Shown here: positions 1 through 64,000 of the stretch, piece by piece
How positions within the stretch are numbered: position 1 is the first letter of the stretch
How the letters are laid out: each line of letters opens with the position of its first letter
Source: Rhizodiscina lignyota
Taxonomy: Eukaryota
Assembly: GCA_010015805.1 (NCBI GenBank)
Contig: ML978123.1
Coordinates: forward strand, 2,480,001 to 2,544,000
Length of the DNA stretch: 64,000 nucleotides
Direction: 5' to 3'
The notes under the pieces: generated by a model
Seen by the model: only the letters and a program-made list of their open reading frames with translations
The model's database searches: none
Told to the model about the DNA's origin: nothing
Made by a program: the position numbers and the translations under genes

Positions 1-1621
1 GGCAGAAGAAGCGCGTCTTTTGCTGGAGCGCCGAGAGAAAGAGGCAGAAGAGATACGTCTTTTGCTTGAGCGCCGCCAGAGCGAGATGGAGCACCGCCAG
101 AGCGAAAAGGAGCAGCTCGACAGCGAGATTCAGAATATGGCTTCCGACAAAGCATCCTTGGCGGAGGAGATCGAACACCTCCGTTATGATCGTGATGCCC
201 TGCTAGCCCACAAGAGTCGCCTCGCTGCCGATGTCTCGTCCATTGAGACTGCTCTTCATATCCGACGTGAAGAGCTCCATACCATGGACGCCAAAGCCGA
301 TGCATTGGAACGTCGCATCCTCAACGGCATCATGGACCACTCTCGGGCCCTACTCATGCAGCGATCCCTGAAGGCTCAAACAATCAAGGAAAGTCAGGGC
401 CAGAGAGCGAGCATGCCACAGCGGAATATCAGCACTGCATCACACAGCACTATCTCATCGCTCCCACCGCCAAGCGCTGCTGTCCAAGGTCTCAGTATGG
501 CTCTGAAGACTCGGCCCGGCGCGAAGCGCAATGGGCCAATGTACAGCGGCAATGGTGGTGGTGCCAATGACGGCCACACGGCTCGCCGTATCATGTCTCT
601 GAGTCAAATTACTGGAAACGCTGTCAGCGGCGCAAAGCCGTACTATGGACAGAGCATAGCTCCCCAACAAGGAAACCTAAGCGGCGGTATGAAGCGGAGC
701 CACTCGGTGAAAACTCAATGGCCAAGGAAACCTTCTTGGAACACTGAAAAGGCACCCAAGAGCCGAGTTGTGTCCGTTTCAGAGATTGAGGAGGACAAGG
801 AGAACGCAGCTGAAGAAATGGATGCAGACGCGGATGCCACTGCCCTCGTTCTTGCGAATCCAGCACTTGCTCTTGTCCCACCGCCGGAGACCGAGCCAGA
901 GACTGTTGAGGTCTACGCTGAAGCCGAGACAGAGCGTGAACTAGAGCAGTTTGATGAGGCTAGCGAGGCAGGCACGGAACGGCACACCAACCATGACGAC
1001 GAGACGATAACCGAACTTGAGACCGAGAGCGCTTATCCCGCGTCTACTATGGACCATACTGAGGCAGAGCGTAGCGAGGCAGAGACGCCAAGTGAGGATC
1101 GGCGGTCGAGCTACGGCACTGTAGTCACTGGCTCGAGAGAGTCGGACGTCTCGTACAGCACTGGTTCATACTTTACGGAGACTGAGACGGAAACAGAGCG
1201 AGCCAGCTCTGTTCTGGGTGCAGTCACCGCACAGCATGACGAGGATGAAGAGGACGAGAGCGAAGGCAGCGAAGGCAGCGAGGAAGGGAGCGCGGACGGG
1301 TCGGACGGCGAAGGGTCCGAGGTCAGTGAAGATGCAGAGACTGAAGGACACACGCATGAGGATCATGAGCACGCGGAAGTGGAGAGTGCTATGAGCGGAG
1401 AAGAATCGCATCTTACGGAAACGGAGACTCATGTCGAGGCGGCTCCGAGCGCGGGTGGTGAGCACCAGCACACGAAGGAGTTCATGATCTTCAATACTCC
1501 TGCTCCTAGCGATAGCGGCCTGGGCTCGGACCTGCCGACGGCAGCAATGATGAGTGGTTCAGAGACTGATTACTTTAGGCGTGCAGCGGAGGACGCTACG
1601 TCGGCGTTGTCGGGCAAGTAG
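1..1621 (+). CDS. 3' part of a large fungal coiled-coil protein (myosin-heavy-chain/SMC-like annotation class) with an acidic disordered tail; 5'-truncated by the window edge
   Basis: The frame is open from the window start to TAG at 1619-1621. Heptad-rich segment (EEARLLLERREKEAEEIRLLLERRQSE...LERRILNGIMDHSRALL) followed by an E/S/D-rich low-complexity C-terminus. Confidence 0.75.
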   Translation, partial: AEEARLLLERREKEAEEIRLLLERRQSEMEHRQSEKEQLDSEIQNMASDKASLAEEIEHLRYDRDALLAHKSRLAADVSSIETALHIRREELHTMDAKADALERRILNGIMDHSRALLMQRSLKAQTIKESQGQRASMPQRNISTASHSTISSLPPPSAAVQGLSMALKTRPGAKRNGPMYSGNGGGANDGHTARRIMSLSQITGNAVSGAKPYYGQSIAPQQGNLSGGMKRSHSVKTQWPRKPSWNTEKAPKSRVVSVSEIEEDKENAAEEMDADADATALVLANPALALVPPPETEPETVEVYAEAETERELEQFDEASEAGTERHTNHDDETITELETESAYPASTMDHTEAERSEAETPSEDRRSSYGTVVTGSRESDVSYSTGSYFTETETETERASSVLGAVTAQHDEDEEDESEGSEGSEEGSADGSDGEGSEVSEDAETEGHTHEDHEHAEVESAMSGEESHLTETETHVEAAPSAGGEHQHTKEFMIFNTPAPSDSGLGSDLPTAAMMSGSETDYFRRAAEDATSALSGK

Positions 1622-1845
1622 GTTGATGGTATTGTTTGTGCTATCCTTCTTTTACTGGTTGAATGTACATTCTTCTGCCGAGTGATCGGTCGAGTATGAT
1701 TTGGACGTTTCCCCTTCTGGATCAACCTGCTCCCGTCAGGGTGCCTGTTGGTCAAATGATAACGATGCTTAACAATAGCAAAATTGTAGCTCTCATTTCA
1801 GGGGACAAGATTAGTGGATCACAGTGTCTGTCTCATTTCATCATG

Positions 1846-3564
1846 CTACTGGAAATACGGCCCACACATCGCCTCGAAATTCTTCACGTCTCCGTTGTGC
1901 GCGACGATGCCATGATCTCCAAATTTCCTTACCATGTCATTGCTCTTTGTGAATTGGGCCCAATTCTGCGAGGCAAGGCCGCCGTGCGGATCGTTCACGA
2001 AGGCCCGCCACGCATCTTGCATTGCATGACTGACCGCATACTCATACGGCGGCGACGCTCCGCGATAGTTTGAATGAGTTCCAAATAGGAGAGGAAGCTC
2101 CGCAGAATGGTATGCTCCCAGCCAAGGCTTTGTCGCAATATTGCTGAAGTTTCCCTCGTAGAAGAAGCGGTACGTTTCTTGACCAGCGGAAACGCGGTTC
2201 CTGCTAGTAATTAGTGTTTGTCTTTCAAGTCATTACATCATAGAACGTACCTTGCAGTCTGTACCGCATGGCAGAAGAAGGTACTCAAGAAAGCTTCTAG
2301 CGCCAGGGTCTGATTCGGACCACTAGGAACATATGGGGCAAATGGCTCTCCGTCCTGCGCGTTGTTTCCGATAATGGCAGGCTGTTGGGCGGTCAATACC
2401 TTCTTTCTAGAGCCGAGAGGACAAATGACATACAACCCGAGAGACCTTCCCTTGCAGAGCTCTTTCAGTATAGTTTGAAAAGACTATTTTGCCGTCTGGA
2501 ACAGCACCAAATGAAAGGCTGGGCGTTTCCCCTGCGTCTGCATAATTGCGGAGGAACTGTTCGAGTGTGCCAGCATCGACCTTCCGCATGCACGAGAGCT
2601 GAGCAGCCGCACCACCTTTATTCCCACAGCCAACCTGCGAGGCTACGAAAGTGAAGTTGGAAGGATGGGAAGGCTTATTCCCAACCAAGTAAGCAGATCC
2701 AGAATCCATGATCAGTCCCGCGACAATGGGATCTTGATACCAGGCGAAGTTGTACACGTCGACAGACTCTGCACCTGCGCTCTGGCCCCAGATGGAAATC
2801 TTGCTTGGATCTCCCCCAAAGGCCTTGATGTTATCTCGTACCCATTCGACGCTGAGTTTGAAAATGATGGTCAGCATGAGAGCCATGTTATACGCGGTAT
2901 TATTACTCACGCTAACCGCTGATCAAGGAATCCAAGGTTCTGTTGAGAAAGGCCTGGGGCATTTGGAAATCCAAAGATATTCAATCGGTAGCTGAAAATA
3001 TTAGTGAATGTGACTTGTTTGGGAACACTCTGGAGCCTACTTTAGTACAACAACTATAAGGTCTTTTGTTCGCTGTACCCATTGGGTGGGGATCTGATAT
3101 GGCACATCCTGCCCGCCGGTGTTGAGGCCTCCACCATAAAAGAAGACGAGGACTGGCAGGTTTTCCCCCTGTTGAGGCGCCCATACGCTTAGTGTCAGGC
3201 AGTCTTCTCCGATATTTGAAGTGTCACCTCCCCCAATGCCAAATTGCAAGACTTCCGTCCGATACACTCCTGGGGCAGCAGCGAGATATTGCATGCAAGA
3301 CCTTGGAAGCAAATTCGCATCAACAGAGGAGGGCAACTTGTTAGCTCGCGGCGGCTCCCATCGCAGATCTCCAACGGGAGAGAGGGCGTAGGGAATCCCC
3401 AAGAATTGTCTCACAGATGTGTACCGAGCATCGACAGCACCACTGACAACTGTGCCTCCAGGGAGAGTGACTTTAGGCTGCTCGGCAAGTATCTGTCGAT
3501 CCTTAAGGACAGCAGAGAAAGCCCCTAAGGACCACAGCGTGAAGAGAAGTACAGTTGACCACAT
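1846..3564 (-). CDS. Secreted carboxylesterase type B (alpha/beta hydrolase), multi-exon
   Basis: Signal peptide MWSTVLLFTLWSLGAFSA; FLGIPYA, EDCLTLSVW, oxyanion FYGGG, nucleophile WGQSAG and GAYHSAEL (catalytic His). The last exon was read manually to TAG at 1846-1848. Confidence 0.92.
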
Positions 3565-4311
3565 TACGAGTATCAAGATGGTAAGAATTCGATCGAGGAC
3601 TAGAACACAGTTCAGAACGAAAGTATGAGATGCATTTCGCGCCTCGTATATACCTCTACCTTTCGCGACATCTCTCGCCGTCCCCGTTCCCCGCATGGAG
3701 TAGGCGGAGAAGGGATCTAGTGACATTGTTGCGATGAAGCTGCATACTCACTTGAGCCGGAGGAGAAATTAGGCTATACTGGAGCTTCCATCGTACGTAA
3801 ATTAAAAACAGGCGTTGTTTGTCTTCCGGTTACATTTGCAGTAGTGGCGGGGTCAAATTAAGAGCTGTGGAACAAGCTAATGGAGAAGATGTGCAAGGTG
3901 CGCGGAATGCGTGCCGAAAGTACCCAAACTCGCCTTGAGAAAGAAGTTGGGCGATTGAACAAGTATAAGTAAAGTGAAACTTCACTGTTAAGACGAGCGC
4001 AGAGAGGCTCTCACTCCCCCGTACATCCGGTATACAGAGATGAGGTTGAGGAGCCCGTCAGAATTCAGGTCGACTGTGATTGGCTGGAGGATTTCACGTG
4101 ATAATGACGTAGAGGTCGCGCATTCCATTGATGCTTTGAGCCAATTCTTAAACAGGCTCTCGAGTTTCCTTGTCTCATATTTAATAGCCCTGAATCACTT
4201 CTCGAATCACATCCCTCCTTGAATATCCTGCAAAGAGTATTTCCAGCTCCATATCCACGACCTCAACAAAGCAAAATATCCATCGCAGCGCAAATCAGTT
4301 CCAAACCGAAA

Positions 4312-4674
4312 ATGTCCAACTGGAACTACAAATCCTCGTCCTTCTCCTCTTTCTCCTCGTCGTCCTCGTACTCAAACCGTGACGGCAACGTCAAAAGCTC
4401 TGGCACGCGCAATGCGACCTACAGCAACACGGATGGGTCCGGCACCACCGTCAAGACGGCGTCCCAGAACCTCGGCGAACCCGTAATCCAAGAGGTCCGG
4501 CGCTTCGACTCTTCCGGCCGAGAGGTACCGACGTTGGAGAGCACTGGTGCGGGTTCTGACAGGATGATTGGCACTGGGAACAATCGTGTGGAAGATGTTA
4601 CGGAGTCGGAGGCAGATAGGGAGTACAGGGAACGGATGGAAGATGAGTACGCCAAGAAGGAGGGTGGAGCTTAA
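4312..4674 (+). CDS. Small hydrophilic Ser-rich hypothetical protein (120 aa)
   Basis: ATG in an AAAATG context; single exon; C-terminus YRERMEDEYAKKEGGA resembles a conserved fungal hypothetical family (recalled, not searched). Confidence 0.7.
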   Translation: MSNWNYKSSSFSSFSSSSSYSNRDGNVKSSGTRNATYSNTDGSGTTVKTASQNLGEPVIQEVRRFDSSGREVPTLESTGAGSDRMIGTGNNRVEDVTESEADREYRERMEDEYAKKEGGA

Positions 4675-5251
4675 GAATGTGCGATAGTTGACCGTGGCTG
4701 GGTTTGGTGTCAGGATGTACTATTAAGACAACCATGGCGTTTGAGATCTGAGTACCTAAGATGAGATTGTATCATTGGACTAAGCTGCTGCTACTGCATT
4801 AGCACGACAAACTACTCGCAATTGATAAGTGCTTAAAGAAGAAAAGGAGTTTATGAAGGTCGTTCAGCCCGTGTATTATGTGCACTCTAATCGGGAGTCT
4901 AACTAACCATTGCCCGTTCAAAATTCCTCCAAAGGACTCTGCTCCGCAGAGAAAGGATGCTGTTGTGCATGGATGCATCTACCACCAAATCTGCAATGGG
5001 AAACAAAAAGCAGATTGATTGTACAATTCAGACATGATGCTCTAAAGTGGGACGTAGAAATTACAAAAGTGGGGAGCTCGGCTTCTCGTCGCTTATAGTT
5101 GTGTGCGGCGACCAGAAAAACCGAAAATGAAGTATGGTGCAGGTGGTGGTAAAAAAGCATGCAATGCAAACAGCTACAGCCCGATATCATCTCGACGATC
5201 ATTACCTCGTTCTCTTTCTTGTCGACCCTTTTCGGTACGCCCACCCGCTTC

Positions 5252-6717
5252 TCAGTGGCTGCTTGGTGTCCAGGTTTGCCACTCAGTGCCATACCTAGGC
5301 GCAATGCCACTGATCAAGACGAACATACCCAGTATCACACTTCCAAAGACAATCAACTTGCGCATGATTGGATGGCGGTTGCCATAATCAGCCCACACGT
5401 TGCTGCCTTGGTGGATGTATTCCTTCATCTTGTCGCCGCCAAGCTTGTAGTACATGAGACCGCCTAGCGCGATGCTATAGCCAATGGCCTGAAGTGGGGT
5501 GACTGGGTCGTGGAAGAGTAGCATGCTGGCCATGACGAGCAGGATGTCCTTGAGAACGCCAGAAAGGGTGAGGACTAGAGAGGAGGTTTTGCCAATCTAA
5601 GACGGAAGAGGTCAGTTGCGCAAACTCATATGGCAATCAACTAGCTCACCAGCAAGACAACTGCGACGTTCAGAGCAAATGCTACGCTAGCATTCGCAAA
5701 AAGCGTGGAGTAGCCGACACGTGTAATATCCTCCATTGTGATCGTCGGCAGTTCCATGACGAGGAAGACCATAAAGTTCATGGTAGCGCAGGCAGGAGCG
5801 AAATAGTAGAGGGAGACAAGAGGGTCCATCTTGAACTCGGACCCCGACAGAAGGCCCTGAACCATGGCCAAGCGTATGGCTTCGAAGAGGATACCGGCAA
5901 TTTGGATGAGGACACCAAAGAGGACAAACTTGATCTCTCCCACGGAGGCAACGATGACGCCAAAGACGATGATGGAGACGTTGCCGAGAGTCTTCATGCT
6001 CGGCGGTGCGAGACCCAAAAACCAAGTCGTGATAAGGACGGCGACGGGGGTAGTTGCCTGAACGGAACATTAGCGGCCGGACATTTGGCTTAGCTACCAA
6101 TGGGGCAGACGACATACCTTGAGCATCTGGATGAAGGAGACGCTGAGGTAGATGTACGAAATATTGCTGCAGATTAAACTCAAGCTGAAGAACATTCCAA
6201 TGGGGACAATTGCGCGGATGTACACACGTCCTGTCATGGGGACATTCTTCCTGGAATCAAGAACCCTTGTGAACCGAGCGAGCAGCTGGGTCATGATCGT
6301 TGCGAAGAGGAGATGCCATGTTGTGAGGAAGGCGGCTATAGTCAGTTAGATGCTGTTCTCGAGTTTCCACGAGGCTCTGAACGTTACATACGAAATTCTA
6401 GAAGCGCAATTAGTATTCGGCTGGCCAGGATCGCGGTAGGGAGTGAACTTACTGAATTGCTTCTTGTCTAACACCCACTTATTGAATAAGATGACACTTG
6501 AACTGAGAGCTATCCAGACACTGCAGACATTCTGTGGTCAGTTCCTCACTTCTTCCGCACAATTGGCTCGTGAAAGCTCTTACGCGATGTATACTGCCGC
6601 TGGTATGCCAGGCTTTTGGGACTCCGACTTCTCTGACAAGGGGTTGTGAATCGGCAGAACAGGCGCGGAGGCGTCTCTGCCCTTCTCCTCGAACATGCGT
6701 TCCTTCTTCTCGTCCAT
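5252..6717 (-). CDS. glfB: Triose-phosphate/nucleotide-sugar transporter family protein, probable UDP-galactofuranose transporter
   Basis: Spliced exons give AVYIA/VWIALSSSVILFNKW..., YLSVSFIQMLK, KMDPLVSLYYFAPACA and LTLSGVLKDILLV. Directly divergent from UDP-galactopyranose mutase, as glfB/glfA are adjacent in Aspergillus. Confidence 0.85.
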
Positions 6718-8518
6718 TGTGCGTGGTGATTGTTGGATGCGGTGGAGAGAGGGAGGTTGCGCGGAAGAAGGGTGGCGTCACAGGTTTTCAAGGGACGTAC
6801 GGCGTCGAGCCGGCGAGCGGTTTGGAGGACGCGGTGTAACAGTGGTGGTCGATGTGCAGACTGGCCTGTTGAGAAACGAGCGTGGAAATGGTGCTTGTTG
6901 GAGGTGTACGGTGGTCTTGGGTGGTTTACAGCGGAAGAAGGGCGGAGATAGCGCTGGTTGTTGGGGTGGCCTGGCAGTCAATCGTTATTCAGAGGCTGGC
7001 GGACTAGCGCCTTTCCGAAGGCATATATTACGCGTCGCAAAACGCCAAGAGTCTGTCCGGCGGAGGGTGGAGCGTCAAACAGTGGGCTGCTAATGCGGTC
7101 CGCTGCTCTGGTGCGTTAGTGGAGGGAAGAAGCAGTGCCTTCTCGAGCAGCAGGCTGAAGCACGCCTTTCATTGTTGCTCCTTATCGCGCAACGTGCATG
7201 GCAAATGGCAGAATGGCAGATGGCCTTAGTAAGGTAGTTCGCAAGCTACATGTACGGAGCGTGCTAACAGCCAGCACCAATGCAACGACTGCGGCACCCA
7301 TGCAACGCGTGGACATAGCCTTCTTACCCACTGCTTCGGCGCCTTTGCCGCATCCTCTGCACATTTGGCCATTTCTATTTGACAGCTGCCGCGAAAAGGG
7401 GCCGCTATACTGCATCTCAGACCCTTCACAGCCGCGACGAACCTATTTCCATGTTGGCAGGTGTATAAGGCTGTGGCTGTAGTCGAGGCTCAGTGAAGCC
7501 AAGCACTGAACATGTGGCCGTTGACATGAATATGCATTCAAGTTGAAATGTGATATGTAGCATGGCTCTGTGCGGTGAACGACGCATACACGAACCCGCC
7601 GCTGCTTCGGAGCGCCTATCTTCACCGGTCCTCACAACTTGTACCTGACTTCGTTCGCGGAGGCTAATGATCCATCGCCACAACACCTTATTCGCAGAAA
7701 TGGTATTAAGGCCAGGTCTCTGATGACGGACGCGGAAGAAGGTGTGGCAAAGATAGGGGGTCAATATTGATATTTACGGGACGATCAGCTGCCTTTTGCT
7801 TTTCTCTGCGCGTATGATGGCGCTGTGCGGCAGAGGATATCCCAACGTATGTACTGTGCTGCTCTGCGATTAGAATAGAAGGCAAAGTCGATCAAACAAG
7901 CAGAAGCCGGCGCTGGGCTTGGATGCTGTCATTGCCCATGGCATGGAGCGTCGCCGCTATCGATCCCCTGCCACCGTCTCGACTCGTCACCGCCCACAGC
8001 AGGATCGTTACTACGTTAGGAGTGTTCTGCACGTAGCCGCACCTTGAACAGCGTCAGCACGGGCACCTCAATTTGCAACACGTGCGGGATGGACGCATCT
8101 CATTCCACCGGCCCTGATCTCGACAAATTTCCGGTGGTACGGCCATTGTCGCGCATCTGAGAGGGGGATTCGAGAGCAAGCGCGACAGAGTCAATGCGCG
8201 CCGAAGCTGATTGCGCGGACGTTTTGGCTTGTGCAAAAGGTTTTGTGGATCATCGACGTTGCCCCTTGCAAGGGCTGTAGCCAGGCAAGCTTCGAGAAAG
8301 GAGGCTAGCACCAACCCGGTCAGCCTTTTGCGAGCGCGCCTCTGAGCCTCAATCCAATCCGCAAATTTATTGCGCCCATCGCTCGAGCGTGCAACACCAC
8401 CGCCATCACGCTCGCTCCTGAAATCACTGCCGTTGCGCCTTCTTGTACCTTACCCTTCTTCTTCGCGCTTGTACACCACTTTTAATTTCCACCCTCACGA
8501 CTGGCATATTCGGGCATA

Positions 8519-10323
<1,805 letters not shown>

Positions 10324-10880
10324 GCGATATGTGAAATGCATGGGCGTTTTGGCTGATGAGGTTCCAGAGGGGCTAGATAAAAATGGAGGACGATTGTGAT
10401 GGGTTTCATTTCGTTCATCTGTATGATACGGAGCTGGGGTCTTGGAAGACCACAGCGTGGCCGGATCGGTAGATATGGTTAATCATGGGCCTTTCGAGCT
10501 TAGGGAGACTTTCGAATCTGCGATTTGCACTTCCCTCCGTTTGCTGTGAAGCTTGGCCATACCCTGTATTAGATTTCACTTTAGAGCGCATGCACAGTTG
10601 TAGCAATAGATACCAGAGTTTTGACTTCTAATTGAATTGCCGCCAGTGGATCTTGCGAGCCTCAAACACATCTGTAGGCGTACGTACATGAGAATGTGGA
10701 GATGAAGATGTCCTGAAAATATAGCGCCTTGCCCAAAATGCCCACATCAATTGATATCAATGCCCCCAAATCCTCGCTGGACCACATATGAACTTTTTGC
10801 TTGCTACAACAACTTCAATTTCAGCAGCCTATGCTGTTTCATGGCCCCGTTTTGGGTAACTAAATTCCGATGTTCCTGGT

Positions 10881-12589
10881 CTATTCTTCTTCCTTGTCTT
10901 CCAAGTCGGCAGCCTTGAGCTCCTCTGCAGCGTCCGCCACAGCGTCCTTCTCCTGCGCGAGCTCTGCTTCTGCAGATACAGTGCCGTTGACTCCGGCATT
11001 CGCTTGAGCGGGTTTCTTCGCGTGGTCGGTCGAGCGCTCTTCGGTGTCCTTTGTGGCTGCTTCAGCCTCGAGGCGGTCGATCTCCTTTTGCGCCTTGGCA
11101 ATGTTCTGTAGAGTATTATCAGCCTCGCGAAAACATAGATCAGCATCATAGACATACCTCCTTAGTCTTCCTGCCCTGGTCTTCCCTCCACTTGGCCAAC
11201 TTCTCCTTCAGCTTCTCAACCACTCCTGGTACGTCCGTCTGAGTACTCGGCGGGTCGACTCCAACCTTGGCCAAATCCTCAATCACGCCAATGTTAAGAT
11301 TGAACTTGCTCTCGCTTGGGGTTCCTGGCACAGGGCTCTCGGTTTTCCCGCCCTTTTTGCCCTTCTTCTTCTTGCCTCCGCCACCAATGAAGTAGTTCTC
11401 TTCTTCATCGTCCTTCTTTGACACCTTTACGCCCTTGAAGCCACCATCGTCCACAGTTCGCTGCACAGACGCTGCGAATTTGCTCGGGGCGGCATCTTCC
11501 TTGGCCGCGATGCTGGTAGGATCAAAGTAGCGGATCAATCCCTCAGCAGTGCTGATTTCGTCACCATAAGCTGGTGCGCTGGCTTCCTCGAGTCTCTGAG
11601 CGGCGATTTGTCTTCTCTTGCCAGCCTCATGCGCATCCCTTTCTGCGCGCTGCTTCTCCTTGCGAATGCGCCACGCTTCCTGTTCATAGTCTCGTGCCGC
11701 GCGTTTCGCAGCGTAGTATTTGTCCTTGATTTCCTTGAGCGACATGTATTTCTTCTGCTGCTCTTCTTGTGCCTTGGTGCGTTCGTCGCGGAGCTTGTTG
11801 AGGCCCTTGAAGGCGTCATCCTGCTCTTCGCGCATCTTGTTGAGCTCCTCCTGGATAGAATTGTACTTGTCGCTCAGAGCCTTGGCCTCCGGGTTGTCCA
11901 TGCCCTTCTTCAGATCGGCAATCTCAACCTTGATAGCCGCGATTTGCTTCTCTGTCTCATCGAAACCGGCGAAGCCCTTCTTCTGCTTATGCAGCATCGA
12001 GATGTCCGACAGCATCTTCTTCTCCTCAACAAGCTTCATCGTGCCACTATCGACCTGCTTTTGGAGATGCTCAATTTCGCGGTTGATGTCTTCGACGGAC
12101 TTGAAGTTGACCTTGCTGCGAGCGACCTTCTGTTCGTTCATTCGGGCCTTGAGTTTCTCATCCAACTGTTTAATCTTCTCCATTGTAGATTGGCGCGAGT
12201 TCTTAAAGCCAGATTGCTGCTGGCGGATAGAGTTCAGTTCGGCGCGGAGCTCTGCCTGCTTCTTTCCGGCCGGCGAGTCCTTGTTGTTCGGGCGGGCATT
12301 GTCAAGCTTAGCCTTGATTTCATTCTGCGTGAAGCCGATGGGTGAGTAGCGGGACACGAAGAAATGAACATATAAAGTGGACTTGTATGAATTCCAAATA
12401 ATTGCTACTCACCAGTTTCTGCTGTGCGGTGGCATGCTCTTTTTCCGCGGCTGCAAGATCCTTCTTAAATTGCTCATCATCGGGCTTCTCAGGCTTCACT
12501 GCATGCTGCTGCTTTCCCTTTGCCGATGCAGTGGCACCGGCATCCATTGTTCCAATAGTCGCTGCCGACGAAGTTGCGAGGTCAGACAT
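10881..12589 (-). CDS. BFR1: Nuclear segregation/mRNP-associated coiled-coil protein Bfr1-like, 3 exons
   Basis: KPEKPDDEQFKKDL, a long K/E/Q coiled coil, GTMKLVEEKK, EENYFIGGGGKKKKGKK and KFNLNIGVIEDL. The last exon was read manually to TAG at 10881-10883. Confidence 0.85.
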
Positions 12590-13111
12590 GTTAAATTGTG
12601 TGGGTGGAAAGTTTTGGCTCCACTCAGTACCGCGAGGCCTACTTTCGGTTTTGGCAGAAGCGTGATGACTTGGATGGATTTTGCAATGGGATTACGTGTC
12701 AATTGGGTGTCTGTGGAGACAAAACAGAGAGGATTGCTCGAGGAAGGAAATGGGAGTTACGAGCGAAAGGGAATTTCGTTCTCCACAAGTCTTGGCACTG
12801 CAGGGATATACCGGCCCGCTGGAGTCGGTCGAGATTCCAACGTCACCTCGACCATCAAGTTCCTCTCCGCGGTTTGATATGCAACACAACTTCGCCGTGG
12901 GGTCACGTTTCGCAGTAAAGTGAAACACCAAAGTGAAGGCAGCTCAAAAGAGGATGTCCGTGTTATGGCCAATGTTATGCGGATTGGGCGTAGTGTGGCC
13001 AGAATGAGACGACGTCCGCGTGCCATACTGACTTGATGTCCAGGTTTGCTGGTCGGTGTAGGTATTTCAAGTATTACATTCGCCATTGATTTCAATTGCA
13101 TTGAAATCTGT

Positions 13112-13740
13112 CAGTTAATTCCGCAATTCATAATCAATTAGCGTCGGTGCTATGCTGTTGGTCTTCGAGCCGCCATGATGATGCTCTGGGCCTGGGCAGA
13201 CGTATCCCTGGGCGTATATAACAGCGCGAAGAATTTCAACATCGCTCTCTGAGTACAGCCTCATTTTCAACGACTTCGAGCCTAATTACGTGGATCCAGT
13301 GCTACTACTATGAGAAGGTCTGTGTTATCCGCCTCGTGGTAGACCATGGCTAACTAGCAGCAAGGGTTGGCCGATAATACGATCCCTCGCCCGTCGTTTT
13401 TGGAAGGCGTTCGAGCAGCGCTTATCATCGCTCTCCCGCTGGTAGATCTAGTGGCGTTGAATGGCCTATTACGATGAAGGCAGCCTTCTCTGCAGCGCTT
13501 CTAGCCGCAGGAGTCCTGACGCATTGCTCGGACATTTATCCCCATCAAACAGGCAAGGGATATCGTTCCTCTTTGCTTTCACGGATGCCATGGGAGACTT
13601 GACGACATTGATCTCAGTCTTCTTCCAACCAAAGCTGGATGTGCTGGGTGTGGAAATCTCCGGGATGGAATTAGCGCTATGGGCGTATTTGCGTGCGGAG
13701 GATACAGCAGCTTGGTCTCATGGATCAAGAGAAAAGCTAA
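13112..13740 (+). pseudogene. Decayed PQ-loop repeat membrane transporter gene
   Basis: Manual translation QLIPQFIIN*RRCYAVGLRAAMMMLWAWADVSLGVYNSAKNFNIAL*VQP, a frameshift, TWIQCYYYEK, an intron, then GISFLFAFTDAMGDLTTLISVFFQPKLDVLG. In-frame stops at 13139-13141 and 13250-13252. Confidence 0.85.
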
Positions 13741-14521
13741 AGCCCAAGGCCTCCAACTCTTGCGTGCTCGAGAGGCAATGAGGAGATTCAGCGGAGCCAC
13801 AGATGGGATGGGGCTACATTGCGTGACATTCCTTCCTCAACGTTGATCTTCAGAACTCTATCTGGAGAGATAAGAGCAAGGTCGATTCCAGTTGGGAGAA
13901 GCAGCAGTGACGAAGAGGGCGGATAATCGCAGTTGATGCTCAAGACTATACTTCACAAAAAGTGGGGACCATTCTGTGTAGCCTTCCCCAGATGTGCAGG
14001 CAAACTTCGCAACGTGCCTGTGAGAGGAGGCTGCTACAGGAATGGAAAGCGGAACCGGAAGCAAGCGCTGCGGTGAGGCGGCGCATTGGGAAGTCGCGCT
14101 TGCTGTTTTGGTGGTGACGTCGGGTTGAGAAGCGCGCGCAACCGGGATATCGTGAAATCAAAATACCATGCCGCCTGAATCTTGTCACTTGCATCACGCC
14201 AGCGTCATCTGTCGGTGTTATTGGCTCCTTAAGTCAATTCCCTAAACTCAAAACGCCGTTCCTCTTTCTCACAACACTTCCCACTCAACTTCCCTTCCGT
14301 TCTTCCACTGCCTCACTGATCGAGCACAACACGTTGCCACAGCACTCCTCCTGCCGGTTCACGTTCAAGTTGCGCTTTCCAACGCACGCGGACGGCGGGG
14401 AGAATAGTTGTTGGCCGCGCAGTTTCCGCAAACTTGAGGTGGCACTGGAAGATCTTGAAAACAAACCTTGACAAACCAACAACTTCCGTTCCCATATCTC
14501 GCCCTAAAAAGAAACACGATA

Positions 14522-15560
14522 ATGGCTTCGAGTCTCAGCACCACCCCGATGGCGACGCCACCCTCTACTACGGCCGGATCTCGCTCTCGCGCTCATAGCC
14601 TTGCGAGTCTTCGTGGTCCACCACCACCTGCAACACCTGCAAACACTCGCGTCCCCTCGGTTGCTGGCGAACGGGTCTCTCCACCCTTGCCCATTGCTTC
14701 GTTCGACTTGCACGAGGTCAACAACAACTTGGAAAGGCCTCGCGAAGGCCTTCTGGTTGGTCATCCAACCTTCGTTCCCTCAAACACTCCTGCTGGAACA
14801 GTTGGAGGAACTCCAAAGAGTCACTACGGCCCGACTACGCATGGCCTGTCGCAGATCCTCGAGGACATCGAGCCTCTGCCTCCAAGCCATGCGAGCAGCT
14901 ACATGTCGGGTGGCGCCCCAAGTGTGACTTCAGATCCGATGGAACAGTTCGCGGTGGCGCACGATGGCGAGATCCCGATTGGACTCCCACTTACGCCGCT
15001 TGGTAAGTCTTACCCATTCCACATTCGGTGAGAGAGAATAGATATTACCTTTCACAGAACGCTTCGGCTTATTCAAGCGTGGTAAAGAAAGGGACAACAC
15101 TCTGAGTCCTCGTCCCGAAGGCGTCGTGTTCGAGCACAAGGCCTGGGAGGAAGAGGTTGATCTAGACTTCGATCAAACTCTTGCTCGCTTGGGCCAGCTT
15201 GCCTCCGATCTTCATCAGAAAAACCCCTCAAAGCCTGCCGAGGAGTACTACAACGAGCACCTGGTCAAGGCACTCAACCAACCCGGTCGCCCCTTCGCAT
15301 TCAAGGGCAACAAGGCTCGTCCTGGCATGGACCGTGCTGCAAGCATGCACGTCGAAGTGGGCAGCCCACCATCAAAGGAAGGTGGCATCAGCGCATATCA
15401 GTTCCGTATGCTGGAGCACACCGTCGACCACTACAAGGTCAAGCTTGACAAGATGCAAAAGGAGCAGGAGATGATGATTAAGATGATCGAGGATCTACGC
15501 CTCCACATGTCGATTAACGAAGGTAACACCCAGGCCGAGAACCTTTCAAGCGGTGCTTGA
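14522..15560 (+). CDS. Hypothetical protein, Pro/Ser/Thr-rich N-terminus and short C-terminal coiled coil, 2 exons
   Basis: ORFs 14468-15031 and 15126-15560 are joined by a GTAAGT...CAG intron at 15003-15057; coding-like codon usage. Confidence 0.75.
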
Positions 15561-16198
15561 TGCGTTTGAGTTCGACCACGCGCTCACTACGAACGTATCA
15601 AACTTGATCGAACTCCAAAAGTGGATTCTGGATTACCATGGGATTGTGACTTTATGGGTTTTGGCGGGAACTGGTGAATGGGAGTGGTTCAATGATGCTT
15701 TCGTACGGACGACGCGGGACCAAAAACAAAAAACTAAAACAAATAAAACCCTTCGCGAGCACGAGTGGGACTGTCAGTCTGGACTGAAGACTGAATGCTC
15801 CCTGGTTGGTACTCTGGATTTATGATTGTCTCTTTAGTGGCGTTTGTGGCGTTCAAAAGCTCACCGGAACAAGCTGCAATGGTTTAATGTTTTATGTTGG
15901 CGAGCGTTTGGTATGATGCGTTCCATCTTGGTCCCTCTTCCCTTTGCCTTTCATCTTGCTCAACGAAATTTCCAAACAGTCTTTCGTTATCGGGATCTTG
16001 AGTGGGATCCTGTTATGCTTGACGAACTCACGGAATTCTCAGCTGACAAGGTCTCTCATTCATGAACCTGACTGTTTTCTTTCAATGATTCTCATTACGA
16101 TCATGTTGCATGCGACGGCGACGTGTACCGTAGCTGCGGCCACAATCTACTGTCTTTTCCTAGTCCACGCCGGCTGCAACCAGCAAACCAAAAACAAT

Positions 16199-17641
16199 TC
16201 ACTCTAAAAATCCCCACACATTGTTCAGGCTCTCCGCAAACGTCGGATGCGCAATGCACATTGCTTGCAGATCCCACCACTTGAGCCCGCCCCACATCGC
16301 CATCTGCACCTGGCTCATAATCTCACCGCCCTCGACGCCCAAACACGTGAACCCCAATATCTCGCCCGTCTCTGCATCCACGACGCCCTTCATCATACCG
16401 CGACTCTCGTCCGTCTCAAGAGCCCGGGCCACATATGCCATCGGCATCCGAGCAACCTTGATCTTGCGCTCTGGCTGATCGCGCCGCAGCTCGTTCTCAT
16501 GGAGTCCGACATGGCCAAGTTGTGGGTCAGTGTACACAACGTATGGCATCTTGTTCTCTCGGTCAGTGCTGGTTTTCGGCTCGAAGCCGGGTTTCGAAGC
16601 AGCGGAGATGAGGTTGGCTTGCAGGATGCGGAAGTCGTCGTATGAGACGTGCGTGAATGCTGGCCCGCCCTTGACGTCCCCCAGGGCGTAGATCCCTGGC
16701 ACGGACGTCTCCAGCTTTGGGTTCGCCTTGACATGGCCTCTCTTGTCGACTTCGATGCCTGTTGCTGGGAGATTCAGGGTGTCGGTGTTCGGGGTGCGGC
16801 CAGCTGCGAAGAGGATGTGCGAGCCAGTGAGCGTCTTGTCTCCGTCCTTGTTCGTGATTTCGAGGCTTATTGGCAGGTCTTTATCCGAGGAGCTAGAAAG
16901 CCGGGAGGCGTTCGATTTGAGATGCACGGTAATGCCATCTTCTCTCAAGATCTCCAGCATCTTATTCGCGATGTCATCGTCCTCACGCCCCAGCAGTTGT
17001 GCGCCTCGCTGTATGATGGTAACTTCTGCTCCTAGCCTGCGGAATAACTGCCCGAACTCTAGTCCGATATAGCCGCCTCCCAGCACTAGCAAGTGCTTCG
17101 GTACCTCTCCGAGCTCTTGCACGCTAGTAGAGTCGAGTACCCTGCTGCCGTCAACGTCTTCTACACCTGGGAGGTTCGGCTTGGCCGGCCTTTCCCCGAC
17201 ATTCAAGACTATGATGTCGCCCTTGGCGTTCTTGATTTCACCCGATTCTGTCATCTTGATCTCGACAGTCTTCTCGCCTGTGAACTTTGCTTCTCCGATC
17301 AACACGTCCAGACCTTTCACATCCTTCAGTCTCCTCTCGCTCCCTCCCCGGAAGCTCTCAACAATGTCTCTCTTCCTTTGCCTCACCTTCTCCATGTTGA
17401 CGTTTACGTCGCCAACGCGCACCCCATAGTCATTCGCCCCGCGTCTCGCCAAATAAGCCACGCGGCCAGACGCGATCATCGTCTTGGTCGGCGTGCAGCC
17501 CTCGTTAATGCAGCAACCGCCGATGTGGGAGCGCTCAATCAGCGCGACCGTCTTCCCGGCGTTGGCGAATGCTGAGGCGAGTGGAGTGCCGCCTTGGCCG
17601 GAGCCGAGGACGAGCACATCGTAGGACTTTGGGGACGACAT
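16199..17641 (-). CDS. Class-I pyridine nucleotide-disulfide oxidoreductase (mercuric-reductase-like/RclA-like), intronless
   Basis: MSSPKSYDVLVLGSGQGG, redox CxxxxC in GGCCINEGCTPTK, GGGYIGLEFG, YALGDV and C-terminal HPTFAE. The likely start is 17641; the upstream in-frame extension is uncertain. Confidence 0.9.
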   Translation of the reverse strand: MSSPKSYDVLVLGSGQGGTPLASAFANAGKTVALIERSHIGGCCINEGCTPTKTMIASGRVAYLARRGANDYGVRVGDVNVNMEKVRQRKRDIVESFRGGSERRLKDVKGLDVLIGEAKFTGEKTVEIKMTESGEIKNAKGDIIVLNVGERPAKPNLPGVEDVDGSRVLDSTSVQELGEVPKHLLVLGGGYIGLEFGQLFRRLGAEVTIIQRGAQLLGREDDDIANKMLEILREDGITVHLKSNASRLSSSSDKDLPISLEITNKDGDKTLTGSHILFAAGRTPNTDTLNLPATGIEVDKRGHVKANPKLETSVPGIYALGDVKGGPAFTHVSYDDFRILQANLISAASKPGFEPKTSTDRENKMPYVVYTDPQLGHVGLHENELRRDQPERKIKVARMPMAYVARALETDESRGMMKGVVDAETGEILGFTCLGVEGGEIMSQVQMAMWGGLKWWDLQAMCIAHPTFAESLNNVWGFLE

Positions 17642-18997
17642 TTTGGCAGCAGTTGAGAATCTTGACCAGCGGCCTGGAGAAGGGGAATCAAATTTGAAAG
17701 CGACAGGGATTCGGCGGAGACGATATGTGAGCGAAGAAGACGATGTAAAGATTGAGATTGAGGAGCGTGGATATAAGAGTGAGAAGTTACGGTGCACGGA
17801 CATGCAGCAAGAGCTGTGGGATAGGGGTTTGATAGCTTGGATGATGCCTCTTGAACAGAGGGGTTTATTTCGCTGCATTGTGTAAGTTCCACAATGTCAA
17901 ATTCAATGCCTCGTAAGACAGTCAATACGATACCTTCAATTGACGGCGATCAAAGCTCTTTGCAGTCTTATACGGCGACTAGCAACGACGCAGCTAGATT
18001 TCTGTGTGAGGATGAGGAATCGGATTTTGGCAGTTTGCTCTGCTCTACGATAATTGCGTTACCGAGAAGTTATCAATTTCACGCCAACCTGCAAGATCAA
18101 CTGAGTGCTAGGATTCCTAATTACTTAGGTCGTTACATCACCTCACACTAAACTGCACTTGTCGTCCTGGTCCATTCAGCTGCTAACGGCCTGACGGTCG
18201 CCCCGCAGAAAGCTGGGCGATGCGATGACACACCAAGCATGCCGGTGACTAAGCCTCGTGTGGACTTCAATCACATGCCAGGTGGTGGGAGAAAGCAGTC
18301 TGAGAGTGCGAATCATTCATGAATTGCTTTGGAAACTTAACAACGCAATACAGAGTACAAGGTCGGCGGACGAAGTGGCTGAGACAAGGAGGTGGGTTGG
18401 AGAACTGGCCACCAAGGTGCACAACCATCCTCAATCAGATCCACCTCGAGCTGATCGCTTTTAGCTGGACTAAATTTAGTTGAGCGGATGCAGAAAAGGA
18501 TTTGATCAAGCTACATATCAACCAGAAGTACCATTGAAGGTCGATATTTGGTAGAGATGCCATGATACGTATCCACGAATGGTTGTCCAAACGCGGCGCT
18601 TAGCCTGAGCAGTGGATGACTGGACATGTATAAAGACGCGTCGAGCAGTTGGACGAAGCAGAAGAATCTCATCTACATTTAGTATAGAACGGTGGTATTC
18701 CTACAAGTGAATCGTAAAGTATCCAAGCACCATGAACATGCAAACTCTTTCAAGACGTGGGCGAACGGCCGGTATCAAGCCCCTGATCCCCAACCTTGAA
18801 AAAACGCCTCATCTATGGTATACAGCTGATGGTGATCCCCAAACCCATTCCCAAGTGCACACTGTGTCACCAACTTTTGGAGAGACCGTATGAGCGTCGT
18901 GTCCGGTCATTACCGAAGAGAGAACCTGAAATCGTCTGTACAAAACTGTATAGCTCGGTTGAATCCGCAGAGCAGTTTAATCCAATCATTATGTCTG

Positions 18998-20361
18998 TCA
19001 CGTGGACGCTGCTACTGCATTTCCGATGTTCTGATTTGCTGCTGCGTGCTGACCTGGTAAAGCGGCATTCGACTGACTTGGAGAGGGCTTGGGCATACCA
19101 TTCCACCCTGGAAATAGACCTTTCAGCTTCGTGTATTGTTCTTCGAGGCCAGCGGAGGATGAAGGAGCATCCATGATTGCTGGGCCACGAGCAGGAAGTT
19201 GAGTAACAGGTTTATTTGGACTGAGTTGGGCTAGGTAGGCGAGGTTTGCCTGGAGACAGCGCATGCAACTGGCCAGTGATTGTCAGTAAACTCGGTACTT
19301 TGGTAAGTATGTGTATGAATGTCATAAGGAAACCAGGATGCTTAGATTGTACAACTGGTCATTGGTGGATGGCCACGTACTCAATGTACTCCCTCGAGGG
19401 AGGTTTGTTCATTGCATTTGGGCCCTTGACGTCCTCTTCTTTGGACGGTACTTGTTGTCCAATGACGCCACCCTTTCCTTGCATCTGTAATGTTATGATC
19501 TCTTGCAGCAACTCGCTATTGATGGTCAGCAATAGCGACACTCGTTGCCGTTCTCGTGCGATCAGACTGGGCGACAATGGTGTCGACGGGCTCTGTTTCG
19601 AGGCAGATTGAGGGGTAGACTGAGATGCTGCGGGAGGTTGTGAGGTTTGAAGGGCGGTCATTGACTGTGGCTGTGACATCTGTGGAGGTGGCTCCGACGT
19701 GTGGGGTTGGCGATGATGGGCCTGTGGTGTGGCATAGGGCGAACCGTGGTTAGATGGAGTGGCGGAGGAGTTGAGCTGCCTGTTATGCGGAGTCGAAGAG
19801 GTAGATGTGGGTGTGCCTTGAGTATATGGCGCGCTCGAATACACATTCTGTGGCCCTATCACGTTCGAAGGAATGCGTTAGTGATCTCTGATTGACGTTC
19901 GCGGAGCGGTAGCGTCAGGGCTTGCGCGCCTGACCGCACGTTTGGGCGACAGGTGTGACAAAGGGAAGATATAGGGCAGCCCCACCTCTCATCTGTTGCT
20001 GCTGCTGCATCGCAGGCGGGAGCATGCTGGTATTGGGCATGGCAGACGTTGGCCCCATGCCCATGCTCATGCTCACACTGGATGAGGCGAGCGGGTAGCC
20101 ACTCCCCATAGCGCCATTCCACTGGCTCTGGTTCGGGTGCTGGGGAGGGCGCCGAGAGTGCGGGTCAGGTTGGAAGGGCGATGACGATGACGATACGGGC
20201 GCCGGAGAGTGGTGGAGGGCGTGCGGCTGGTGTTGCTGTTGGGGGTTGTGGAGGGGGAAGCCTTGGGCCTGGGGAGCGGCGGCGTGCTGGTGGTGAGGCG
20301 GCTGGAAGAAGGACTGAGAGTGCAAATGCGGGTTGAACGTCGTCGAATTCGGGTAGTCCAT
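18998..20361 (-). CDS. Gln/Pro/His-rich protein with a C-terminal SS18/SSXT (SNH)-like domain, 3 exons
   Basis: Splicing joins ...LLLTINSELLQEIITLQMQGK...EYIE|CMRCLQANLAYLAQL, which matches the SS18 SNH pattern (LDENxxLIxxIxxxQxxGK...LHxNLVYLA). The rest is low-complexity. Confidence 0.7.
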
Positions 20362-21669
20362 GCCTGTCTCATCGAGTGAACGCGTTCCAGCTGGCTCGTC
20401 GTTCAATCCTGTGAGCGCTTCTCATCCCTGGCCGCTGGCACATCGCGCTGGGGCCCGCTCCTGAGGCTGCGCTACGCCCGAAGCGGCCGTGACTTCATTT
20501 AGCCCTCGTCCACGTCTCCAGAGCGCACCCAGCGCAGCAGCACGCGCGATGCATGGCGTTATGAACAGCCTGAATCCTTCCCTCTGCGCTGCCCTCGCCC
20601 TGCTCGTCGCGCATTTTGTGCCTTCTGAGCGCATCCCCGTCGCGCACGCATTTAATGCCAGGGTGCTCACTGCCCATGGGCTGCAGCCACACGCATAGCC
20701 TGCCACTGCCCTTCCCTGCCGGATCGCCTCTTTGCAAACACCACCAATTGCTCGCTCACACCCGAAGATCCCGCCGCCCAAGTCCAATCTCAGCACTAGA
20801 TGCCGCAGAACTGCATGACACGAGCGCAGCGGTGAATCCAACGTCGCTGGAAGGCCCGGCAGGCCTGCTCTAGCCATGTCGGGTACCGTGATCCTCCCGG
20901 GGACAGGCATTGATAACGCTTCGTCTCCGCTGACTTGAATCCCGCTTTCCAGGCTTCAGAGGCAGACGTCGTGGCAGACCTTCCTTTGCCAGACGCCGCG
21001 CTTCTGCTGCTGCTGGGGAGAGCCCCCAATGGCCTTCTTATCCTGGAGCAGACCTTCGCCTGCTTAAGTAGTTCAGAATATCGCCAGCGGGTCCTACCGT
21101 ACGCTCCATCTGGTTTCTCCATCTGTTGCTGTTGCACTTCGTGTTCTGTTAGTACCACTTGCCTTTCTTTTCGCTTTTCGTGGCACAGCAGTTTGCCTCG
21201 TTTATGCTGGTGCCAGCGTTACAGCCGAAGAATAATGCCTGCACCGTCGACTCTATCGAGCCGGCCTTCGCCCATCATTCAATAACGGTAGTCGCACGCC
21301 GGGATTTTCACAGCGATCGCAAGAAGTTCTCGTCTATTCTCTTCCTCGAGCGTTAGCAGGCCAGCCTGCTGCAACTCTCACGCAAAGTTTGCCTCGATCG
21401 GGGATTTTGAACACAAGAGAGAGGTCCAATTAGGCTCCCGCTAGGGTCAATGCGTCATTCGCGCGAAAAGAGCACATCCGATTGCACAGTCTCGATCTGA
21501 GAATACCCTTATCAGGAGGGCTACCTGAGTCCAGCAGCACTTCAGAACTACATAGCCCACCAGAAAATTGAGTTTTGCAGCAGTCGGATTTTCTCCCTCT
21601 CGCTCTGTATATTTGTCTCTCGCATTAGGTGTTCGGTTGCCTGCGCGTAAGGCTGTTAGTGCTGACGTC

Positions 21670-22665
21670 TCTGATGTAGGTCGATACAAGGATTTAGGTA
21701 GCTTCTCTCTTCCCTTGCAGATGCTACTCGAACTGGATTATTGCAGCTGGGAATTACAGATATAATGCACCGTCGTTCGTTCTAGCCATCGGCCATGTTC
21801 AAAGCGGTCCATACGCCCCACCGTCGAGGATAGGGGCAGTCGTTAATAATGTGAGTGGGCCCCACTTGAAATTGGTGTTGTACTGACGAACGCAGTGTGA
21901 TGCCGCATTCCCGTTAGAGTATCTCCAAACTGCGCTGCGCCGAACCGCTCTCTGTGACTACATATCCCGTGTGGCGGGACACTTGATTCGCACCAACGCT
22001 TACGATCGCGAAGCAGCCCAGCCGGGACACGGTGGCTGGCATGCCCCCAAGGGCGGCAACATTACAATAAACGCTCCTGACTAGCAGGTGCTCCCTCGAT
22101 CAAGCTGCATATTCAATGAGAGGACTTCCGAATTCGAACTACGCTTCTCCGCAAAACTTCCCGCCGCTGGCCGCACCATCATAGGGAAGGAAGCGGCGAC
22201 TTTGCTTTGCCAATGGGTGTCGGACATAGTTAGCTTGGCGTTGCTGTACGCGAACCAAGATCAGAGCAAGCTGAGAGACCATATCTATTCTGCTGAGGGT
22301 CAAGAATATCTTCGTTCTCAGTTGCACTCCCGTTGTCTGGTGGCTTTCATAGCCAATAGCTTGATTCTCCCATGCTAGAGTGGCGTATCATCATTGCCCA
22401 TGACAGGTGCGAATGTTGTGTCCTTTATATCGCCACTCGAACTTGAAGTGGAGCTTGACAGGCCCAATTTTGGTCCGATCAAAGGCATGGGAATTCCGAA
22501 AGGCATAACTGTCCTTACCGATGATGGCTTCCACGGCAACTTGACTCTTCTCGAGGCCATCCAGTTGGGCGTCTACAATGTTGTGCCTGGCGATGGACAA
22601 GAAGATGTGGTGACTGATCCCACCGTAGTCAAGATCCGCTCGGAGGATGGCAGATGCGTGACGAA
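21670..22665 (+). pseudogene. Truncated, stop-containing gene of the 'predicted ATPase of the ABC class' family (PF09818/MRB1590-like)
   Basis: HVQSGPYAPPSRI, an intron, GGWHAPKGGNITINAPD*QVLPRS, LPAAGRTI, ILPC*SG, GMGIPKGITVLTDDGFHGNLTLLEAIQLGVYN..PGDG..VKIRSEDGR. Stops at 22082-22084 and 22376-22378; Walker A degenerate; similarity ends near 22665. Confidence 0.85.
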
Positions 22666-23629
22666 CGAGCTGCTGGTCCATCAGCCTGAAAATAACTGGA
22701 CATGTTCTGCATGTGAAATGAACGACGTAAAATCTTTCTGAGTAGTGATGAACAGTTGACTCTCAAAAGATGCAACTGCAGTAGTAGCGAGAGAAGCAAC
22801 GACGCCAAGAGAGGAACCTCAATTTCGTCGATAATCTTTTCTTTTGATACAAAATTGCCTTTGTGGAATGCAATGCGCTGAGCCTGGTTCCGGTTCTGGT
22901 GAGAGGAGCGTAAAACGGCCCAGACCTCCCAATAGAGACAAGACTCGAAAATATTCAGCTTCTCAATAGATCTTCTCAATAGATCTTCTACACTGTCCGC
23001 GGCAAGTTGCTGCGACCAAAGTTGCCGATAGCGAAGCTTGCTTCTTACCCAGGAGCTGAGCAATCTGCTGAGTGGAGACGACTTGACATTCTGCATGTCA
23101 CCTATCCAAAGCAAGCCTATGATGAATTGAAGTACTCTGATCTCATACAGAAGGTAAATCTGATGGTGTTCAGCTGAGCATGGGAAATTAAACTTGACCA
23201 ACCAGCTTTGCCGCCGCTGGTATCGTCGCTGTAGAGAGTAAGCTTCTTTCCGTGCCGCAGTGGACACTGCATGCGGATGTGCAGTTTCTCCTCGCAGCAT
23301 AGAGGAGCCTTCAACTTCGGGAAGAACCGTGTTTCATGCTTGGAGATAGAGTAAATATCTCAAACACAGGAAAATTGTAAGTAAGAATAAAATGATCTCC
23401 AAACGTCATGTGCGGAACACGGAATCCCTTTCTCGGCAATCGCGGAAGTCTTTTCCACGAGAAATACAACATCCAAAGAAGCGGCGAGGTGGGGTTAAGA
23501 TGGAGTACATTATACGTAGTAGTTACCTGTGTATCGCAGGAATTGACCATTGTTCTGCCCAATTCTTTCAGCTGAAATTGGCCATACTTCGTTCGTCATC
23601 GTTTTGCACATCATTTAGATCGACCAAAT

Positions 23630-24408
23630 ATGGCTACAGTGTCAGGCCCGGGCATTCTCTTCGTCAATTCTAAGATCAAAAAGCCAGACCAGCTTTCAGA
23701 AGAAACATTCACAAAATGGTACAACGACGTGCACGTTCCAGATGTGCTGAATGCAAGGCCCGGCGAGATGCGCGCAGCTTGGCGATATGAATGCATTGAT
23801 CCCGAGCGAGAGGCAAAATATCTGGCCATCTACACCATGGAAGATCTAGCGTTTGGCGCTAGCGAAGAGTTTAAGAACATCCCTCTCCACCACAGTCTCT
23901 TTCCGGGAAGTGGATCCAGCCACGACTTTATCGAGTTTGATAGCAGGTTCTACAAGCGGACCAAGGTGTTTGAGACGAAGTCTACGAAGCCTGGTACGTT
24001 ACATTGCTCATACACTCGGTGACCTTGATTCAACGGGGATACAAGACCTTCTGACAAGATGAAGGTCGGGCTGCAATTGCCATAGTGGCTGCTATGCAAC
24101 CGCCCGAGGGCGGTGACGAAGACCTCGACAACTGGTATAAGCAAGAGCACCTGCAGCAAGTTTCTGAGCAGCCCGGTTGGCGGCGTAGCACTCGATACGA
24201 GCTTGCTCGACAAGCTATAGGTACTGGTGCCCCAAAGTATCTGGCGATCCACGAGTTCGAGGAGGGGACGTTGCCAGGAGGAGAGAAAGTCGTTGCGTTT
24301 GAGCCAGTAAGCGAATGGTCAGAAAGGGTTATGAAGGAGGCGAAGGCAATCGATGCCGGGAAGTTTAAGCTGGTGGCGAGTTTTGGCGAGAAAGACTCGG
24401 TGATGTAG
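23630..24408 (+). CDS. EthD-like double dimeric alpha-beta barrel protein, 2 exons
   Basis: Two related halves: FTKWYNDVHVPDVL...KYLAIY and LDNWYKQEHLQQV...KYLAIHEF. Intron near 23993-24045. Confidence 0.8.
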
Positions 24409-24733
24409 TGTGAGTACGCGGCTCTGAAAGAACGCAAAACTTGCCCTGGAGAAATTGGTAAATAAACCTTTGGCTCAGGTCCTTTAATTTACCAGGGACT
24501 TGAAAAACAGTCCGCAGAATCTTTCTGCCTGAGGTTGTCATGACAACGTCACTCACACATGGCCTACTTAACACTTGGGATCCTCTTCTATTTCGTCTAT
24601 CAGTCCTCCGTGCCACTTCACGAACACCAATGCAACTCTCTTCGAACATGGACACGGTAAGATACAAACGCAATTCTTCATCAACTGATATTACGATGAA
24701 GTTAGAATTGATCCATTTCCGATAACATCTACC

Positions 24734-25516
24734 ATGGCGCACTCTGCAGACCTTTCCACAAGTGTCCCACCATTCCTGCGAATTCCGCGAGAGATACGTG
24801 ATAAAATTTACGTTCTTTCCGGAAAAAAGCCTCCATATCTCCGTTTAGGAGGATACGAGTGGGAGGGGTATTTGGGGCCCGGGCGTAGTGGCTGGCATGT
24901 GCAGTTCACTTCCGGACCACATTACGGTCTGCCAAAGGTTGGACTGCTTTGGGTCAGCCGACAGCTGCGTCGGGAAGTTCTGGAAACGATCTCGGAATTT
25001 TTCCCGCAAGCGACAGTGTTCCCCCGCAAATACAAGTGTGAGAAGACAAATTTGAGCCGTGCAGTCTGCCGAACAATTCTAGGAGCAACAACCGTAGTCG
25101 AACTAAACTACCATAAAGTATGGGAAGGCGACCCTGACATTAAAGAGATCCTCACGGAGATGTCAAAGAGAGTACACGATGAACCCACACGAGTACTGAG
25201 ACATGTCGAGCTGGTGCAGATAAAGTACATGGTCGAGGGAATCAAAGAGACGATCACAACACCTTGGAAAGAACTAGTGGGCAATATCGACTGTCTACTT
25301 GGTGTCTTGAAGCCGCTTCTTCAGGCTATGCCTCTCCTAAAGCTTGTTCGCGTCCGGGTCGAAATACTCGATGATCAGCTTCCCGCTGCGATGAAGTTTA
25401 CCAACTGCGAGTATCAACATACGTTCTGCGAAACCGACACTGAGCGCAAGGAGACGGAGCGAAGGATGGAGGCTTGCTTTGGACCACTGGTCAACGAAGT
25501 TGAGGATACGTCGTAA
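24734..25516 (+). CDS. Hypothetical protein with an N-terminal F-box-like motif
   Basis: Single 260-aa ORF; PPFLRIPREIRDKIY and LLWVSRQLRREV are typical of fungal F-box-like orphan families. Confidence 0.65.
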   Translation: MAHSADLSTSVPPFLRIPREIRDKIYVLSGKKPPYLRLGGYEWEGYLGPGRSGWHVQFTSGPHYGLPKVGLLWVSRQLRREVLETISEFFPQATVFPRKYKCEKTNLSRAVCRTILGATTVVELNYHKVWEGDPDIKEILTEMSKRVHDEPTRVLRHVELVQIKYMVEGIKETITTPWKELVGNIDCLLGVLKPLLQAMPLLKLVRVRVEILDDQLPAAMKFTNCEYQHTFCETDTERKETERRMEACFGPLVNEVEDTS

Positions 25517-25672
25517 GGCGGAAGTGGATTCATTCGGCGAAATTGGATTCATTCGGCAGGTGAAGTGTACGAGGAACGGGCTCGCGGGATTGCGGGCCTA
25601 TGCGTAGCATTGGCTCTCTGGAATAGACGCAGGCCGCAATGGAGGTTCAGATATCCTGCAAAAAGGCAAAAT

Positions 25673-26838
25673 TCACACAGACTTTCCACCGTCACCATTT
25701 CCACTAGACTTTTGGCCTTCCAAAACATCCTTGATGCTGACCATGCCACTACCCCTCTCAAGCGGCTGCTGCTGGTTTGGGCCTGCCTTCCACCCGATCA
25801 TATAAATGAGTCGGAACGTTGCGGGCACGCCGCCACTGTTGCCAGTAGTCTCTGGATCTTCCGCATGTAACTCTCTATATATGCCCTCTGCTGCTGCGAG
25901 TATGTCTCGAGATATAGGTCCGTGCTCTCGGCCAAGGACAGCATTCGACTCGCCCATAGCCTGTAGGTCTTTCATGAGACTGAACATATCCGGATACTCC
26001 ACAATGATATCATCCACGTCTACTGTAAGGAGTTGGAATCCAGCACGCTGCAACAGTCCTCCTACGTCCCGAACGTCGGCCAGTGGAGACGTATGTGGTG
26101 CAACTCCTCCACGTCGGTCTAGTTCGGCCAACTGTAGAGACGTGCGTAGCTCGAAGAGTGTATCGCCACCAAACATGACTCCAAGAAATGGCGCGTCAGG
26201 TTTTAAGATCTGGTTTATTTGGCGAAGAGTAGAAGGGAGGTCGTTGATCCAATGGAGGCTGAGGGAACTCAAGACGGCGTCGAAGCTTTCCGGTTCGTAT
26301 GGGAGAGATTCTTCGGTGTCTATCACATCGCGGACTATGGGTATGGAATCATTGAAGGGTAAATCGTCATCCCGGTGCAATAGGGATGGTGACGAGTCAG
26401 CGGCTGTGATTTGGCCAACCTTCGTTTTCAAAGGTGCAGAGACGGGATGAGAAGAATAGTTGTCGGGGTCTGGTCGAGTGAGTATGCGAGCGATGTTGCA
26501 TGCATTCGCTCCGAGGTCGAGGACGTGTGGAAAGAAGCGGTTTATATCCTGTACAAGTAGAAGACCCAGTCAGCGAGTTGGTACACAGCGCAATGGGATC
26601 GCAACCTTACCAGCAGGCGCTCACAAAGCCTTGAGGCAACCTCATCGCGTAAGTAGTCGACCTTTCTGCTCAATTCCGTATCAGATGCGGCGCGCTCTCG
26701 CTGCATGTACTTGACATTTCGGTCAAAGACATTGAAATTTGGGCCACCAGGGGCCTGGACGGCGTAGCTGCGAATAGCACTAGCAGAGCATCGGGATGGC
26801 GATAAAAGTCGTCTCAAGGTGCGAGGAACGCATTGCAT
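25673..26838 (-). CDS. NDUFAF5: Mitochondrial SAM-dependent methyltransferase-fold complex I assembly factor, NDUFAF5-like, 2 exons
   Basis: Arg/Ser-rich presequence, FDRNVKYMQRERAA, DYLRDEVASRLCERL, SSLSLHWINDLP, GGDTLFELRTSLQLAE, DLQAMGESNA. Confidence 0.9.
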
Positions 26839-27032
26839 TGCGAGCTGTCGCGAAGGCCCACTCAATTGCCCGTAGGATTGACAATGGAATTGAAGAAACG
26901 GAATTTGGAGTGTCACACTGCAGTAATGACGTTCTCCAGCGCGGCGAATTGAAATCGCGGGCGCGTCGACGCGTCCCTTGAACTTTTCTTGACTTTAGCA
27001 ACTGCGCATCCTCCCCTCCCCCGGCGAGAGCC
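26839..27032. promoter_or_regulatory. Very short (194 bp) bidirectional promoter region
   Basis: Divergent ATGs at 26838 (-) and 27033 (+); a CGCG-rich core gcgcgtcgacgcgt lies at about 26961-26974. Confidence 0.55.
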
Positions 27033-28901
27033 ATGGCTCAAGTTTTCCCGTATACCTACTACTCTTGCCCATGCGTGGAATCCTCCTCTACCAAGCCCAA
27101 CGCTGTTCAGAGCGCACCACAGGAAGCGGCTCCTTTCCTGGAAGACGAAGAGGAAAACACCTTTGACCCGCGCTCTCCTCGAGCTAATTTTTCCTTATAC
27201 CCCATCGAACACCTCCTGTACTGTACCGATTGCCATCAGATACGATGCCCCCGGTGTATGGTGGAGGAGGTGGTGTGCTGGTACTGCCCGAACTGTCTGT
27301 TCGAGGTGCCGAGCAGCACAGTGAGAAGTGACGGTAACAGGTAAACAGGTCCGAAATGAGCATTGCACTGCTCGCCTTAACGATGCTAACAATTCGTTAG
27401 ATGCACCCGAAATTGCTATAATTGCCCAATATGTACCTCCATCCTATCCATCTCCTCACTCGAAAAGCCTACTGAAGGTCTCACTCCAAACGATGCTGCA
27501 AGCGATGCAGCGAAAGCGCCAGGCGGACCATATTTTCTCTCTTGTCCATTCTGTCAATGGAGCTCGCTTGAGATTGGGATTCAGTTCGAAAAACACTTTA
27601 ACCTTACTTCGCAGTTGCAGAAGATCATCAGAGGCGACACTCACCGTCTCGGCTCTGTGACCGACCTCGCTTCACCGCGTGGTGAGGAGATGGAAGGCGA
27701 GATTCAAGGGCGTGCGTCGGTAGCTTCTGTTGAAGACACAGCTCCCTTGCCGATCCAAGGTGATACCGAGACATTGTTCACAAACCTATACAACTTCTAC
27801 CGAGCACAACTCTCCGAACTCTCAGACGCGAACCCTTACAGCTTGTCATCTGATTACAGTTTCGCTTCACCGAGCTCGATCACACGACTGATGAACCTTT
27901 ATGGTAGTGGTGGCCGTACAAAGAAGGACAGACCAAAACCTATTCGAGAGGCAGCTGAGTTCTCTGAGGGACAAAAGGTTTCTAATCCGTTATCGGAAAA
28001 AGAGAATATCGATCGCATCAGGTCAGTGGGCTGGGAAGGTACGGCAAGTGTCGAACAACGTCTTCAACAATGTCGTGAAGATGTTGGCTTTGTCGATGAG
28101 CTCCGGCCGCTCGCTACCCTTCTACGCACGAAGAAGTCGAAACGATGCAAGATTTGCCGCCAAATATTGTCTCGACCAGAATCCAAAGTTTCTACGAACC
28201 GCTACAAGATCAAGCTATTGGCGCTCAATAACATTCCAAAGATCACGATGCGTTCTCTCAATGCTCAGCCTGCTCAACATCCTTCCTTTCCCATGCAAGC
28301 TACAGCTCCAGGGTCTGACGAGGCCAGCACTCTTAAGCCGCTTGTCCCAACGCACTTCCTTCTCACGATCACCAACCCTCTCTTCGACTCTATCAAGGTC
28401 ACACTCGCTACCCCGTCTACTACTCCAGGTTGCGTTAAATCAAAAGTCACAATCCTCTGCCCTCAATTCGACGTTGGAGCAAACACAGATGTTTGGGATG
28501 AGGCGTTGAGTTCTGCTACCGATAGAAGCAGTAAACGACAAAGCCAGATGCTCTCTGCTGGGCCAGATGGCGGCTCTTTGACTGGAATTCAGGCGGAAGC
28601 GGGCAAAGTCTGGGAAAGGGGTCGAAACTGGACCAGTATTGTTGTTGAGGTGGCACCTGGGTCATTGCCTGATTCTATTGGGCATGTGACCCTTGGGGAC
28701 GATGCACAGGGCGACGGTGGAGCTGCGTTGGATGAGGATGAAGATGTGCTTGAGATACCCATTTTTGTTCGGTTGGAATACGAAACAGAGGCTGGCGGAG
28801 ATGATGGTGGAGCAGCACACGCCAGGAAAGAGGATGCGGGAAAGGAAAAGCGAGAAGAAGCGTTCTGGGCGGTGCTTGGGGTTGGCAGAATTGCGGGCTA
28901 A
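27033..28901 (+). CDS. DCTN4: Dynactin subunit 4 (p62), 2 exons
   Basis: FDPRSPRANFSLYPIEHLLYCTDCHQIRCPRC..CPNCLFEVPSS, an intron at about 27342-27400, RCTRNCYNCPIC, LRTKKSKRCKICRQIL. Confidence 0.93.
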
Positions 28902-30199
28902 TTGGACAAATACAGTATGAACTGCGTTCGTGGTCGCTAACGAACACAGGATTTGATCCAGAAAAAAGAACTTTAAAGAGGCCACATGACGCGTACGGCT
29001 TCTTTCAATCAATCATGGATAGTTGAATGCCCTTGCTTTGTCAAGTATCCTCTGACGCTGCAAAAGGTGCTTGCACAAGTCGAACGGTCCGGAGAGGCCT
29101 TCTAGTCGCTCCAGCAGGCAGGTTGAAAAGATGTCTACTGGCTGAAGTTAAGGAGCGACACTAACTTCGTACTCACTGTGCACGTATCCTGGGCAGAGTG
29201 GGATGACCCAGAGTAGTATTCGCTTAGGTCCGCAATTGGTAACTTCGTCAAACGTATCAATGGACGAATCAAGGAGACGTGTTTCAACAAGGCAACTGTA
29301 GCGGAGAAAACAAGCACCATCCGCTTACTCAACTCATCTTGTGTTTGGATAAAACCAGAAATGGTCGTCATCGCCAGTTGAGGAGTATGTAAGAACTGAA
29401 GATGGGCACACCCGTCTCTAAATGTCGGAGTTAACGGAAGGCTGCTTATTTTAGTGAGCCTCTGTATAGTCAACTCCACCACTATGTCGTGGGTGACCCT
29501 ACTGTGCAATTTGCTCCAGATATAAATCCACTTCAAGCCAGGAAACACATCGTTTTACGAGTGCGGATCACGTCAGTCCATGAGACGCAGAACCGAGGTG
29601 CCAACGGCCAAGAGCGGTATCCCGCATTCAAGCAGCATGCGGCCAAATTAACGCCACGGTATCACTCGCGCGAATTCACTGTTACAGATGATAATAGAGC
29701 ATAGTCTTCTTCTGGGCCGTATTTGCGCTGAGTAAGTGAGATCCGGGGCTGGCAAAATATTGATTGGGAGGAAGGGATCATGGATGTTTCGTCATCCCAT
29801 CGTGTTCACCCCGACATCAAACACCTTTGGTTTCCATACCGACTGGATATTACACGCTCTCCTCGCTCTTTCTCCTCCGCATCGTTGCGGATTTGAGTGG
29901 AGCTGCAAATACTCAGACTGGGCGCAGGAGTGTGCTTTCCTTTAATTTCGCCACTTTCCTGTGTGCACGACATGTCTCCTCGATTAAACTCTCAAACGTA
30001 GTCTTTTTTCTCATCTCATGTGACCACAAATACCTAATCAGAAACTCAAACGTATTTGGTGATTAATAGTTAACAAGGCGCTCTATTTCCGCTTAGCCTC
30101 TTTACTTTATATTAGCGCTGCGCGCCATAGAGCTGTTCACGCTAACCTGACGCTCAAGCATTGCTTTACCTCTATCCTGCGTCGCCAAACTAAATCGCA

Positions 30200-31657
30200 A
30201 TGCTTCTACAAGTCATTCCCACCTCCCTTTGGCTATCACTCCTACTTCCACTATGGACCACTGCTGCGGATCCAGGCATTCCTGACTATGTACTGAAATA
30301 CGGTAATCGTGTCGCATCCTTCCTCAAAGAAAGTCACTGATGGCTCAGCTCCACTCGTTTTCCTCGACGTCAATGAGCTCTATTTCCCCTCAGATATTGG
30401 CGCGCAGATTCCAAACACTCACCTCGACCTCAACTTCACTCCTGTTGCCGAACCCCGGAACACGGACTTGACTAATTTATCAGATCTGAATCAAGCTGGT
30501 GGAAACTGCACTACAGATGACTTCGATGCTTGCCCCCTGTATCTCACCTTCAACGGTAACATCACCTCCGATCCACCATGGTTGCACGGCGTCGTGCCTG
30601 ATTCCGTTGGCGCGACGAATGGTGCTATCTCATGTGCTGTCGTTGTTACAGATCATGGAGATGGCATAGTCGATGCTTATTACTTCTATTTCTATGCTTT
30701 CAATCTCGGACTAGTAATCCAAGGGGCGGGCATCCCTCCAGAGTTTGCTGGACGTGTCGCTGGTAACCACCTCGGTGACTGGGAGGTAAGTATAGCGGCT
30801 CCTCATCTTGAGAGCTATGTTCTCTTAATTAACCATTCGCAGCACACAATGACTCGATTCAAGAACGGTCAACCGCAAACTATATGGTTCAGTGCACACG
30901 ATGTAGGCACATAGCAACATGAATGATCCTACCGTTCACTAACGTCATCATAGTCTGGAAACGTTTACACCTACGATGCTCTATCGAAGAATGGAACCCG
31001 CCACATTGTATATTCTGCCCTTGGTGGGCATCCGAACTATCCGATTCCAGGTATTCATTCGCGCAACGAGACCGTTATTATTTTGAATGATACTACATCT
31101 GCTGGACCGCTTTGGGATCCCGTTAGGAGCGCATATTTTTACACGTTCACGCCGACCTCTTCAACAAATGGCACGTTCAGAGCAGCAGGATCAACACCAG
31201 ACGCGCCAATCGACTGGCTCTACTTCCTCGGCAGATGGGGTGACAAGCAATACAACGCTAGCAACCCGATTCAATTTAATTTCCTTAATTTAGAGCACAC
31301 TTGGGATGTAAGCATTGCTATGTCCTACTCGCGAGAAGACAACCACTGACCATTGTCCAGGATGGCCCAACCGGCCCTCTAGATAAGGATCTGAACCGCA
31401 CGGAAACATGTCCTGACCGTGTATCACCGTGCCCAACAACTACAAAGCTCCCCACCATAACCGGCGACCCTACGCCTTCGCAAACGGTCGCCCGGACGAA
31501 GACGGCTACAGTTTCGTCCACAACTTCGGAGCTGCCAGCTTCCAGCTCTCAGGGTGGTGCTGCATCTTCTACACCATCGGGTGGCTATGGTCCGCATCCT
31601 GTGTATGTCTCAAGACCCGCGCTGTATGCATTAGGAGCAAGCTTCTTGTGGCTTTGA
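30200..31657 (+). CDS. Secreted Vps62-family protein with a Ser/Thr-rich tail and probable GPI signal, 5 exons
   Basis: Signal peptide MLLQVIPTSLWLSLLLPLWTTAA, then IPDYVLKY|APLVFL..YFPSDI, DAYYFYFYAFNLG, GNHLGDWE|H, WLYFLGRWGD and GPTGP; hydrophobic C-terminus ALYALGASFLWL. Confidence 0.85.
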
Positions 31658-32301
31658 TTGGGCTCAATTGATGGGCAACATGGCGTTGTCCAAGCGGTTG
31701 CGTTGGGCGTTTGGTGTATACTACTGCTGAATTGATAGAGATCCTTTATTTGAACAACACGTAAGAGAGTCGCACGATAGGCCGACAGGTATAAATGTTC
31801 GCGACATTCCTAATTTACGCGTCTTAATGTCTTACACGATTGTCGCTTAGTCAGACTGTTCGCAATGCCGCGTCTGACGCGCTCCCCACCGACCGAACCC
31901 TTCCCCGTCTTATGTATTCTCCCGCATTTTATGTATGCTGATTATGGATAGCTGCAGTTTGCGGTGTCCGTCGACAGGCGGATTTGGCGAGATCGAGCTT
32001 ATCTATTCAGCTCCAAGTCGAGTGTGGTCTCGTGTAGGTATCATATACCTCCCTTGCCCTCGCCACACTGCGTGCCCCTTACTCTTTCGAGATGATCGGC
32101 GCAAGGAAGATGCAGGGTGGGACGAACTAGAGTTTCTCCAAATACAGAAGAGCACTCAGTAATCTCTCCGAGAAAAGGAAGAGGTGGTAAGTACACGCTT
32201 TCAGCATCATTTATTATTCCGAGTCCCACATCGAACATTTTGCTTGCTGTGTTTCGTATCACTTCTCTCCCTCCGTACCTGTTGCACGTATCCAGAAAGA
32301 C

Positions 32302-33699
32302 ATGCGTCAGACCGGTCCTACCAGCTTTGAGCTGGGGTTCTTTGACCAGATACCCAGTGTCTCAACATATACCGTAATCCTACTGGGATTTCCATTACCA
32401 GCAGGTACAGACCTCCAAGATGTCAAGAATCAGCTCCGGGCCGCGACCGATACATTAGCAAAAGCGTTTCCCTGGACCCGTGGTAGAGTCCTTCTCCACG
32501 TGCCAGAAGAAGAGAAGAATACATCAAGCGGCACGTACTCTGTCACCACAGAACGTCCAAATGAAATTATCCGGTTCGAAGACGTCACAACGAGTCTCCC
32601 ATCCTATGAAGAAATACTCAGGGCCAAGGTGCCCATAACAATGATACCACCGGAAATTCTCGCACCACGAGAAGGACTCCCTTCCCACGTAGACCCAAGC
32701 AAGGACGATGTATCCGCACTTGATATCCAAGTCAATCTAGTCAACGGTGGACTTCTTTTATGCTTTGCCAGTAACCACAATGTAACCGATATGAATGGGC
32801 AGGGCCAACTGATACGACTTTTCGCTCGCGCTCTTTCGCACGACGAGCCTTTTACAAAGCAGCAAGTGGAGATTGGCAACATTGATCGGCGAGAATTCCT
32901 GCCGCGATTGAAGAATGGAGAAAAGGCACCGGGGTTTGAGCATCTTTTTGGCCCGAGCAAATTAGGCCAGAATACTTGGGGAGCTGCTGGGCCACCCGCC
33001 TCTTGGAAAATGGCTCGCTTTCCATCGGAGAAGCTTAAGGTTCTGAAAGAGCTCGCCAGCAGGAAGAACTACTCGATGATAGTGAATGGCACCACATCTG
33101 CCGGACCGGAATGGATAAGCACCAACGATGCTCTTTCGGCCTTCCTCTGGCAGCGCATTACTGCTGCAAGGGCAAATCACCTTGACACCAAGGACTCAAC
33201 GAACCTCGTCCGAGCAATCAACTCCAGAAAGCGATTGCAACCACAGATCCCAGAAGAGTACATGGGACATTTCGTGTACGGCACATTGAATAGCTTCCCA
33301 ATCGAAGAGATTGTCGAGGAGGAGAATATTGCGCGAGTTGCGGCAGCCTTGAGACAGTCTCTCTACGATACGGACGATTATACTATTCGCGCATTTCTTG
33401 ACACCATCTCAAAGGAGTCCGATAAGTCCAAGGTCGACTACACCACGACGATGAAATGGCACAGAGATGTCATCTTGTCCTCCTGGGCAGAGCTGGGCCT
33501 GAGCACAACAGAATTTGGAAGCTTGGGGACGCCCGACTTTGTGAGAAGGCCAAACTTCGCTCCGTTGCCATCGTGCATATTTGTGGTGGACAAAACCAAG
33601 AGAGGAGACTATGACGTCGCGATTTGTCTCACCACGGAAGATTGGGCGGAGCTGGAGAAAGACAAAGTATGGGAGGAATACGTGGAAATGATCGGATAA
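32302..33699 (+). CDS. BAHD-like O-acetyltransferase, trichothecene 3-O-acetyltransferase (Tri101/Ayt1)-like
   Basis: HxxxD motif (NHNVTDMNGQG), WISTNDALSAFLWQRI, RAINSRKRL, SSWA and EFGSLGTPDFVRRP; single long ORF. Confidence 0.88.
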   Translation: MRQTGPTSFELGFFDQIPSVSTYTVILLGFPLPAGTDLQDVKNQLRAATDTLAKAFPWTRGRVLLHVPEEEKNTSSGTYSVTTERPNEIIRFEDVTTSLPSYEEILRAKVPITMIPPEILAPREGLPSHVDPSKDDVSALDIQVNLVNGGLLLCFASNHNVTDMNGQGQLIRLFARALSHDEPFTKQQVEIGNIDRREFLPRLKNGEKAPGFEHLFGPSKLGQNTWGAAGPPASWKMARFPSEKLKVLKELASRKNYSMIVNGTTSAGPEWISTNDALSAFLWQRITAARANHLDTKDSTNLVRAINSRKRLQPQIPEEYMGHFVYGTLNSFPIEEIVEEENIARVAAALRQSLYDTDDYTIRAFLDTISKESDKSKVDYTTTMKWHRDVILSSWAELGLSTTEFGSLGTPDFVRRPNFAPLPSCIFVVDKTKRGDYDVAICLTTEDWAELEKDKVWEEYVEMIG

Positions 33700-34106
33700 G
33701 ATGACCTTTCTCTCCGACAACGACAACGATGACGAGGCATGGTCTAATTTCAAGAATTCCCCCCACTTCTCCATAATATCTATAGCGGCAAGCGAATAAC
33801 TCTGTGCGCAATCTGTTGTTGATTTCGACTTGAGTTACAGGCAAAGGCAGCTCACTCCCCGGCAGAGCAAGTGCAAATTCGTATATGTTCAAGGCTCATG
33901 TGCCTCTGCAGCAAATTGTATGCCCATTAAACTGCCGCGGAAGTTCAACTCTATGTGCGCTCACACTCAAGCAGCTCCGACGCATAATACAACCAACCCT
34001 TCACACATATATATGAACACTGCCACGGTAACTGAACTCCTGTTTCTGACTTGAGCGCTGAAGTTCAGCGGAATAGAGAACACACGTTCTCTACATCATT
34101 ATTTCC

Positions 34107-35204
34107 TCATTTTGTAACGAATCGGTCGAGGTTGATACTTGCTGCCTTAGCTGCGGCATCCACATTCCGTTTTCCATACCATTGAGGCATCGTCTGTTGA
34201 ATGGCATCTTCAACCTCTGTCGCACCAAAATCAAGCAGCGCCAACACCTTTCCATTCCATTTCTTATCACTCGCCAGCATTGTCGCGGCCAATGCAACAT
34301 ACTCGGGCGTTTGAACAGTGATACCGTTTGCCTCCATCGCTTCTTTGATTCCTGAGCTCACCATGGCAGTTGCTACAATGTGATGTCAGTCCGCTATAAA
34401 CGATGCTTCACCACCAGGGCCACTTGCCGGTACCCCCCGGAGCAATTGCAGATACGCTGACATCCATCTTTGGTGCGTCAACACGCATAGCGCGTAAAAG
34501 GCCTAGTAACTGTCACCGTCCAGTCAGTGGTCAGTTTACATGATAGAGATCGATGGGTTGGTTCAGCGTACGCCATGTTTAGCTGTCGAGTAGAGCGGGG
34601 CCTGTGGTCGTTCGTTATAGCTTGAACTCGAGGCACTAATCACCAGACTTCCTCCCGGTGGGCTGTTCTGCTTGAAATAGTACATAGCTAGCCTTGCGGC
34701 TTCATCCCTTCTGTTAGCCACATGTTCGTTCGCAGTCGGTTGCATCGGGACGTACTTGAAAGAACAGCCTTTAAGTTCACATCGATCGTTAGAAGGTTAG
34801 GTTCTGCAAGTTCTCCGCTGTCGTCTAGCTTATCATCGAACAAGCTGGTCGATTCAAGTATACCAGCGTTCGCAAATACAATGTCGACGCTGCCGAATTG
34901 GCGTTTAGCTTGAGCAAAGACATTCCGAAGCTCCTTCCACACCAGAACATTGCATTGCATGAACTTGATGTGTCCAGAAAGGGACTGCTCGACACTTCGT
35001 CCGGCACTCTCATCGAGGTCACAGAATACTACCTTAGCTTCACATTTCAATAGGCGTTCAATAATCGCCTTGCCTATGCCGCTTGCACCTCCTGGAAGTC
35101 GTTAGAGAATCTGTCTATGGAAATTGTATTCACGCACCAGTAACTACAGCAACTTTGCCACGGATATTCCCAATTTGAGCTTCATTGACAGTTACATCAG
35201 TCAT
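34107..35204 (-). CDS. Short-chain dehydrogenase/reductase, multi-exon
   Basis: GKVAVVTG|GASGIG, DIVFANAGI, DVNL, catalytic YSTAK and IAPG. Confidence 0.9.
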
Positions 35205-35682
35205 GTTGATATCAGCTTTGCGGGTTTGGTTGTAAAATTCCGGTAAGGTCCCTCGAATATCGACGACAAAGTCTTTTAAAATAAATCCTTTTCGGAAGAA
35301 CAGCGCTTAAATTGTTAAGTGGGTTCGAGCACTGTCCTGACAAATACCACGTTTAAGTAGCTCTTTACTAAAATAATTCAGGAAATGTTAAGTTAGTTGA
35401 GTTCAATCTCGTGGAGCTCGGCTATTGTCTATGTTGGCTTTAACCTTTGCTGAGCTATCAATGGACCTATCGGAGCGGGGGTCTCCTTGATCGACGGCCT
35501 CGCATGAGCTTGCTTTATTGACCGAACGGAGCATTTGAAAAAACTTTGACAACATTATAACCACGGTCTTTCTTCAAGCCTCGGGCTACGTGAGTTACTG
35601 TGATTGACCTCGGAGGCTCGGACCGCGGGGAGTTGCCCCACACTCATGGTCAAAAGAGCGAAGTTCCTTAGTTACATAGGAG

Positions 35683-36404
35683 TTACAGATACCCTCCAAC
35701 CATTTTCAAGAGAATAGCGACTCTTTCTCCCGTTCTCCATTCCCCATCCTCTGCTTGGTTCGCTGCAATGGTGGGGCTTTTCTCATGTTTCTCGTAGAAG
35801 AAACCCTTACTCTCGTACACCTCGACAATACGGATGAAGCTTTTTTCGCTGTCATCCATGACGTTGTAGCTGAGCGTGCCTGCTTCTGTCGCCTCTACAG
35901 CAGACACGAGATCCGCCCAGCCTGGTACTGCAGCGGTAGATTTGCCTGGGTTATATGCGGATGAGGCGAAGATGATAAAGGGATCGGCTATTTCATTGAT
36001 GTTGGAACGTGTGAAGCTAGCTGAAGGTCTAAATTGATACACCTCTGGTGGACTAGCCAATGGGCCAGGGGCTTCTTGGAAGAAAGAGAGGAGCCTCTGA
36101 ACTGGCCCTGAGGAAATGTGTGCATTCTGAACGTCCTCATCCGCGTACTCTTCGATCATGAGCAAATCGGTGTCTTCTCCCGATTCGCCGGTTTGAGGGA
36201 TTGTGATGCAATATTTCGTAACTCCTGGCTCCCTGGACCGCGAATACTCGACAATCGTGTTGAAGATAGCGATCATCTGTATACATGCGACTCCATATTA
36301 GTCTTGCATGAGAAAATCCCAGCTTGCACGGATTCGATACATACTTTGTCTCTTGCATCCGCGTTCGTGGCTTTCAAGTGACCGATCACAATTATAGGAG
36401 CCAT
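35683..36404 (-). CDS. Antibiotic-biosynthesis-monooxygenase (ABM)-like dimeric alpha-beta barrel protein, 2 exons
   Basis: MAPIIVIGHLKATNADARDK|MIAIF..EPGVTKY..LMIEEYAD..AHISS, plus a second repeat EAGTLSY..IVEVYES..H. Confidence 0.8.
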
Positions 36405-37074
36405 GTTGTAAAGACACTTTCTCTGTTTCGATAGTTTGTGCTCCAGAGGCGGTTCACGTAGCATTCGTTAACACATCGCATAAGCAAGGAGCTGCCCGGA
36501 AAACGGTTGGCGAATATAGTCTCCTCCTCAGCCCATGGAATATCACGTGATACACAGGAGTTGCGAGGTTCAGCACGCTCTAAATACAGTTAGCCTTGTA
36601 ATTTAGCATACAATGCAAAAGAATACTTACTGCCCTTTCTGGACCTCAGCCGTGCTGTCGTCACTAAGATTGACGCTCGCAAAACATGAGTTTGAGAGTG
36701 GAATGAACCAATGAGAGGTCTGCTGCACGTGTTTGGTGGCAGCCCTGGCCAATCATCATCCCAAGCTCAGAGAGTGCACAGCACCCGATGTTCTTCCCAA
36801 CCTCGCACTTAGATGCTCGCCACACCACACCGAATTCGCTGGGGTATCATTTCGTATGCGGCAGCCGCATCCCGTCGAATCCGCTTGAGTGTAAAGAAGA
36901 GGTAGGAACGGAAACATATCCTCTGTTTACAAGAGGACGAAGTGACGGAAGCCGCGAGCAGCTATGAGTGGGAAAGCTGGAATGCGAGTGTAAAGCCACC
37001 GCGGCAGGAGCAAGTCGAAATCGGGCGTAAGCAAGTGCTAGTCGAAGTCCACAACAAGCAAATGGTGGCTGAAT

Positions 37075-37370
37075 ACCGCCGCAAGCATGAGTGAAGGACG
37101 CTGCAGGCATACTGATCGAGAAGGCTGCCGCAAGAGTGATCGAAAGCCCCTGTAACCTGAAGCATATTGATCGAAGGCCGCCGCAGGTATACCGATTGAA
37201 TCGCCACGAGACTGATCGAAGGCCGCCACGAGACTGATCGAAGGCTGCCGCAAGACTGAAGCATACTGATCAGTGACCGAAGGCTGCCGCAACCTAAAGT
37301 ATACTGATCGAAGACCGCCGCAAGAGTGATCGAAGGCTGTCGCAACCTGAAGCTGATCGAAGGCCACCTC
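37075..37370. repeat. Complex minisatellite, about 10 degenerate copies of TGATCGAAGGCYGCCGCAA
   Basis: The core recurs at about 37113, 37137, 37168, 37213, 37235, 37274, 37305, 37327 and 37354, mostly with ~22 or ~31 bp spacing. Confidence 0.85.
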
Positions 37371-37439
37371 AAATGCCGAAACTTCGAGAACTCCGAACGC
37401 CAAAGAAAAAACTCAAGAAATAAACTGGCTCCTTTCGAA

Positions 37440-38130
37440 GCGGCCAGTGCTTTTCAGGGTCTCAGTCTCAGTTATGACATGGGAATTTAACGTACAAGAG
37501 ATAACTCTAAGCACCTAAAGTATTAAGAAGAACAAGTAAGGCTTAGCTGCTATATTATATATCATAGGCTGAAAGACACCTGCCATCGCTTGAGAAAATG
37601 CGAAGGGATCACTAGCTTCTTTGAAGGACAACAGTCATCTGCCCTGGCCTATTCAACTGAACAGCTGTAGTAAGCACAAGCTTTATTCTTCAGTACGAGC
37701 GAGAGCGTCCCTGAGAGCTCGACTAAATATACATCAGAGGGTATTTATCTAAAACACGCAACGTTAGTATGTATAATCCTAATCTGTAGTAACTACTGAG
37801 GATATATATATACCTGCGATTTGATATGTTGTAGATAACTTAACTATTTTGTCACCGACTTAACAGAGTCGCCGGTGAAGTTGCATCTCTTAATATAGAA
37901 AAATGGCCGTACTCCTCGTCTAGGACGATCTATAAAATAAGCTTTTGATAGGATGGATTATCGACGGAATAGAGCTCGGTTTCGATATTACTATTAGCGC
38001 GATAATGGACGATCCCAACTTGTACCTTCAGGTTGCCCGCCTTGATGCTTTTGAGACTTTGAGCAACTGGTAAGTTTCGAGCGTGGTGGTCTGTAGTCAT
38101 TTGGCGTGCCCCTATCTTTCGGTGGGGCAC
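37440..38130 (-). other. AT/TpA-rich degenerate relic (possible RIP-mutated gene or transposon fragment)
   Basis: Visibly more AT- and TA-rich than its flanks. The minus-strand frame is broken by stops and carries an intron-like GTATAT...CTAAC...TTTTAG segment at 37749-37813. Confidence 0.4.
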
Positions 38131-38301
38131 GTACCCAGCTCAGCTGATCCCGGTCACTGCAGGCACTTCGGCGCGTCCCAACGCGACGCGTCCAACGTTC
38201 TTTCACGCATCACTTCATGATTTTCCAGAAGCTCCAACATAACGGCCTGCGGAGTAAATCGGACTGTACCGACAATTGATTTACTACATGTCTCCACAAA
38301 T

Positions 38302-41131
38302 ATGGATTTCCATCACCCATATCAGCCCTACGACATACAGCGCGATTTCATGACCGCACTGTACCAATGCCTTGAAGATGGCAAAGTCGGCATATTCGAA
38401 TCACCCACTGGAACCGGTAAATCACTAAGCCTAATTTGTGGCTCACTCACATGGCTGCGTGATCGCAAACGGAAGATGTTCGACGAAAGCATTGCACAAG
38501 AGCCTGGTGATGATGACGAGCCGGACTGGATGGTGGAGCACAATCGAAAAGAGAAGCGCCGAGAGGTCTTGCAAAGAAGAGAAGATCTGGAAAAGAGGCT
38601 TGTCAAGGTCCGAGCAAAGGAGGAGAGAGAGAAGTTGAAATTGCGCTTGCAGGATGGAAAACCGCCTGCAAAACGGATGGTATGCTCATATTGTATTACG
38701 AACCAGCCAGCCCAGCTGACATACACAGAAAGCCTCTGATGAGCGGCATAGTACGGATGCAGATGAAGAAGCGCAATTCGCGTTAGATGACTATGACAGC
38801 GACGATGATTCTCGTTCCCGGTCACGTAAAACTGATATGAATGATCTTAACCTTTCCGCTGAAACTCTGGCCCTGATGCAAAAGCTGGGAATGTTGCCTC
38901 GGAATAGAGTCGAAGAGGATGAATTAGATGACGAGGACGAGCTCAAGATCTTCTATTGTTCTCGAACGCATTCACAACTCACGCAATTCGCCAATGAACT
39001 GCGAAAAGTGAAATTACCGCCTGCTATTCCTCCCGAGGCACCGGACGAAAGTACTGGCGGAGCTATAACAAACGTCGAGGTTACAGAAGCTCTCAAACAC
39101 CTCACTCTAGGATCAAGAAAGAACTTATGCATCAACCCAAAGGTCCTCCGGCTGGGAAACGCAACTGCGATGAATGAACGGTGTTTAGAGCTGCAAGAGC
39201 AAAAGACCTCTCAGGAACACCGTTGCCCGTTCTTGCCAAACGCAGAGACAAAGCCAATAGCGAATGATTTTCGAGATCATGCCTTGGCTAAGATCCGGGA
39301 CATTGAAGAGCTTGGAGCGCTCGGAAAGAAACTTGAGATATGTCCTTACTACGCATCTCGAGACGCTATCAAACCATCAGAGGTGAGTGCAGTTGGCCAT
39401 TGAGATTCACAAATACTTACGGACGCAGATCGTAACTTTGCCGTATCCACTGTTGCTCCAGAAGTCTGCTCGCGAGGCGTTGGGCATCTCATTGAAAAAC
39501 CACATCGTCATCATTGACGAAGCCCATAATCTCATGGATGCCATCACGAGCATGTACTCTGTTACAATGTCTCTTTCTCAGCTTCAACTTGCTCGATCTC
39601 AAGTCATGATGTACCTTCAGAAGTTCCGAAACCGGCTAAAGGGCAAGAATCGAGTTTATGTCGCTCAGACGGTCCGGCTCATGGATTCAATCATCAGTTA
39701 TTTAAGTCCTTTGGTTTCTGCTCCGAAGGCCGCTGAAGGTTTGGCCAAAGTCACGGATCTGTTAGCCGGTAATGGTGTCGACCAAATCAATCTTTACAAA
39801 CTGTCAAGATATCTTCAAGAAAGCAAACTTGCGCGTAAAATTGATGGCTATATCGTGCACACCGAAAAGCAGAAGAGGCCACCAGAGAAAGGCACGACTA
39901 CTGCGAAGACGATTCCAACTCTCATGCATATCCAAGGATTTCTTCTTGCGCTTATGAATCCATCAGACGAAGGCCGATTCTTCTATTCAACCGCCCCGAA
40001 AGAGCAAAATGTCGAGTTGAGATATATGCTTCTTGATCCAACGCACCATTTTCGCGAGATTGTCGAGGAGGCAAGAGCTGTGGTTCTTGCAGGAGGGACC
40101 ATGTCACCAGTGAGTCAATGGATTATCGTTCATTTTAAACCTACTGATGACGTGAAACAGATGAACGACTATACGCAGCATTTGTTCCCATACCTGGACA
40201 ATTCTAGTATCATGACCTTGTCTTGTGGTCATGTCATTCCGCGCGTAAATCTGCTTGCTTGCCCAGTAACGACTACGGAGAGTGGTGCAGACTTTGACTT
40301 CACTTTTGAGAAACGAATGTCACATTCCATGGTAAAGCATAGTCCCTGCATTGATGGTGACAACTAACTAACAAGCTGAAGATCAACGACCTAGGCCACG
40401 CACTTCATACCTTTGTCCAAACCGTTCCCGACGGCGTCGTTATCTTCTTTCCAAGCTATGCTTATCTGGATCACTGCGTCAAATTATGGCAAACAAAACC
40501 AAATGCTTCTATGAAGTCATTATGGGAGCTACTTGGGAGTGCAAAGCCCATATTCCGCGAAGCACAGTCCCCTTCGTCCTCCACAGATCATCAGCAATCG
40601 CATGACATTTCGAAAGCACAATCAGCAGATTCTATCCTGGCAGCGTACTCGAACGCAATTGCGACCGGCAACGGTCGTGGTGCGCTCTTATTGGCGGTCA
40701 TAAATGGTACTCTATCTGAAGGCATCAACTTCAGCGACTCGCTTGGTCGCGGCGTTGCCGTTGTCGGTCTTCCATTTCCGAACCCGCATTCAGCAGAGTG
40801 GAAATCCAAGATGGAATTTGTCTCTCAAAAGGCTCAAGATGCAGCGGCTGTAGAATTGGGCATTGCCAAAGCAAAGGATAAAGGGAAAGAGGCTGCACGT
40901 GAGTTCTACACAAATGTTTGTATGCGAGCCGTCAACCAGGCCGTCGGAAGAGCGATACGGCATCGAGGCGACTACGCAGTAATACTGCTGCTAGATAGGA
41001 GGTATGGAACTTCTGCTATTCGAGGCAAGCTGCCTGGATGGATAAGAGGGAGTTTGAAGACTGGTATGGGAGTGAGAGAGGCGGCTGGTGAGATTGGGGG
41101 CTTCTTCCAGGACAAGGCGAAAAGCGGCTGA
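38302..41131 (+). CDS. CHL1: ATP-dependent DNA helicase Chl1/DDX11 (XPD family), multi-exon
   Basis: [33 protein letters not shown], Fe-S cysteines (LCIN, ERC, CPF, ICPYY), [37 protein letters not shown]. Confidence 0.97.
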
Positions 41132-41625
41132 AGTAGCATTCCGCACTGCTCATAAATGGCGCAAAAAATGGAACACTATGGCGCTAGAAGTAAATCTCCA
41201 CAATCATGATACGATTTGCGGTATTTCAGGAAGAAGCGAAATTATTCGATCGTAGGATCTTCAGCTTCAAACTTAGCCGCGGGAAGGGCGGGTGATCACC
41301 ACGACCCGCGTTTCGGCAGCAAAGTGATGCCACACGAGCCAATCGATCACACCCGGCGCTCGAATGACGTGTTTCAGGCATGAGGTCTCACGGAATGCTT
41401 TCACTGGTTGATTGAAGGGCAAGGAATGTTGTACACCTGAGCTTGCTCCTCATAAGCTCAGCTCACCCCAGTCGCGCTTGCTCAAGCTTAAGATAAAGTC
41501 GCGAGACAATCTCACAAGTCCAACTCCAACCTCTCCTCAAAGCGTTTCTTCAGTCGATCTAGAGCTTCTTCACTCGTCCTGAATACCTCCTCAACTTTTT
41601 TCCCTTAACAAATCTAGTAAAGAGA

Positions 41626-42495
41626 ATGGATTTCATCAAAGAAGCAGTCTCATCCTACACCCACTCTGGCCAACACTCCCAGTCCAACCCCCCGCCTCAG
41701 CCACCTCCGCCATGGGTTGCAGAGTGGGACAGGCGCGAGGAGCGCTGGATCTTCATCAACGAGCAGACCGGCGAGCGAACTAATCAGTTCCCGCAACAGC
41801 AGTACGGTGGCGGTGGAGGATACGGTGGCCAGTATCAAGGCGGAGGTGGTGGTGGTGGCTATGGCGGCCAGTATCAAGGCGGAGGCGGGGGCTACGGAGG
41901 CGGAGAGTATCGCGGAGAATATCAGCAGGAACAGCCCAAGAAGAGCGGCGGCCACGGCCTTATGTACGGCGCGATGGGTGCAGCGGCAGGTCTGGCTGGT
42001 GGAGCGCTGCTGATGCACGAGGGCGAGGAAGTCAGTAAGTATCCCTGCCTGATAGCTTTCAAATTCTCGGTTGCTCCGCACGATCACTGTCACTAACACC
42101 GTAACGCAGAGGACGACTGGGAGCGCGATAAGTACCGCATGGAGGGCGACGAATACCGTGCCGAGCAGGATGTCGAGAACTTCCCTGACAATGCAGCGCG
42201 CTGGACTGGAGAGAAGGTGCAAGACGTTGAGAACATCCCCGGCGACGTGGACCGCTGGGGCGACCGCCAGGAGCAGCGCGTCGAGAATGACTGGGACCAC
42301 GGCGTGCAGGACGTTGAGGACTTCCCCGAGAACGCGGCGCGCTGGACTGGAGAGAAGGTGCAGGATGTTGAGGACATTCCTGGCGATATTGCGGGTGCGG
42401 TCGAACGGCCATTTGAGGATGTGGAGAGGTTTGACAATCGTATGGACAATGCGTACGATCAGGGCCAGGCAGAGGGGAGGCGTGATGATTGGTAG
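41626..42495 (+). CDS. WW-domain protein with a Gly/Tyr/Gln-rich linker and acidic tandem repeats, 2 exons
   Basis: PPPWVAEWDRREERWIFINEQTGERTNQFP (WW-like), GGGGYGGQYQ repeats, an intron at about 42035-42108, and a duplicated QDVE[ND]FP[DE]NAARWTGEKVQDVE[ND]IPGD. Confidence 0.85.
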
Positions 42496-42988
42496 GCGGT
42501 ACGAATTCGACACAATTACGACGGGATGAATGATGAGTGAACTTCTGGCGGAATCGGCCTGAGAAAATGGGGTACTGATGGGTAGGTCATTAAGTAGATT
42601 CTCCCCCGGAGCGAGACGGTGGAAGGTATAGGACGATTAGTCATGATATGGCATAGAGCCTTGAAATGCTTAACCTATGAGTACGAATCTAGAACAGTGC
42701 CACTGCTCAGAACTCTGGTTAATGGACAAAAGAAAGGCATCTGCACAGTAAGGAAATTCGTCACGGTTCGAGAAAACCGCAGGCAAATGCTGTAACCAAC
42801 GCCATCTCCATGTGTGATTCCAGCTTGACCACAATGCTGATGCTCCCACGCTGCTCAAACTCGACGGTTGAGCCCCATAGCACACTTATAGGATGCAACT
42901 CCGCAGCCCAGTTCTTATACACCGAAACAATCAAACGTATCCTTTCGTGCCTCTTTAATCCGTCCCGCCGATTCTGTTATCGTATGTT

Positions 42989-43299
42989 TCACGCCCTGTA
43001 GCTCTCCCGTCTTCCCAATCCTAGTGGACGTATCTTGATGCTTGACCACTTGCTGTCTGAACTCCGTGATGACACCGGCGATGCACTCACACCACCATAT
43101 ACGTATTCACCGTCAACGTATTGCGCGTCGCTTATCCATGTCGTACGCTTCATCCGTTGGCGTGTGTATCGTTTCTCGAGACGCGATATTTCGAGTTCTG
43201 TTTCAATGGCAGTTAGCGTCTTGATTCGTTTCTTCGCGCAATTGGGTATTGCGCGAGCGCAGGAGACGTACTGGCTTGTATCTTTTCTAATAGACCCAT
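42989..43299 (-). CDS. Small (78 aa) spliced hypothetical protein missing from the ORF track
   Basis: Exon 1 43299-43272, intron GTACGT...GCTAAC...CAG 43271-43198, exon 2 43197-42989; 237 nt in total. Protein: MGLLEKIQAKLEISRLEKRYTRQRMKRTTWISDAQYVDGEYVYGGVSASPVSSRSSDSKWSSIKIRPLGLGRRESYRA. Confidence 0.8.
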
Positions 43300-43548
43300 G
43301 CTGTCTAATTGAACAAAGGAAATGACTGTCGTGTGCCTTTCTCGCGATGATCTGGTCGAGATCCGCTCTGTAGCCTCCGGATCGTCTGGTGGATTATGCT
43401 GATCCGGGCAAAGGTCCGGTGCCGGAGGGTCGAGTCGAAGCGTAACCCTCCACGAAAGTCGAATTGAAGGCCAATCGATCGGGATATTGATATCGTTTAT
43501 GTCAGGTACTTCCCCAAGAAGCCGAAAAGTAAGAAGATCTCAAAGTAA

Positions 43549-43564
43549 AGAGAGAGAGAGAGAG
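43549..43564. repeat. (AG)8 microsatellite
   Basis: agagagagagagagag read directly. Confidence 0.8.
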
Positions 43565-44940
43565 TTAATATGGAGAATACGAAAGCATGCCGTGAACCCG
43601 CCGGGAAGGAAACGGAGGCTCTCTACAAAGTTAATCTTACCCACCGCAAACAAACGACGCTGCCCCAGGTGCGGAGATTACACTACTGGCCGCCTCTTCA
43701 GCAGTGGCTTATCCAATACCACCATAGCGTGCCTGAACCCGTTAGTCACTTGCAGATAGGCGTTTGGCCCGTTTCCTTAAAGTTGTTTAGTCTTCCGGGG
43801 CCATCTGCACAGAACATGTTGTCGCGGCTGAAGTGCTGCAGGGAGAGGCTAGGCCCTGGCTGTAATTTTTCCATTCGCCTGGCTTGCCCCGGTTGAGGGC
43901 TTCGATACCTTATCCGGGGCGAACGCCCGTGTCAGGTTGACAGGAACTGTATCGGAATCTGCACGTCAGGCCGTCGAAATGGCGCTGCCAACCAAGCCTG
44001 CAGCATGGTGCGGCCACGAGGCTGGGAGCGAGTCGTCGATACGAAATAGCCTGAACTGCTTGAAGTTTTCTTTTACGTACGGCTCGCCAGGCTCGGAACA
44101 GCACGGGAACTCGGGAGAGAGTATGTTCGTTAGGAGATGCAGACAATTGAAGCGTAAGCAAACCAATAAGCAGCATGCCGTTAATAGTCAGTGCAAAGAC
44201 ATGGTAGAAGAGAAACGGTTGATGCCGTTGATGCCGTTGATGGTGGCCGCCTTGCTCGAGCACTGACTGTTCCGCTCATAGTTTGGAGGTGGCTTGCAAA
44301 TTGCTGGGGCGGGACAAACGACTAACGACGCCATGACAGGGCCATTCCAACAACTCGGTGCTTGGCACAATAATCGAAGCTGATGATCCCGGTGGGTGGC
44401 ATAATGGAACTGGACTGATCGGGAAATGCATCATTTCGGTCATATAAATTTTTAGATCTGAGCAGAGTCCTCTCTGGGATCATTGTGGGGGACTGAGATA
44501 GACTCGTCCATCATGTGAACCGTGAGCTGCCAGGAGACCTGAATTTCGCAGTGCGAAGAGTCTCGAATCTTTCCGCACCCGGAGGATTTGTTGCGAATTT
44601 GGATAGGAGAATAAGGCAGTCAACTTTTCTGGCAGTCGCCCTGGTGATAATTGCGCACATATTATTAAACTGTTCAAGTTCTGTTGAACGTCAAAAACGC
44701 AGTTGTACGGCCGTTATTATCATTTTGCAAATTCCTCCCGCAATCCCGTGTCGAGGCGTTCTCTACATTAATGAGCCCAATTTCGTGCCGTCTATTCATA
44801 ATTTCGTGAGGTCGTGATATCAAGCCATGTCGTCATACCTATTTCGTATCATCATGAGCATTTTGGAGAGGGAATCGACCGCCCAAATGAAATGTTTCAT
44901 ATCTCGTGGTGAAGTTGTTGCATAGTTCCATTCACGCCTC

Positions 44941-46470
44941 TCAACCCTGGTTTAACAAGCCCACGCTGGCCTCCTTTTCAAGGCTCAATTTCATATCCAA
45001 CCAACTGTAGAAATTCGGGCTGTTACAGAATGCCTCATACATGCCATCTCTGGCTTTATGCCGCTGGAGAGGATTTTGGCCACGAAACTTGACGCTCGTT
45101 CCATGCTTCGCTAGACTTTGAAGGAAATCTGCAGTCGAAAAGTTGGCGTACGAGAGATTCTTGCCACCGGGAGAGAAGGGATTGGTTGCCATATTTGTGG
45201 CGAGATATCGATTTAGGGGCGCGAGAAATTGTGCAGTAAGTTCTGCAAAATGCCGTCTAACGAGAGTATTGGCATCCTCAGAGCCGATCTGTTGATATCT
45301 GTCTGTGAGAATTTGGTCGAGGGTCTTGGTTAGGCCATGATCGCTCTTCAGATACTTCTTTGAAGAGTTCTCCTTGTCAATCGTCATTGCTCCAGGGAAG
45401 TCCATAGCAGTTTGCCTTTTCTGTCGTTGTGAGGAGGATTTTTTGATAGGTATACGATCGTCGTTCTCGTGCAAATACAGTACATGTGGAGCAGGACGTT
45501 TGCTTGTTTCCGCTGCCGAGGTGATTCGTTGCAGCAGAAAAGGATTGGTGATGCCAATGCAAAAATGGCTTGCAACAGTCTGGTCGAGTCCCAAACTTGA
45601 GAAATCTGATTGCATGATCAGATATGGACGGACAAGACCTGCATACGGAACCGGCCGGACTAGATCAACGCATGCAGAGACGCATTCGCTGCATATTTGA
45701 GGGTTCTTGGCAATGACAATGACGGATTCGCAGAGCAGGAGCTTCTCGTAGATGACGTAGAGATCAACAATGGACGGTAAGAGGCAGAGAAGCCTATTCC
45801 AGGATCCGATAGGCTGGTAGGCGTACAATGACATTCGTGAGAGCTCTCCATCACTCGGAGGGCCCTCAAGACCTTGTAGTGGAAACGCGGGATGTGGTGG
45901 GATCTCCAAAACCATGAGAGATCCCATGAAAGGTAGCTCATGACGGCCACCTGAAGGAGGTTGCCATGCTGCAATCTGATCATGGACTGCTTCGAGCATG
46001 GAAGGATCAAGGATGTTTCCGGTGACTGTCATCTTCTGCAGGAGTTTCAGGAAGAAGGCGGAGAATGGCTGATTTGATATCAGCGTAAGAGCTTTTTGGT
46101 TGAAGCTCCGCTTGGTCATCCGATCGTATTCCTGTCGAAAGACGCAATGTCCGAAGAATTCCGTTGGACTTCCATGAGGCGCATAAGGAGAGCCCAGACT
46201 GATGTCTGGGGAGTTGTTGCGGACTGTAAATTTGAAGAAAGCATCTTCGGTGATTTCAGAATCATGTCTTTCAGGAAAGCTATTGAAACATATTGCCATC
46301 AAGTCCGAATGAGAAAACTCAACATCCGGAGGGTAGACAAGCTCGACTTCAGGGCCGATATCGACGTTGAAGTTGCAGACGACGAAGGCGATTATCCAAT
46401 GCCGAAATGAAGTATCTTTCTTGACAGCCTTGGGCCGGCCAGGGTGAATGATGTGCTTGAGTTTCTCCAT
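44941..46470 (-). CDS. DENN-domain protein (DENND6/FAM116-like putative Rab GEF), intronless
   Basis: CNFNVDIGPEVELVYP..ICFNSFPE, FRQEYD..KRSFNQKAL, LLLCESVIV, RPY, IGITNPF, RRHFAELTAQFLAPL, F..SPNFYSWL. Confidence 0.85.
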   Translation of the reverse strand: MEKLKHIIHPGRPKAVKKDTSFRHWIIAFVVCNFNVDIGPEVELVYPPDVEFSHSDLMAICFNSFPERHDSEITEDAFFKFTVRNNSPDISLGSPYAPHGSPTEFFGHCVFRQEYDRMTKRSFNQKALTLISNQPFSAFFLKLLQKMTVTGNILDPSMLEAVHDQIAAWQPPSGGRHELPFMGSLMVLEIPPHPAFPLQGLEGPPSDGELSRMSLYAYQPIGSWNRLLCLLPSIVDLYVIYEKLLLCESVIVIAKNPQICSECVSACVDLVRPVPYAGLVRPYLIMQSDFSSLGLDQTVASHFCIGITNPFLLQRITSAAETSKRPAPHVLYLHENDDRIPIKKSSSQRQKRQTAMDFPGAMTIDKENSSKKYLKSDHGLTKTLDQILTDRYQQIGSEDANTLVRRHFAELTAQFLAPLNRYLATNMATNPFSPGGKNLSYANFSTADFLQSLAKHGTSVKFRGQNPLQRHKARDGMYEAFCNSPNFYSWLDMKLSLEKEASVGLLNQG

Positions 46471-46923
46471 ATCATGGCGCCACGGCGGGAGGGGGATCCG
46501 AAACTTCTGATTCGACTATCGTCTTTACTCGTGCCACCATTATGTCGGCCCCAGAGAGGGCAATGGCAATTGTGGATGGATCTCATCAGCAGTTGTGGCT
46601 TTTTGTGGGAGAGCCAGCGCATCGCAGGCCCCTGTCGTTGTCGCATGCCGCAGCCCTATGACGCTCACCAGTCACGGCATGTTCCGAAGGAGCACATCTG
46701 CAGCCTCGACACCGCTGCCTTTGTGGGGAGCAGCCTTGCAGCTTTGTACGCGTATCACACGCGTTCACACTCTCGCGAGACTCTCTACCCAATTCACTCG
46801 CTCTACAGCACTTCGGCTATTGGCAACACGCGCGTCAATTGCTCCACCATGCCCTCTAGTTGATGTGCGGGGCGAGTATAGCGGGACCATGCTTGGTGAC
46901 CGTTGCTGGTGAACGAAGTGAAG

Positions 46924-49900
46924 ATGGACCCCAGCATTCAGAAAGCGCTGAATGACAAGCTATATGACAAGAGAAAAGGCGGCGCTCTCGAGTATGTTTT
47001 GGATTTTTCTAACAGAAAGCTAAACCTGCTGTAAACAAGAATTTCTTGCAGAGCGCTAATACATCTACAAATTCATAGGCTAGAAGCACTGGTTCGCGAA
47101 TCCATCAACAATGGAGACCACGAAAAAATCGAGAAAATCATCCATCAACTGTGCCACGACTATGCCTATGCTGTACACCAACAGCATGCCAGAAATGGTG
47201 GCCTCATCGGCCTGGCGGCCGCCTCGATAGCACTCGGTTCCGTACGCTTATCATCCAAACCCCTATCTATCGAAACATACTTATATTAGAGTAGGAAGTT
47301 GCGAGATACCTAGAAGAGATCGTGCCTCCGGTCCTGGCTTGCTTCAACGACCAAGATGCTCGCGTGCGTTACTATGCATGTGAGAGCATGTACAACATTG
47401 CGAAGGTGGCAAAAGGAGAGATATTGGTCTATTTCAACGAGGTTTTTGATGCCTTGTGCAAGGTACGGATAGGAAGGGAAATATGTGAGCAGCGCTAATG
47501 GGCAAACAGCTGGCAGCAGACTCAGAGATGTCCGTCAAGAACGGTGCAGAACTTCTGGACCGCTTAGTGAAAGACATTGTCTCGGAATCAGCGGCTTCCT
47601 ACGTTTCGGTCCTACGCACGCCTGAAGAAAGCATTGTTTCCCCCAATGGTGACGACGATACCGCAGTACCCCCTGACATCCCGACCGCCTTTTCATTACC
47701 GAAATTTATACCACTTCTTCAGGAGCGCATCAATGTAATCAATCCCTTCACGAGAACATTTTTAGTCTCTTGGATTACTCTCCTCGACTCGATACCCGAC
47801 CTTGAACTCGTATCACATTTACCATCATTTCTTGGTGGGTTATTCAAGTTCCTTAGCGACCCGAACCAGGACGTCCATACTCAGACACAAGCTGCGTTGG
47901 AGAGATTTCTTGCAGAAGTCAAGAAAATAGCGCGGATTAAGCGTGGCATAGCAGAGAGCAAGAAGAGCCAATTGGGCGATGTCAAACGTTCAGACTCAAG
48001 CATCAAGAGCGGGAGAAGCCCAGCCAGCGATGCAAGTTCCGCAAGCGATGTTGAGAGCACTCGCGTTCAGGGAGATGGGCTTGATAAAGATCGTGGCTCT
48101 GACGCTGTGGAGTCTGGCAGTGATAGTGATACTGAACAAGACTCTGGAACCGTGGATGGCGATTGGATACCCGGGCAAGACGTCGAGGTTGATCACACAA
48201 AGATCCTAGACATACTCTTATTATTTTTAACAAACTCCCATGGTAAGTCAAAGGCCTTCATGACCTTACTTTCACTGATCTAGCGTATGCAGACGAGGAG
48301 GTACAATTGACCACTCTGCGATGGATTGACAGTTTCTTTGAAATCAGTCCGGAAGACATGCTTCAATTCGTCCCAAGATTACTCTCTCAGGTCCTTCCCG
48401 CCGTATCAAGCGACATGGAGCCGGTCCGTTCCGCTGCCAACCGGGTCAACGCTTCGTTAAAAGATTACATCGATTCCACTGTCGAAGATGAGGTACCAAG
48501 ACAAGAGAGCTTTCTCACACCAGCTGCAGCCGCTCAGCCGCCTCCAGTGCCACCAAAGGACCTAGTTGGTTTAGACCGTCGAGAATCGGCAATCTCTCAA
48601 AAAGCTCTGAAAGTCCCTGGCCGCGAATCAATGGAGACGAGATCAATGGAAAGCAAGCAATCTCTTGCATCTTCGAGAGTGCCTTCGCCAAAACCTGGTC
48701 CTGAGCTGGACTATGAAGGTTGCGTGAACGCATTGACATTACAGTTCTTAAATGAGCATGTCGATACTCGGGTAGCTGCATTGGGATGGCTCATCATGCT
48801 GCATCATAAGGCACCTCGAAAGGTACGCTCACTCCTTTTCCCTCTTATTCTGAAATTTGACGTGCCATATCAGATGCAATCGATAAACGATGGGACTTTC
48901 CCTGCCCTTCTCAAGACATTGTCTGACCCGGCGGAGGCGGTTGTTACTCGCGACCTTCAACTGCTGTCTGAAATTTCTCGAAATAGCGATGATTCATTCT
49001 TCACCTCGTTCATGGTGAATTTGCTGAAGCTGTTTGCAACAGATCGACGCCTCCTAGGCACTCGAGGGAACTTGATTATCCGACAGCTTTGCAATACGCT
49101 CAGCGCTGAACGTATTTACCGCACTCTAGCCGACTGCCTGGAGAAGGATGAGGATATTGAATTTGCAAGCATAATGGTTCAGAATCTGAACAACAACCTC
49201 ATTACTGCCCCCGAACTAGCCGATCTGCGAAAGCGTCTCCGTAATCTGGAGGCCAAAGATGGACGAACCTTCTTCCAGATGCTCTTCCGCGCTTGGTGTC
49301 ACAACTCTGTTGCAACGTTTTCATTGTGCCTGCTTGCGCAAGCTTACGAGCAAGCATATCACTTGCTTCAGATCTTCGCGGATCTTGAAATGACAGTGGA
49401 CATGCTGATCCAAATCGACAAGCTTGTGCAGCTGCTTGAGAGTCCTGTCTTCACTTATCTCCGGCTGCAACTTCTCGAGCCAGACCGCTTCCCGTTCCTG
49501 TACAAGTGTCTTTATGGCCTATTGATGCTTCTACCCCAGAGCAGTGCATTTGCTGCATTGAAGAACCGTCTCAATAGCGTCAGTGCAATTGGCTACTTGC
49601 ATGGTGCTCCGCGGACTGCACCCACTACGCCAGCAGTATCATCGTTCGAGCGCACGAATAGGCTGAAGGCCAGGGAAGAAGACCAGATCAAGTGGATGGA
49701 ACTCCTCGACAAATTCAAAGCCGTGCAGGAGCGGGCCAGGCGGTACCAGCGTGGTCAGAATCACTTGAGTGATGAGACCATGGCCAGCAGTGACAGAACC
49801 TCATTTACTCTCACAGCGCCTGTGCAGAAGACCATATCGATGCTGGAAGGGGCTGGTGTCGCAAATGGCTCTGGCAGGGCTGCAAGGCCAGTGACAGGAC

Positions 49901-50040
49901 AGACATTGGGAAGGCTACCGCCTGCGCAACAAACTACTCAGACACAGCAAGTTGCTGGCACACATTCAAGGGCGAGGAGTAGTTTGAGCCATCTGGGAAG
50001 GGTGGTGGGTGGAGTTGGTGGAAGGAAGTCGAAGCGATGA
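46924..50040 (+). CDS. VAC14: PI(3,5)P2 regulatory scaffold Vac14, multi-exon
   Basis: [94 protein letters not shown]. Confidence 0.97.
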
Positions 50041-50582
50041 CATTTTGGAGGTGCCGTAATGCCTTCTTACTCTCGGTTGAGATGATTAGCAAAGTCGTAA
50101 TGACTCTTCATAATCATGTAGATATACACATGGGCGGTCTGAATTGGGCTTCCTGGGTAGCGGGCTACTAATATCAATATATGATGATGGAAGGATCACA
50201 AATAACATGATAAATGGCGTCTGTGATGTTTCTCCATGCTGTCTGGCTGCTAGCGATTGGTCTCAGCGAGACTGCTATTGGATTATGTGCGACTTGGTAT
50301 TTTTGCCACTAAAGCTGTCCGGTTTTTGTGGTATGACACGTGCTAGCATACGTCAAGACTCTGAAAAAACTCTGCCTACAACGTGACGGCCATTCAAGTA
50401 ATACCATCTATAAAGGCGTCTACAACTATTAAATGAGCACTTTCATCACTTGGACCCTTCTCAAGCAGTTTGTTCAAGGCCATCTTTCAAATCCATGAGG
50501 ACCATCCGCTTCTTCCAACCTTATCTGCCTCCTTAGAAAAACAAACTTTAGTCGAATCTTACAAGCTTTGAATCCATCTAAT

Positions 50583-52548
50583 ATGGCATCCGACGAGTCG
50601 AAGTACTATCATGCCATCATTGATATGGGAAGGTACGTGGCGTCATTCATCTCACAAAAATCTCTAATACCTGCCTATATTTGAGCCGCTCTTCTTGTTC
50701 CGCCTTTCTTCTATGCTTTTCTACTTGTCGTTGTTCGTTTTTAAAATCGTCCTATATTTAACTCTCATTCACTTATTGCACCATTTGTCTAGCTATATAT
50801 ACTGATTTAATTCCAGCAACGGGATCCGCTTCTCAATCACGAATCTCTCACCATCAACTGCGCGGTCTATGCCAACAGTCTATCTCGACCGTGCCGGAAT
50901 ATCGCTGTACGACGCTCAGTATAGCGCGACAGATCCGCACACGCGCGTTGCTATCCCAGACGTCATTATCAATCGAGTGATTGCGTCACTCGTCCGCTTC
51001 AAGCGCACATGCGTGGACTTCGGCGTTCCTGAGAAGCAGGTTCGCTTCATCGCTACGGAAGCTACCCGTACTGCGACGAACAGTGCAGAGTTCCGAGCGA
51101 AGATCAAAGAAAAGACAGGATGGGAAGTAGAAATGCTCCCGAAAGAGGAGGAGGGACGTGTCGGGGCGATGGGAGTTGCAAGCAGCTTTCCCATTGTGAA
51201 GGGCTTGGTTATGGATCTGGGTGGTGGGAGCACGCAGCTTACATGGCTGATGTCACGAGGGGACGGAAAGGTCGACATGCCGGAAGGAGGCTCTGTAAGC
51301 ATGCCATATGGCGCCGCGGCACTAACAAGGCGGCTTGCGGAGGCGAATGCGAAGAAGACGCGGAAAGCCTTGCATGACGAGATATCTACGGCGCTTCAAG
51401 ATGCGATGAAGGTATTGAGCCTGCCAAAAGAACTCCAAGACTCGTTGAAGAGCGAGAATGGCCTCTCGCTGTATCTCTCCGGCGGAGGCTTCAGGGGATG
51501 GGGCTTTGTGCTAATGTCCCAGCATCCGATTTCGCCGTATCCGATTCCGATTATCAACGGCTTTCAAACTACTACTAAAGTCTTCCACAATGTTTCGAGC
51601 GTTCAGCTAGCGGTTCAAGCAGCCGCATCTGATGACGCTGAAGGCTCTGGCATCTTCCGCGTGTCCGATCGCCGGGCTTCGCAAGTCCCTGCTGTTGGGT
51701 TCTTGGTAAGTTGTCTTGCTAAGACGCTTCCAGCAATCGACAAGGTACACTTCTGTCAAGGCGGTGTGCGCGAAGGAGCCATATTCTCGACACTGTCTCC
51801 AGAGGTGCGGTCACAGCATCCCCTGGTGGTTGCCAGCGAAGTGGGTGCTCCAAGGTCTGCCGAGAAAGTTTTAAGCTTGCTCGATTCGCTGCTCGCAAAG
51901 ACACAGAAGGCCCCATACAGAATCCCAGCTGTACTCACACCTCAAATCCTCCGGGTAGTGGTCAACACGCTCCATACGCATGCGCCAATGTCGAAGGACC
52001 TCCGCGCAGCGTCCGCACTACGATGCACCACGACAGGACATCTCGCTGCTGTACATGGTGTCAGCCATCTAGAGCGCGCTGTCCTGGCGCTGACATTGTG
52101 CGAACGATGGGGCGGAAGAGGCTCGCTCAGCCCCGCAGATACCGAGTTCTATGACCAGCTGGTGCAATTGGTGGCTCTTGATGACGATCTGCTTGCTTGG
52201 TGGTGCTTGTTCATTGGTCGAGCAGCGGCATTCTTGGGAGAGGCATATCCCGCAGGCGTTGTGGGTGATGGAAATGACTTACAAGCATTCTCCAGATGGA
52301 CAACGGGAGGAGAGGTGATGTCGGAGATTAACCTCAGCGCAAGAGCAAGCACCTCAGAAGCTGTGGAAGGTGTCTCACCTCAGAGTGAAGTCGGCGAAAG
52401 CGTCTTGAAAGCATTGCGCAAATTTTCAAGATGTGGAAAGAAAAAGAATTGGTATGGAGGAAGAGGCTTCAAGGTTTATATGAGTGTCCAAGTGGATGAG
52501 AAAAGAATTGACCTTGAGAAGATCGCAGACGAGGGTGAGGACTTTTGA
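50583..52548 (+). CDS. RTG2: Retrograde regulation protein 2 (Ppx/GppA, ASKHA fold), 2 exons
   Basis: IIDMG|SNGIRFSI across an intron at about 50633-50816; ATEATRTA, EEEGRVGAMG, MDLGGGSTQL, YLSGGGFRGWG, GGVREG. Confidence 0.9.
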
Positions 52549-52749
52549 AAGAAGTTGATGGATACCGCTATCTGAAGTGTCGCTTCACAAAGCCCAACAA
52601 TTCAGTTCTGCTATTATCTGGAGTGCATTGTGGAGTCGCAGTTATACATCGAACCATGGTTGAGGATTGGGTTTGAAGATGCTTGGAAACACCTTCTGGA
52701 CAGGGGTACGGAGATGAACTCTATTCATTGCTACCTTTCTTACCGTAGT

Positions 52750-53432
52750 GCGACCTGAGTCAACGGCTTGTCTACTCTCTTGTATGCTGCCTGTGTGTAT
52801 TAATGGAGCGAAGTCAAACGGTGTGCGATGGCTCGATTTAATAGAGCTAGACGTCCAATATCTAAGCGTGACAATACTTGAAAGTGGCATGCTGCAAACG
52901 ATCTCAGCCTCCTTTCATGCTATGCACGCTTTGCAGACTGGATCAAAGGTGAAATCCCATGGACGTACTTTATTCTAATTCCCAGGAGGCAAACTACCAG
53001 GGAGTCTATATTTGTTCTCTGGTGGTAGCCCCGCCCCCTCACCAAGGAGTCGTCACCGAATGACCGCGCCCATGAAGCAGCGCACACAACTTTCTTTGAA
53101 GCCAAGACAAGCGATAGTAGCATCTTGCTTGCGCCTCTCTATCACATGGTAGCGTGCAGAGAACCTAGCGATTCTCGAGCTATTATGGCGTCGATAAACG
53201 GATGGTATGAGAACGGATGAGAAAGGTAATATCTTCGTGGCGCATTCGACGCTCGGTAGACTTTACTGATCGCAAATATGGAGCGTCTTCAGCTCGAAGA
53301 GCGACAAAGGCAGTTGGACGTGGGAGTACTAATGTGCCTGACAGTGGGGCCAGTCTAAATACGTCGTTTATTGTCTAGAGGGAGAGCGGCACAGTGGTGG
53401 TTCTGGAATGGCGCTGCACAGGCGTGCTGTGA
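52750..53432 (+). pseudogene. Heavily decayed SMP-30/gluconolactonase/LRE (beta-propeller lactonase) gene
   Basis: Manual translation APLY(frameshift)GSVQRT*RFSSYYGV(frameshift)DGMRTDEKGNIFVAHSTLG (53201-53257), then GSTNV...NTSFIV*RESGTVVVLEWRCTGVL*. Stops at 53166-53168 and 53376-53378. The 5' boundary is approximate. Confidence 0.7.
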
Positions 53433-53840
53433 GAAAAGAAACCTAACGTTCAGGAGGTCAGCCAAGGTCTACGTCAATAATGCTGCCCGTGTTACGGAGC
53501 GAGTGAGTCTGTCTGAACTGTAACACAGCTGTGCTTTTGAGTAATGAGGGATCCACCTCAACTGCTGCCTGACCAAGCACGAAACTTGAGCTATTCCTCT
53601 CCTCGATGTTCTGGATTCGAGTGGGGTAGGTCTGTCTTTACAATGCGGATGATCGCGAATTTGATGAACCTTCGACTTCGGGTGCTTGGAGGGTGGTGTT
53701 CTTTGGAGGATTCGAATCCCTGCTTCCGCAGCCAGTTGCCCCTTTTAGCGGTAGAGAATCGTCCGCCCTGCTCTTCCACTCTGATAAAGACAGATGAATC
53801 CTCTTATAGATTGTGATTGCTCTACTGAGGCTCTGCAAAG

Positions 53841-54375
53841 ATGACAGTTGTTCATATGGGTATGTAGGTTCAAATTCAATCCATCCTGCTCATCTGCTGC
53901 GTCTTAAGAGCATGATATCTAACGAGAGCTCATCAGTCCTTTTCAAATTTCGCCAGGACGTCTCCAAAGCAATTAGAGAAAAGTTCCGAACGGAGTTGAA
54001 GACACTCAAGCGCTTATCATGTGTACAAGATCACCGGTTGATCGTTGGCGGGCCGTCCGTCACAAGTCCAATTGAACGGAGCATAGGATATCATTATGCG
54101 CTGCTGAGCTTCCACAAGGATCGAGAAGCATTAGCTGAGTACCAAGCCTCTGATGAGCACCATAGGTCAGAATTGCAAGTTCTCAATTGTTTGGTTCGTT
54201 AACTTACGATACTGGCAGGGTGACAAGTGAACACATGTGGCCTTACAACGAGGATCTTATTCGATTCGACTTCGAGGTTGATAAAGAAGACGAGTATATG
54301 TGTCAATGGATGGCAAAGTCAGCACTGAATGGGGTAGCGACTCCTTCCTCATTGTCATCGAGAAAAACAGAATAG
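53841..54375 (+). CDS. Dabb (stress-responsive A/B barrel) protein, 3 exons
   Basis: MTVVHM|VLFKFR..., GYHYALLSF..REALAEYQASDEHH, DLIRFDFEV. Confidence 0.85.
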
Positions 54376-54547
54376 ACTATCTACCCAAGTTTCCTCCAAC
54401 ATTCAGGCTAGCCTCTTCGATGCCCTTGACCGAATTCTTTAGCAAATGCAACGGCTGTGTTCGCCGAAGCATCCGTCTATTTGAGGATCTGTACAAGAAG
54501 GCCAAGCTTGTGTAGAGCTAGATTTAACAACTTTTAGATGCTAATCT

Positions 54548-56540
54548 CTAGCTAGGACCTGCGGCAGTCAGAAAGTCGAAATCTGCGCCTTGTTGTGCCT
54601 GAGTAACTGAGCGTATATACAGTCCACGATAGCCCCTCGCCTGCTCCGGTGCAACAAACGACTGCGCATTGCCACCATCCCTTTGGCTTTGGAGATGCTT
54701 TTGCCTCTCTTCCAGCCGTCGCTTCATCTCCGCATCCGGGATGTCAATTTTAATGACCCTCTCTTCAACATCACATGTGATGATATCTCCATCTCTGACG
54801 ATTCCGAGAATAGATTCTGGGTCTGCGGCCTCAGGAGAAACGTGTACAACAATTGTGCCACCAGCAGTCCCGCTTATCCTCCCATCGGAGATCCTAAGCA
54901 TGTCTTGCACTCCTTGGGCACCGAGTTTTCTCGGAATAGGAATTAGTCCTGCCTCGGGCATTCCTGGATTTCCCTTGGGTCCAATATTCTGCAGCACAAG
55001 TACACTGTCCGCAGACACTTCCAGGTCTGGATCATCGATTCGTCGAGTGAGATCCGCTGATCCTGCGAACACAACTGCTCTCCCTGAATGCCGAAGCAGA
55101 TGGCGATATTTAGATGCACTCGCTTTTATAACCGCGCCGCCCGGTGCGAGGTTCCCGCGTAACACAACAAGCGAAGAAGACGAGTATAGAGGCTCCTTGA
55201 ACGGCTGGATGCAATACACCGGACTTTCTTTCGGCACACGAGCGAATGGCACGGATGCTAATTCCTCTCCTAGCGTTCGCCCTGTGACCGTCATGGCATC
55301 GAGATAGAGCAGTGGCTTCAGTTCATGTAGAAGGGTTGCCATACCACCAGAGTTATGGAAGTCTGTCATGTAATTCTCTCCACTCGGTTTGAGGTCCACC
55401 AACAAGGGCGTTTTACGACCAATCTCGTCAATGGTGTCTAGGTTAATGCTTCCTGCGACACCTGGATGACGTCCAATAATAGCCATCAGGTGCACGACCG
55501 CATTTGTAGAACCGCCAATGGCTTGTAGTACGGTGATAGCGTTGAGGAACGATTCACGTGTAAGAATCTCCTGAGGCTTCAACTGCTTCTTGAATGCGGT
55601 TACAGCATTCGCTCCAGTCTGTTCGGCGATGCGGAGCCGAGTAGACGAAACAGCTGGCGCAGATGCACCCTTGAAAGGCATCATACCGAGAGCGACGAGA
55701 ATACACGCCATTGTGGATGCTGTACCCATGACCCCACACGTACCCGCCTAATGAAATCAGCGAGGCTTCAGAAAGAGGACGCGGAAATCGTTACTGTTGG
55801 AGCAAGCTCGTCATTGACAGCTGAGATTTCCTCAATATCCAAGCCACCGGCTCTAAACTTGGCCCAATTGTTCCTGCAGTCTGTACAGGCGCCTAATCTG
55901 ACGCCATTGTGACTTCCAGGCATCATTGGCCCAGTCACGAGATGCAGAATTGGCTTGTTGGCAGAGATTCCGCCCATCAGTTGCGCGGGAGTAGTCTTGT
56001 CGCACCCTTCTAGGCGTCAGTAGATACTCAAGGAATTGATATATTGGACAAGTCGGACCTCCAATCAAGACCACCGCATCACAGGGCTGCGCGCGAATCA
56101 TCTTCCGGGCCAATTAGCGCAGTTCATAATCTATTTCTCTGCAAAATATTTACCTCCTCAGTGTCCATGCTCATCAGATTCCTCAGATACATACTAGTGG
56201 GCGATGCAAAAGTCTCATGCAGACTTATTGTCGGAAAGTCTATCGCCAGGCCTCCATTGAGTTGAACGCCACGCTTGACAGCGTCAATGAGCTGCGGGAT
56301 GTTCGCATGGCAAGGATTGAAGCTCGAATATGTGTTCACAATGCCGATTATGGGCCTCGACAATGCATCATCGCTATATCCCGCTGCTTTAATGAAGGCC
56401 TTTCGCAAGAACAGTGAGAAATGAGCGTCGCCATATGAGGGCAAACTCTGGCGGAAGCCAACGTTGGACGTCAGTGGACGGAAGAGGTCGTAGTCCGTGT
56501 TCGGAGCATCTCCGTTCTGATGTTCATCGCCTTGGTTCAT
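54548..56540 (-). CDS. IlvD/EDD-family [2Fe-2S] dehydratase, sugar-acid dehydratase type, 4 exons
   Basis: Cys ligands NPCH, GG|CDKT and GTCGVMGTASTM; RNLMSMDTEE|MIRAQP; GGSTNA; PGMPE; SDGRISGT. The acidic N-terminus is unlike a mitochondrial presequence. Confidence 0.92.
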
Positions 56541-57363
56541 AGTGAAATGAATTTTTTGTTCCCATCAACAGGAGTCACAGCTCTTTCAATTCATGACATT
56601 CTCCGTAATTCAAATACGCATACTCCGTATGGATGAGTCCCGATCCGCAACGGAGAAGTTACCGCAGTCGGGTCGATCGCGGCTGTATTAGTTAAAATGT
56701 CAAGGCTAGTAAATAAACCCAAGTGCTGTTGTTAACTATAACAAAACATCATTCAAACTTACGATGGAGCTCAAGGTGGCTTCTGCTGCAATTCAACTTA
56801 TAAGATAACCCTTGGTCTAAGTGAAACACAAGACTTTTAAGGATACCAAAATCAACAGAGGGCCTTAACCCTCCAATACAGTGAATGTTGCAGTTCAGGT
56901 AATTACGGCTAAAGAGGCCATGCCCTGTTGCAACTGGACGGCATCGAGAGTCCGATTCGACAATATAAATATTGCCTCTGATAGGCAAGCGGAGATGCGA
57001 ACTCCTGCCATCAGGCTGTTTCGTTGGGCGTGTTGATTGTCTTCGTCTGCTGTTATGATTACGACCATCCAATAGCGGATCTCCAATCGTTTGGAATGGA
57101 CACTGGGCTTCATTTTGAATGCCAAAATTGAAGAGGTTGGGACGGAGAAGTGGGGATTTTCCGAGCGGTACGGACAATATCCGTTCATCCTCGAAGTCGG
57201 CGGAAGATCAATTAAAATCTTCTCACCCTTGTCCATAAAACAAGAAGCTCCTGTTGAGATACAGAGCCAACGCTCATTCCGATTCTTGATGTGTGACCAC
57301 ACTATCAGTACTTAAACTGCTTATTTTGAGCTGTATTCCAATCTTTAGACGTCAGCAATCGGG
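56541..57363. promoter_or_regulatory. Divergent promoter with repeated CGG-type (Zn2Cys6-like) elements
   Basis: CGGAGAA at 56651 and 57143 and reversed at 56599-56605; CGG-N8-CCG at 56651-56664; CGG-N7-CCG at 57171-57183; SYGGRG-type GTGGGG at 57150-57155. Confidence 0.4.
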
Positions 57364-58546
57364 ATGGCGCAGAACGAGGGGCCGGCCGAGTCTGATAAAT
57401 CCTACGTCGATGCAGCTGATGCACGAAAATTTGTCCACGCTGTTCTTATTGGAAATGGTGTGCCATCAGAAAATGCAACCATCGTTGCACGTTGTCTCGT
57501 GTCAGCCGATCTACGCGGCGTTGATACACATGGCATGAATCGTGAGAACCACCTAGAAGCCAGCGATACATGTGCTTTGGTCAATCAGCTCATGACTACC
57601 GTTAATGATCAATATCGTACTTGGATCTTTGCTAATCTGTGTCACAGGGATACCCAGTTATATGGCTCGAATACGAGAGGGCGTTCTCGACGCTACCGCG
57701 CAGCCCGAAGTCAAACAAGTAACTCCCGTAGTAGCACATGTCGACGGCCGCAATGGTTTCGGGTTCGTCGCTGCGCATGCAGGTATGGCTGCCGCGATTG
57801 AATCCGCACGAATTTATGGCATTGGCATGGCTAGCGTAGCTCACTCCAATCACTTTGGCATGAGCGCATGGGTTGTCCAGCAGGCTCTCGACGCGGATAT
57901 GATGAGCCTTGTATTCACCAACTCCAGTCCCGCGCTGCCTGTATGGGGTGGCCGGAGTAAGCTCATGGGAGTATCTCCCATCGCGTGCGGAGCTCCCGGA
58001 AAGGACAAGCCCTTCATCTTGGATATGGCGCCTTCGATTGCTGCGAGAGGAAAAATCTACAAGGCAAAGCGACGAGGAGAGAAGATTCCGCTTGACTGGG
58101 CCTTGGATGCAGACGGCAAGCCAACGGATGATCCTGCAGCTGCATTGGAAGGTGTTATGCTTCCAATGGGAGGACCCAAGGGATCGGCGCTTTCGATCAT
58201 GATGGACGTCTTCTCTGGAGCATTATCTGGCTCTGCTTTTGCTGGACATGTTACCAACCCGTATGATCCTTCGAAACCCGCAGACGTCGGACATTTCTTG
58301 GTTGCGATTAAGCCCGACCTTTTCATGAGTCTCGACGAGTTCCGTGATAGGATGGAGTACCTCTACCAACGCGTCGTTGGATCTGATAAAGCCGCGGGAG
58401 TAGATCGTATCTACTTCCCAGGGGAACTTGAACAGCTAGCGCAGGAACAAAGAGAGAAGACTGGAATACCGCTCGTACAGGCAGAGATCGATGCTCTGAA
58501 TACAGAAGCCCAGCGAGTAGCCGTCGGACCCCTCATAGTAAAGTAA
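57364..58546 (+). CDS. Malate/L-lactate dehydrogenase type 2 (Ldh_2; AllD/YiaK/ComC-like), 2 exons
   Basis: ADLRGVDTHGMN|RIPSY, VDGRNGFG, HSNHFG, LDMAPS..ARGKI, WALDADGKPTDDP, LPMGGPKGSAL, IYFPGE. Confidence 0.93.
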
Positions 58547-59443
58547 CCGAAGAGATGTATTCTGCAACTGTCTTGAATGTAGTACACTGCATTTGGATAG
58601 ACTTGTCACAGTACTTACTATCGCTATCCGGTCATCAAATCCTTCATCAAAGCACAGAAGAACCGGGCACGCGGCTGACAAAATAGTTGAGCCCGCTTGA
58701 CTGAACGGTGCAGTAAGAAAAAGTTTTGTTCAGCATCTCTGAGAGCTCGATTGAATATATCAGGGAGTACTTATCTATAACACGCAGCTTTAGTATGTTT
58801 AATGTATATCAACTAACGAGTATACGCGTCCCCGCGAAACAGCTCAGCATGTAAGTTCAAAAGAGAGATCCACAGCTGCTATTTAAGCCGCGCAGTCAAT
58901 TCAAACACACTCTGAAGCATAAGTGATAAACGTTCTATCGGTGCTGTCGCCTGTCTTGAAGATGGAGACCTGCTTGCCTTAGTACTTTATAATTTTACCG
59001 GCTCTTTCTGCGATCACGCTCATGTCCGAGATTAAATATAATCAAGCCTCCAGTAATGCTCTCGCATCTCTTGAAGAATAACACGTTCAGTTGGATATAC
59101 TACAACCAACCCTGTACTAGGCACCTAGGGCTCGAGCGGATCCGCGGTGCCATAGTGATGGCCTTCGGAATCTCTATAACGAGACTCAAAATCATCGATG
59201 ATATCGATTCTCGAATACACTTCCGCGATTCTTCCGGCAACACCTGACACTATCTGTCACAAAGTGTTACTTAGCGCCACTGCCCACGGGCCACGTGTCA
59301 CGCGTAATCGTGTATATAAACGATCTCCACGGGCACGGATTCCTTTCTTAATCAACTCTTTGCAGCCGTGGTCCACTGCTGTCTTCGCTGAATGTCTCCC
59401 ACCGACTAGAGCTATTAACAAACATTGAACAATACCGAACACA

Positions 59444-60537
59444 ATGGCACCGAGCGACTTAGTTAAGGGATCGTTTGCACTGCGCAAAGCTCGAATTGGA
59501 ATCGCCCCGCTTGACCTTCCTGAGCCTTTGCAAGGACATAGAGAGGAGCACTCGAAGTAATTCTCTATCGAGGACTGTCATGTATTTTTCTGATTCAAGC
59601 AGGTTACTCGCTGCGCAGTCCTACAGCGATTTTACGATTATCTGTGGCGGCGAACGACTTCAGGTCAGTGTAACTGTAATTGTTAATTGCTGATGAACAC
59701 CTTAAACACACAGGTCCACCGCGTAGTTCTTGGCACTCGGTCTCAGTATTTCGACAATCTCTTTAACGGGCAGTTCAAGGTACGCTGTCTCGCCTGGGCT
59801 AAGGTTGACAAAGCTGATCACTTGCATAGGAGAAACATACTGGCGAGATCCGGTTTGATGACGAAGATCCGAACACGATCCGAGCCATGGTTGAATACAT
59901 GTACACACTGTCCTTGCCGGAAGGATTTCGCATGAGCTATTTGTTCCAGGGCGACGAGACTGAGAGGTCACCTTGGAATTGTCTTCCACTCAAAGAAGCT
60001 CTTGATTGGCACCAAAAGAGAACGCTCAACCTCGCCGCGATAGCTATCGCCGCTGAAAAGTACTTTGTGTTCGGTCTTAGCGAACTGGCTATCTGGCACA
60101 TTGGTAAAGGATTTGACACCATGCCTCTGGATTACCTCTTTCCATCAGAAGTTGCCTTCAAGCTGGTAGATTTGGTGTATTCAAACACCTGTGAAGGCTC
60201 TTGTCTGCGATCGGTTATCAGGAGATGCATGCTTCAATCGCAGCTGCACCTATTCCGCGAGGGCAAGGATGCGAAAGATTTCTTGATATCGCATCCCGAT
60301 TTTATGCACGACATGTTCTCTACCATTCTCGAAGAGACAAAACCGCGATCCAGTGCATGCTGTGGAACGGCACTTTCGAAGATGCTTGTTGAGGAAGGAT
60401 GCCCTCGCCTCAAGCCTCTCGCTGATGGCAAAAAGACGCATGAACAGAAACCTACTGTCATTCGAACGTTTGGCGCGGCCACAGTGCTATGCGATCTCAG
60501 CGACGAAAGTCCGATCTATCGTCTTCCAGTTCCTTGA
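59444..60537 (+). CDS. BTB/POZ-domain protein, 4 exons
   Basis: Splicing gives YSDFTIICGGERLQ|VHRVVLGTRSQYF..GQFK|E..DEDPNTIRAMVEYMY..AAEKYFV. Confidence 0.85.
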
Positions 60538-60811
60538 AAAGAACCGCGTCTGAGATACGAAATGGGGAATGAAGTGGCTTGGCAGACTTTCGGGAGTGAA
60601 ATTCGAAGCTGAAAGAGAAGAAAATGAATAAAACCTCTGACTGGCGTTTGCGTTTGCGAAATGGACGAAAGAAAGGGGTCAAAAAAGCACACTATGCATC
60701 ATTTGGCGATGCCGGCTGAGAGTTTGGAGTGATATGAAGACGCTTGGAGCGAAGGAGCAGTTTAGATGAATACTCTCTAGACTCTTCCTATTACATGAGG
60801 TACTAAAATGA

Positions 60812-62148
60812 TCATTCCTGGTTCATGATAACAATCTTGATATCTCCTCTCCGGCTCTGCGCCTCAAATGCATCTTGTGTCTTTGTGAGAGGGTAGGTTG
60901 ACGTCACTAATGGGCTCACATCCACGAGTTTCCGATCAACGAGATCAACCGCATCCTCGAAACAGCCAGGCGTATACCGAACAGTTCCTTTGCGAGTCAA
61001 AATGTGAATCACGGGAGCGAGAGCAGTAACACGGCACTTACCAACAATTGTGAGATCCTTCGTAGTGACCTGGAGCATCGGAACACGAGGCGGTTTATGT
61101 TGAAGGCCTGTTTGGACATCTTGTGGCGAATTAGCACAAGCGGCGTTAGAACGGAACCTGAAAATAATTGGCGAGGCCTTACATGTTCCTCCAGCCCTCA
61201 ACGAAGCGAATCCCATCTGAAGGGCAGATTCGGCGCCGGTGACCTCGATCGCTACATCTACACCAAAACTCAAGCCCAGCTCTTTCAGTCTCGCCGTCAT
61301 AAACTCCTTCGCGAAGGCCATTGAATCACCCTGTATATCCCGAGGGACCAGAAATCCATCAGTTGCATAGTGTTTGACCGCAAAATCGACTCTCGACTGT
61401 TCGATATCAAACGCTACGACCCTCTTCGCACCATATGCTTTGCACACGGCCATTATGAGAAGCCCCAGGGCGCCGCATCCACTAGAAGGACCAATTAACT
61501 CTAAGTTCCGTAAGGGAATATTTTGGGGTCATCACTCACAAAACAACGATCGTTTGGTGAGCTCGTATATTAGCACGTCGGCCAAGCTGCACTGCAACTG
61601 CCAAAGGCTGCACGCATCCAGCTTCAATCCAAGACACAGTGTCTTTGATCGGTACTGCCATTATCGCAGTGATACGAACATACTTGCATAAAGTTCCATC
61701 TGTTGGGGGGATACTGAAATGCTTCATATTACTGCATGTGTTCGGTTGGCCTCTGATGCAGAAGTAGCACCTTGAAATGAGTCAGCACTGAGCAGTCTCC
61801 TCAAAATGGAAAGCAGGTAATGGAAGGAGAGGTAAAATACTTCAGACATGGATATCCAGGCTCAATAACAACTCTTTCACCCACACTCCTGTCTTTAACC
61901 CCAGAACCAAGCTCGACAATAACCCCAGCGGACTCATGTCCAAGAGCGACTGGAGACGGTAGTCCGACCGTCCAGGTGTGGAAGTCAGATCCACATATTC
62001 CCGTCGAAATGACCTGAACTATCACCTCGTCATCTTTCAATGGGCTATCGAGCAACGGTCGATTCTGAAGCTCAAACTGTTTAGGCCCTACCAAGACGGC
62101 AAGGAGATTAGCAGGGTTGGTCATTTCACCATTCATTATGGACGTCAT
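60812..62148 (-). CDS. Zn-dependent polyol (sorbitol/xylitol/L-arabinitol-type) dehydrogenase, MDR family, 5 exons
   Basis: GICGSDFH, LGHESAG, structural Zn site EPGYPCLK|CYFCIRGQPNTC, GCGALG, DI and GTVRY. The start codon is uncertain (62148 or a downstream ATG). Confidence 0.9.
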
Positions 62149-63257
62149 AATTGCGATTTCTCTGCTACGAAGCTGTGATGAACAAATTCAAGTCTCTCCT
62201 TAACATTTCCTCATCAAATGCCGAGTGCCGGCCAGTACTTGCGATCCGGCAATTTCGACGGTCATGATGCGGGGAATCTAGACTATGAAGCCACATTGAA
62301 GGGTAGGTTGAGGGCTTTTCCGCCCCAAGACGGTCCATGAAGTTCCTTGACGAGCCGGTTCTTAAGTCTGCTACGTTGAATTGGTTGTTAAGTACCTGAA
62401 GAAATCGCTAAAGCAATTGGATCTCTTCGAAGTTGCGCGCCCCCACACGAAACACCCTTTATCCTTTCCTAGTTAGGTTTAGCTTATGGCTGGTGGCTGA
62501 ACTTCACAGGTACAAGACCTCTCCACGTCCTGATGATACACCGTGGCGTCGCATGTCACAGACTTGGCATTTTTCCTGCTCCTTCAACATTGATCTGGCT
62601 TTCAATTGAGCTCAAATCTGAGCAGTTCATTCATTCCGTCCTCAGCCTTGCATTGGTGGAGACTATCGAATGTCTTAAAGATGAGCGCGGCGCACCATTC
62701 GACACGATATCGTCTAGCCTGGAAATGTTTCGACGCTGTACCGAGCTAGACGGCTCTCTATTATGATTGTATACGGAGTAAAATCTTTTGTAAATTTGAA
62801 TAGTCTTTCTTCTTGGACTTCTTCTGTCCAACACGCTAAGCTTACTAGACTGTTCCAGCCTTGTGAAGCACAGAACCTTAAGATTGCTCGTAAAGCTTCA
62901 GCCTTAGAAATGCCGACTTGCTCTGCCTTTATCGCGAGTCCCATAATTTGAATTGAGGCTACATCTGCAGCCAGCCTTACACAGCCTTTGGAGTTGTGGA
63001 ACACTTACTCCCCTTAATCCCCTACGAGCTCAGCCGTTGGTCATAGGCGAGATTAGCGCGACCGAAAAAGTGAGTCCCTTCCCTCTTAGTGCGACTATAG
63101 TGCCACTGTCTCAGGTTATATGTGGCTTGCGGTTCCATATTAATTCCTACCTATATGTCGTTTCTGGTGACCACATATGCTTTTCGGAATGTTCCAGTTT
63201 CTCTCTCGATCCACTGTCTAGTTACTGGTAGTCAATGCTCCTTGCGCAATTTTTGCA

Positions 63258-64000
63258 ATGACGACATTTAATTTCGATGACAATACATGGTACTCAATCC
63301 AGAACAAGGCATTCCCGAATACGTCGATCAGCGCCTTTTCGGAGCTTGTAGCTCCAGGGAATGAGAGTGCTTTGCGCGATGTTGCTACCAATGCGACTGA
63401 TCCTGGCCAGCAATTCCAGTTCTTTCGTGCGAATGTTAGCCCCAGTACTTTCCTCGTTCGAAGCAATGGTCCAGGCTCAAGTCTCTATCTTGGTGCGCAA
63501 AACCCGATATCAGATCAGGTTGCTTCAGACACTTCACCAGTCATGCGACCTACGACTCTGTTTCCTAACGACTTGAGCGTTCTTTGGAATGTAACTCCAT
63601 GGGGCGATGGCTACTATTATCTCACTAACTATGCTAATGGATCAAAATTGCGTCTCATGGTTCAGAGCGGCCCAGAAGATGACTCGGCAGGCACCATGGG
63701 GAGGACTCTCTACGTATGGTCAAGTTACAACACCATGCCTGATAACTATCGGTTCAATTTCACGAAACTTGGCAAAGAGATTGATAATCCGAGTTTCTCA
63801 TTCGCTCAGACGCCGACTGCCGCACTTGAAACAACTGCGGCGCCTTCGGGAAGCAGTGCCGAATATTCGTCGATGTCGAGCGCTCCACCACGCTCCATAA
63901 CACCAGCATCAACAACAACAGCGCCGGCAGTATCAGCCGCAGCAAAATCGGCACACGGGATATCTTCTGGAGCGATTGCTGGTATTTCCATAGGATCGGT
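63258..64000 (+). CDS. Ricin-B-lectin-like domain, Ser/Thr stalk and start of a transmembrane helix; 3'-truncated by the window edge
   Basis: The frame is open to the window end and absent from the ORF track: FDDNTWYSIQN...QQFQF...WNVTPWGDGYYYLTNYANGS..., an S/T/A/P-rich stretch, then ISSGAIAGISIGS. Confidence 0.75.
   Translation, partial: MTTFNFDDNTWYSIQNKAFPNTSISAFSELVAPGNESALRDVATNATDPGQQFQFFRANVSPSTFLVRSNGPGSSLYLGAQNPISDQVASDTSPVMRPTTLFPNDLSVLWNVTPWGDGYYYLTNYANGSKLRLMVQSGPEDDSAGTMGRTLYVWSSYNTMPDNYRFNFTKLGKEIDNPSFSFAQTPTAALETTAAPSGSSAEYSSMSSAPPRSITPASTTTAPAVSAAAKSAHGISSGAIAGISIGS

What the first reader, a model, noticed from the sequence alone, without database searches (positions are those of the whole stretch)
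52750..62148. Candidate fungal non-phosphorylative sugar-acid catabolic cluster (lactonase relic + Dabb + IlvD/EDD dehydratase + Ldh_2 + polyol dehydrogenase)
Seen: within ~9 kb lie a decayed SMP-30 lactonase, a Dabb protein, an IlvD/EDD dehydratase divergent from an Ldh_2 dehydrogenase, and a Zn polyol dehydrogenase. Established: dehydrogenase, then SMP-30 lactonase, then IlvD/EDD dehydratase is the core of the bacterial Weimberg/Dahms pentose routes. Ldh_2 enzymes reduce 2-keto acids (e.g. YiaK on 2,3-diketogulonate). Well-known fungal pentose use is oxidoreductive, and the characterised fungal sugar-acid dehydratases are mostly enolase-superfamily. Inference: this is a clustered pathway for an aldonic acid or rare sugar, with Ldh_2 acting on the 2-keto-3-deoxy product. 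No transporter, aldolase or regulator is present in the window.
Basis: partly seen in the sequence, partly recalled or inferred. Interest (0 to 1): 0.8.

Follow-up and report, generated by a model that had tools for sequence, protein, structure and literature searches.

The report
Fungal gene trio for unknown acid
Three of the five flagged genes (an iron-sulfur dehydratase of likely bacterial origin, a hydroxy-acid dehydrogenase and a small barrel protein) recur together in filamentous fungi and probably break down a still unidentified plant-derived sugar acid, while the broken lactonase and the polyol dehydrogenase look like chance neighbours.

Summary
All five sequences are present: intact Dabb, IlvD/EDD, Ldh_2 and polyol dehydrogenase genes, plus a decayed SMP-30 fragment. 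An unmentioned BTB gene separates Ldh_2 from the polyol dehydrogenase.

Only part of this is a conserved cluster. IlvD/EDD and Ldh_2 lie within two gene numbers in 12 of 13 named fungi (pairs picked by shared contig). Among 64 non-redundant metagenome Ldh_2 loci, 8 carry the dehydratase and 3 the Dabb; none carries SMP-30 or the polyol dehydrogenase. Other recurrent partners are a sugar porter, a Zn2Cys6 factor and an SDR.

The dehydratase nests in an uncharacterised proteobacterial clade. It keeps every catalytic ligand, lacks the C-terminal His of known sugar-acid dehydratases, and has a clade-wide GACTDCR motif. Bacterial neighbours hint at dicarboxylic sugar acids. In published A. niger RNA-seq, an SDR-TF-Ldh_2 trio rises together early on D-galacturonate (one column per condition; orthology unproven).

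Verdict: a real, labile catabolic module for an unknown 2,3-dihydroxy acid, not a five-gene Weimberg/Dahms pathway. This scan noted the same module in another genome (e1-7467690).

The parts
53053..53429 (+). Decayed C-terminal fragment of an SMP-30 (Drp35-like) lactonase gene; pseudogene; probably not part of the conserved module
   Evidence: Frameshift-aware score 115/109 vs shuffles 32-34; 3 frameshifts, 2 stops; N-terminal half not detectable; the intact paralogue's best PDB hit is Drp35; no SMP-30 match in 64 Ldh_2 loci
53841..54375 (+). Dabb (stress-responsive alpha/beta barrel) gene, exons 53841-53859, 53937-54165, 54219-54375, 134 aa; module member
   Evidence: Open spliced model; Pfam PF07876; 62-69% identical exon-2 matches beside Ldh_2 in L074, L075, L077, L080; one match in own genome
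54548..56540 (-). IlvD/EDD [2Fe-2S]/Mg dehydratase, exons 56540-56154, 56101-56059, 56006-55795, 55747-54548, 613 aa; module core
   Evidence: P0001; PRK06131 724 bits vs cut-off 539; C77, C145, C218, E109, D146, K147, E479, S506 align with RlArDHT ligands
56541..57363 (.). 823-bp intergenic region between the divergent dehydratase and Ldh_2 genes; candidate shared promoter (inferred)
   Evidence: the same head-to-head layout in L020/L022, L034, L049/L050, L062/L066. CGG/CCG pairs are present but no conserved motif was shown
57364..58546 (+). Ldh_2-family NAD(P)-dependent 2-hydroxy/2-oxo acid oxidoreductase, exons 57364-57541 and 57648-58546, 358 aa; module core
   Evidence: P0121; Pfam PF02615; below the cut-offs of the ComC, AllD and YiaK models
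59444..60537 (+). BTB/POZ-domain gene, 315 aa; unrelated neighbour that interrupts the proposed cluster
   Evidence: Pfam BTB 21.4 bits vs cut-off 20.5; open 4-exon model; 0 of 64 Ldh_2 loci
60812..62148 (-). Zn-dependent polyol (xylitol/sorbitol-type) dehydrogenase paralogue, 5 exons; intact but probably not part of the module
   Evidence: 0 of 64 Ldh_2 loci; in Pleurostoma the relative is 206 accession numbers from Ldh_2

Best explanation
Dabb + IlvD/EDD + Ldh_2 are the local remnant of a widespread, frequently reshuffled Pezizomycotina catabolic module; elsewhere it also holds an SDR, a Zn2Cys6 regulator and a sugar-porter permease. It degrades a small, probably plant-derived polyhydroxy carboxylic acid without phosphorylation. 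SHOWN by sequence: intact genes, all Fe-S, Mg and base residues of the dehydratase, and linkage in many fungi. INFERRED from family chemistry: the dehydratase removes the C3 hydroxyl of a 2,3-dihydroxy acid to give a 2-keto-3-deoxy acid, and Ldh_2 interconverts a 2-hydroxy and a 2-oxo acid in the same route. INFERRED, weaker: the substrate carries a second acid group. My single most likely scheme is an aldarate-type one such as L-tartrate to oxaloacetate (dehydratase) to malate (Ldh_2); the alternative places Ldh_2 and the SDR upstream, setting the C2 configuration before dehydration. Within this explanation I put a diacid at about 0.4, a C4-C6 aldonate at about 0.35 and something else at about 0.25. 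Dabb's role is unknown; a ring-opening or anomer-handling accessory is a guess. The lactonase relic, BTB gene and polyol dehydrogenase are bystanders.
For: Linkage in named fungi: 12 of 13 pairs within 2 gene numbers and 1 at 6 (6 pairs by locus tag; 7 by accession), spanning Pleosporales, Xylariales, Hypocreales and Glomerellales (orders recalled). Metagenome loci: dehydratase in 8 of 64 groups and 4 of 26 with at least 3 kb on both sides, against about 0.0006 per locus by chance; the linked loci fall on several branches of a quick Ldh_2 tree. L074/L077 carry SDR-IlvD-Ldh_2-Dabb-TF together, L075 the same set. The fungal clade (support 100) nests in a proteobacterial clade (99) apart from a C-terminal-His relative, P0252. 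In 80 bacterial loci the neighbours are Bug/TTT-type binding proteins (30; label recalled, no NCBIfam hit), SDR (16), DHDPS-family (15 + 5), galactarate-dehydratase-like (10), talarate/galactarate-dehydratase-like enolase (8), RraA-type aldolase (8) and 2-hydroxyacid dehydrogenase (7); most are below their family cut-offs. The clade has conserved Arg/Lys where RlArDHT has other residues (R188, K47), and mostly basic C-tails in the bacterial members in place of the terminal His. A. niger (PMC5153877 supplement): adjacent SDR 1163005, TF 43882 and Ldh_2 1156951 rise 3.3, 4.1 and 2.8 log2 at 2 h in the column that the gaa genes mark as D-galacturonate; r = 0.91-0.97 over 8 columns.
Against: No enzyme assay or fungal mutant of these genes was found, so the substrate is inferred only. 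Most metagenome Ldh_2 loci lack the dehydratase (22 of 26 with long flanks). In A. niger none of the 7 IlvD/EDD genes is on the Ldh_2 contig, and which of them is the orthologue was not established; three correlate equally with Ldh_2 (r 0.81-0.83). The A. niger table has one column per condition and no 2-h point for other sugars, so the peak may be a generic shift response; at 5 h Ldh_2 is up only 1.1 log2. Ldh_2 is flat on galactarate (-0.1), which argues against galactarate itself. Ldh_2 is near the dehydratase in only 4 of 80 bacterial loci, directly adjacent in 2, so the pair is mostly a fungal assembly. This genome has no close homologue of the regulator (best 24-32% in the top hits), and the permease's best match is on another contig (55%). 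The named pairs were picked by equal contig length, which favours linkage; C. sublineola has differing contig lengths and was not resolved. That the basic residues face the substrate pocket was not tested; the model is weak at both termini.
Confidence: 0.65

Rival explanations
1. One reading: all five genes form a Weimberg/Dahms-type pentose or aldonate route (dehydrogenase, lactonase, dehydratase, Ldh_2).
For: Closest solved structures are L-arabinonate and related sugar-acid dehydratases (42-43% identity). A real SMP-30 relic adjoins Dabb, and an intact SMP-30 paralogue sits beside a sugar porter elsewhere in the genome.
Against: SMP-30 and polyol dehydrogenase are in 0 of 64 loci; the lactonase is broken; a BTB gene intervenes; the AraD model scores 572 vs cut-off 882; terminal His in 0 of 86 fungal and 0 of 77 bacterial clade members; no KDP dehydratase or aldolase in the ORFs scanned.
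Confidence: 0.07
2. A sulfonate route: the dehydratase acts on a sulfo-sugar acid or sulfolactate and Ldh_2 is a sulfolactate dehydrogenase.
For: Best PDB and NCBIfam hits of Ldh_2 are L-sulfolactate dehydrogenase. Three SAR116 loci carry a HisD-like gene upstream; sulfopropanediol dehydrogenase HpsN is HisD-like (recalled). An extra anion site would fit a sulfonate too.
Against: Ldh_2 scores 279 vs cut-off 500 for ComC. The three loci are all SAR116, and the one gene scanned passes the plain hisD cut-off. No sulfonate-specific gene recurs in the fungal loci scanned. The A. niger trio responds to galacturonate.
Confidence: 0.07
3. The genes share a regulon or niche but act in different reactions; Ldh_2's true partner is the sugar porter or regulator, and the dehydratase link is looser.
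For: The sugar porter is the commonest neighbour (20 of 64, one of them a 27% match) and occurs in none of the 8 groups that hold the dehydratase. The dehydratase is unlinked in A. niger.
Against: The dehydratase link recurs on several branches, in head-to-head and tandem layouts, which suits selection for co-inheritance; 12 of 13 named pairs are within two genes.
Confidence: 0.15
4. A spare branched-chain amino-acid dihydroxy-acid dehydratase.
For: Same fold and catalytic residues; database names say dihydroxy-acid dehydratase.
Against: TIGR00110 409 vs 618 and PRK00911 427 vs 644. Two other paralogues (C17, C4) form a separate distant clade. Oliver et al. 2012 place such group-2 genes with proteobacteria and show Ilv3A is the biosynthetic enzyme.
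Confidence: 0.03

Closest known systems
Bacterial IlvD/EDD sugar-acid dehydratases: P. ureilyticus enzyme (8ej0/8epz), R. leguminosarum L-arabinonate dehydratase (5j83/5j84), C. crescentus D-xylonate dehydratase (5oyn)
   Same: Fold (TM 0.76-0.80); three Fe-S cysteines, Mg ligands and catalytic Ser; 42-43% identity to the first two.
   Different: No C-terminal His; GSGT replaced by the clade-wide GACTDCR with two extra Cys (84 of 86 fungal, 79 of 79 bacterial); different N-terminal helix; below the AraD and XylD model cut-offs; no working lactonase or aldose dehydrogenase beside it.
Aspergillus fumigatus Ilv3C/Ilv3D, the 'group 2' fungal DHAD-like proteins (Oliver et al. 2012, PMC3445565)
   Same: A fungal IlvD-like lineage clustering with alpha/beta-proteobacteria, possibly by old lateral transfer; not predicted mitochondrial; function left open. 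My tree shows the same nesting.
   Different: The passages read report no gene cluster, partner or substrate. I could not compare sequences directly, so which of Ilv3C/D is the orthologue is untested.
Ldh_2-family enzymes ComC (L-sulfolactate dehydrogenase), AllD (ureidoglycolate dehydrogenase), YiaK (3-dehydro-L-gulonate 2-dehydrogenase); A. niger NRRL3_08886
   Same: Family and fold. Aguilar-Pontes et al. 2018 (PMC6231085) find NRRL3_08886 orthologues in nearly all species they compared and list them under malate dehydrogenase.
   Different: Below every named model's cut-off. The passage read gives no assay for the malate assignment. Identity of NRRL3_08886 with this orthogroup was not tested.
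Fungal non-phosphorylative sugar-acid pathways (D-galacturonate Gaa, L-rhamnose Lra, D-glucuronate Glu, L-fucose)
   Same: Logic of dehydrating or re-oxidising sugar acids without phosphorylation, often in small clusters with a Zn2Cys6 factor.
   Different: GaaB is annotated enolase/mandelate-racemase type (LraC likewise, recalled), not IlvD/EDD; GluC is a D-2-hydroxyacid dehydrogenase, not Ldh_2.

Membership tests
IlvD/EDD superfamily | Three Cys ligands of the [2Fe-2S] cluster (RlArDHT C59, C127, C200) | tested here: met
   C77, C145, C218 align (reference residues from PMC9795676)
IlvD/EDD superfamily | Mg ligands and catalytic Ser (E91, D128, K129, E453, S480) | tested here: met
   E109, D146, K147, E479, S506 (reference residues from PMC11316719)
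IlvD/EDD superfamily | Two-domain fold | tested here: met
   Pfam PF00920 + PF24877; model pLDDT 71.5, TM 0.79 to 8epz
Sugar-acid dehydratase (SADHT) subfamily | Fully conserved C-terminal His completing the neighbour's active site | tested here: not met
   P0001 ends in Ser; last residue His in 0 of 86 full-length fungal and 0 of 77 bacterial clade members
L-arabinonate dehydratase AraD; YjhG/YagF D-xylonate dehydratase | Score above curated HMM cut-off | tested here: not met
   572 vs 882 and 136 vs 808
Sugar-acid dehydratase (SADHT) subfamily | Dehydration of aldonates in vitro | not testable with these tools
   No assay found for this clade in the searches run
Branched-chain dihydroxy-acid dehydratase (IlvD/Ilv3) | Score above TIGR00110 / PRK00911 cut-off | tested here: not met
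   409 vs 618 and 427 vs 644
PRK06131 subfamily (uncharacterised IlvD/EDD) | Score above curated cut-off | tested here: met
   724 vs 539
Weimberg/Dahms pathway cluster | Aldose 1-dehydrogenase and intact lactonase upstream of the dehydratase | tested here: not met
   Lactonase is a pseudogene; the dehydrogenase is a polyol type; neither recurs
Weimberg/Dahms pathway cluster | KDP dehydratase plus semialdehyde dehydrogenase, or KDP aldolase | tested here: not met
   None among ORFs scanned from 48 kb to the window end and 19 kb beyond; only selected ORFs were scanned upstream of 48 kb, and the rest of the genome was not searched for them
ComC / AllD / YiaK (named Ldh_2 enzymes) | Score above curated cut-off | tested here: not met
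   279/500, 210/496, 162/316
Conserved fungal metabolic gene cluster | Linkage of the same orthologues across distant taxa above chance | tested here: met
   Met for IlvD/EDD-Ldh_2(-Dabb); not met for SMP-30, BTB or polyol dehydrogenase
Conserved fungal metabolic gene cluster | Co-expression of members | tested here: inconclusive
   A. niger SDR-TF-Ldh_2 co-vary, but with one column per condition, orthology unproven and the dehydratase unlinked

The most novel reading that the evidence does not exclude
The module encodes an undescribed fungal route for a dicarboxylic sugar acid from pectin or ascorbate turnover (for example L-tartrate to oxaloacetate to malate). It is built round a new IlvD/EDD subfamily of proteobacterial origin that replaced the C-terminal His with basic residues and carries an extra conserved CxxC motif, and it would be the first aldarate-specific IlvD/EDD enzyme known to me.
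Probability: 0.25. Interest if true: 0.72.

Novelty: new variant of a known kind. Interest (0 to 1): 0.5.

Why it matters
The group-2 fungal IlvD-like genes were left without a function by Oliver et al. 2012, and the fungal Ldh_2 is listed as a malate dehydrogenase in a genome-based model. Linking them, with Dabb, an SDR, a regulator and a permease, gives a defined gene set, a substrate class and a first inducer lead (D-galacturonate in A. niger) for an unassigned branch of fungal carbon metabolism. It also marks a bacterial-fungal dehydratase subfamily with a distinct active-site signature. IlvD/EDD enzymes are described as rate-limiting in engineered non-phosphorylative pathways (PMC11316719), so a fungal member is of practical use too. 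It is a pathway-gap lead, not a new kind of biology.

Tried and rejected
Pfam SGL search of the genome missed the relic; it was found only by frameshift-aware alignment to paralogues. Three other SMP-30 paralogues scored 34-40, at noise level.

RNA runs: no RNA holder listed; not used as evidence.

The sigma-70 promoter/terminator scan is irrelevant to a fungus. A search for CGG-pair motifs in four divergent intergenic regions showed nothing conserved.

The careful Ldh_2 tree did not finish; only the quick tree is used. In the dehydratase tree long branches meet among the outgroups, so I rely only on the nested clade. The first motif count used a faulty pattern and is replaced.

The M. thermophila Weimberg paper describes an engineered bacterial pathway, not a native one. 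Galactarate as inducer of Ldh_2 was rejected (flat); the seven genes deleted in PMC5153877 include neither family. L-fucose was set aside because PMC12370193 proposes LGD1 for that step.

Ten literature searches found no paper describing this cluster (three returned no paper at their thresholds). The gene ids AN5138, AN7358 and NCU05683 were recalled. The library lacks most subscription journals and cannot match the literal string with a slash.

The ESM Atlas gave only unnamed Ascomycota Dabb clusters. Earlier scan notes e1-2440681 and e1-2469077 concern bacterial loci and did not change my reading. No complex prediction was run.

Minor neighbours seen and not counted as members: a class II aldolase in L029/L031, an aldehyde dehydrogenase in L013, and a Zn-binding dehydrogenase in L061 that the window's polyol dehydrogenase does not match at 1e-5.

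Full report
Source and gene models. The window is G000:C3:2480001-2544000 in a 33.4-Mb, 33-contig genome. Database proteins identical to the window's dehydratase and Ldh_2 exons are named Rhizodiscina lignyota KAF2102090.1 and KAF2102091.1, and the polyol dehydrogenase KAF2102093.1. Spliced models with GT-AG introns are open for Dabb (134 aa), IlvD/EDD (613 aa) and Ldh_2 (358 aa), and for a BTB/POZ gene (315 aa) and the Zn polyol dehydrogenase (363 aa). The stretch is flanked on the left by RTG2 and VAC14 homologues. To the right lie an unassigned ORF, His_biosynth/GATase and ribosomal S4/S9 genes, and then a sugar porter.

The lactonase relic is real but dead. Pfam found nothing in six short frames there, and a genome search with PF08450 listed 11 places, not this one. 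A frameshift-aware alignment to two intact paralogues (L167 and L168, 66% identical to each other) matched their residues ~180-315 to 53053-53429, with scores of 115 and 109. Shuffles averaged 32 and 34 (max 40) and six control stretches scored 27-37; the alignment has 3 frameshifts and 2 stops. The N-terminal half scored at shuffle level. The intact paralogue's best solved relative is Drp35.

Synteny in named fungi. From the top-120 lists for the dehydratase and Ldh_2 I took the 14 species whose two proteins share a contig length. Six have locus tags 1-2 steps apart: F. lateritium, Fusarium LHS14.1, F. euwallaceae, Stylonectria, Daldinia and Cosmosporella. Seven were checked by accession: Dendryphion 2 apart, Thozetella 2, Xylariales AK1849 1, Xylariaceae FL1019 2, Dactylonectria 2, C. 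phormii 2, Mariannaea 6. That is 12 of 13 within two and one at six; the fourteenth (F. vanettenii) has only the shared contig. The selection favours linkage. C. sublineola has different contig lengths and was left unresolved. The polyol dehydrogenase search gave 48 hits, at most 55% identical among full-length relatives; the one sharing a contig with an Ldh_2 (Pleurostoma) is 206 accessions away.

Synteny in metagenomes. The scan matched 303 stretches, confirmed 170 and kept the best 80, which favours intron-poor genes. Merging at 95% DNA identity left 64 groups. The dehydratase is in 8, Dabb in 3, a sugar porter in 20 (one at 27%), a related Zn2Cys6 factor in 5, the L077-type SDR in 5 (three at 23-37%), a second SDR in 3 and GFO-type oxidoreductases in 5. 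SMP-30, polyol dehydrogenase and BTB are in 0. Among 26 groups with at least 3 kb on both sides the dehydratase is in 4 and the porter in 13. Chance for one gene within 20 kb in 35 Mb is about 0.0006. L074/L077 and L075 carry SDR, IlvD/EDD, Ldh_2, Dabb and TF together. On a quick tree the dehydratase-linked and porter-linked Ldh_2 genes are interleaved, which suggests one orthogroup with repeated reshuffling. In this genome no close regulator homologue was found, three SDRs match at 50-54% at distant places, and the porter's best match is on C1 (55%).

What kind of dehydratase. It passes only the uncharacterised PRK06131 model (724 vs 539) and fails AraD, XylD, IlvD and Edd. Its closest solved relatives are 8ej0 and 5j83. 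All Fe-S, Mg and base residues named in PMC9795676 and PMC11316719 (passages) are present. PMC11316719 calls the C-terminal His fully conserved in sugar-acid dehydratases; it is the last residue in 0 of 86 full-length fungal and 0 of 77 bacterial clade members. The clade instead shares GACTDCR (84 of 86 fungal, 79 of 79 bacterial) and a YGDxxFxxLR helix (84 of 86, 79 of 79). In a 53-row quick tree the 17 fungal rows (support 100) nest in this bacterial clade (99). This agrees with Oliver et al. 2012, who placed 'group 2' fungal genes with proteobacteria and left their function open (passages and section 5). No rooted test of transfer direction was run.

Bacterial context. The 80 loci are heterogeneous. 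Recurrent neighbours are Bug/TTT-type binding proteins (30; label recalled), SDR (16), DHDPS-family (15 and 5), galactarate-dehydratase-like (10), talarate/galactarate-dehydratase-like enolase (8), RraA (8) and 2-hydroxyacid dehydrogenase (7). A tartrate dehydrogenase above cut-off and a tartronate-semialdehyde-reductase-like gene each occur in 2 loci. Ldh_2 is in 4 of 80 loci and adjacent in 2. This leans towards sugar diacids but names no substrate.

Expression lead. Supplementary file 1 of PMC5153877 was cut when stored; I read rows. It lists one IPR003767 gene in A. niger, 1156951, directly downstream of TF 43882 and SDR 1163005. gluC marks the Ga columns as glucuronate and gaaA-D/gatA mark Gl as galacturonate (my inference, matched to Table 1 of PMC4870679). 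The three genes rise 2.8, 4.1 and 3.3 log2 at Gl 2 h and 1.1, 2.5 and 1.9 at 5 h. Ldh_2 is flat on glucuronate and galactarate. None of seven IlvD/EDD genes is on that contig. 1125454 rises 6.7 log2 with the same timing, but 1128495 and 1115666 correlate as well (r 0.81-0.83), and orthology is not established. There is one column per condition and no 2-h control, so this is a lead only.

Mechanism. Shown: intact genes, the catalytic set, and linkage. Inferred from family chemistry: dehydration of a 2,3-dihydroxy acid to a 2-keto-3-deoxy acid, coupled to a 2-hydroxy/2-oxo interconversion by Ldh_2. For C5/C6 products, reduction is a dead end. So Ldh_2 either acts upstream with the SDR to set C2, or the substrate is a C4 diacid whose product, oxaloacetate, is reduced to malate. 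L-tartrate has the same C2/C3 arrangement as the known substrates L-threonate and D-gluconate (stereochemistry recalled). I favour a diacid slightly because of the bacterial neighbours and the Arg/Lys replacements. I could not test whether those residues line the pocket; the model has pLDDT under 50 at both ends.

Comparison and novelty. It works like a bacterial sugar-acid dehydratase route but is not a member of the SADHT subfamily or a Weimberg/Dahms cluster by the tests above. Ten searches found no description of this cluster; subscription journals and unseen supplements could hold one. PMC9869559 (passages) is an engineered pathway. PMC6231085 (passages) and PMC9781776 (supplement search) list an A. 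niger malate/L-lactate dehydrogenase, NRRL3_08886, under malate dehydrogenase. PMC12370193 and PMC4870679 were read as passages.

Verdict. Observation confirmed; interpretation partly supported. New variant of a known kind; interest 0.5.

Noticed in passing
A. niger gene 1087590 (chr_401:2323395-2325369) in PMC5153877 supplement: An IlvD/EDD gene induced 224-fold on galactarate (0.2 to 45 FPKM) that is not among the seven genes the authors deleted; a candidate for the unknown fungal galactarate dehydratase. Its clade is unknown.
   Followed up: partly
G000:C2:2219001-2226000 (L202): The genome's second Ldh_2 (49% to the window's) sits with an amidohydrolase, an MFS transporter, a D-2-hydroxyacid dehydrogenase and an RraA-type aldolase; it resembles a lower aromatic meta-cleavage module (recalled).
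   Followed up: no
window 60812-62148: The polyol dehydrogenase has Gln where three own-genome paralogues have Glu in the VEP motif; four relatives inspected share it, marking a distinct subfamily.
   Followed up: partly
IlvD/EDD residues 182-188 (window, exon 3): Clade-wide CxxC motif (GACTDCR) in addition to the three Fe-S cysteines; possible second metal or redox site.
   Followed up: partly
window 56007-56012: The acceptor of the second dehydratase intron is a tandem TAG/AAG site; both choices keep the frame, but only the second keeps the GGCDKT motif.
   Followed up: yes
L154, L159, L164: SAR116 loci place the dehydratase downstream of a HisD-like gene and an SDR; in L164 Zn-dehydrogenase-like and molybdoenzyme-like ORFs follow (those two labels are my reading).
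   Followed up: partly
G000:C2:1641098-1644130 (L203): An intact Drp35-like SMP-30 paralogue of the relic lies next to a sugar porter.
   Followed up: no
window 36850-37450: Overlapping frames show repeated degenerate peptide units, suggesting a short dispersed or tandem repeat.
   Followed up: no
window 16202-17896: A long single-frame pyridine nucleotide-disulphide oxidoreductase ORF.
   Followed up: no
A. niger chr_301:119923-132986 in PMC5153877 supplement: A glucuronate-induced block with an aldo-keto reductase, two SDRs, a class II aldolase, SMP-30, a TF, a sugar porter and a Zn dehydrogenase, about 110 kb from the Ldh_2 trio.
   Followed up: no
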